Positions 1 through 39,763 of a stretch of 39,763 bases of DNA are shown piece after piece. The position numbers and the translations under genes are program-made. The notes under the pieces were generated by a model. That model was not told the DNA's origin. It made no database searches and saw only the letters and a program-made list of their open reading frames with translations. The stretch lies in the IMG/VR virus record IMGVR_UViG_3300037124_000040, positions 1 to 39,763 of that record; one strand, written 5' to 3'. Every line of letters begins with the position of its first letter. Position 1 is the stretch's first letter. The DNA comes from a virus. Its lineage: Duplodnaviria; Caudoviricetes.

Positions 1-157
1 TGTCGCCCCGGGGGGCCTAAACCGATGTTTTTTAAGGCTTTTCTAGGTGTAAAATATACACTAAGAAGCCTATTTTTGGTCGTTTTGAGGCCTCTAGACT
101 GGGGGAAAAGTCTCCAGTTGTGCCAAATTGGCACAAGGGTGTGACAGAATGGCACAA

Positions 158-442
158 CTAGTCACTGCTCTCCTCTGCAGGCAACCCATCACAAGGCATA
201 ATGTTTTTTTGTTTGTCTTTAGACGATACGGGGTTCCATGAGTCCGTATCGTGGCGTTGGTAGAGCTTTTCACAGCTCTGACATTTGTAATACTCCGTCC
301 TATATCCGTCTCCACAAACCCCGCCATCTGTAGTCTTCCCCTGTGCTATTCGCGTCAATGGACTGCCACAACTCATACAAATTAATCCAGTCTGAAAATT
401 GTACTTTAAATAATATTCATCACGGGAGTTTACCTTCGTCAC
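158..442 (-). CDS. Small zinc-ribbon protein
   Basis: CMSC...CQSC motifs; GTG start at 442 behind AGGAGG (ORF track starts at 469). Confidence 0.65.
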   Translation of the reverse strand: MTKVNSRDEYYLKYNFQTGLICMSCGSPLTRIAQGKTTDGGVCGDGYRTEYYKCQSCEKLYQRHDTDSWNPVSSKDKQKNIMPCDGLPAEESSD

Positions 443-446
443 TTCT

Positions 447-701
447 TCACCTCCTGATGCGTGCTTCAAATCGATGTGATGTCAGCTTGCGACAAAAGGC
501 AGAGATCTCGGCCAGACAATCTTGAGAAAATACAGCATCTGACTCGGCGTTCATCACATACTGCCGCCATGGCGGGTACCACTCCACGTATGCGATGTAT
601 CGTCCTCTGGTGTCCTTGATCGCCCATGGTTCGCGAACGCCATTTGATATCGGCTCGGCGGTCATGTACTTGCCAAGGCGTACGTTCTCTTCTGTGCTCA
701 T
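447..701 (-). CDS. Hypothetical phage protein
   Basis: MSTEENVRL..., ATG at 701 overlaps upstream stop (ATGA), SD GAGGAG. Confidence 0.7.
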   Translation of the reverse strand: MSTEENVRLGKYMTAEPISNGVREPWAIKDTRGRYIAYVEWYPPWRQYVMNAESDAVFSQDCLAEISAFCRKLTSHRFEARIRR

Positions 702-1030
702 TTCTTCATCTCCTCTGCAGGCTCCTCTTCCTCTTCCTCTGCTGCTGCCAAATCCCTGAGAATAACCTCTGCAAAACCCTTGTGTATTTTGCTGATATTG
801 AGCATGAATTGTCTGCATTGGCTCAATTCTTCCGGTGTCCTCTCGCCACCCTGCCGAGCTCGCAGCTCGGAGTTAATGGTGAATGCGCTCAATATCAGCT
901 GGATAATCACCAACTCACCGGAAACAAAGCGATCGCCGAGCCGTTCAATAGCTTTCGCAATGTCGTTGATCTCTTCGTTAATGCGCATCAACTTGCGCTC
1001 ATGATCCTTAAGTACTGGTCGATTTGTCAT
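698..1030 (-). CDS. Hypothetical helical protein, paralog of 1027..1353
   Basis: MTNRPVLKDHERKLMRI...EEMKK aligns end to end with neighbour; ATG at 1030 with SD. Confidence 0.8.
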   Translation of the reverse strand: MTNRPVLKDHERKLMRINEEINDIAKAIERLGDRFVSGELVIIQLILSAFTINSELRARQGGERTPEELSQCRQFMLNISKIHKGFAEVILRDLAAAEEEEEEPAEEMKK

Positions 1031-1353
1031 TTCTTCATCTCCTCTCCCTCGCCTTCTTCCATTCCTCGCTCGAGCACCCCAAGGATGATCTCTGTAGTCC
1101 ATGATGCGGACTCGGCAAGGTAGCGCAGGTGCTGGTTAAACTGGACCCATTCCTTCGGCGTTCTCTCGCCGTCCTTTCTGGCTCTGAGGGCCGGATTGAT
1201 GGCAAATGCTCTTGCTGCCCTCTCGAGCTTCATCAACTCGCCAGCTGCCATATTGTCACCGATATGTTCAATGGCCATTGCAATCTCATGCAGCTCACGG
1301 CTGATGCGCATCAGTTTGTGCTCATGATCTTTAAGTTTCAGCCGATTCGTCAT
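1027..1353 (-). CDS. Hypothetical helical protein, paralog of 698..1030
   Basis: MTNRLKLKDHEHKLMRI...EEMKK; SD GGAGG. Confidence 0.8.
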   Translation of the reverse strand: MTNRLKLKDHEHKLMRISRELHEIAMAIEHIGDNMAAGELMKLERAARAFAINPALRARKDGERTPKEWVQFNQHLRYLAESASWTTEIILGVLERGMEEGEGEEMKK

Positions 1354-1357
1354 TTCA

Positions 1358-1714
1358 TCACCTCCTCTCCCTCGCCTTCTTTACAATCTCAAAAATAGTC
1401 TCGACCTCCTCCGGAGTGGCCTTTTCCCACTCATGAAAGTCCTGTATTTCTGAGACCATGTCGTCCGTCTTGATGGTCAGGATTCGCTCTGGTGTGGCCT
1501 CTAAGAGCCTCATCCTTGCTCCGCCGAACCCCACACCTTTGATCTGGAATCCTGTGTCCCTGTGAAATTTCATCCCATTTGCAACGATGGTATCCTCTGT
1601 CACCGCCTCAACTGTTGCCAACTTCCATGTCCATAAAGCAATGATCACCTTGTCTCCCACTTTGAGGTCAGAGACCCACCTAGATTCCCTTTTGTCACTC
1701 CAGCTCTTCTGCAT
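1358..1714 (-). CDS. Hypothetical protein, SH3/KOW-like beta-barrel
   Basis: LKVGDKVII...ATVEAVTEDTIVANGMKFHRDTG pattern; likely start ATG 1714 overlapping upstream gene. Confidence 0.65.
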   Translation of the reverse strand: MQKSWSDKRESRWVSDLKVGDKVIIALWTWKLATVEAVTEDTIVANGMKFHRDTGFQIKGVGFGGARMRLLEATPERILTIKTDDMVSEIQDFHEWEKATPEEVETIFEIVKKARERR

Positions 1715-1988
1715 TTTCTTCCTCGCGCATGGATTTCGCCCTAATCCAGGCTTTGTATCCAGCTGTAACGATGCTATAAATGGCATTAAATTCCTCGGCA
1801 TCATCGGTGTAATAATCGAGACCTACGGATGACGCAATTCTCCTGATTAACTCATCATCGTCTTCCTCGACCATCGTATACTCCAGATCTGGCAGCAACC
1901 GAAATCCATGCGTTTGATACCATTCCTCAGCAATCCTTTCTCCTGCGCGCCATAGGGCATCTTTTTGCTCTGGTGTAATTTTCTTCAT
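1695..1988 (-). CDS. Hypothetical acidic protein
   Basis: ATGA overlap with upstream ORF, packed operon. Confidence 0.7.
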   Translation of the reverse strand: MKKITPEQKDALWRAGERIAEEWYQTHGFRLLPDLEYTMVEEDDDELIRRIASSVGLDYYTDDAEEFNAIYSIVTAGYKAWIRAKSMREEENAEELE

Positions 1989-2389
1989 TCTCTATCACTC
2001 CGGATTTTCTCGTAGTACTGGTTGAAGCTCTCGCAAATGGATGGCGCAACCTCTCTCCAAGAAGCTAAGGGAACCCTGCTCGCACGCACTAAGCCTCCGC
2101 AACCATCTGTGACGCGGAAAGCTACCTCCTTTGTGTCGACTCGATCTATATGGATCTCCCGCGTCCCCTCTGTGTTCCACAAGACATCGCCTTCTTTTGG
2201 ATTATTCCGCGGATCGCGTACACAGAGTGGTACTTCGTCAGCCGTCACAGTCAGCCCCTTCAGTTCCTTCACCTCCTTCTCGATACTGTTGAGCAGGAAC
2301 GCAAGGTCTTGAGCATGCTTTGCCATGCTTTTTGAGTGCTTGTTTATCGCTTCAATAAACATTTTCATGCTTTCTAGTATTTCATCCAT
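1985..2389 (-). CDS. Hypothetical protein (N-terminal coiled coil)
   Basis: SD AGGAGA, overlaps both neighbours. Confidence 0.7.
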   Translation of the reverse strand: MDEILESMKMFIEAINKHSKSMAKHAQDLAFLLNSIEKEVKELKGLTVTADEVPLCVRDPRNNPKEGDVLWNTEGTREIHIDRVDTKEVAFRVTDGCGGLVRASRVPLASWREVAPSICESFNQYYEKIRSDRE

Positions 2390-2747
2390 TGCACTCTCCT
2401 ATGGCCTGTAAAATTCTTCCCATGTCGTCTGGAGACAGGCTATCCCACACGACAGCAAGGCGTTTCGCTAATCTCATGTGCTTCTTTGTCACCCCCAGCC
2501 TCAGTACCTTGCCCCGCGGGGTGTCGCGGATCGAGCAATCTTGCAGGAGTTTATCGCGTTGCGCGTTTGTTCCGCCGATCACCGTAAGCGCGCGCATCAT
2601 TGTCGTTCTAGAAAATGGCGCGTAATTTCCTTGCTCAACCTGGCATAGATAGGCTGGGCTGACACCCATAGCCTCAGCAGCCTTGCGGAGGCTCGGTGAG
2701 GTCTCCATCCTCAATTTCCGCAAAAGTATACCAAAATCACGATTCAT
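2382..2747 (-). CDS. XRE/Cro-family HTH transcriptional regulator
   Basis: FGILLRKLR...SLRKAAEAMGVSPAYLCQVEQG HTH_3 signature; ATG 2747 with SD AAGGAG. Confidence 0.9.
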   Translation of the reverse strand: MNRDFGILLRKLRMETSPSLRKAAEAMGVSPAYLCQVEQGNYAPFSRTTMMRALTVIGGTNAQRDKLLQDCSIRDTPRGKVLRLGVTKKHMRLAKRLAVVWDSLSPDDMGRILQAIGECNG

Positions 2748-2771
2748 GTGTTTTTTCTCCTTTTCCACTGT

Positions 2772-2820
2772 GTTGTAGTTGTATTTACTGTTTTGTCAAT
2801 GCTGTATTTTTTTATTGACA
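2772..2820. promoter_or_regulatory. Divergent promoter/operator region between XRE gene and PRP array
   Basis: Minus TTGACA(2799-2794)-N16-TACAAC; plus TTGACA 2815-2820 with a weak -10; inverted repeat TGTCAAT-N13-ATTGACA. Confidence 0.65.
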
Positions 2821-2858
2821 TATTTACATTTTTGATTCATTACATGGTAAGAGGAAAA

Positions 2859-3485
2859 ATGATAAAACAAAAAGAACTAAATGAAATCCTGAGGTTGCAT
2901 CAATTATATCTCGCCGGTGATTCCAGTGGTCAGCGGGCTGACCTCCGCTGTGTAAATCTCATCGGAGCAGACCTCAGCCGTACAAACCTGAGAGATTCAA
3001 ACCTTGGTTGTGCAAGTCTCAGCAACGCGAATCTCAGTGAGGCGGATCTCAGCTGGTCAAACCTTATCGGTGCAACCCTCATCGGTGCAACCCTCAGCGG
3101 GGCAGATCTGGGATGTTCAAACCTCAGCCATGCAAATCTCAGTGGGGCAAACCTCAGCGGAGCAAATCTCATCGGGACAATCACTCGCTGGACAAATCTC
3201 ACCAGAGCCGACCTCAGCGGAGCAAACCTCATCGGTGCAAGCCTTCGCTTTACAAATCTCAGTGGCGCAAAATTGCCGCAAGGCTGTAAATATCATGTCG
3301 ACTTGCCAAAACACGACATCCTCATCATCCACGATGTTGCACACATTGGTTGTCGTTCGATGCCGCTAACGGAGTGGCTCAAGCACGGCCCAGAGATTGG
3401 CAGGCCACGAGGCTACACAGAGGATCAAATCGATCTCTACATGGAGATCCTGAGGAGTGAGCATGAATCAAGAAGAACTGAATGA
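2859..3485 (+). CDS. Pentapeptide repeat protein PRP1 (~22 repeats) with conserved N-cap and C-terminal domain
   Basis: A(D/N)Lxx repeats; N-cap KELNEILRLH; C-domain LPKHDILIIHDVAHIGC...YMEILR; ATG 2859 with SD GAGG. Confidence 0.93.
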   Translation: MIKQKELNEILRLHQLYLAGDSSGQRADLRCVNLIGADLSRTNLRDSNLGCASLSNANLSEADLSWSNLIGATLIGATLSGADLGCSNLSHANLSGANLSGANLIGTITRWTNLTRADLSGANLIGASLRFTNLSGAKLPQGCKYHVDLPKHDILIIHDVAHIGCRSMPLTEWLKHGPEIGRPRGYTEDQIDLYMEILRSEHESRRTE

Positions 3486-4221
3486 AATCCTGAGGCTACA
3501 CTTGATGTGGCTTTGCGATCTACGGGGAGGTCGACGGGCAGACCTTAGCGGGGCAGCCCTCAGCGAAGTCGATCTAAGCGGAGCAAACCTAACAGGATCA
3601 TATCTTATTGAGACAGACCTCAGCTATGCAGATCTCCGCGGAGTAGATCTTCACGGGGCAGACCTTAGCGGATCCGACCTTAAAGGGGCAAACTTCCGCG
3701 AAGCATGCCTCGATACTGCAGACCTTACCGGTGCAGACCTTATTGGTGCAAATCTCAGCGGGGCAAACCTTGCCAAAGCAGATTTCTACAAGGCAGATCT
3801 TACAAGGGCAGACCTCAGCGGGGCGAACCTCAAAGAGACAAGCCTCAAAGGAGCGATCCTCCACTGGGCCAATCTCCGCGGGGCAGACCTCACCGGAGCA
3901 AATCTCTGCGATGCAAACCTCGATACTGCAGACTTCAGAGAGACAATCCTTACCGGTGGAAATCTACATGGTGCAGATCTCCACAATACAGACCTCAAAG
4001 ACGCAAAATTACCACAGGGCTGTAAATATTATGCCGACCTGCCAAAACACGACATCATTATCGTCCATGATGTTGCGCACATCGGATGCCATTCGCGGCA
4101 GCTAACGGATTGGCTCGATCGCGGACAGTGGATTGGGACAATTAATGGCTACACTGAAGATGAGATCAAGGTCTACATGGAGATCCTAAGGAGGGAGTAT
4201 GAATCAAGAAGAACTGAATGA
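3463..4221 (+). CDS. Pentapeptide repeat protein PRP2 (~31 repeats)
   Basis: Same architecture; 23-nt overlap with PRP1. Confidence 0.93.
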   Translation: MNQEELNEILRLHLMWLCDLRGGRRADLSGAALSEVDLSGANLTGSYLIETDLSYADLRGVDLHGADLSGSDLKGANFREACLDTADLTGADLIGANLSGANLAKADFYKADLTRADLSGANLKETSLKGAILHWANLRGADLTGANLCDANLDTADFRETILTGGNLHGADLHNTDLKDAKLPQGCKYYADLPKHDIIIVHDVAHIGCHSRQLTDWLDRGQWIGTINGYTEDEIKVYMEILRREYESRRTE

Positions 4222-4783
4222 AGTCCTGAGGCTACACCTGATGTGGCTCGATAGCGAGCCCGAAGGTAGACGGGCATATTTTTACAGGGCAGATCTTCGA
4301 GGAGCAGACCTCGGCGGAGCAAATCTTACCAAGGCAGACCTCAGCGGAGCAGATCTCCGCGGAGCAAACTTTGGCAGGGCAAAACTTATCTGGGCAGTTC
4401 TCTCCGGTGCAGACCTTAGCGGCGCATGCCTCTACAAGGCAAACCTCGGCGGAGCAGATCTTCGCAATGCAGATCTTCGAGGAGCAAATCTAAGCGGAGC
4501 ATATCTTTACGGAGCAGATCTTCGAGGAGCAGACCTAAGCGGAGCAGACCTCGCCGGAATAGACCTTCACGAAGCGAAGCTCCCAAAGAATATGAGGTAT
4601 TACACTGACTTGCCGGAGCATTTGATCACGATTATTGATGACGTTGCTTCCATCGGCTGTTATCAGATGCCGCTCTCTGAGTGGCTAGAGAGAGGTGTAG
4701 TCATTGGGAGGGCTCATTTTTACACTGATGAGGAGATTGGCCTCTACATGGAGATCTTAAGGAAAGAGCATGAAATTCGATAA
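4199..4783 (+). CDS. Pentapeptide repeat protein PRP3 (~20 repeats)
   Basis: Same architecture; 23-nt overlap with PRP2. Confidence 0.93.
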   Translation: MNQEELNEVLRLHLMWLDSEPEGRRAYFYRADLRGADLGGANLTKADLSGADLRGANFGRAKLIWAVLSGADLSGACLYKANLGGADLRNADLRGANLSGAYLYGADLRGADLSGADLAGIDLHEAKLPKNMRYYTDLPEHLITIIDDVASIGCYQMPLSEWLERGVVIGRAHFYTDEEIGLYMEILRKEHEIR

Positions 4784-5144
4784 AAACTCCCTAGACTCAC
4801 TCCGTCCAGTCTGCTCGAGCGAGGAGTACCAGTCAGAGGATCCTCCTCTAAATCCGTGGGTGGAAAATCGACGCCACCGCAATCGTCTCTCTCGGGCTCG
4901 CTATCGAGCTCGATCAAAGATCGAAAGGCAGCGCGCAATACGCGCTAGACGAGCTGTGCGGAAGGCTGTGGAGCGCGGAGACATCCAGAAGCGTGAGTGT
5001 CAGATTCGTGGGCCTGGATGCCTACGATGGCCTACTGAGGCACACCACGAGTCCTACGAGCCCGACAAGTGGCTAGAGGTAGTATGGGTGTGCAAAAAAT
5101 GTCATGCACCAATGACATCACGACAGAGATGGGAGAGGGTATAA
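4770..5144 (+). CDS. Basic HNH-like/zinc-binding protein
   Basis: Arg-rich helix then CQIRGPGC...EAHHESY...LEVVWVCKKCH, a phage HNH-like motif; overlaps both neighbours. Confidence 0.7.
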   Translation: MKFDKNSLDSLRPVCSSEEYQSEDPPLNPWVENRRHRNRLSRARYRARSKIERQRAIRARRAVRKAVERGDIQKRECQIRGPGCLRWPTEAHHESYEPDKWLEVVWVCKKCHAPMTSRQRWERV

Positions 5145-5767
5145 TGGACACAGAAAAACTAAATGAAATCCTGAGATTGCATCAGATGTGGCTCAATGCC
5201 GAGCCTGGAGGCAGACGGGCAAATCTCTATGGCGCAGATCTTCAAGGAACAGACCTTCGAGGAGCAGACCTCAGCTTAGCAGACCTCCGCAGAGCAAATC
5301 TCAGCTTGGCAGATCTTAGCGGAACAGGCCTCACCAGAACAGGCCTCACCAGAGCAGACCTCACCAGAGCAGACCTCAGTGGGGCAAATCTCAAAGGAGC
5401 ATATCTCATCGTAGCAAATCTTTCCGGAGCAAGCCTTTACGTAGCAAATCTTACCGGAGCAGACCTCTTCAATGCAAATCTCACCAGAGCAGACCTCTTC
5501 AATGCAAATCTCGAAGATGTAGATCTCCACAATACAGACCTCAAAGACGCAAAATTACCACAGGGCTGTAAATATTATGCCGACCTGCCAGAACACAACA
5601 TCATCATCATCCACGATGTTGCGCACATCGGGTGCCATTCACTGCCGATAGCAGAATGGCTCGAACGCGGTCCGGAGATCGGAGAGAAGAGTGGCTATAC
5701 TCCAGATCAAATCGATGTCTACATGGAGATCCTAAGGAGAGAGCATGAAGCGAAAAGAACTGAATAA
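5144..5767 (+). CDS. Pentapeptide repeat protein PRP4 (~22 repeats)
   Basis: MDTEKLNEILRLH start at TAATG overlap; same C-domain. Confidence 0.93.
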   Translation: MDTEKLNEILRLHQMWLNAEPGGRRANLYGADLQGTDLRGADLSLADLRRANLSLADLSGTGLTRTGLTRADLTRADLSGANLKGAYLIVANLSGASLYVANLTGADLFNANLTRADLFNANLEDVDLHNTDLKDAKLPQGCKYYADLPEHNIIIIHDVAHIGCHSLPIAEWLERGPEIGEKSGYTPDQIDVYMEILRREHEAKRTE

Positions 5768-6308
5768 GATCCTGGAGTTGCACCAATTATATCTCGCCGG
5801 CGATCCCAGTGGTCAGCGGGCTGACCTAGAAGAGGCAACCCTCGTCGAGGTAAACCTTGTCAAGGCAAATCTTTCTTGGGCAGACCTCGCAGGAGCAGAC
5901 CTCACAGGAGCAAATCTCAGCGAGGCAGACCTCAAAGGAACAGTCCTCACAGGAACAGATCTCTGGAATGTAAATTTCACCAAAGCAAACCTCACCAAAG
6001 CAAATCTCGCGGGGGCAGATCTACGTATGTCAAACCTCACCGGAGCAAACCTCACAGGAGCAGACCTTTCCGATACAGACCTCGATGGGGCAAAATTGCC
6101 GAAGGGCTGTAAATATTATAATACCCTGCCACGACATAACATCGCCGTGATTTACAATGTTGCCTACATTGGATGCCGTTCGTTGTCATTGACGGATTGG
6201 CTCGTGTACGGTCCAGAGATTGGGAGTGAGGAGAACTATGCCGATGAGCAAATTGACCTCTACATGGAGATCCTAAGGAGGGAGCATGAACGCGAAAGAA
6301 CTAAATGA
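5745..6308 (+). CDS. Pentapeptide repeat protein PRP5 (~18 repeats)
   Basis: Same architecture; 23-nt overlap. Confidence 0.93.
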   Translation: MKRKELNKILELHQLYLAGDPSGQRADLEEATLVEVNLVKANLSWADLAGADLTGANLSEADLKGTVLTGTDLWNVNFTKANLTKANLAGADLRMSNLTGANLTGADLSDTDLDGAKLPKGCKYYNTLPRHNIAVIYNVAYIGCRSLSLTDWLVYGPEIGSEENYADEQIDLYMEILRREHERERTK

Positions 6309-6789
6309 AATCCTAAGTTTGCATCAGCTATGGCTCAATGCCGAGCCTGGAGGCAGACGGGCAAATCTCTATGGAAAAAATCTCAGCCAGGCAGACCTCA
6401 GCGGGGTAAACCTTCAAAGTGCAAACCTTAACGGGGCAACTTTCATCGGGGCAAATCTTAGAGGGGCAGACCTCCGCGGGGCAAACCTTATCGCAGCAGA
6501 CCTTCGTTGGGCAAATCTCAGTGGGGCACGCCTTCGGTGGGCAAATCTCTTTCGCGTGCGCCTTTATGGTGCAAAATTGCCGCAGGGCTGCAGATATTAT
6601 GACGACACACCAAAGCATGACATCATAATTATCCACGATGTTGCGCACATCGGGTGCCATTCACTGCCGATAGCAGAATGGCTCGAACGCGGTCCGGAGA
6701 TCGGAGAGAAGAGTGGCTATACTCCAGATCAAATCGACTTCTGTATGGAAATCCTAAGGAAAGAGCATGAACGCGAAAGAACTAAATGA
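6286..6789 (+). CDS. Pentapeptide repeat protein PRP6 (~14 repeats)
   Basis: Same architecture; 23-nt overlap. Confidence 0.93.
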   Translation: MNAKELNEILSLHQLWLNAEPGGRRANLYGKNLSQADLSGVNLQSANLNGATFIGANLRGADLRGANLIAADLRWANLSGARLRWANLFRVRLYGAKLPQGCRYYDDTPKHDIIIIHDVAHIGCHSLPIAEWLERGPEIGEKSGYTPDQIDFCMEILRKEHERERTK

Positions 6790-7267
6790 AATTCTAAGAC
6801 TACATTGGCTGTGGCTCAACAATGAACCCGGAGGTCGACAGGCATCTCTCCACAAAGCAAACCTCCGCTATGCAAATCTCAGCTATACAGATCTCAGGAA
6901 AGCAGCCCTCTCCGACTCAGATCTTATCGGAGCATATCTCGTCGGAGCAGACCTCAGCTATTCCGACCTCAGCGGAGCAGACCTTAGAGGAGTAGACCTC
7001 AGTGATACATATCTCCGTGGGGCGGATCTCCGAGTGGCAAAACTCCATAACGCAGAATTGCCATATGGATGTAAATATTATTGGGATCTGCCAAAACATG
7101 AAATCACCATTATCCACGATGTCGCACACATTGGTTGTCGTTCGATGCCACTAGAGGAATGGTGCAAACGCGGTCCGGAGATCGGAGAGAAGAGTGGCTA
7201 TACTCCAGATCAAATCGATGTCTACATGGAGATCTTGAAAAAACATGAACGCGAAAGAACTGAATAA
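6767..7267 (+). CDS. Pentapeptide repeat protein PRP7 (~14 repeats)
   Basis: Same architecture; 23-nt overlap. Confidence 0.93.
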   Translation: MNAKELNEILRLHWLWLNNEPGGRQASLHKANLRYANLSYTDLRKAALSDSDLIGAYLVGADLSYSDLSGADLRGVDLSDTYLRGADLRVAKLHNAELPYGCKYYWDLPKHEITIIHDVAHIGCRSMPLEEWCKRGPEIGEKSGYTPDQIDVYMEILKKHERERTE

Positions 7268-7769
7268 AATCCTAGAGTTGCACATGATGTGGCTCAACGG
7301 TGACCCAAAAGGTCGACGGGCATATTTTTACAGGGCAGATCTTCGAGGAGCAGACCTCCACGGAGTAGTCCTTAGGTTAGCATTTGTCCGTGAAGCCGAC
7401 CTCACCGGAGCAGACCTCAGCTATACAGATCTTCGAGGAGCAAATCTAAGCGGAGCAGATCTTCGTGGAGCAAACATCTGCGGCGCGAAAGTCTTCGGTG
7501 TGCGCCTTCATGGCACAAAATTGCCACAAAAATGCAAATATTACTGTAATCTCCCACGACACAATATCGTCATCATCCACGATATTATACACATCGGGTG
7601 CTTTTCGATGCAGCTGTCTGAGTGGCTATTGCGCGGCCGAGACATCGGAAAAGCAAGGGGCTATACTCCAGAGCAAATCGATCTCTACATGGAGATCTTG
7701 AAAAAACATGAGGTAAAAAATGAAATGGCCAAAACGGTTAAACCAGTACGTCTGGATGCCAGACAGTAG
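7245..7769 (+). CDS. Pentapeptide repeat protein PRP8 (~13 repeats)
   Basis: Same architecture; 23-nt overlap; C-terminus runs 50 nt into the amidase gene. Confidence 0.92.
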   Translation: MNAKELNKILELHMMWLNGDPKGRRAYFYRADLRGADLHGVVLRLAFVREADLTGADLSYTDLRGANLSGADLRGANICGAKVFGVRLHGTKLPQKCKYYCNLPRHNIVIIHDIIHIGCFSMQLSEWLLRGRDIGKARGYTPEQIDLYMEILKKHEVKNEMAKTVKPVRLDARQ

Positions 7770-8211
7770 AGACTTTTCCAATCAGAAATCTATACCCAAG
7801 GGAATAGTGATCCATAGCGGATCGAGAAGCCCTAACGTCGCAGAATACGTCGAGAAGGAGCCTGATGGGAGGCGAGTCAGTTACCATTTTGCGTGGTCGG
7901 GCAGACGAGGTGAGTTTGTGCAGATGGTCTCCTTGCAAAAACGAGCTTGGCACGCGGGGTCCGAGGGCAACAATTGGATCGGCGTATGCCTACCCGGACC
8001 ATGGGATGGACCTAGGGACCCCGGCCAGAGATGTTTGTTCCGTCAGTTGATTGCTGATTTGACTGAGGAATTCGAGGGACAGCTCCGATACTGGACCCAG
8101 CACAGCGATTTGAATGATAAGAAAAGAGATCCAGGTCCTGGATTCAGTCCTGATTGGATGACCGGACTCGGACTGACATGGTGGGTCCCTGGCATGCCAG
8201 GGATGGAGTGA
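7720..8211 (+). CDS. N-acetylmuramoyl-L-alanine amidase (Amidase_2 family), probable endolysin
   Basis: GIVIHS...VSYHF...QMVSLQKRAWHAG...NNWIGVCL...HSDL...KRDPG zinc amidase motifs. Confidence 0.88.
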   Translation: MKWPKRLNQYVWMPDSRDFSNQKSIPKGIVIHSGSRSPNVAEYVEKEPDGRRVSYHFAWSGRRGEFVQMVSLQKRAWHAGSEGNNWIGVCLPGPWDGPRDPGQRCLFRQLIADLTEEFEGQLRYWTQHSDLNDKKRDPGPGFSPDWMTGLGLTWWVPGMPGME

Positions 8212-8224
8212 TAGGAGAGCTAAC

Positions 8225-8506
8225 ATGTACACACCAAAACCGATCGATACATCTGGTATCAATTTGCCCTTGGGTTTAGCAGAGATTGTTGAAAAACTCG
8301 CGGAAAACAGCCACGACCTCTGGGCTCATGGACGTATCACCGAGGGCTGGACCTATGGCCCAACGCGGGATGACGTGAAAAAGCAGCACCCGGACCTTGT
8401 ACCTTACGCAGATCTCCCAGAATCGGAGAAGGAATACGATCGGAAAGCCTCTGTGGAGACGATCAAAGCGGTCATGGCCTTGGGATACACTGTCCGCTTT
8501 GATTGA
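8225..8506 (+). CDS. Stand-alone RyR (ryanodine receptor repeat) domain protein
   Basis: YTPKPIDTS..LP...EKLAENSHDLWA...GWTYGPTRDD.KKQHPDLVPYADLPESEKEYDR...GY is the RyR domain consensus; SD AGGAG. Confidence 0.92.
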   Translation: MYTPKPIDTSGINLPLGLAEIVEKLAENSHDLWAHGRITEGWTYGPTRDDVKKQHPDLVPYADLPESEKEYDRKASVETIKAVMALGYTVRFD

Positions 8507-8528
8507 TTAACGACAGGAGGGCTGAGTC

Positions 8529-8786
8529 ATGAAAAACCTATTGGCAAGATTTTTTCCAGTACTATCGCAACCGACTCTCACACTCGATGAGATAGCCGGA
8601 AAGCCTTATCATTTCCAGATATTGGAATACGGACGCTGGATGAGGAGCAAGATTCAATTGTCTATGCGAATGGGGATAGACCTAGATGTAATGATCTTGG
8701 TTTTTGAAGGGGCGTTGGATGCACTCTTGCGAGCAAGGCATGCCGCAGATCCAAATCGATCGCTAAAGGAGTACTATTTGCGGTGA
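8529..8786 (+). CDS. Hypothetical protein
   Basis: SD AGGAGG; last plus-strand gene, overlaps convergent gene by 13 nt. Confidence 0.6.
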   Translation: MKNLLARFFPVLSQPTLTLDEIAGKPYHFQILEYGRWMRSKIQLSMRMGIDLDVMILVFEGALDALLRARHAADPNRSLKEYYLR

Positions 8787-9052
8787 TCGAGGCTTTTTGG
8801 CGGGAGCCTTTCTCGCAAAAGAGTTTCAATTGCTGTTAGCCGTTTCTCTATTGTTATCAGCGACTTTTGAAGAGTTTCACGTGAAACATATCGAATGATC
8901 CCAGGGTGAGCCCGCTCAATAGACCTCTCCTCATGCCGGCTGACGTCCCCATATCTGGCAAGGGCAATTGCTCCGGACCCCACCATAGATATCGCCGCTG
9001 CCAATGCAATAAGCCTTCCGAGAGTGATTTTGATTTCCTTAATCTTTTCCAT
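8774..9052 (-). CDS. Small membrane protein, holin candidate
   Basis: One N-terminal hydrophobic helix plus coiled-coil tail (LITIEKRLTAIETLL); end of virion operon. Confidence 0.5.
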   Translation of the reverse strand: MEKIKEIKITLGRLIALAAAISMVGSGAIALARYGDVSRHEERSIERAHPGIIRYVSRETLQKSLITIEKRLTAIETLLRERLPPKSLDHRK

Positions 9053-9056
9053 GATT

Positions 9057-11015
9057 TCACCCGGAAATTATATTATATCGAGCAAGAGCGACATCACCTT
9101 GGAGATGAGTGTCAAGCCAGTCTGGCTCTTCCCACCCTGCTGCCCATGCGATTTTCGCCGTTTCTTGCTTGTTGCTCCACGCCCCACCGCCTCCAATGCT
9201 GAGCCTCCCATTGTATAATTGACCAGCGATGCAGAGACCGATCCCACCAGCTACTCCATTCACATATGCCTGTATAAATCCACCCCGATGGCCAACAAGC
9301 ATAATATGGTAAAAATTACCAGGGGTTAGCGTCCCTATCACAATATCTGAGCCTCCCACACCTGACACCGAGTGGTAGAATCGGTAGGATGTGGATCCAG
9401 GAGGGGCATAAAGTGAAAATCTATTAGGGGCAGAGGAATAATAATTGGAGATCGGGTATTTTTCTCGCACAACTGCCTCTCCTGCCTCTATACCTAGCTC
9501 GATCACAAAATCTCCGGAGCCAAATACTGTTGACCCAGACGTGATCGCGTAATGGTCTCCCTCGTTGATTCTGACAGCCTGTCGAGCACCATTTAAGACA
9601 TCGACATCTTGGTTCAAAAATACAGAATCTCCAGCCTCATATGCTGGCATGTCCGAACCGTAGGACGCGGTGAGTTGAGCATTCGTAGCGAGCAACCCTC
9701 TATAGAGGAATGAGGGTGACACAGATTTTCCATTTATTTCCAGGTTGCTGGGCAATGCGTCAAACCCAGCGACTACTTTTGATGACCGATGGGCTGATGG
9801 GATTCTCCACGGAATCCTGTTAAATTTATCACCCATTTGAATATCGCCGATGATCCCATCACAGGGATGCAGCTCAAGACGATCGAGACCGTCTGGAATC
9901 GTCACCACATGATCGCTCCCCTCCAGATCGTCATCAACGACTAGAGACAAATCATTTGGTTTCCACGTGATATACCATGAGTGACTTTTTCCATCGACAG
10001 CCGCCGTCGACCCTGTCACTAGACCACTGTCTCCACCCGTAGCAGCTGACTGCAGCTCGAGAACTCCTCCTGTCGTTGCCACCAGTCGAATCCGGTCAGC
10101 TGCAGCTCCTCCATCTGACAGCGTCAGGATGGGTATTTCGGCTGCTGGGGTATGAGACGGAATCATTATCTTCCCGGCTATCCAACCCTCCATCTGGTCT
10201 GGTAGCGGAGCATCGACCTGCCAGGTGCTATCAGCTATCCGCGTGGCTGCGCTACCAGCCGTGACGATTAGGGATGATGGATAAGATCCACTCTCAAATT
10301 GGACGCCGTATGCGTATATGGCGTCTTGATCTATCCCCGTGTATGACACATTCCCCGCGTCATCAAGCGGCAAAACGTGACACCATTGACCACCGGCAGA
10401 AATAGTCTGTACGTGCCAGCATCGCCAGTATCCATTTCCCCAGTATCTGAGATTTGCGTCAGTAATTCCACCACTTTGCGCGTGTACCTCTCCCGTTGAG
10501 AGGTTGAAATCTGCATACTCAGCGGAGGTCCCGAGCCTTACCAAATGTCTATTGAGGATCTTCAAAAAGCAGGAAAGGACTACATCTCCCGCGGAAAATG
10601 ATGATGCGAGTTGACTAATCCCATGCTGCCCTGTCGATGTGTCCTCATGGATCACATCGTAGCTAGAAGATCCGCCAGTCGGCAAAATATCTGCGACGTC
10701 AGTGATGGCCGCGCCGGTTTTAGTCCATACTACATCTGAGATTGCAGTATTTCTTAAAACCCTATTTATGCGCTCATTTTCCAGGTGTGGCCCACGGATC
10801 CATATCCCATTTTCGTCCTGAACCCATCCACATCTGCATACATTGGCGCTGACTTCCCTGATTCGCCTGACATTGACGTTCCCCCACGACGTGGCAGGAT
10901 AGTCCTCCCAAGCCGTATAAGCCCTAGAAAACGTTGACGATTTGTCAGCTAGGCTATAAACAGCGTTTTGAGATCTAAGGAGATCTGTCGCTAGAACGAC
11001 TTGGCCCTGTCTCAT
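9057..11015 (-). CDS. Virion fibre/spike protein with LamG/concanavalin-like domains
   Basis: GNGYWRCW...YGVQFESGSYPSSLIVTAGSAATRIAD spike-type motif; C-terminal FYHIMLV...AYVNGV LamG-like strands; position. Confidence 0.7.
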   Translation of the reverse strand: MRQGQVVLATDLLRSQNAVYSLADKSSTFSRAYTAWEDYPATSWGNVNVRRIREVSANVCRCGWVQDENGIWIRGPHLENERINRVLRNTAISDVVWTKTGAAITDVADILPTGGSSSYDVIHEDTSTGQHGISQLASSFSAGDVVLSCFLKILNRHLVRLGTSAEYADFNLSTGEVHAQSGGITDANLRYWGNGYWRCWHVQTISAGGQWCHVLPLDDAGNVSYTGIDQDAIYAYGVQFESGSYPSSLIVTAGSAATRIADSTWQVDAPLPDQMEGWIAGKIMIPSHTPAAEIPILTLSDGGAAADRIRLVATTGGVLELQSAATGGDSGLVTGSTAAVDGKSHSWYITWKPNDLSLVVDDDLEGSDHVVTIPDGLDRLELHPCDGIIGDIQMGDKFNRIPWRIPSAHRSSKVVAGFDALPSNLEINGKSVSPSFLYRGLLATNAQLTASYGSDMPAYEAGDSVFLNQDVDVLNGARQAVRINEGDHYAITSGSTVFGSGDFVIELGIEAGEAVVREKYPISNYYSSAPNRFSLYAPPGSTSYRFYHSVSGVGGSDIVIGTLTPGNFYHIMLVGHRGGFIQAYVNGVAGGIGLCIAGQLYNGRLSIGGGGAWSNKQETAKIAWAAGWEEPDWLDTHLQGDVALARYNIISG

Positions 11016-11350
11016 TTTTTCACTTTTACACGAAAAGTGGCAGTTTCTCCGCTGCCACCACTGCTCTGATCGTAATAAATCTGCAGAAATGGAAAACAGA
11101 AATCTACAATCTCGACCAGTTCAGCGACAACATTCCCTGCAGTGAATGAAACCGTCGGAATATCAAGAGCTTTTGGAGTCCTTGCAGTGTCCAGACACGC
11201 TCTAAAATAGAGCGTACCTACATGGGTCGGTGTCCCCGCTGGACCGTCTACCTCAATTCCGATACGAGTGAACTTATCCACTTCGATCAAATCAGTGCCT
11301 CCGTCGGCGCTGAGATCGAGAGTAAAAAGGGTCTCTCTTGATATAGCCAT
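11012..11350 (-). CDS. Small beta-rich virion protein
   Basis: Operon position, composition. Confidence 0.55.
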   Translation of the reverse strand: MAISRETLFTLDLSADGGTDLIEVDKFTRIGIEVDGPAGTPTHVGTLYFRACLDTARTPKALDIPTVSFTAGNVVAELVEIVDFCFPFLQIYYDQSSGGSGETATFRVKVKK

Positions 11351-11351
11351 T

Positions 11352-13772
11352 TTATCCTCCTCTTACGCGCTGCATTGTCGTCTGATGTCCCTCACTGACC
11401 CTCAGTGCGCGTCCTCGTGGCGGAGGGGACTTTTTTTCTCTGCGAGCTCGATGCATCAATTGCATCCTGGCAACTGCAGTAGGATCATACATTTGTGGCG
11501 CAGCTGAACTATCTCCGAGGAGCGTCGCTATCTGCTCAGCCTGCTTCGTTGTAAATTTCAGTCCGTTCGCTCGTGCTTGCTCAACTGCTGCTCGGGCAAT
11601 GCTCCTCAGCTGTTGGAGAGCCCTAGGGTAAACTTTCTCCCAAGCTGTAACTTGATCTTTATGGAGTCTCTGCTCCGCGAATGATTCCAAAAGAGTCTGT
11701 GGATCTGACACGGCCCTGATACTCCGGAGCCTACGTCCACGGTCCGCCTCGTGCTCCGGAGTTTCCCTGCCTGATGGGACTCGCTGATCTTTCGCCTTGG
11801 CGTGACCGGCCATGTGCTCGAGAGCACTCATTGTGTAGGCTACTGCAGAGCTCGCGACATGTTGCGGCAGCTCCTCGGGCATCGATAGCCGCAATGCTGT
11901 TTCGACTTCCTGTGGATCTGTGTCAGCAAGCTCGGTCACCCATTTATCGAGATAGTCGTTTGTTAGCAGTTTCTGGGCACCTACGCTAGCTCCGGGAACA
12001 ATTTTCTTCGTCAAGATGTCGGCGATCTTGGTCAGCGGTTCTTTGACGGAGTGGATTCCAATCCCAATCGCAGCCCCAGTTAGTCCTCCAGTTGCTAGCC
12101 CTTGCATTGCCATTTCTGGAGCAACCGCCAGCGTGCCAATTGCCGTGCCAACACCGTGCCCTGCAATCTCAGATGCGAGATGCCCACGATGGGTAGTCGC
12201 GAGCTGCTCCTTTGCGACCTCAGCTGTCCTTTCCGTGGCTTTGACGGCTTCTTTTGCAGCTGGTTTTACACGGTCCTTGATCTTCTGCCACGAGACTTTT
12301 CCACCGGTAGCGGAAATCCTCTCGGCTACCTGGGCAGTTGCAGTCTCAGATACCTCCTCAATGACCTGTGGTGATGGCCTGATCCTCTCTTTTGCCTTCC
12401 GAACGACATCTCCAAGGGGCGTTTTTGCCAGCTTTTCTGCCGCGGCCTCGGCGGGTTTTAGTTTGCGTTTAACCTTGCTCCAAATGCCCTTCAGGCTAGC
12501 CTCTACGAGAGAATCCGGGACGTCCTTAACAGGCCGTTCGATGGCTTCCGCGATGACTGGCCTGACTTTTTCCTTTATCTTCCCGAGGGTTGACCCAACA
12601 GGAATCGCTGCAATCCTTTCCGATGCAGCGCTCGTGGCTTTTTTTACGATCCTCGTGGCAGCCTTCTGGGCAGCATCTACTGCAATTTTCTGCAGAGGCT
12701 GCATTGTGGGCTTATCCACCGTGTGCTTCAGGATGTTCGCCGCGGGCTTGGCTACCTTCTCGATCGTCTTCCAGACGTCCTTTACTTTTCCGCCGATAGG
12801 AGTCAGGGATTTCGAAATCCCCTTTAATGCTGTTGGTGCTACGACGAGTCCTAATAGCCCTCCCGTAATCCCTCCATCGATGGCATGCCCTATGCCATAT
12901 GCCAGTGCGCGCGATGTGATGCGTTTCACGATCTCGCCATGCCTGGCACTAAGATCTGTGCTCACCGTTGCAAGGCGTGTCTCAGCAGCTTCAATAGCCT
13001 CAGCCGACGCTCCTGATGCCCTCAAATTTTCTAGCTCTGCTGTAACTCTGGTCCGCTCGGCTTTCAATTTTGCAACGGCATTGACATCGACCATGAACTT
13101 AGCCTTGGCCTTAGCTGTAGCCAGCCCGACCCCTCCGCCAACGAGACCAATCCCCGCGCCTAATGCAGCCCCTTTTCCAACAGCCCCTGTGATCTCTGCA
13201 GTTGCCTCAGCTAGGGACATTCTCTCCGGTGATAGGTATACCTCCGACACACCCGTACCCAGCCCCATAGCGGCACCTATCGTTGCCTCACGAGCTGCTA
13301 TTCCAGCGAGCTTTGGGATAGCTGATGTTGCAGTTCGTCCCGTTGCTCGTGCTGCCATCCCAGCAGCTCCAGCCCCCAGCCGAGCACCTCCCTTTGCTGC
13401 CATTCCGAGCGGACCACCCGGAATCAGAAGGGAACCTACAGTCCCTATGACTTCACCCCCAGCAGATGCCATGGGACTGTATTTTTTCAGAAGACGGAGC
13501 TCCTCTGGGGATGCTATCCCGGCTGCCGATAGCAGAGGGTCGCTCAGACCCAGCGTCAGAGCTCGGGCTCCACCTGTGAGCCCAGCGGCGATTCCTGCAC
13601 CAATAGTGGAATATTCTTTTTCCTCTGTAAAAAGGCGAGCCTCGTCCTTAGACGCCGGAGTGAATCCAGCTGCTAGGGCCTCTCCGATTGCATCGCTGGA
13701 GACCTCAACCGTCTCCCCAGTCTGGGGATCGATGAGGAAGGCATTCCCCTCTTGTGTGAGGACCTTCGGCAT
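11352..13772 (-). CDS. Probable internal virion/DNA ejection protein
   Basis: 806 aa Ala/Gly-rich with glycine-zipper-like hydrophobic segments (GGARALTLGLSD); follows nozzle gene. Confidence 0.65.
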   Translation of the reverse strand: MPKVLTQEGNAFLIDPQTGETVEVSSDAIGEALAAGFTPASKDEARLFTEEKEYSTIGAGIAAGLTGGARALTLGLSDPLLSAAGIASPEELRLLKKYSPMASAGGEVIGTVGSLLIPGGPLGMAAKGGARLGAGAAGMAARATGRTATSAIPKLAGIAAREATIGAAMGLGTGVSEVYLSPERMSLAEATAEITGAVGKGAALGAGIGLVGGGVGLATAKAKAKFMVDVNAVAKLKAERTRVTAELENLRASGASAEAIEAAETRLATVSTDLSARHGEIVKRITSRALAYGIGHAIDGGITGGLLGLVVAPTALKGISKSLTPIGGKVKDVWKTIEKVAKPAANILKHTVDKPTMQPLQKIAVDAAQKAATRIVKKATSAASERIAAIPVGSTLGKIKEKVRPVIAEAIERPVKDVPDSLVEASLKGIWSKVKRKLKPAEAAAEKLAKTPLGDVVRKAKERIRPSPQVIEEVSETATAQVAERISATGGKVSWQKIKDRVKPAAKEAVKATERTAEVAKEQLATTHRGHLASEIAGHGVGTAIGTLAVAPEMAMQGLATGGLTGAAIGIGIHSVKEPLTKIADILTKKIVPGASVGAQKLLTNDYLDKWVTELADTDPQEVETALRLSMPEELPQHVASSAVAYTMSALEHMAGHAKAKDQRVPSGRETPEHEADRGRRLRSIRAVSDPQTLLESFAEQRLHKDQVTAWEKVYPRALQQLRSIARAAVEQARANGLKFTTKQAEQIATLLGDSSAAPQMYDPTAVARMQLMHRARREKKSPPPRGRALRVSEGHQTTMQRVRGG

Positions 13773-15428
13773 TTACTTGCTCTTTTTTCCCTTTCGTCCC
13801 GGGTAAATGGGCTGCTGGACTTGCATTTTCCCATACTTCATCCCATATAGAACTCGCTGTCTGAGCCTTCGCTGGAGTTCATCCTTGTAATAGGGTAGTA
13901 CGTTGTATTTTTTACCGTAAATCTGGAGCATGGATGCCATCTCATCGTCAGCCTCGTGCATGAGATCTTTGAGTCGCTTTTTTACGTCCCGATCAGACGA
14001 AAATGGCCTCGCAATATGCGTCTTGAATGATTGGATCATCTCGGTGGAAGCTCCAGTGCCCACTAGCTTTCTCGCTAGGCTCTCGGAGACCCTCTCTTGG
14101 ATCTTTTGCACTCTGTCAGCTGCCTCGCCAGTCCATGCGGTCACTCCTCCAGGGACCTTCAATTTTTTATAGGCGCTGTAAAACTGGTCGAGATGTTTCC
14201 GGAAGACATCTGTGGTCTCGACTTTTTTCAAGATCGCATCAGGAGGCGGATCTAGATTTTTGGTCGCTTCTGGTGGCCGTGTCAACGGAACTTTTCGAGT
14301 CTGCACCCGAGAAGTGGTGACTTTTTCTGAGAATGCTGCGACACGCTCTTGGTGCATTTTTTCAGCGACTTGCTGCCTGAGGGCCAGCTGGAGCTTTCTC
14401 GCGTTGGCCTTCACCAACCCCGGAGCTGCGCTCTGCTCCACCCGCGTAAGCTTCAGCTGAAGATCTTTGGTGAGCAAATTCCTCAGTGTGGACTCAGATT
14501 CCTCCATGCTTCCTAAGCGCTTATACAGGTGACCGAGCATGTTTTCGTGCCCTTTGATTGCTCCTTTTTTGCGCTCTAGAGTCTCTCGTTGGAGAGCAAT
14601 GTCCTGTTCCATCTGGCGATTGAGCAGCTTCAGCCCGACGTTTTCAGTCTTCCCCCTGCTCAGGATCTGGGCCACTCCACCAAGCGCAAGCACGAGCCCG
14701 TGCGCAATTTTGTCGCTCGTCTCTAGATTATTCCAGTATCTCCGTGGGTCTATTTTCGCGTTTTCGACCTCCCGCATCGCAGTATCAATGCGCTGCTCTC
14801 GCGCAACAATTCCTTGTTGCACTTGCTGCATCTCACGGTCGACAGTTTTTCTGCGCTCGGCTTCTTTTTCCAGGTGCTGAGCGATCAGATCTGCCTTTTC
14901 CTCCTCAGTTTGCGCCTTTTCCAGGCCTATTTTTTCCTCAATCCCAGCCAATTCTTCCGTCGCAGCTGTCGTTGCTTCGAGATACGGCTGATCGACGGGT
15001 CGACCATGCCGTGTCTGAGTCGTCGTCAGACGCTCCGTAGCCGTCCCATATTGAGGCTCTTGAGGAGTGGGGGCGACTCCGGCTGGAATCCCCAATCCCA
15101 TGAATTGTTGCTGAGTTGGCGCCGGAACATCGACCTCTTGAAAGGCCTGTCCCTGTGAAGCTCGAGCTGCAGCAGGAGGTGCCGCGTGCGTGCGTCGCTG
15201 GGCCTCCATCTGCTGACGAGCCCTGATCGGGTCGAACCCAGCGGCAGCTGCACCTAGTCGTTGATACTCTGGGGAGAGCCCCGGAGATGGGAGTGGTGGC
15301 GCGACAGCTGGAACTTGGGGTGCAGGCGGCGTAAATTCCGCTGGTGCTGGAACCCTGGGTTGGAGAGCTGTCTGCGGATCTAGCAGCGGAGCCTGTGCAA
15401 GCCCTTTATATCTTTCAGGAAACGGCAT
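13773..15428 (-). CDS. Probable internal virion/ejection protein (coiled coil)
   Basis: 551 aa, Pro-rich N-terminus, helical Q/E/K-rich body; position. Confidence 0.6.
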   Translation of the reverse strand: MPFPERYKGLAQAPLLDPQTALQPRVPAPAEFTPPAPQVPAVAPPLPSPGLSPEYQRLGAAAAGFDPIRARQQMEAQRRTHAAPPAAARASQGQAFQEVDVPAPTQQQFMGLGIPAGVAPTPQEPQYGTATERLTTTQTRHGRPVDQPYLEATTAATEELAGIEEKIGLEKAQTEEEKADLIAQHLEKEAERRKTVDREMQQVQQGIVAREQRIDTAMREVENAKIDPRRYWNNLETSDKIAHGLVLALGGVAQILSRGKTENVGLKLLNRQMEQDIALQRETLERKKGAIKGHENMLGHLYKRLGSMEESESTLRNLLTKDLQLKLTRVEQSAAPGLVKANARKLQLALRQQVAEKMHQERVAAFSEKVTTSRVQTRKVPLTRPPEATKNLDPPPDAILKKVETTDVFRKHLDQFYSAYKKLKVPGGVTAWTGEAADRVQKIQERVSESLARKLVGTGASTEMIQSFKTHIARPFSSDRDVKKRLKDLMHEADDEMASMLQIYGKKYNVLPYYKDELQRRLRQRVLYGMKYGKMQVQQPIYPGRKGKKSK

Positions 15429-15437
15429 TCCTCTCTC

Positions 15438-16376
15438 CTATACATATCCAACGCCACCAACATAGCGTCCACGTGGTTGATTCGGGTCTTCCTGATAGTA
15501 TCCAGTCTTATAGCCGGCCTCCTCCTCCTCTTTTTTGCGTCGAGCTTCCTCGGCTGCATCAGCCTCTCGACGGACTCTCATCTCCTCAGGGGTAAATGCC
15601 CAACTTTCGCCCATTTTCCGCGTCGCCGCGAGTCGAGGATCTTCCATCCGTTCCCGCATCTCATCCGGACTGATATTCATACTGGCTTTCAGCAACATTT
15701 GTTCATAATTTTGACGGGCCTGTAACATTGACATCCGCTCAGATTGGCCTGCCCCCAGGTATTGAGCCTCAGTAGCGGCGGCTAGCTGCTGTTGTTGGAG
15801 GTCGCTAGCGCGCTGCTGTTGGGCAGCCTGCAAAAATGCCTGATGTGCGGCGATACGCTCGGCCTGAGCTGCTTGAGCTGTCTGACCGGCTATGGCTTGC
15901 CCCTGCCCCGACATCGCTAGAAGAGCTGCTCGCTCCAGAGCAGGATCGTACCCGCCAGGAGCACTTGCCGCTTGAGCTGCAATTTGCTGCTGTGCTTGCT
16001 CCATGGCTATCCGACCAGCGCCCATGGCCATGCTCTCCTCACCTCTGACATACGGGAGCATCATCTGCAAGGCCATATCCTCGCGACCTCTGGCTGCTGC
16101 TGCAAGCGCTTGTGCCTTAGCAACATCCTCGGATCGTGCCAGCCCGGCCCAATACTCCCCCATTCCGCCCTCGCCGAAATGTCGACCAGCCTCTAAAAGA
16201 GTCGGAGATTCAGGGGTATATCCGTATTGTGCCTGAGGAGCGGCTTGATCACTCGGAGAGAGTAATCCAATCAGTCCTCCGCCTAACCCTCCCGCAAGTG
16301 CCCACCACGGGCCAAGGGGGGCCATAGATGCTGCGCCGGACATAGCGCCCTGTGCTGCGCCCTGCCAATTTGCCAT
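15438..16376 (-). CDS. Probable ejection/pilot protein
   Basis: N-terminal GAAQGAMSGAAS...LGPWWALAGGLGGGLIGLL glycine zipper, Ala/Gln-rich. Confidence 0.65.
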   Translation of the reverse strand: MANWQGAAQGAMSGAASMAPLGPWWALAGGLGGGLIGLLSPSDQAAPQAQYGYTPESPTLLEAGRHFGEGGMGEYWAGLARSEDVAKAQALAAAARGREDMALQMMLPYVRGEESMAMGAGRIAMEQAQQQIAAQAASAPGGYDPALERAALLAMSGQGQAIAGQTAQAAQAERIAAHQAFLQAAQQQRASDLQQQQLAAATEAQYLGAGQSERMSMLQARQNYEQMLLKASMNISPDEMRERMEDPRLAATRKMGESWAFTPEEMRVRREADAAEEARRKKEEEEAGYKTGYYQEDPNQPRGRYVGGVGYV

Positions 16377-16378
16377 TT

Positions 16379-19321
16379 TTAGAACCTCCTGGCTGAGCCA
16401 AGCCGCTTGAATCCATCCTCGATTGCGACGATGAATCCAATACCAGTCAGCGAAAATCCCTGCTGTAAATCTACAACCCCATCATCCTCATCTGTAATTT
16501 CTATCATAATCTTGCTGCATTCGATGATGCTGGTCCCGGCCTCAATCATAAATGCATTGTCACTGTAAGCACTGGACAGTCCGCTCCCATAGTGATCGTC
16601 GATATCCATATTTTCCAAGGTGTTTGAGTTAAATGTCTGATCGTCGACAAACACGGGCTCGTCGTATGCGATTTTCAATCGGATTTGATGATCGCTAATA
16701 TTCTGGCCTTCGAGCACGATTCCTCGGATGTATTGTACCCCAGTTAATTTGGCGAATGAGAACCACCCCGTTCTGATTCTCTGGATGATGTCCTCATCAT
16801 TATCACGCCACAATGAACGGTCTTGGACGCGAACATCGGTGTAGTAGAGATACAGCACACCACCGGCCTCTACAGCGTCTTGGCAATGGTGATTTGTGAA
16901 TGTTGACCACTGATTTCTTAAGTAGTTAAAAACGAGTGCTTTCTCACCAAACCCCTCTGGTAAAAAAATCACATAATTATCTTCTGGGATCAATACTCCC
17001 CGAGCAAGATCAATTTGCTTATAGTGCCATCGTACAGGCTCGCCGATGGGTGACACCATTAGGCTCTTGTCTAGCAAATAAATACCGTCTGGCCCTTCGA
17101 ACATTAACCCCAATGGGCATTGGACTAACGTTTTGCTGTTTACACAGCCTATCGCCTCACTAATCATCACAGGATCTGAATATCCAGAACCTGTACCAGC
17201 CATGCTCAAGCCAGTACCTGTACACGCGTAGATTCGAGTTTCTTTAAAAATAATCACCCGGTCCATAAATGATGCAAGGGCTGTAATCTCGCCGCCTGAC
17301 GTTGGAACCTCGATTTCTAGGAACGGAGAATGCTCAATTCCAGTATCAGTTAAAAACGATTGCGAGTATCTAACAGTCGGTACTGGATCGTCAGTTGGAG
17401 CAATAAACATCCGTTGTTGATGTACCGTTGCGTAATCGTACGTCGGAGGAGGGTAATTGTTTAAAGTTCCACCCTGGGTGTAAAGAATCTCATTGTCTGC
17501 TATCGATGAGTCGGCCGCAGTGTCCACAATGCTGACGTATTGAGCTATATAAGGTCCCCCCCATACAGTTTGACATCTATGATAGACAGATCCATTCGCC
17601 AGTGTTCTACAAAGGACAATTGCAACGTCATCCTTCATAGTGTAACTTATTGTTCTTACTATAGCTGTCACAGTCCGATTGGATCCTGTGAGTGTTATGC
17701 TGCTCACAGGACTTTGCGCGCTCCGGTAAAGTTGCCCTTTGGCATTGTACCACTCGAAAATTGCAACATATCCATAACTAGATGTTAAGGTGAGATATCC
17801 TCCTGCTGACTCGGTCAGGCTCCCGATTTTCGGAGAAACGACAAATCCGCTTTCGACAACGGCTTTCCCGTCAAATTCAAGCGGAATACCGCTTGGAATT
17901 GTCATGACGCCATTGGCCTCTAGTGCATGCTTTTTGCCTACGGAAGTATGAAGACGAAGATTTGCAACATACATTGCATTAGTTGAATCTCCTGTTTTTT
18001 TACAGAGGACAGTCATCCACTCATTCGATGATTTTTCATGAATCTGCACGACATATCCACCACCACCAGAATCATCGGCGAATCCATGCATGGACATTGT
18101 CTCCATCTCATGACTGTCATTTGTTAGGAGATAAGCGCCCTCTACGTCGCCTGCACCATCGTATCGGAATGAAAGTAGGTGTATATTGCCAAGGTAGTCA
18201 GCCCACGGCTTCCCGTAGAGTTGTCCGCCATACGTGTAATCATTTACTGTCCCATTTGTCCCTACACCTCCTCCAGAGTCCCAATACGATCCTTCCCGGA
18301 TTAGGTATTGATTTACAGTCACTGCAGAATCGTAAATCGTCACATATACATACCCTATGGATGATTTTCCTACCCCCGATAAACTGCCTGCTAAGGATGG
18401 AGATGTCCAGGAGAGAACAGAAGCAGATGATATCACTACTGACGCAGTATTGTCATACCCAACTGCGTAGCAACGTCTTGGTGTAGTCCCTCGATCGGAG
18501 TACAATGCAACTGCAATATTTGTTGATAATTTAAAACACCCGACCTTGTCAGCTGTCGTTACAGATATTGTCGATCCAACGCTCCAAGAAGATCCATTGT
18601 AAGCAAGAGGCTCAAAAGCGCCCCCCAGTGTGTAATGTCCAAGAAAGATGCTATTTTCACCTACACCAAAAACACACACATCAAATGGAATGTTTGTGTC
18701 CGTATTTGAGGCGGAGCCCGAAATAGTAGATGGTGTCCCAATTGTCCCGTCAGTGGATATCGTCCCCCACGCCAAGACTGCAGGACTCCCAGATGATGTG
18801 AAAAAATACAGCGATGTGTCGTATCCAGTAAGTAACAATCGGACATATTCTCCAGAAGTGGAATATGAGTCGATCTCCAGTTTTGTATGGCGATTGTATG
18901 TCTTGACAAAATAATCGATGGTAGACGAGACGACGTCGAATTTCGATCCGCAAATAGCCCAAATATCGCCAAACTCGACTATTTGAATCCCGGCGAACTG
19001 GTGATTCGGCTCAGAATATAATGGCTCAAGTTCGCAGTTTATAAGGCTTAATGACGATACAGCCGTATCGAAAGTGTCATCCTCAGAATTATAAACCTTA
19101 ACATCAGATCTATACAGAATAGGCGTATCGTCTAAAACTCCGAGATATCGTCCGCCTGCAACGATGCGCCGCAATCCATGACGCTTCCTCAACTGCCCCT
19201 CATAGTCAAATACTGAATTTTCCAGTCGAAGCAAACCCTGGGACACAACCTTCGGATCTTTTCCAGTGTCAAGGCCGGTATTCAGTACTGCTGGAATCAA
19301 TGTGTCCTTCAGTGGGCTCAT
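16379..19321 (-). CDS. Tail nozzle / tail tubular protein B-like (beta-propeller)
   Basis: 980 aa; GLDT..DP...LENSVFD..GQLRKRHG start; ITALASFMDRVIIFK, ISEAIGCVN, LVFNYLRNQWSTF motifs typical of podovirus nozzle proteins. Confidence 0.78.
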   Translation of the reverse strand: MSPLKDTLIPAVLNTGLDTGKDPKVVSQGLLRLENSVFDYEGQLRKRHGLRRIVAGGRYLGVLDDTPILYRSDVKVYNSEDDTFDTAVSSLSLINCELEPLYSEPNHQFAGIQIVEFGDIWAICGSKFDVVSSTIDYFVKTYNRHTKLEIDSYSTSGEYVRLLLTGYDTSLYFFTSSGSPAVLAWGTISTDGTIGTPSTISGSASNTDTNIPFDVCVFGVGENSIFLGHYTLGGAFEPLAYNGSSWSVGSTISVTTADKVGCFKLSTNIAVALYSDRGTTPRRCYAVGYDNTASVVISSASVLSWTSPSLAGSLSGVGKSSIGYVYVTIYDSAVTVNQYLIREGSYWDSGGGVGTNGTVNDYTYGGQLYGKPWADYLGNIHLLSFRYDGAGDVEGAYLLTNDSHEMETMSMHGFADDSGGGGYVVQIHEKSSNEWMTVLCKKTGDSTNAMYVANLRLHTSVGKKHALEANGVMTIPSGIPLEFDGKAVVESGFVVSPKIGSLTESAGGYLTLTSSYGYVAIFEWYNAKGQLYRSAQSPVSSITLTGSNRTVTAIVRTISYTMKDDVAIVLCRTLANGSVYHRCQTVWGGPYIAQYVSIVDTAADSSIADNEILYTQGGTLNNYPPPTYDYATVHQQRMFIAPTDDPVPTVRYSQSFLTDTGIEHSPFLEIEVPTSGGEITALASFMDRVIIFKETRIYACTGTGLSMAGTGSGYSDPVMISEAIGCVNSKTLVQCPLGLMFEGPDGIYLLDKSLMVSPIGEPVRWHYKQIDLARGVLIPEDNYVIFLPEGFGEKALVFNYLRNQWSTFTNHHCQDAVEAGGVLYLYYTDVRVQDRSLWRDNDEDIIQRIRTGWFSFAKLTGVQYIRGIVLEGQNISDHQIRLKIAYDEPVFVDDQTFNSNTLENMDIDDHYGSGLSSAYSDNAFMIEAGTSIIECSKIMIEITDEDDGVVDLQQGFSLTGIGFIVAIEDGFKRLGSARRF

Positions 19322-19704
19322 AAAACTACCAATTCCGTCGTTGATATAATCAGCATGAGGAGCGAACCACGAGCTGTCGTGATAGTAGCAGATGATGCAC
19401 CGTCAATAGTAACCCCAGCCCCAGATGCTGTAATAGTGTTTGTGCTGGCACTGTGATTTTTCACTGCTATTGTCTTTCCAATATCCCCCGCAGTTAGTGA
19501 CTGAATCTCCACTGTAAATGCCCCGCTGGAAGGGTCGCAGAGCACGACTTCTCCGGGCCTCCCAATCGTACCGGAATATTTAATCTCTGTTGGATCACCA
19601 AAGGGCTTATCCTTTTCCCGTTCTAGGGCATCGATGGCCGATCTGGTAGCGTCAAGAGAGTGCTGCTCGGGGATCGATAAGGCCTGAGTGGTCGTCAATC
19701 CCAC
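19318..19704 (-). CDS. Small virion/tail protein
   Basis: VLCDPSSGAFTV...NTIT...TIDGASS motif common in phage tail proteins. Confidence 0.6.
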   Translation of the reverse strand: MGLTTTQALSIPEQHSLDATRSAIDALEREKDKPFGDPTEIKYSGTIGRPGEVVLCDPSSGAFTVEIQSLTAGDIGKTIAVKNHSASTNTITASGAGVTIDGASSATITTARGSLLMLIISTTELVVL

Positions 19705-20387
19705 GGTACACCTCGGTAGAATCCACTCACCTGACCCTCCGCCTCGACATCTCGGACCCTGTCTGGCTCTGCGACATCCGTGGAAGTCGCCTGCTCACGG
19801 ATCTCAGCCTCGATATCCATCATATCCTCTTTGAGATCGCGCGCATCGTACCGGTCTTTTTCCTTACCTTTGATAACCGCCCATAATATTACATATTCTT
19901 CGTATCCTGCTATCCCATCAAGAGTAGCGCTATCGTTTTCGAATACCCACGGTGCGGGGATGTACCACAGTTTGACGGTGCCCCCCCAGTTAGGCGTAGG
20001 TCTCAGCCTAAGATTTCCTCCTGAAACTCTCCATCTAGTACCTAGTTCTGTGCTGCAATCCTGGTACTGATTCCGTTCAGCGTGGTTGAACTTTTTCATC
20101 GGATGCCAGATTCCGTTGAAATAAACGTCCACACCTCGGGCTTTCCAGAAATCGTAGCTATCGCCCGGCTTGCTGGGCACAGCATAGGTATCTGTCCCCG
20201 AAACTACAGTTATCTCCTTGTATTCTAAGTACAAATTTGGGTCACACGTTGCAAGCAGACGGTAAAGTTTTGCTGCCCCTTGATCGAGGCGTCGATCAAT
20301 CTCGGCCTGAGGATGGCGCACAGACTTGAAGTCTCCGCGCTCCATCACCTCGGTTCTGAGCTCAGCGCGAGTGCGGGTGAGGGCCAT
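19695..20387 (-). CDS. Head-tail adaptor (tail tubular protein A-like)
   Basis: ITVVSGTDTYAVP...LRLRPTP...VKLWYIP...GYEEYVILWA motifs; position after capsid genes. Confidence 0.72.
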   Translation of the reverse strand: MALTRTRAELRTEVMERGDFKSVRHPQAEIDRRLDQGAAKLYRLLATCDPNLYLEYKEITVVSGTDTYAVPSKPGDSYDFWKARGVDVYFNGIWHPMKKFNHAERNQYQDCSTELGTRWRVSGGNLRLRPTPNWGGTVKLWYIPAPWVFENDSATLDGIAGYEEYVILWAVIKGKEKDRYDARDLKEDMMDIEAEIREQATSTDVAEPDRVRDVEAEGQVSGFYRGVPWD

Positions 20388-20399
20388 AAAAAACCCTCC

Positions 20400-20774
20400 T
20401 TAAGGCGTGTTTCGGAGGAAGATTATCAGGTATATTGTCGCGGAATCCGGGTCCGTATCCACGCCGGCATCTTGAAAAATCACATCAATATAGGGAGTTG
20501 CGCCATTCACGTCTTCGGCATCGAACAGCATGGCGCAATCTGTTCGAGAAACCATTCCGCTGATGCCTAGCAGCTCATAATATGAGTCTGCCAAGGTGAT
20601 TCGGGCTTTCCCTTCCGCTGTCTTTGCCACTGACGTTACAGCCTCAGAGCCATTCGTCACAGTATACCCATTGGCGTCAACATCCGCCGCAGCTGTAACT
20701 TCCGCGAATAATATCACGGGGAATGACTCGATGGCATATATCCGACCGCCATTTTTCCATAGTCTTTCGGCCAT
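20400..20774 (-). CDS. Probable capsid decoration/minor head protein
   Basis: 124 aa beta-rich, directly after MCP, SD AGGAGG. Confidence 0.55.
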   Translation of the reverse strand: MAERLWKNGGRIYAIESFPVILFAEVTAAADVDANGYTVTNGSEAVTSVAKTAEGKARITLADSYYELLGISGMVSRTDCAMLFDAEDVNGATPYIDVIFQDAGVDTDPDSATIYLIIFLRNTP

Positions 20775-20789
20775 TTTAGCCTCCTGGAA

Positions 20790-20809
20790 CCATCCTCTTG
20801 CGAGGATGG
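20790..20809 (-). other. Intergenic RNA hairpin with GCAA tetraloop after MCP
   Basis: CCATCCTC-GCAA-GAGGATGG on minus strand; no long U tract. Confidence 0.6.
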
Positions 20810-20820
20810 CAGGTCGAGAA

Positions 20821-22095
20821 TTACGCCCAGTCGAACCTTGCGAGCGCTGCTGGATTTTTACACCTTAGATTTCCGAACATCCCGAGCCGAAACTCAATTT
20901 GGTCGGCATCTTCTACGATCCGATTGGTGGTCAGCCACCGAGGGACCTGTCCGATGCTCTTGAGCTCGAGGACATCATTCTTGATCACATGGATCCTGTC
21001 CTCAGGGCAATTGAAGTCCTTGAAGCACTTGACGGTGCTATCCCCGCTGGATACTTCGATTCCGTTGAATCCAACACGCGCGATCAGGGACCCATCCTTG
21101 TCCACAATGTCCACGGTTTCTTTGATGTACTGGGCTCGCGATTCGAGAGAGCTCACGAACCCTCTCCATCGATCGGGTCCCATATAGCAGGAGTCAGGGT
21201 CTTGCCCCATCCTGTTCAGTCGGCTGATCAGCAGATGGATAGCTTCCTCCGTACCATATCCGGGGTATGAGGTGTCGTTGTACGCGCTACCTGCCAGCCG
21301 TTGCCGGTAGACGGAGCGGGTCACGCCGTTGAAGCTGGTCGAAACTGATTCGGTGGCCTTTGGATTCCATCCATCGAGTCCGATTACCATATTTCTGTCA
21401 CCCGCGGAGACATAATCCCCGTGCGTGAAAATGGAATCTCCATCAGCAATGCCACTGACTGCCGTCACATTGGCAGCAGCTCCACTGGAATCCTCGCACT
21501 CGAAAGTACCGGCATCCACGTCGATGTCACCGACATACAAGGATGCTCCGGAATCCCTCAGGGCAGATGCTTCATCTGCCGCAAAGACAATCCGCTGACC
21601 CGGTTCGAAGTTTGTAATGTCGTCAGAATTTTCCAGAGTCAGCGTAGGGTCGGCTCCTGGACTCGAAACGCTGCCAATTTTTCCACTCCCATTCCCATAC
21701 ATCCGAATACCGAGAGAGCGCTTGATCGCATTGATAGCGCTATCTGATTCGGTTTCGACGGCTTCTAGAAATGCTCCTTCGTCATCCTCAGACGCTAGCA
21801 TCGTTTCGGTGTCGATGCGCCCCACGGCATAATCCTTGGATCGAGTGATCTGAAAATCTACACCTTTACTCGGGTTTCGATTTCCCTGAGCGCTCGAAAA
21901 GGCCGAGGAGCGGCCCGTCATGTCAGCGTATTTTACAGCATAGATGAACCTCCGACCTGGAAACTTCGTGCTCTTGGGCACGCGGGCCAAAAGAGGATTA
22001 TTTTTGAAGACGGTGCTTACGACCGTTGCAGGATCGTAAAGATCTTTCAACGCGTAATCAAATTCTGTTAGATCGAGATCGGCTGGAACTGCCAT
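20821..22095 (-). CDS. Major capsid protein
   Basis: 424 aa after scaffold; LKDLY...KNNPLLARVPK...YGNGSG...FRLGMFGNLRCKNPAA pattern; ATG 22095 with SD GAGGG. Confidence 0.85.
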   Translation of the reverse strand: MAVPADLDLTEFDYALKDLYDPATVVSTVFKNNPLLARVPKSTKFPGRRFIYAVKYADMTGRSSAFSSAQGNRNPSKGVDFQITRSKDYAVGRIDTETMLASEDDEGAFLEAVETESDSAINAIKRSLGIRMYGNGSGKIGSVSSPGADPTLTLENSDDITNFEPGQRIVFAADEASALRDSGASLYVGDIDVDAGTFECEDSSGAAANVTAVSGIADGDSIFTHGDYVSAGDRNMVIGLDGWNPKATESVSTSFNGVTRSVYRQRLAGSAYNDTSYPGYGTEEAIHLLISRLNRMGQDPDSCYMGPDRWRGFVSSLESRAQYIKETVDIVDKDGSLIARVGFNGIEVSSGDSTVKCFKDFNCPEDRIHVIKNDVLELKSIGQVPRWLTTNRIVEDADQIEFRLGMFGNLRCKNPAALARFDWA

Positions 22096-22182
22096 TTCTT
22101 CCCTCACTTATCGCGGTTGCTGTTGTGAGGGTACCCTGGCAGGTGGATTCGATTAGCCAGGAGGGTCGTTTCGTGCCCTCTG

Positions 22183-23073
22183 TTAGCCCTTGAAAAACTT
22201 ATGTTTTCTAAAGGCCTCTCGTCTCTCAGCCTGAGATCTTAGAGTAACTGTCTCAATCGATGGTTGCGCGCCGAGATCGTTACTCAGGGTCAGTGACTGA
22301 GTTTGTGTAGGTTTGGGCGGTTCCTGCTGCAGTTCAACTGGTGGTAGTGTCGAATTTTGAACCTTTTTCTCGATTTGTGACAGATCGCCAAACCGCTCTT
22401 TATATTTATTGATCTTAGAATAGGATTCTGTCAAGGCAAAAGCTTGAGCCGTAAGCTCTTTTTCGAGTTCATTGATGATGTCTCTGTATTTCGGGGGCTC
22501 TCTTGTCTTCTCATATTGCTGTACAGCCCTGTTGTAAATCGCCTCCTCGACTTGTCCAGGAGAAGTCCGGAATGAGTGCTGTAAAAATTCACACCCGTCA
22601 GACTCTGCTATTACTTGCCGAATAAGCCGTTTCTCTGCCGTTTGGGCATTGTATTGTTCTTGCTGTTGTTTCCACCGCTTGAGATCCTCCAATTCCTGCT
22701 GAATGGCGGAGAGATCTCCGCTGGACTGCTCTGCGGGCTCGTCGGACCCCAAAATAGCATCCCCGAGCGCAAAGTGATCAACGCCCAGCCTCTTGGTCGC
22801 TTCAAGTGGATTCTCCCTCGCAAGCCTTCGAATTTCTTCGAATTCTTGGAGTTCTTTCTCCCTCTGAGAAACCCTATCCGAGCGTTCTTTTAGCTCGCGA
22901 TCTCGCCGCAAGAGATCTTCGTAGGATTGTGCCAGCTGGTCTGCTGGCGGGTCGGAGACTTGCTGACCAGGATCAGACTCCGCCTGAGAAGGTGCAGAGC
23001 CTTGCATCCGCTCGATGAATCGACCCCTGGCGTCATCCCGATTTCCGGAATTTTCAAAATTATCTTCTGGCAT
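22183..23073 (-). CDS. Capsid scaffolding protein
   Basis: Acidic coiled-coil protein with basic C-terminus, directly upstream of MCP. Confidence 0.75.
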   Translation of the reverse strand: MPEDNFENSGNRDDARGRFIERMQGSAPSQAESDPGQQVSDPPADQLAQSYEDLLRRDRELKERSDRVSQREKELQEFEEIRRLARENPLEATKRLGVDHFALGDAILGSDEPAEQSSGDLSAIQQELEDLKRWKQQQEQYNAQTAEKRLIRQVIAESDGCEFLQHSFRTSPGQVEEAIYNRAVQQYEKTREPPKYRDIINELEKELTAQAFALTESYSKINKYKERFGDLSQIEKKVQNSTLPPVELQQEPPKPTQTQSLTLSNDLGAQPSIETVTLRSQAERREAFRKHKFFKG

Positions 23074-23074
23074 T

Positions 23075-23416
23075 TTAATTCAATGACCTTTTCAAAACGA
23101 ACGGGATTTCACGATCTCTAATTAAATAGAGATGATTCCCTAATTCTACTGCTCTCCCCGTCATCATCACAGTGTCTCCCGGAGAGCAGCATACTGGGCG
23201 GAATGTTCCATCCTGCAATGGTGCGCCTGGACCACAGCTAATGACCTCCGCCAGCGGAGTCTGATCTTCAACCTGATCAGGGATATGGAGCCCTCCCTCG
23301 GTAGTACCCGGAGGGACATATCTGACCAGAACATTGTCGAAAGTAGGAACGATATCGCTGGCTTTTAGTTGGTAGCCAGCGATGCTACTGGGCTTGATAA
23401 GTCTGCCCTTTCTCAT
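23075..23416 (-). CDS. groES: Co-chaperonin GroES/Cpn10-like protein
   Basis: IVPTFDNVLVR...TTEGGLHIPD...AEVISCGPG...PGDTV...LIRDREI matches Cpn10 signature. Confidence 0.85.
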   Translation of the reverse strand: MRKGRLIKPSSIAGYQLKASDIVPTFDNVLVRYVPPGTTEGGLHIPDQVEDQTPLAEVISCGPGAPLQDGTFRPVCCSPGDTVMMTGRAVELGNHLYLIRDREIPFVLKRSLN

Positions 23417-25332
23417 GATGCCTCCATTCCGGCCGGAAGGGCCGGTGGCATACCTCCAGATGCATTACCAGTTGGTCCCATCGGAGCAGCTGGCAAGGGC
23501 ATTTCTGGAGCTTGAGCCGAAGCTAACATGCTGTCGGCTTCCTCGATCCAGTCCATTAGTAATTTTACATTCTCTGGTGGCGCACCTTGAGTACGCGCGC
23601 GGAGCATGGCAGAGGTCATCATCGCCAAGCCAAGTGTCAAATCCTGGAATGGCTCAGGACGTACTTCCTCACCCTTCACCAGCATCAGTTCGATCTGCAT
23701 CTCGATATCCTCGTATGCAGCTGTCTCGAGGGATGCAAATTGCTCAAGATCTGGCATCCTTAGCAGGACCAACCCCTGCTTATGGTCGATGAATCCACCC
23801 TCGATTAAATTTTCTACTTCGCGGATTCGACCAGCTGGCTCATGCGGCAAAGACGAGCTCGGAAAAATCGAGATCTCATACATGTCCTTGTCCATATTGA
23901 CGTCAGACCATTTTATTTGCTCGATCCCCTTCGAGGTACCATTCCGGATGTAGAAATTCGTTCGATAATCCCCATCCCGTGAGTGGATTTCACCACCAGC
24001 GCAAATTGTTAGCCCAGCTGAACTGTGATGGAAATCATCCCACTCAATATTGGTCTGAGCGTGCCGGCCGGATTCCGTATCTTTCAGCACCATCAGCCCT
24101 CTGCCTGAATCAATCCCAGGTGGCTTGATACTTTGGGCAGACAACTCAGAAACTCCGGAATCTCGATATACTCGTTGGTCCAAATCGAAAACAAAACGAA
24201 ACACCTCAGAGGAAATCGAAGTCGGCATACCAGTCTTTGGAAGCGATGACCCTTTCCTGACAGGGATTAGATTCCCAGAAGTATTTTTCATGTGCTCCTT
24301 TTTAATGGAGCCCTCTTCATAGTAGGTGTTCGTAACCGAATGCAGGTGCATTGAATCCTGGATTCGGCCAAGCAGTTTGTTTTCCTGCCCTTGGATTGGC
24401 TCCATCTCCTCCACAAGACCTTGCGGATACCACCCAATCAGTGGATCTTGCCACCGAAACATCGCGAAGGGGAAGGATTCAATCTCCCATTGCCGCCATT
24501 TCGGCGGAGTCAACGTCCGCCCCTCTATGCAGACTGCATGGTATCCATCGTCAGCCCCCCACCCAGATGGAAGATGCCAAGCCTCTGCGACTTTCACCAG
24601 GTCTGTGATGATCTTCTTTCCCTCCCGCACGACGGCATTATCCTTCACAGCCTTGTCGATCGCGCGCTCATTGTCCGCTCGCCAGCGCTGTGGCAGTGAT
24701 TCATGGCAAAATCGCGCCATCAGTCGTTCAGCAGGGATGTATTTTACCCGTATTAGCTGACGAGTCTCACCATTAAGCGCAGCCTGTTCATCAACAACCA
24801 ATTCCCAAGGTGGGACAGGCTCGAATTCAACATGCTTGTACCCAGGGTAGATGTGCATTGCACCTATCCCAACTGCAGCCGCATAGTGAAAGATTTTTAC
24901 AGTTTTCTGATAAAATTTAGCCCGCTCCCATTCACCCAGAATGAACTTTTCCAAACCTCGGGCCTTCACCTTCTGGCTCCAGGCATTCGGCCCAGACGTC
25001 GACGTCTGGATTTTTACCATCGGGCGTTGTGTCGCGATTCGCGCGCCGAGAGTTTTGATACAATTTTTGATCGGATTGAGAGCTAGTCGACGCTCAGTTT
25101 TCTTCCGATTCTTGAATGCCTGCCTAGAAGTTGCCCGATCGCCAGGGTGTAACCCTGTAACAACATGATTTAAGTAGACTCCAAGGTATCTTTTCCAGTA
25201 GCTCTCGCGCCGGTTGATCTCCTCCTCCAACCGCGAAAGCGAATTGAAGACGCTTTCCTCCGGAGTCTTGCTTTTCCAGAAATGCTGCTGCTCCTTATGG
25301 ATCATACCAAGGCCTTTCCTCTCCGGATTCAT
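23413..25332 (-). CDS. Portal protein
   Basis: ~639 aa between TerL and scaffold; FPFAMFRW...GLVEEMEPIQ...N, SGVSELS...PGIDSGRGL podovirus portal motifs. Confidence 0.85.
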   Translation of the reverse strand: MNPERKGLGMIHKEQQHFWKSKTPEESVFNSLSRLEEEINRRESYWKRYLGVYLNHVVTGLHPGDRATSRQAFKNRKKTERRLALNPIKNCIKTLGARIATQRPMVKIQTSTSGPNAWSQKVKARGLEKFILGEWERAKFYQKTVKIFHYAAAVGIGAMHIYPGYKHVEFEPVPPWELVVDEQAALNGETRQLIRVKYIPAERLMARFCHESLPQRWRADNERAIDKAVKDNAVVREGKKIITDLVKVAEAWHLPSGWGADDGYHAVCIEGRTLTPPKWRQWEIESFPFAMFRWQDPLIGWYPQGLVEEMEPIQGQENKLLGRIQDSMHLHSVTNTYYEEGSIKKEHMKNTSGNLIPVRKGSSLPKTGMPTSISSEVFRFVFDLDQRVYRDSGVSELSAQSIKPPGIDSGRGLMVLKDTESGRHAQTNIEWDDFHHSSAGLTICAGGEIHSRDGDYRTNFYIRNGTSKGIEQIKWSDVNMDKDMYEISIFPSSSLPHEPAGRIREVENLIEGGFIDHKQGLVLLRMPDLEQFASLETAAYEDIEMQIELMLVKGEEVRPEPFQDLTLGLAMMTSAMLRARTQGAPPENVKLLMDWIEEADSMLASAQAPEMPLPAAPMGPTGNASGGMPPALPAGMEAS

Positions 25333-26791
25333 CCTCTATTTGCGCAGCCATTACCATCCGTTCCTCTTCTCTCCTGTACCACTCCTCGCTATGTAAGTCG
25401 ATCTTCGGCTCTTCCTCTTCATGTATGTAATGGTATGCATGTCGGTATGCGGCAAGATGCGCATCGCATGAATCATTAGGTTTGTTTGGATACTCTACTC
25501 GCTTCCCTGTCTGCTTTGCGATTTTCCAGGGAAGAGAACTCATTTCTTCCCTATGACACTCCGTGGAACTCTCCAAAAGCTGGACATATCCTAGATTATA
25601 GTCACTGTTCAAAGTTTTTATCCAGTCGTACTTTTTCGGCTTTTCCGACTGAAGAAGCGGTATGTCGTATCGACGAGCAAGTTCCTCGAAGTACTGCTTG
25701 TGCGCATAGTCGCATACAATATCAAGGATCTCACCATGTACAGTGTCAACATAATCTCTGTATTTCGTGATGTGGGACGCAATTGCATCCATGCGCATAT
25801 GGGACTCTTTGTAAGCATCAAGTTCCAGAAGGAGCGGAATTTTCGATGTAGGTCGCCAGGTATTAAATGAAAATGCTGTCGCATCATCCCACCCTAAATC
25901 GAGCCCAAGCACAAATCGATCACCTGGTTTGTGTTCCCAATCATCTCGCCAGAGATTCCTGACAGGATCATATTCATAAACCAACTTCCCGGTATCATGA
26001 ACATTTTCGCCTAGATACGTCCGACGAAACCAGACTCGTGTCTCTAGTTCAGGATCATTCTTCCTTTTTCTCGCAATGTCCTGTTTCCACTGACTGCGCA
26101 TGGAAGGATTGTCGAGCGTGGTCCACGAATGACAGCTCCATCCAGGATAAGACGGAGATTCTACTCCTGACATATTTTTCCGAGGACCAAAGCCCTTGAT
26201 GATCTCATAAAACAAACCATGAGGGTGCCGCGGAGGAGTGGACATCAAATAGAGTTGGCCCCGCTCGTCCACTAGTCGAGGGCCGATTGTATCCTCTACC
26301 ATCTCCTCAAGGTTAAGAGTGGTGTAAAATGCTGCCTCATCAAATGCGACTTTTCTGAGCTTGATCCCCAAAAACCGATCCAACGCTGCAAGATTATCAG
26401 ACCCAAAAAGCTGAATTTGACTGCCCGTGGGGAGAGTCACTTTCAGCTTATGCTCTTGCATCCTGCATCCAAGAGCATAATCCCTATTTATTTTTGCTAG
26501 AATTTTCCAGGCGATTTCTTCCACTTGTTTTTCGATCAAGCAGAAGAAAAAATATGTAGAAAATTCCCGCTCTAAGCCGTCGGACACAAAATCAGTAAGC
26601 ACCATAGTGCTTTTGCCGGCTCGACCAGTTGTCCAAATGAGTTTTCGAGGACTTGGATCATCAGCCGCAAGCCGCTGTTCCCGGAATAGGGTGTCGCGGA
26701 TCCCTGTCCTGGATTTAGCGGAGACTAAAAGCGTCTGTGAATCCATGCTACACCAGGGAAGGATAATTACACAGATGACAACCTTAACCAC
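25295..26791 (-). CDS. terL: Terminase large subunit
   Basis: Walker A GRAGKST, Walker B VAFDEAAF, STP motif, nuclease GLDLGWDD and NDSCDA; start may be 26746. Confidence 0.9.
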   Translation of the reverse strand: MVKVVICVIILPWCSMDSQTLLVSAKSRTGIRDTLFREQRLAADDPSPRKLIWTTGRAGKSTMVLTDFVSDGLEREFSTYFFFCLIEKQVEEIAWKILAKINRDYALGCRMQEHKLKVTLPTGSQIQLFGSDNLAALDRFLGIKLRKVAFDEAAFYTTLNLEEMVEDTIGPRLVDERGQLYLMSTPPRHPHGLFYEIIKGFGPRKNMSGVESPSYPGWSCHSWTTLDNPSMRSQWKQDIARKRKNDPELETRVWFRRTYLGENVHDTGKLVYEYDPVRNLWRDDWEHKPGDRFVLGLDLGWDDATAFSFNTWRPTSKIPLLLELDAYKESHMRMDAIASHITKYRDYVDTVHGEILDIVCDYAHKQYFEELARRYDIPLLQSEKPKKYDWIKTLNSDYNLGYVQLLESSTECHREEMSSLPWKIAKQTGKRVEYPNKPNDSCDAHLAAYRHAYHYIHEEEEPKIDLHSEEWYRREEERMVMAAQIEDESGEERPWYDP

Positions 26792-27017
26792 TATAATCCT
26801 CTGGCAAATCCACCCTTATCACATTTAAAGCTGGATAAAATACCTTCCGCCCAATGGCGAATTCCACCAGAAATCCTCCGACGCATCCATCAAGGACATG
26901 AGGGCGGATTGTCCGATCCCACGTCCGGCCATCGATGTATGGATGTTGATCCATGTCCTTGTTCTTCAAAAGAATCCCATTGATTATCGTCGGAAGTTCT
27001 TTTCGCTTTTTTACCAT
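26784..27017 (-). CDS. Hypothetical protein
   Basis: Fills operon gap; overlaps TerL start. Confidence 0.55.
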   Translation of the reverse strand: MVKKRKELPTIINGILLKNKDMDQHPYIDGRTWDRTIRPHVLDGCVGGFLVEFAIGRKVFYPALNVIRVDLPEDYSG

Positions 27018-27441
27018 TTATCACCAAATATGGGTTTGACTTCAATTGCCATTTTTCCCGAAAAAACGGCAATGCTGGCATTGGATGCGTAGTGTAAATA
27101 GTCTTTCGGCCAAGACAGGTGAAGGTCGCCCTCATCAGTGCCGTACCGATTCCATATGTCCTCCACATCTTACGCACATACAGCATATGTAAAACAGGGG
27201 TCTCCCCCTGGAATTCTCCACAAATAAAACCAAAGATTTGTTCCGGGTGATCTGGCTCCACTGCCATCAAAGGCTTTGCCCGAGACACGATCGGTTTGAT
27301 CACTGTCTCAACATGGTATTTCATCTGGGATTTTGAAAATCCCTTCAGTATTCCATGAGCTCGCTTTGCTGTAGCCCTCCATGCATCAATGACCAGTGGT
27401 AAGTCGACACGCTCCACGAACGTCCTCATCATAATTTTCAT
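26890..27441 (-). CDS. GNAT-family acetyltransferase
   Basis: IFGFICGE...LHMLYVRKMWRTYGIGTALM acetyl-CoA binding motif A. Confidence 0.82.
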   Translation of the reverse strand: MKIMMRTFVERVDLPLVIDAWRATAKRAHGILKGFSKSQMKYHVETVIKPIVSRAKPLMAVEPDHPEQIFGFICGEFQGETPVLHMLYVRKMWRTYGIGTALMRATFTCLGRKTIYTTHPMPALPFFREKWQLKSNPYLVINGKKAKRTSDDNQWDSFEEQGHGSTSIHRWPDVGSDNPPSCP

Positions 27442-27905
27442 GAGGCCTCCGCCTCGATCTTCGATTCAAGAGTTCGGAGTTGCTTCCTAAGTTCCTCAGC
27501 TAGTTGCTTATCGGTCAACTTGTCTGCTGGATTCTCCTCGGGATCCGGCTTGGGAAGGGTAACCATCAGCTTGACCATCTGCCGCACCTCACCAGCCTGT
27601 CGGGATGTAATTTTATTGGCGATAGTGTAAGCCGTGACCTTCGCCAAGAATTCACGCAGCTCTTTTGGATTCTCCGGGAGATTCCCAAGACTCTCAAGTT
27701 CTTCTTGAGTTAACCCAGATGCAGGGGCTGCCTCCGGAGAGGAGAGCCGATTGTTTAGACCACCTTTTAGCCGTGCCTTTTTGACACTTTCCTGGTGGTT
27801 TGGATCGTGATGTCTGCAGTAGATACTGTCATACATCGCGTATGCATTGCAGGGAGACCCATCAATTTTTGTAGCTGCGCAGGGAGTCGCAGGACGATTT
27901 GACAT
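27438..27905 (-). CDS. Terminase small subunit candidate with N-terminal CCCH zinc finger
   Basis: CAATKIDGSPC...YCRHH then KGG; C-terminal LTDKQL; first gene of packaging operon. Confidence 0.6.
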   Translation of the reverse strand: MSNRPATPCAATKIDGSPCNAYAMYDSIYCRHHDPNHQESVKKARLKGGLNNRLSSPEAAPASGLTQEELESLGNLPENPKELREFLAKVTAYTIANKITSRQAGEVRQMVKLMVTLPKPDPEENPADKLTDKQLAEELRKQLRTLESKIEAEAS

Positions 27906-27911
27906 GTTGAC

Positions 27912-27939
27912 AAGTTAGCATAAAATTACACCGTGTCAA
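27912..27939 (-). promoter_or_regulatory. Promoter of packaging/virion operon, probably leaderless
   Basis: TTGACA-N16-TAACTT with extended TG; ATG only 6 nt downstream of -10. Confidence 0.6.
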
Positions 27940-27957
27940 TATGACACTATGCCAAAC

Positions 27958-28815
27958 TTACTTCAAGACATCCATCGCCCTCCACATGAGATGCTCCAAT
28001 CTTCGATCGGCAAGCCAGTCAATGGCTTTGTGTAAATCTTTACTGCCTGAACAAACTTTCAGTGGGATATCTTTCAATTCCACCAAACGTCTAGTTTCAT
28101 CCAAGCGATCGAGTTGCTCTAAGATGAGGCGAGCTGCGTTGAGAGTAAATTCTGTTTTATCCGATCCATTTAACGCTTTTTGGAGCTCCTCGAATGCAGT
28201 TGCGGAGTTAGATTTTTGCAGTATGTACAGAAAATCAGGACAGGCCTGTAAAATTGCACGAGCACCTTTATCCCCTACCCCAACAATGCCTGGAATCCCG
28301 TCACCAGAGTCTCCGACAATCGTCTGGTAATCCAACCACTCCTCCGGATTCCATCCGAATAAATCTCTGCAATTCATGACATCAAGGAAGGTCTCCTCTT
28401 CCAGCACTCTTAATAGGCACACTTCCGGCCCGATTAATTGCACGAGATCTTTGTCCACGGTGACGATAAGTTTGCGGCCACTGCGCTGTCGACACAGGGT
28501 AGCTATTACATCATCGCCCTCTCCGGGCCCTTCGAATTGATGGAATCCAAATATCTGAAAAATCTCTTTTACTTCGGCGACTTGTTCAAAGTATTCTTTG
28601 GGCTTCTTCTTCCGATTTCCCTTATATTTAGGGTAAATGCTATTCCGGACATCTCGACTTCGCGGGCCATCCCAGGCGATGTAGGTCATTTTTGGCTGAT
28701 ATATTTGAGTCCATCGCAGAGTCCGCGAGATCATCGATGGGAGGCAATCCTCTGTGGCACAATAATCTCTATACGAAATAGCTGTACCGTCTACAATTAT
28801 AGAAGAAAAATTCAA
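27958..28815 (-). CDS. 5'-3' exonuclease / flap endonuclease (PolI N-terminal/T5 exo-like)
   Basis: IIVDG, AWDG...RNSIYPKYKGNR, EGDDVIATL, VTVDKDLVQL, IVGDSGDGIPGIVGVGDKGA. Confidence 0.93.
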   Translation of the reverse strand: MNFSSIIVDGTAISYRDYCATEDCLPSMISRTLRWTQIYQPKMTYIAWDGPRSRDVRNSIYPKYKGNRKKKPKEYFEQVAEVKEIFQIFGFHQFEGPGEGDDVIATLCRQRSGRKLIVTVDKDLVQLIGPEVCLLRVLEEETFLDVMNCRDLFGWNPEEWLDYQTIVGDSGDGIPGIVGVGDKGARAILQACPDFLYILQKSNSATAFEELQKALNGSDKTEFTLNAARLILEQLDRLDETRRLVELKDIPLKVCSGSKDLHKAIDWLADRRLEHLMWRAMDVLK

Positions 28816-29153
28816 CGAGAACCGTCCTTCAACACTTTGCCAATCCTGTCATCGCACCCGATCCCCCTGAGTTCATACTCTAAAAGAAAAAGCAAATTTG
28901 ACGCGGCATGTGCAAGATGACTCTTACCACTATCTGCGTCTGTGCTTTCTCCGCTATTCCACGCGAGAAGGTGCCCAATCGCGGCATTCAGCAGATTCGA
29001 CCAGCCAGTACCAGCACACCAGCTATAGTCCCCGTAGAGTTTTGCACCATGGAGCAATACCTCCGCTATCTCCACCATCGCACGTGGTGGAATAGAGGCA
29101 AATAACGGCCTCTCGTCATCAAATCTTTGTATTTTTTTACGCTTCATTTTCAC
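28812..29153 (-). CDS. dATP/dGTP diphosphohydrolase domain protein (DUF5664-like)
   Basis: IPPRAMVEIAEVLLHGAKLYG..SW..G...AAIGHLLAW.SGE..D.DSGKSHLAHAASNLLFL. Confidence 0.85.
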   Translation of the reverse strand: MKMKRKKIQRFDDERPLFASIPPRAMVEIAEVLLHGAKLYGDYSWCAGTGWSNLLNAAIGHLLAWNSGESTDADSGKSHLAHAASNLLFLLEYELRGIGCDDRIGKVLKDGSR

Positions 29154-29943
29154 AAACTCCTATTAGTCTTGCCGCTTCACGCACAGGGTCTTGCGCGGAG
29201 TTGGCCTCGCGAGCCCATGCCCTCAGCTGCTCAACGGCTTCATCGCCCCATGCTGCCGATGGGCTGTCTAGTGCGCACTCGAGCTGATCTTTAGTTATTC
29301 CGTACCTGGATTCCCAATAACCTATAGAATTACACACAGCTGTGTAGATATCGCTAAGAGGCTCAAGGGCAGGAAGAGATGATGGGGCATTGTCGATTTC
29401 AGTCTCAACGGAAATTGGCTCAAAATCTCCAGCTTCCTCTGGTGTGTAAATACCGGCCACTATTTGTGGATGCCACATGCGCACAGCCTCCGATATCGCT
29501 CGTGCTCTAAGCATTTGCGCTGGAAACCTCTGCCAATTCCGTTTTTTTCCGCCCTTCCCTTGTGTTATCCCCCTAGAATCCATCTTTTCTATTGTAATCG
29601 ACTGCATCGCGTACCACTCTGGGTGGTGCTTCTCGTGGCGCACAGCCAATTGAGCCTCGGTGTCGGTGGACACCAGCCATTGGATTTGCCACCCAGACGA
29701 CATGAACCGAGCCTGCATAGCATCTGCTCTCATTGTCGGACGACCTTCCACGATGTGGTAGGTCCTGGCGAAATCTAGGGGCGCTATTCCCTCTTGCATA
29801 CATGTGAGAGCAATAACCATCCCTTGTTCTTTGGTCTGAATCCCGAGTAACCCACTCTTGGCCATGGCCGTCCCGAGTTGCTCAATGGCCTCAAGCGGAT
29901 TTTCAATTTTATCGTAAAAATTCCTCTTTACTATTTCTGTCAT
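29137..29943 (-). CDS. RecT-like single-strand annealing recombinase
   Basis: YHIVEGRPTMRADAM...NWQRFPAQMLRARAISEAVR...GIYTPEE. Confidence 0.8.
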   Translation of the reverse strand: MTEIVKRNFYDKIENPLEAIEQLGTAMAKSGLLGIQTKEQGMVIALTCMQEGIAPLDFARTYHIVEGRPTMRADAMQARFMSSGWQIQWLVSTDTEAQLAVRHEKHHPEWYAMQSITIEKMDSRGITQGKGGKKRNWQRFPAQMLRARAISEAVRMWHPQIVAGIYTPEEAGDFEPISVETEIDNAPSSLPALEPLSDIYTAVCNSIGYWESRYGITKDQLECALDSPSAAWGDEAVEQLRAWAREANSAQDPVREAARLIGVCENEA

Positions 29944-29954
29944 TCACTTCTCCA

Positions 29955-31316
29955 TTACATTTCAGCCTGAATTTTCTTCGGTGGTGTCTTTTTGCTATTT
30001 CCACGTCTCTTGATTCCGACCAGGTTGCGATATTTTTCTTCAAGATCTGGATCTGGGTCGGAAAATGTCACTGTTTGCGGCGACCAACCCATTACAAGAT
30101 GGCCAGTGGGGCCTTGCTTATTTTTTGACACAAGCAGTGACTTGCAACCCGAGCGAATGGCTTTTTGAGGGCACCATATGTGTAAAATTGCATGAGCAAA
30201 ATGTCTGATCGCGCCAGCCCCAAGCAAATCTGAGTCTGTCGGCATCGCACCATGTTCCTGTAATTTTCTATACTGCGCTAAAAGGACTACCGCAGTGTTC
30301 GTCAACTCGCGAGCCAATTTCCCGAGCTTGGTCACCACATATTTGCTTTGCTCAGTATCGGATAACCCCGGGATTCCGGCTGAAATGAACTGTAAATAGT
30401 CGATTCCGAGGATATCGATGGGATTATCCGCAACAAACCTCCGCAATATGCCGCAGAGCTCATCAATTGACCCAGGAACAGTATCCATAATCCAAATCGG
30501 GAGATTCGCTATTTTTGTTAGCCCATTCCTGATCATATCGAGCTCGTCGTAGCAAGAAATCTGCTCTCGCTGTAATTGTCGGTTTGGGATTCCAGTCTCA
30601 CCGGATAAGTGCCGCACAGTTACAGACCTAGCAGAATCCTCAAATGAGCACACTCCGCATCTGAACCCCTGTCTAGCAGCTGGACCGATCATCACGCTAT
30701 TCAGCAAAGCACTTTTTCCCATACTCGAATCACCACCAACTACCGTCAAATGTCCTCGGGCAGGACCACCAACCAAATACTCATTTAGTCTCGTCAGCCC
30801 AGTAGGAATCCCGAGACTCGGCTTTGTCCCAGGATTCTCACGCCTTGTCTGTACATCCTGATACCAGTCATCAGCTGGAACAGCAATGTGCTCAAAGGCC
30901 GTCAGAGATCCGGCTAGGCAGTCCTGCAAATCGCTCAATCCGCGATGAATGACCGCTCCGACATCGTCATGCTCTTTCGTTAACTCGATGAGTTCGCCAG
31001 AGCATTTCGCGATCCGTCGGCGCATCGCAGCATCACGGACTTGAAGCGAATAATGGCCGAACAACTCCCGGGATCCCGCATGTTCCACAAATTTCAAGCT
31101 CGTGGATATAGGGATTCCACATTTTTCCAGTGTCACTGGATCAATCGGGTCACCTTGCGTCTGAAGGTCGACAAACGCCTGCCATATAGAGACATGATCA
31201 AGGTGAAAAAAATCAGAGACAAGGAGATCGGAACCCTCGATCACTTCCGGCCAGCGCAACACACATGCAATTACAGCTCTTTCGGCCGTGGTGTTTATCG
31301 AGAGGTCATTACTCAT
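29955..31316 (-). CDS. dnaB: Replicative DnaB-family helicase
   Basis: AERAVIA N-domain; GIPTGLTRL; Walker A GGDSSMGKS; IDYLQ; VVLLAQ; KNKQGPTG. Confidence 0.93.
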   Translation of the reverse strand: MSNDLSINTTAERAVIACVLRWPEVIEGSDLLVSDFFHLDHVSIWQAFVDLQTQGDPIDPVTLEKCGIPISTSLKFVEHAGSRELFGHYSLQVRDAAMRRRIAKCSGELIELTKEHDDVGAVIHRGLSDLQDCLAGSLTAFEHIAVPADDWYQDVQTRRENPGTKPSLGIPTGLTRLNEYLVGGPARGHLTVVGGDSSMGKSALLNSVMIGPAARQGFRCGVCSFEDSARSVTVRHLSGETGIPNRQLQREQISCYDELDMIRNGLTKIANLPIWIMDTVPGSIDELCGILRRFVADNPIDILGIDYLQFISAGIPGLSDTEQSKYVVTKLGKLARELTNTAVVLLAQYRKLQEHGAMPTDSDLLGAGAIRHFAHAILHIWCPQKAIRSGCKSLLVSKNKQGPTGHLVMGWSPQTVTFSDPDPDLEEKYRNLVGIKRRGNSKKTPPKKIQAEM

Positions 31317-31542
31317 CGTCTGCAGACCTCGCCGCCTCTATCTCTGCAGCCTCATCGATCTCAACAGCCATCAGTCCGCGGGCAATCAGCGCGCGGAGGG
31401 TGTCATTGATTCCGGCATCAGCGCCGTAGGCCTCGATTTGCTCGCTCTTGAACTTCTTGTGGAATTTTTCGACTCTTTTGGAAAGCTTTGCCGGAAGAGT
31501 CAGGAGGTGTTTTCTTGTATTACTTCTCATTTGCAACGTCAT
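31309..31542 (-). CDS. Ribbon-helix-helix-type DNA-binding protein
   Basis: HLLTLPAKLSKRVE...INDTLRALIARGL; upstream TTGACG-N17-TATATG. Confidence 0.6.
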   Translation of the reverse strand: MTLQMRSNTRKHLLTLPAKLSKRVEKFHKKFKSEQIEAYGADAGINDTLRALIARGLMAVEIDEAAEIEAARSADDE

Positions 31543-31632
31543 GATATTTCCATATAGATGAAAATATCAAAAACGTCAACAGAATATGTGCAATTGTAAA
31601 ACTATTGTAAATACGGTAAGGAAATCGAGGAT

Positions 31633-31818
31633 CTATTTCAGACTTTCCTGACGCCTAATCCCTTCAAGCACCAAGAACAAAATTGCGTCATTTCTGGATA
31701 TCATATGCTCTCTAGCCCAGGCATCGATAGCTTTGATCCAGTCGACGGGAGCGCGGACTCCCGTTTGTTTTTTGTATGGCTCCGGGATTCGAAGCGTTAT
31801 CAATTTTTTTTTATCCAT
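31633..31818 (-). CDS. Ribbon-helix-helix (CopG/Arc-like) protein
   Basis: TGVRAPVDWIKAIDAWAREHMISRNDAILFLVLEGI. Confidence 0.75.
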   Translation of the reverse strand: MDKKKLITLRIPEPYKKQTGVRAPVDWIKAIDAWAREHMISRNDAILFLVLEGIRRQESLK

Positions 31819-32311
31819 TTTTTCCTCGAATCTGCCGCAACCCATAGGCTGCAATCAATGCCGCATCGGCGCGACCGTCTTTTTTGCCTCCCCGTGGTCC
31901 AACCAAGGGCAGTCCGGAAGGGAACATCCTAGATGCCTGCAAAATTGAACGGGCCTTCCCTTCACTTTTGGGGAGACCTTTAAGCATAGTCCCCATCCAC
32001 TCCTTTGGACGGACCGTGCCATACCGCAGGCCTAATCCAGCACACAACCCTTGCCATATCCCGTACCCCAGCCCAGTAGAGAGCCCACTCTGCGCGGACT
32101 GAGCAGGCCGTGTACTCGCGGCCTCTATCCAGACGTAGATGAGAGGTTCATCGCGATTTATGGCGAAAACTTCCAAAAAATTCCGCACGGCCGTAATGTT
32201 GTAAAATTTCTTCCCGATGAGTGGAGTATCCATCCACTCGATCACTCGATATTTCTCATTGATGGCCACGGCTGCGCCGTGTAGCCCGATGTCAACGCCT
32301 ATACTGATCAT
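31811..32311 (-). CDS. RuvC-like Holliday junction resolvase
   Basis: IGVDIGLHGA, VWIE, GLGYGIWQG, VRPKEW, DGRADAALIA. Confidence 0.88.
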   Translation of the reverse strand: MISIGVDIGLHGAAVAINEKYRVIEWMDTPLIGKKFYNITAVRNFLEVFAINRDEPLIYVWIEAASTRPAQSAQSGLSTGLGYGIWQGLCAGLGLRYGTVRPKEWMGTMLKGLPKSEGKARSILQASRMFPSGLPLVGPRGGKKDGRADAALIAAYGLRQIRGKNG

Positions 32312-33044
32312 AATGTCTCCTCAAAACCTCCATGTAAGCGGCGATCCGCTCTGGAGAGTAGCCATTCTCCCTGCCAATCTCCGGACCGCGCTCGAGCCAC
32401 TCCGACAACGGTAGCGAATGGCAACCGATGTGCGCGACATCGTGAACGACTAGGATATCGTACCCGGGCAAATAGTTGTAGAAAGCACAGCCTTTTGGTA
32501 ATTTTGCCCTGCTAAATTCTGCCCAGCATAAGTCCGCTCCACTGAGGTCTGCTCCGGTGAGGTCTGCATTGCTGAAATCTGCATTGCGGAGGTTCGCTCC
32601 GCGAAGGATTGCTCTGCGGAGGTTTGCTCTGCTAAAATCTGCCTCTTCAAGGTCTGTGCCGCAGAGGTTCGCTCTGCTGAGATCTGCCCCGGGCAGGTCT
32701 GCTCTACTAAGGTTTGAACCACGGAGGTCTGCCCCGATAAAATATGCCTTAGTGGCAGTTGCCCCAGCAAGATCTGCCCCACGGAGTTTTGCCCCTATGA
32801 GATATGCCCCTCGGAGATCTGCACCGACAAAGTTCGCTCCAATGAGTTCTGCATTGCTGAGGTCTGCACCGACAAGGTTCGCCAAGTGGAGACTTATTCC
32901 GCGAAGATTTACTCCGATGAGGTTTACTCCGAGAAGGTCCTCCCCGCTAAGGTTTACTCCGCTAAGGTCTGGCCGGGGTCCCCCCTTGCCAGCGAGGAAT
33001 AGCCGATGATCCTTTAGGATCTCGCTGAGGTATTTTTGATTCAT
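32292..33044 (-). CDS. Pentapeptide repeat protein PRP9 (~31 repeats) with the same C-terminal domain
   Basis: MNQKYLSEIL start; HDVAHIGCHSLPLSEWLERGPEIG C-domain; stop overlaps RuvC start by 20 nt. Confidence 0.92.
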   Translation of the reverse strand: MNQKYLSEILKDHRLFLAGKGGPRPDLSGVNLSGEDLLGVNLIGVNLRGISLHLANLVGADLSNAELIGANFVGADLRGAYLIGAKLRGADLAGATATKAYFIGADLRGSNLSRADLPGADLSRANLCGTDLEEADFSRANLRRAILRGANLRNADFSNADLTGADLSGADLCWAEFSRAKLPKGCAFYNYLPGYDILVVHDVAHIGCHSLPLSEWLERGPEIGRENGYSPERIAAYMEVLRRHYDQYRR

Positions 33045-33054
33045 TTTTCTCTCC

Positions 33055-33480
33055 TCACTCGTTCTCAAATAACGCGCCATAACCACCATCATTATCCCAA
33101 ATTGCTTCACTGATGTATGCCCCCCGAAAATATGCTCCGGCGATGTCTGCCCCTCTGAGATCCGCCCCTTTTAAATCCGCCCTGGTGAACTCTGCTCCAC
33201 GAAGGTCTGCCCCTCGAAGGTGTGCTCCATGTAGATATGCCCCGGTGAGATCTGCTCCGCGGAGGTCTGTTCCCTCAAAATATGCATCAGTGAGGTCTGC
33301 GCCGCGGAAGCTTGCTCCGCGACAATCTGCGCCCCGGAAGTCCGCCCCGATGAGCTTTTCACCGGTGAAGACTACCTTGCGGAGATCTTCTCCCCGAAAA
33401 TTTGCCCGTTCACCTCCGGGATTGCCTTCGAGGTATAGCCGATGCCAATCCAGAATCTCATTTATTTCTTCTTGGTCCAT
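33055..33480 (-). CDS. Pentapeptide repeat protein PRP10, lacks the C-terminal domain
   Basis: MDQEEINEILDWH N-cap, ADL/AYF repeats. Confidence 0.9.
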   Translation of the reverse strand: MDQEEINEILDWHRLYLEGNPGGERANFRGEDLRKVVFTGEKLIGADFRGADCRGASFRGADLTDAYFEGTDLRGADLTGAYLHGAHLRGADLRGAEFTRADLKGADLRGADIAGAYFRGAYISEAIWDNDGGYGALFENE

Positions 33481-33494
33481 TTCTCTCTCCCTCT

Positions 33495-34031
33495 CTAGCA
33501 ACCACAATTAATATTTCCCTTTGGGCATCTCCCATCTGCCACGGATGCGCCCAAAGGGGCCTGAACGAGAGAGGTCACCGCGACAACGTGACCATGCTCG
33601 TCCCTGACGCATCCATCCAGCGGTCCAGTGCCGGGGCAAAAAACGTCAGCCCGTCCGATGGCCCGCTGAGCCACCAAGGCGGACACGATATAGATTGTCC
33701 CCTCCTCAGACTCGGGCAAGCCCTCGATGGCTCCCCATTGGGGAGCTCGACGGAGCTCCACTCCGAATGGCCCCCACTCTGGGGACATGTCACCGCATAA
33801 TCCAGACTGGCCCATCTCGTCTGGGGAATGGTGCTCGACACTCACACCACAGCGTGGGCAAAACATCGATCCACGACGCGAGCTTACTCTGGCCGGTCCA
33901 AGTGGTGACGGTGGGAGTGTCGTATCCTCCCCGTCGTACGACCTCAGCACTATGGGGTGAGGCGTAAGATTGATGACGTGTCCCATTTTCTCGATCTCGA
34001 TGATTGCGAATGACCCTTTTTCTTTGTTCAT
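33495..34031 (-). CDS. Phage hypothetical protein (NLTPH...GLP...YIVS...VRD type)
   Basis: Recurrent phage motif set; SD GAGG. Confidence 0.7.
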   Translation of the reverse strand: MNKEKGSFAIIEIEKMGHVINLTPHPIVLRSYDGEDTTLPPSPLGPARVSSRRGSMFCPRCGVSVEHHSPDEMGQSGLCGDMSPEWGPFGVELRRAPQWGAIEGLPESEEGTIYIVSALVAQRAIGRADVFCPGTGPLDGCVRDEHGHVVAVTSLVQAPLGASVADGRCPKGNINCGC

Positions 34032-34060
34032 TTTTTTCCTCTCCGTTAGGTTCTATACTC

Positions 34061-34141
34061 ATCTTGACATCATATATTATATTGTCAAGGCGAAAACTTT
34101 TTTTATTTTCATCTTGACATCTTTCCCCTTCGAGCTACTAT
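34061..34141. promoter_or_regulatory. Divergent early promoters
   Basis: Plus TTGACA(34114)-N16-TACTAT; minus TTGACA(34088-34083)-N16-CAAGAT; inverted repeat CTTGACA-N13-TGTCAAG (34063-34089). Confidence 0.75.
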
Positions 34142-34174
34142 TAACGTAGAACATAACAACAGGGAGAGCAAAAA

Positions 34175-34558
34175 ATGAAGAAATTCACGGAAGACAACAC
34201 TCAGGGATACCTACAAGCGGAGCTCGATTGGCTAAATTACCAGTTCGAAAAGGCCATCAAGGCCGAAGTGGAAACCTGGGACCACGAATCCCCAGAGTAC
34301 CTCGACTGGCAATCCGGGCTCGAGGATGAGCACAGTCCACAGCATATAGAGTGGGTATCGAGACTGGCAGAAACGACCGTAACGGACTATGACGACGAGT
34401 TTTCAGTGGAGGCGGCGATAGCCGAGCTGCGTCAGGAGGCCATCCAGGCCGGAGATAGCAGCGTAGTCCTGATGTGTGGCCTCGCCCTCGAGGGCAACAC
34501 ATCAGCGAAAGAAGAGTGTCTCGAGATCATTTTCGAGACAAAAAAGAGGGGGGAGTAA
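34175..34558 (+). CDS. Acidic early hypothetical protein
   Basis: SD AGGGAG; first gene after promoter; strongly Asp/Glu-rich. Confidence 0.8.
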   Translation: MKKFTEDNTQGYLQAELDWLNYQFEKAIKAEVETWDHESPEYLDWQSGLEDEHSPQHIEWVSRLAETTVTDYDDEFSVEAAIAELRQEAIQAGDSSVVLMCGLALEGNTSAKEECLEIIFETKKRGE

Positions 34559-34559
34559 G

Positions 34560-34790
34560 ATGGACCCAAAAGAGATCGGGAAAGAGTATAAGGCCTACTA
34601 CGACGTCTCCCATGTGCTCCGGAAGTACATGGACTTGGAGTCAGCCTCAATTTTTGCAGCAATGATAGTAGGGTACACAATCTCACCAGACCGAACAAAG
34701 CCAGCACAGATGGGTGAGTTCCGTGGAGCGGTCGAGAAGTGCATGGCCCTCATCGCAACTGACGAGGAGCGCCACAATGAATCCAACTGA
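34560..34790 (+). CDS. Hypothetical protein
   Basis: MDPKEIG start behind GGGGAG. Confidence 0.7.
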   Translation: MDPKEIGKEYKAYYDVSHVLRKYMDLESASIFAAMIVGYTISPDRTKPAQMGEFRGAVEKCMALIATDEERHNESN

Positions 34791-35121
34791 TGTCGTCAAC
34801 ATCTGCATATCGCTCTGCAACCCAGAAAGGTATGCAGATGCGATTGATGAGGCACTCGACGAATGCCAAGAAACTCCCGGGCTCATACGCGTCGTTGAGA
34901 TAGATAGGCAGGACCTGCCTGGAGTTGTCGCGCTCGTGATCAGGTACCTGCACACAATTGACGAACTAGATCTCGAGCGCGCCAAAAAGCAAGTGGAGGG
35001 CCGTGCAACTCGCGTCGAACCGCCATTCGGGCGTCATACACCCCCGATCCCGCTGAAAAATGGCAGCTGGATTTGCATTGCGGAGTCCAGGCCAGAGGGG
35101 ACCTATCAGGGAAAGAATTAA
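34777..35121 (+). CDS. Hypothetical protein
   Basis: MNPTDVV start behind GAGGAG. Confidence 0.7.
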   Translation: MNPTDVVNICISLCNPERYADAIDEALDECQETPGLIRVVEIDRQDLPGVVALVIRYLHTIDELDLERAKKQVEGRATRVEPPFGRHTPPIPLKNGSWICIAESRPEGTYQGKN

Positions 35122-35420
35122 TGAAGAAGAAGAAGAAACAGCCAGACGGCCCCAAGAGAGGTGACGTCATCACAGCGTACATAACGCGCTATGCACTGAC
35201 GCGTGGCATCCTGAAGGTGGAGGGGAGAATCGAGGAGCATCGATATCTGGGAAGCCTTGACGAATACTCGTGGATTTACCCACGGTCAGCGTGGAAGCCA
35301 ACACTGGAGGAGGCCATAGAGCAGGCTCAAGCCATGGCCAAGAAGAGGATCGAAAAACTCAAAAAGGAGCTCGAGGAGCTCCGGGACTTTGAGCCAAAGG
35401 TCGTCAAGGAGGACCCATGA
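35121..35420 (+). CDS. Hypothetical protein, paralog of 36298..36540
   Basis: YITRYALTRGIL...TLEEAIEQAQAMAK; TAATG overlap. Confidence 0.75.
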   Translation: MKKKKKQPDGPKRGDVITAYITRYALTRGILKVEGRIEEHRYLGSLDEYSWIYPRSAWKPTLEEAIEQAQAMAKKRIEKLKKELEELRDFEPKVVKEDP

Positions 35421-35593
35421 AAAGACGCGTGTCAGGGGTAGACTACCTCTGGATAGTCTGTCCTAGTTGCCACAAGAACACCAACTCCAGCTGTCAGCGC
35501 TGCCGTGGCGCTGGGGGATGGTATGAATCACTGGCCAGTGTGGCCGGATTCGTCATCCAGAAAAAAAGAAAACTTTCCCCGTTTTCATCTTGA
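35417..35593 (+). CDS. 58-aa zinc-finger protein (not in ORF track)
   Basis: MKRRVSGVDYLWIVCPSCHKNTNSSCQRCRGAGGWY...; ATGA overlap, SD AGGAGG. Confidence 0.7.
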   Translation: MKRRVSGVDYLWIVCPSCHKNTNSSCQRCRGAGGWYESLASVAGFVIQKKRKLSPFSS

Positions 35594-35617
35594 CAACATC
35601 TTCTCCTGAGCTACTAT
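35590..35617 (+). promoter_or_regulatory. Early promoter, near-copy of the 34114 promoter
   Basis: TTTTCATCTTGACA...GAGCTACTATTAA...AACAACAGGGAGA shared by both; TTGACA-N16-TACTAT. Confidence 0.8.
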
Positions 35618-35656
35618 TAATATAGTGGCTAACAGAGAACAACAGGGAGAAAAAAG

Positions 35657-35929
35657 ATGACTACCAAGCAAATCGTCGAGAAAATCAAAGAGCTTCCGCA
35701 TGTCACTGATGCACGCCTATGGGAGGGATTCGGGGCGTGTCGAATCTATATCGATACCGAGAAGTGGAATGGGGGGAAAAATTGGAATAACGGTCTTGGG
35801 TACTGGGGCATGTACATCGATGTTCACGCCGGCACTCTACACCTCGGATACGAGGCCGGAGCGAAAACAAGAAAAAAATTGACCAATACCGTAGAGAAAA
35901 TCAAAGAGTTGGCTCTTTTGATGAGATAG
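35657..35929 (+). CDS. Hypothetical early protein
   Basis: SD AGGGAG; RLWEG.GACRIYID motif. Confidence 0.75.
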   Translation: MTTKQIVEKIKELPHVTDARLWEGFGACRIYIDTEKWNGGKNWNNGLGYWGMYIDVHAGTLHLGYEAGAKTRKKLTNTVEKIKELALLMR

Positions 35930-35962
35930 CAGCTTCAGGGGGGCAAAAAAAGGGAGAACAAA

Positions 35963-36301
35963 ATGGATACAAAACAATTCATAGAACTCTTAATTCTCGG
36001 CGAAAATATTTGTGCCAGCTGGCTAGCCAGCGGTCTAGACCCAGAATTACTGGAGTTCGCGATAGACTGGGATTTTAATAGCTCGAGTGACTATTTCAAA
36101 ATTAAAAAAACTGCCCTGGATCTCGGTCTAGACCCAGGGGGCGACGATGTCTTGAAGCTCGTCAAAGCAGGATGCCAGGGGACTTTGGAGAGAGAAAGAA
36201 ACGGGACAAGAGATGAGCTCGTGGGGGTAGATCTTTATGATAGACCCGCCACGCAAGAATGGCCATGTCCAAAATGGGTAGACCGAGGAGAGAAAAGATG
36301 A
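35963..36301 (+). CDS. Hypothetical early protein
   Basis: SD AGGGAG; ATGA overlap with next gene. Confidence 0.7.
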   Translation: MDTKQFIELLILGENICASWLASGLDPELLEFAIDWDFNSSSDYFKIKKTALDLGLDPGGDDVLKLVKAGCQGTLERERNGTRDELVGVDLYDRPATQEWPCPKWVDRGEKR

Positions 36302-36540
36302 AGTACTACCTAACGGATTATGCCCTCTCACAGGGAATCGTCGTGATAGAAAGCGACGAGCCAAAAGAAGAAATTTCAACTGTATTTGGAATGACCATCC
36401 CACTGGAGCACATCCACACCTCTAGGGAAGAGGCCGAGAAAAAGGCCCGGGAGATGGCGAAGTCCCTCCTGGACATGCACTATAGGAGGATAGAAGTGCT
36501 CAAAAAATTCAAGCCCTTCTATTATGGAGAGCGAAAATGA
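36298..36540 (+). CDS. Hypothetical protein, paralog of 35121..35420
   Basis: YYLTDYALSQGIV...TSREEAEKKAREMAK; SD GAGGAG. Confidence 0.75.
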   Translation: MKYYLTDYALSQGIVVIESDEPKEEISTVFGMTIPLEHIHTSREEAEKKAREMAKSLLDMHYRRIEVLKKFKPFYYGERK

Positions 36541-36989
36541 CCGGAGAGAAAATTGACGAAATTCTCAGGCTCCATAGCCTATGGGTGGATAGACTGCCCG
36601 GAGGTCGACGGGCTGATCTAAGCGGAGCATATCTGCGTGAGGCAGATCTCCGCGGAGCAAATCTTCGTGGAGCAGACCTCAGCGTTGCAAATCTCCGGAA
36701 AGCCGATCTCCGTGATGCAGATCTTCGCGAAGCAAACCTCAGCGGAGCAAACCTCTGCGAATCAAACCTCTGCAAAGCGAAGCTTCCACAAAACATGATA
36801 TATTACACCGACTTGCCGATGCACGACATTATCATTGTTGATGATACCGCCCATATTGGGTGTGAGCGATACTCAATAAAAATATGGCTGTGGTCACCAA
36901 TCGGAGGAAATATTTTCAGCAAATACCGGTATACGATCAAACAGATCAATGAGTATCGAAGGATTCTTGGAGAAGGAGAGCGAACATGA
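36537..36989 (+). CDS. Pentapeptide repeat protein PRP11 (~11 repeats) with diverged C-terminal domain
   Basis: KIDEILRLH N-cap; DLPMHDIIIVDDTAHIGC. Confidence 0.92.
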   Translation: MTGEKIDEILRLHSLWVDRLPGGRRADLSGAYLREADLRGANLRGADLSVANLRKADLRDADLREANLSGANLCESNLCKAKLPQNMIYYTDLPMHDIIIVDDTAHIGCERYSIKIWLWSPIGGNIFSKYRYTIKQINEYRRILGEGERT

Positions 36990-37519
36990 CCGAAGAAGAA
37001 TTTGATGAAATCTTGAGACTTCACCAGCTATGGTGTGACGATAAGCCCGGAGGTCGACGGGCTGATCTCAGCAACGCAGACCTTAGTGATTCATGTCTCA
37101 TCGGCGTAAACCTCAGCGGGGCAAACCTTACAGGGGTAAATCTTCAGCGGGCATACCTTGACAACGCAGACCTCAGCGGGGCAAATCTCATCGAGGCAGA
37201 CCTCGGTGAGGCAACTCTTCTAGACGCAAACCTCGACGGTGCAGACCTCAGCTGCGCAACCCTCGAAGAGGCAGATCTTGAAGGAGCATCCCTCAGGAGG
37301 GTAGACCTATTTGGAGCAGACCTCAGCAAGGCCAAGCTTTATGATGCAGATCTCAGCTGGGCAAACCTCAGTGGAGCAGACCTACGTGGAGCAGACCTCG
37401 ACGAGGCAAACCTCCTCGGGACATACATTGCCGGGATAAAGGTCAATAAAGACACTGATATGGATGCCAGGAATCTCGACCCACGATGGAAGCTCGTGGC
37501 AATAGTCTTGGAAGACTAG
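36986..37519 (+). CDS. Pentapeptide repeat protein PRP12, acidic, lacks the C-terminal domain
   Basis: EFDEILRLHQLW N-cap; ADL repeats. Confidence 0.92.
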   Translation: MTEEEFDEILRLHQLWCDDKPGGRRADLSNADLSDSCLIGVNLSGANLTGVNLQRAYLDNADLSGANLIEADLGEATLLDANLDGADLSCATLEEADLEGASLRRVDLFGADLSKAKLYDADLSWANLSGADLRGADLDEANLLGTYIAGIKVNKDTDMDARNLDPRWKLVAIVLED

Positions 37520-37774
37520 ATCATCCTGTAATACCGGGGAAGACTGACGACCTTCGATCAAGTTCTCCTCCGAAGAAGAAAGAAAAAAGGTGAGACATGT
37601 CAGAATCAAAAGATGCAGATGGCCGCAAAGCCCGGAACAAGGGCATTTTTTATTTTGTCCTTTACTGGACTCTTTTATGGGCCCTTTTTTGGGCCCTATG
37701 CTGGGATGATACGCTAGCGCAATGGCTTGGCAGACTAGATCATCTTGTAATACCGGGGAAGGCTGATGACCTTC
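37513..37774. repeat. 43-nt direct repeat (37513-37555 / 37732-37774), the duplicated 3' end of the methylase gene
   Basis: AGACTAGATCATCYTGTAATACCGGGGAAGRCTGAYGACCTTC, 3 mismatches. Confidence 0.9.
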
Positions 37775-38284
37775 CCGACCTTCAAAAAAGCATCTGTAAA
37801 TCTTGCCAACGATCTCCCCCGCGGCGGAAAATAAACTACCGCAGATGGGAATGGCGCCGAATGGGCAGCTCCAAGGAAACGGAGTCGGCCCTTCCAAAAG
37901 CAAATAGCCCCAGCTGTCTCAAATAGGCGATGAAACCAACGGGAATCCGTCCTTGCGGCTATCAGGAGGATAATCTCAGAGCCCGCGAGGTTGGCCTCAA
38001 TGACTTTCTCCACCCATGCTGGAACTTTTCTGCCGTACGGGGGATTCACATAGATCAGGCCCTTTGTAGGCCAAGGGCGATCTAGGGCGCCATCAGCCCA
38101 CTCATCCTGAGCATGCACGATGGATGTGGCATTGCTGCAAGGATCGAGCACAATGGGTCCAACCTCGCGTACGAGCTCGACAAGCTCAAGTGGTGTGTTC
38201 CAGTCATTTTTACCCGTCGTGCGATGTACTTTGTTCATTCGCACAGTGTGGCAGAGATGATACACAAGCGCAATGGCTTGGCAG
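37705..38284. repeat. 29-nt direct repeat flanking the methylase (37705-37733 / 38256-38284); promoter-like on minus strand
   Basis: GATGATACnnnAGCGCAATGGCTTGGCAG; minus reading CTGCCA-N16-TATCAT. Confidence 0.85.
37735..38238 (-). CDS. dam: Phage DNA N6-adenine methyltransferase (phage Dam family)
   Basis: DWNTP...LDPCS...YVNPPYGR...LLIAARTDSRWF...GRLRF...APFPSAVVYF. Confidence 0.92.
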   Translation of the reverse strand: MNKVHRTTGKNDWNTPLELVELVREVGPIVLDPCSNATSIVHAQDEWADGALDRPWPTKGLIYVNPPYGRKVPAWVEKVIEANLAGSEIILLIAARTDSRWFHRLFETAGAICFWKGRLRFLGAAHSAPFPSAVVYFPPRGRSLARFTDAFLKVGKVISLPRYYKMI

Positions 38285-39328
38285 CTGGCAGGAGGTCAGG
38301 AACTGTCCAAGCTACGTCTCTAACACAAGTTCCCGTCCACGGCTTTTTCCTTGATGGAAAAAGAAGAGCGCCTTGGAGTGCACTCTCTCGGAGAGACCAT
38401 ACTCCATCTCCTCTTGTCTTAGCTATTGACGGCCACGCACAATCTCTCATCCGGACTACCCCCTCGCGTGGAGAAAAAAAAGAAAAAAGAAAAAATCAAC
38501 CCTGTACTGAAACTGTCTTGGAAATGTCATCCAGGCAGCGATCGTGATTTCATCCCCCTGAGAAAATATGAGGAAACGAAGTTTCCGTCACCCCCAGCTT
38601 GCTGGGAGCCTAGCGGCTTGAGCGAAAAAGTAATGAGATGCAAGGTACTTACGGAATTCGTTCCCTAGACAGAGCGCAGGTGGCCCAAGGGAAAAAGTTA
38701 CAAGCAGGCGACACGAATTTCACGTGCAGAGAGGATTGAATCCTCCCAGAGGCTATGTGCCTCTCGAGCCCTCGCAGTGTATCTCTGCTCGGCCGAGTCC
38801 AACCACAGAACCTAACCTCGCGACAAGGCATAGCAGAGCCGCAATGGTCCGCCGCCTTCTCAAGGCGTCGCTTAGCTTTGTCCCGGTAGGGACTGAACTC
38901 ATTGGCGCTCGGGAGTGCAGCCATGCTATGCCAGCCGACTTCGGTTTACCTTCCCGCTCAATCCGTGAGTTGTGGCTCACGATCATCCCCGTAGAAAAAG
39001 ACCGAGGCGGAATTATATTTTCTTTTGGAGATGGCGTAGAGGCGGAACAGATAGTGCCGTCGTGAAAACCCTTAAGGGTTCCTTTACTGGAGGCTGACTC
39101 CCTCGGGGGGTCCTGCTTGTTGGACCCATGATGATGTAAGACCATCATAACTTTCATGTGGCCTTTTTGTGAGCTTTTGTCAAGGGGAGACTGGTCAATG
39201 AGGGGGGGATGATTAATGGGCACAAAAAGAAGCGCCCCTCTGGACCATTGCAGTACAGAGGGGCGAAAACCTTCTACAAGCAGAGATAAACTACCCTTCT
39301 ATGTAGTTGACTTAGGTCATCTTGTCAA

Positions 39329-39369
39329 GAAAAAAAAAGCGCCCATCTGTACTGCTATACAGATGGGCG
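39329..39369 (-). terminator. Intrinsic terminator (array unit 2)
   Basis: 12-bp perfect stem CGCCCATCTGTA/TACAGATGGGCG followed by T9 on minus strand. Confidence 0.8.
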
Positions 39370-39444
39370 AAGTCTATGGAGGAAAATCCAATGAATAAAA
39401 AAAAGCGTAATATAGGTTTAGTTAATCTGGGTCATGTCGTCAAG

Positions 39445-39492
39445 AAAAAAAATGCCCCCCTGCATTCTTACCCGTTATCTATGCAGAGGGGC
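39445..39492 (-). terminator. Intrinsic terminator (array unit 3)
   Basis: 12-bp stem with one G-U wobble on minus (C-A mismatch on plus), then T8. Confidence 0.75.
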
Positions 39493-39565
39493 GAAGCCCA
39501 TGGAATGGAACCCATGACCAAAAGCAAAATGCAATATAGGTTTAGTTAATTTAGACTCTCTTGTC

Positions 39566-39604
39566 AAAAAAAAGTGCCCCTCCCTGCGCAGTTCAGGGAG
39601 GGGC
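39566..39604 (-). terminator. Intrinsic terminator (array unit 4)
   Basis: 11-bp stem GCCCCTCCCTG/CAGGGAGGGGC then T8 running into TTGACA. Confidence 0.78.
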
Positions 39605-39763
39605 TAGGGAGAGCATAAAGATGAAGTACCTTTCTTGTGACAGACAGACAGAAATAAGTCAAGGGGAGCTGCATATTGGGTCATTTTGACACGTTTTTCG
39701 GCAAAACTAGGTCCTTTGGGACCCATTTTACTCCAGGAATCACGTTTTTGAACAAATCTTGAC

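Follow-up and report, generated by a model that had tools for sequence, protein, structure and literature searches.

Why a phage genome of 39.8 kb, recovered from an uncultured wetland virus, should keep 12 intact pentapeptide-repeat genes is the question raised by this locus. All 12 genes score above the Pfam PF00805 cut-off. Their union covers 6,713 nt of the window (the whole 39,763-nt stretch of DNA that was analyzed), which amounts to 16.9% and confirms the original observation of 12 copies in about 17% of it. Eight of the genes (A1 to A8) form an array on the plus strand, opposite to the structural genes. The array is preceded by an AT-rich divergent control region (2769–2858), in which two back-to-back TTGACA boxes can be read, and by an XRE-type helix-turn-helix gene running away from it (2382–2768, minus strand; Pfam HTH_31, E 2.4e-8). 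No full sigma-70 site within 2769–2858 passed a promoter scan; from its sequence, this region is the likely promoter region of the array. A small paralog pair with a common 3′ end lies at 698–1353.

The first array gene, A1 (2859–3485), comprises an N-cap helix, 22 units, and an end domain. It is overlapped by 23 nt by A2 (3463–4221), which has 31 units and an acidic rod (net charge −14), followed by A3 (4199–4783; 20 units), the 3′ end of which overlaps the start of a 124-aa HNH-endonuclease-like ORF (4770–5144, plus strand; PHROG 2340, E 1.4e-11). Beyond this ORF lie A4 (5144–5767; 22 units), A5 (5745–6308; 18 units, acidic rod, −9), A6 (6286–6789; 14 units, basic rod, +5), A7 (6767–7267; 14 units), and A8 (7245–7769; 13 units). 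The 3′ end of A8 overlaps by 50 nt the start of an N-acetylmuramoyl-L-alanine amidase gene coupled to it on the same strand (7720–8211; Pfam Amidase_2, E 2.2e-13), which is likely an endolysin. On recount, these numbers of whole units, each followed by a final partial unit, agree exactly with those given before; the eight genes are not strictly head to tail, with the HNH-like ORF splitting the third and fourth copies. The other four copies sit in replication and small-gene operons. On the minus strand, B1 (33055–33480; N-cap plus 20 units) heads the replication operon, and B2 (32292–33044; 31 units plus end domain) overlaps the start of a Holliday-junction resolvase gene; on the plus strand are C1 (36537–36989; 11 units plus a diverged end domain) and C2 (36986–37519; 25 units, the most acidic rod at −17). 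Rods are in frame in all 12 copies, and all three parts are present in 10, the end domain being absent from B1 and C2. The N-cap and C-terminal domain, previously described as fixed, are conserved (pairwise identity of end domains 52–87% in amino acids, 55–90% in nucleotides) but not invariant.

The array is real, and its copies differ too much from one another to have arisen through duplication by an assembler. Several of its junctions are bridged by contigs from four wetland runs, with exact or near-exact contigs across A1/A2, A4/A5, HNH/A4, and A8/amidase. No listed contig spans the whole array, which leaves the exact order of the eight genes on a single molecule short of proof. At least two strains are present in run X1, which may be the source sample, and the order could be a composite of coexisting strains with fewer copies each; the bridged junctions and the depth of run X1 on the array (100–241) relative to its flanks (86–232) render this scarcely credible.

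Comparison with related contigs from the wetland runs shows that copies are lost, exchanged, and recombined between strains. A full-length A1 allele in run X4 carries 26 differences without a gap, allele P0013 differs from A3 by one rod residue, A6 has the mosaic alleles P0001 and P0004, and P0004, P0008, and P0012 are chimeric. One run X2 contig skips both A4 and A5. The genes flanking the HNH-like ORF, of which one 88% relative was found, also vary among strains (joints 5153→6296 and 7700→4760). Exact tracts of 107, 70, 68, and 52 nt stand out from a background of 64–76% identity, and A4 shares the first three of these lengths with A6, A2, and A7, respectively.

The end domain is a separate, His/Cys/Trp-containing module of 69 residues with the motif His..IGC..W..IG..Y..Y, for which no Pfam family was found. 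The end domains are under purifying selection: across 36 pairs of nine copies, of which six pairs are saturated at silent sites, the median dN/dS is 0.2 and all finite values are at or below 0.46. The copies have diverged to a dS of about 1. A tree shows the end domains as a lineage-specific clade, with 10 from the window and 11 sibling alleles clustering at support 88/96, in a cluster that holds four further rows and has an unsettled bootstrap. The selection on the end domain, together with the intactness of 12 of 12 copies, speaks against a self-propagating cassette of little benefit, in which overlap design and the HNH gene ease duplication and the phage tolerates the result. The layout itself would suit such a cassette, since the 23-nt overlap carries the next start at all six repeat-gene junctions and an AGGA(G) site at five of them, copies are missing in other strains, and the paralog pair at 698–1353 provides a second case of a common 3′ end. 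However, 17% of a packaging-limited genome would be a large cost, and we consider this explanation unlikely.

A quadrilateral beta-helix is predicted for A1 (AF2 model, pLDDT 95), and each of the 12 genes holds 11–31 contiguous units, where at least eight contiguous consensus pentapeptides define the PF00805/Rfr fold. The PDB matches listed by Foldseek for the predicted fold are all pentapeptide solenoids and include MfpA and Qnr at 20–26% identity. This fold, and the clearly acidic rods of A2, A5, and C2 (at or below −0.45 per unit), would be expected of the MfpA/Qnr-like DNA mimics originally proposed, which bind gyrase or other DNA-binding enzymes. A mimic of the trigger of Sucellos, a RexAB-like defence discussed below, is also conceivable. 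However, in the four of 12 copies tested, the best scores were 69 against an NCBIfam cut-off of 240 for the Qnr family and 67 against 360 for MfpA. By residue count, rod net charge ranges from −17 to +5; only the three acidic rods are clearly negative, and the other nine are basic or close to neutral. In 10 of 12 copies, the i+1/i+2 positions carry a net positive charge. The end domain also serves behind non-pentapeptide rods, and the deposited rod of a phage relative, gp60, has a net charge of +2. Hence, the twelve copies are probably not gyrase-blocking DNA mimics, and mimicry of this kind, whichever DNA-binding enzyme is considered, appears highly improbable.

The proposed constant scaffold with a variable surface fares better: it is kept under selection, as judged from the end domains, and varies across strains, with outward positions taking 29 of 34 rod changes in six allele pairs. 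Inward rod positions show purifying selection. The rods are more varied than those of most other phage repeat genes compared, with a median rod-unit DNA identity of 57% in the 12 genes, which are not independent of one another, versus 76% in 24 others, three of which are equally varied. For the suggested contrast between outward and inward dN/dS, a crude comparison of unit against unit gave surface pN/pS values of 0.93 and 0.73, with no excess of amino-acid over silent change there.

Phages commonly encode capped pentapeptide proteins: A6 has matches at E ≤ 1e-5 in 451 of 50,697 phage records. Among those in the literature searched, only gp60 of Vibrio phage 24 (24_60, KJ572844.2 12900–13322) was found with experimental evidence, one experiment in a preprint that proposes it as an anti-Sucellos factor (bioRxiv 10.1101/2024.07.02.601686). 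There, deletion of gp60 is described as strengthening Sucellos defence, and the escapers reported are Y112R and N110N/N115D. gp60 aligns with the array family (hhalign 99.7%), and an N-x-Y-x-x-N pattern occurs only in its rod, at a position shifted by 70 residues (14 units) from the deposited numbering. The escape changes would accordingly seem to fit the rod surface only. They shift the rod toward the commonest unit and may therefore affect stability rather than create a new specificity. Only the hairpin-GC-W part of the end domain aligns with that of the array: 16 residues for gp60 (E 2.6e-4 among 203 pieces), and 31 columns at 50% probability for orf232 of Salmonella phage ST64T, whose neighbors in the early left operon are ral and a superinfection-exclusion gene. 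The gp60 end domain appears to be only a sister subtype. The earlier statement that no characterized phage system has this design holds for multi-gene arrays in the literature searched, whereas the protein design itself is matched by gp60. Likewise, decoys against host defences have a counter-defence precedent in gp60, but their DNA-mimic mode is poorly supported.

The distribution of the end domain bears on which part of the protein carries function. With its invariant cysteine, it occurs in at least 294 sequence clusters, and its His, Cys, Trp, and Tyr are 88–100% conserved in 211 aligned rows of a profile seeded on this motif. In 139 proteins scanned, the preceding domain is pentapeptide in 56, YdcK in 24, hexapeptide in 10, and ankyrin, DUF4116, or Gly-rich in one each, with no Pfam match in 46. 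An end domain on unrelated rods also fits a rod that is a mere spacer. On such an account, the end domain would do one job, the rod would be a tolerant spacer or folding scaffold, additional copies would raise output, and rod differences would be drift, as a surface pN/pS near 1 would allow. Yet two copies are kept without the end domain, copies have persisted to a dS of about 1, as transient amplifications of identical copies do not, and the gp60 escape changes seem to fit only the rod. We regard dosage as a possible but doubtful explanation.

The overlap of A8 with the amidase start could indicate late expression, which would count against the explanation we favor, and terminator-like matches in the region are no more frequent than chance. 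The proteins might then be produced alongside the amidase and have their role in lysis, in the envelope, or in the virion. This is very unlikely, given that the other four copies belong to different operons, that the named relatives lie in early operons, and that the array runs opposite to the structural genes.

The explanation we favor, which we judge about as likely to be right as wrong, is that a single accessory gene expanded long ago into the array, which is still recombining, and that the copies would form a putative counter-defence repertoire with target-setting rod surfaces. The ancestral gene would have joined an N-cap helix, a pentapeptide rod, and a His/Cys/Trp end domain, and would have multiplied as caps and end domains underwent unequal crossing-over, with recombination perhaps boosted by the HNH gene. 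As each 3′ end overlaps the next start, usually with its ribosome site, translation of an added copy would follow immediately. Expression would be early, from the divergent control region; the rod would bind host sensors or effectors, and the end domain would contribute an activity shared among copies, for example in capping, in partner binding, or as a His-Cys site. A more far-reaching version, in which recombination, possibly HNH-driven, mixes caps, rods, and end domains into an antibody-like library, each rod picking a different defence protein for a universal His/Cys end domain to disable, is conceivable but rather unlikely. Twelve natural variants on one scaffold offer a ready panel for asking whether rod or end domain carries function, and could also reveal whether phages hold diversified paralog repertoires against several defences. 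Eukaryotic viruses keep diversified ankyrin families against several defences. The end domain, in turn, is a nameless module with an invariant cysteine on several unrelated rods.

Among known systems, MfpA, Qnr, AlbG, and McbG have in common with the array copies the right-handed quadrilateral beta-helix (predicted here), but the Qnr and MfpA cut-offs are far off, the array rods are of mixed charge, and where PMC8145042 describes a single C-terminal dimer helix in gyrase-protecting pentapeptide proteins, the array copies have a separate end domain. As in the array, counter-defence genes occur in tandem in phage T6, where SegB drives the amplification of anti-defence genes, as presented in PMC13096335, and in poxvirus gene accordions, and the SegB locus likewise has a nuclease gene inside it. 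However, by that account, these copies are transient, identical, and for dosage, whereas the array copies, candidates for such a role, are old and diverged; SegB is a GIY-YIG enzyme, whereas the candidate nuclease of the array is HNH-like. Phage YdcK-solenoid (PF18836) and hexapeptide (PF00132) proteins carry the same end domain on a different type of rod. Salmonella ST64T/L orf232, epsilon34 gp42, and ST104 ORF19 follow the layout of the array copies, with an end domain in the ST64T/L orf232 group related to that of the array (E 5e-7, 14-sequence set) and a 15-bp unit lost between L and ST64T; such relatives come as one to three genes per locus retrieved, with mostly homogenized rods, in contrast to 12 diverged copies here. 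The same layout is seen in gp60, with a His-bearing N-cap helix, an uninterrupted A(D/N)Lxx rod, and an end domain with a GC..EW motif, and its unit number varies among near-identical phages (8 deposited, 13 in CP-T1). It is, however, a single copy with a near-uniform rod and another second half of the end domain, whereas the array and its outliers present 12 diverged copies.

All 12 pentapeptide-repeat genes of the original prediction match Pfam PF00805 (12/12), and together they make up 16.9% of the genome, in line with the ~17% claimed. Eight of them (A1 to A8) lie in order on the plus strand at 2859-7769, with 22, 31, 20, 22, 18, 14, 14, and 13 units as predicted; they are not strictly head-to-tail, because an HNH-like ORF (4770-5144, +) sits between A3 and A4. 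Outside the array, B1 (33055-33480, -), B2 (32292-33044, -), C1 (36537-36989, +), and C2 (36986-37519, +) carry 20, 31, 11, and 25 units. The His/Cys/Trp end domain, expected to be constant, is found in most copies and is missing from B1 and C2. The AF2 model of A1 (pLDDT 95) predicts a cap helix, a regular solenoid, and then four strands and two helices. Repeat genes overlap by 23 nt at their junctions (6/6), and in five of the six an AGGA(G) motif stands just 5′ of the next start, within the final codons of the upstream gene, so that a duplicated unit would carry its neighbor's translation start. A small paralog pair (698-1102 and 1027-1353, region 435-1383), whose repeated gene ends encode EEMKK, follows the same pattern of a gene end that carries the next start.

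Judged from contig sequences, the array is neither an artefact nor fixed across strains. The stretch is present in four wetland-metagenome runs (X1 to X4, with four study codes, possibly from one campaign), X1 possibly being the source sample. Exact X1 contigs bridge A1/A2, A4/A5, and A8/amidase, and X4 bridges HNH/A4, with one X4 contig holding the entire A1 at 26 differences and no gap; among the contigs listed, no single piece spans the whole array. That the array joins different strains into a chimera is the least probable of the readings considered. An X2 contig joins the HNH gene straight to A6, skipping A4 and A5, in X2 and X3 the HNH gene is preceded by an A8-like end, and a second strain in X1 has an A8-like end followed by another repeat gene. 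The 12 sibling proteins range over 9-25 units, and several of them show counts or rods absent from the window; in one mosaic (P0008) a new rod stands between an A3-like cap and the A1 end, and another (P0004) combines the A6 rod with a different end. Window copies share 55-90% DNA identity in their end domains, and exact tracts of 107, 70, 68, and 52 nt in a background identity of 64-76% indicate recent exchange between copies. X2 and X3 contigs also lack the stand-alone RyR-domain gene that follows the amidase (8225-8506; Pfam PF02026, E 5e-36), with 8208 joined to 8523, and a related strain (run X4, record 22) has ~900 extra bases at 2390-2395, beside an HTH gene.

The window is an entire virus record of 39,763 bases (CheckV 100%, class linear), and its gene content (terminase, portal, SU10-type adaptor, capsid, DnaB helicase, RecT-like, and resolvase) is that of a podovirus-like phage. 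The amidase gene following A8 raises a late or envelope role for the array, which we consider quite unlikely. This gene (7720-8211) shares the strand of the array, and the structural operon lies on the other strand; the last gene of that operon (8774-9052) is a candidate holin, judged by eye from one hydrophobic stretch. The sole cultured match of the terminase (25295-26791) is cyanophage S-2L, at 28%; a dATP/dGTP pyrophosphohydrolase gene lies at 28812-29153 (PHROG 801), and no purZ was found among the 48 ORFs scanned in the window. The genes for the scaffold and the portal have a GroES-like co-chaperonin gene (23075-23416) between them, and a GNAT acetyltransferase gene (26890-27441) lies upstream of the terminase large subunit. 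A promoter-like cassette, TTGACA-16-TACTAT, occurs twice (34092-34158 and 35568-35634) ahead of the small-gene operon ending in C1/C2, and a 41-nt repeat occurs three times near the record end (39304-39583).

The end domain has no Pfam family, and searches gave no clear match to a solved fold. A profile search found 294 end-domain clusters among 1.84 billion representatives. In 139 of the 150 listed clusters (the other 11 being 7 covered before, 2 fragments, and 2 false positives), the partner is pentapeptide in 56, YdcK solenoid in 24, hexapeptide in 10, ankyrin, DUF4116, and Gly-rich in one each, and no family in 46. An ESM Atlas structure search agrees (TM 0.79-0.88 over 68 residues, 9/10 rows), and a separate word-based search gave a pentapeptide partner in 67/67 matches, so that the closer subfamily of the end domain keeps this rod. 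Among three proteins (P0160, P0141, P0163), the end domain is doubled in one behind Gly-rich repeats and single behind DUF4116 and ankyrin. The N-cap, for its part, is also combined with several different end domains, and the fetched loci have one to three repeat genes each; hence, cap, rod, and end domain act as swappable modules. Over 211 rows of a profile seeded on this motif, Cys and Trp are conserved in 100% and His in 88%. The secondary structure of the AF2 model puts His and Cys on either side of one predicted hairpin, and the two may be close to each other in space. A single end-domain function, amplified for dosage, is possible but rather doubtful.

End-domain dN/dS has a median of 0.2 (36 pairs from 9 copies; C1 excluded for indels, 6 saturated pairs scored as zero) and silent divergence is near 1, which together indicate that the copies are old and maintained; that they form a tolerated self-copying cassette is unlikely. 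In the rods, outward positions take 29 of 34 changes (6 allele pairs), a bias that the fold alone would allow and that is no proof of selection for variety; a crude unit-versus-unit test gave pN/pS of 0.93 at i+1 and 0.73 at i+2. The window rods are unusually varied, with 176 distinct units among 241; the identity between units has a median of 0.57, compared with 0.76 for a set of 24 other repeat genes from phages, although the window genes are non-independent and 3 of the 24 are equally varied. A tree built from 59 end domains places the 10 window copies and 11 sibling alleles in one group, with four other rows inside (support 88/96, bootstrap unsettled), a grouping that points to expansion within this phage lineage.

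Gyrase-type DNA mimicry, as originally proposed, is very unlikely. Gyrase-binding pentapeptide members, according to reviews, are typically negative dimers linked by C-terminal helices (PMC10886550, PMC8145042). The four copies tested missed the Qnr and MfpA cut-offs by far, rod charge runs from -17 to +5, with A2, A5, and C2 the only clearly acidic rods, and 10/12 copies have a net positive charge at the i+1/i+2 positions. We rank as most likely, at about an even chance, that the array is an old accordion of counter-defense proteins, whose copies would have been multiplied and mixed by homologous recombination and whose specificity would be carried by the rod surface. According to one report, a homing endonuclease can amplify anti-defense genes, with HNH enzymes left open (PMC13096335); by analogy, the embedded HNH gene as a possible driver of amplification is a lead, not evidence.

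The closest precedent for counter-defense is gp60, the product of Vibrio phage 24 gene 24_60. According to a preprint, 6/6 phage 24 escapers of the RexAB-like Sucellos defense carried Y112R and N110N/N115D in 24_60, its deletion gave stronger Sucellos defense, the authors postulated an anti-defense role, and they re-sequenced the repeat (bioRxiv 10.1101/2024.07.02.601686). Their residue numbering disagrees with the deposited gp60 record, in which N-x-Y-x-x-N occurs once, within the rod and exactly 14 units off. The CP-T1 counterpart has four ANLYG units of this type; there it is an unannotated, intact 165-aa ORF of 13 units (L029 51-548, JQ177061.1). We infer that the escape changes probably swapped outward rod residues to neighboring unit types. 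In-frame repeat loss is documented between phage 24 and CP-T1 (PMC5690320) and between phage L and ST64T, whose orf232 adjoins the anti-restriction gene ral. Other papers describe a 375-bp deletion in a repeat gene between Caulobacter phages RW and GB2A (PMC11053796), a Listeria phage relative in a transcribed operon (PMC12282133), and 26-fold enrichment of such repeats in long reads versus assemblies (PMC9238414), so arrays may be under-counted.

This protein design is not new, and for one member there is functional evidence. In the open-access literature searched, we found no paper on multi-gene arrays of this design or on the shared end domain. Deposited gp60 has the same layout as the window copies but an end domain of a sister type. 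The present case is distinguished by how densely the copies are packed (17% of a 40-kb genome), by the unusual diversity of their rods, by shuffling at the level of strains, by the nuclease gene within the array, and by an end domain common to different rod types.
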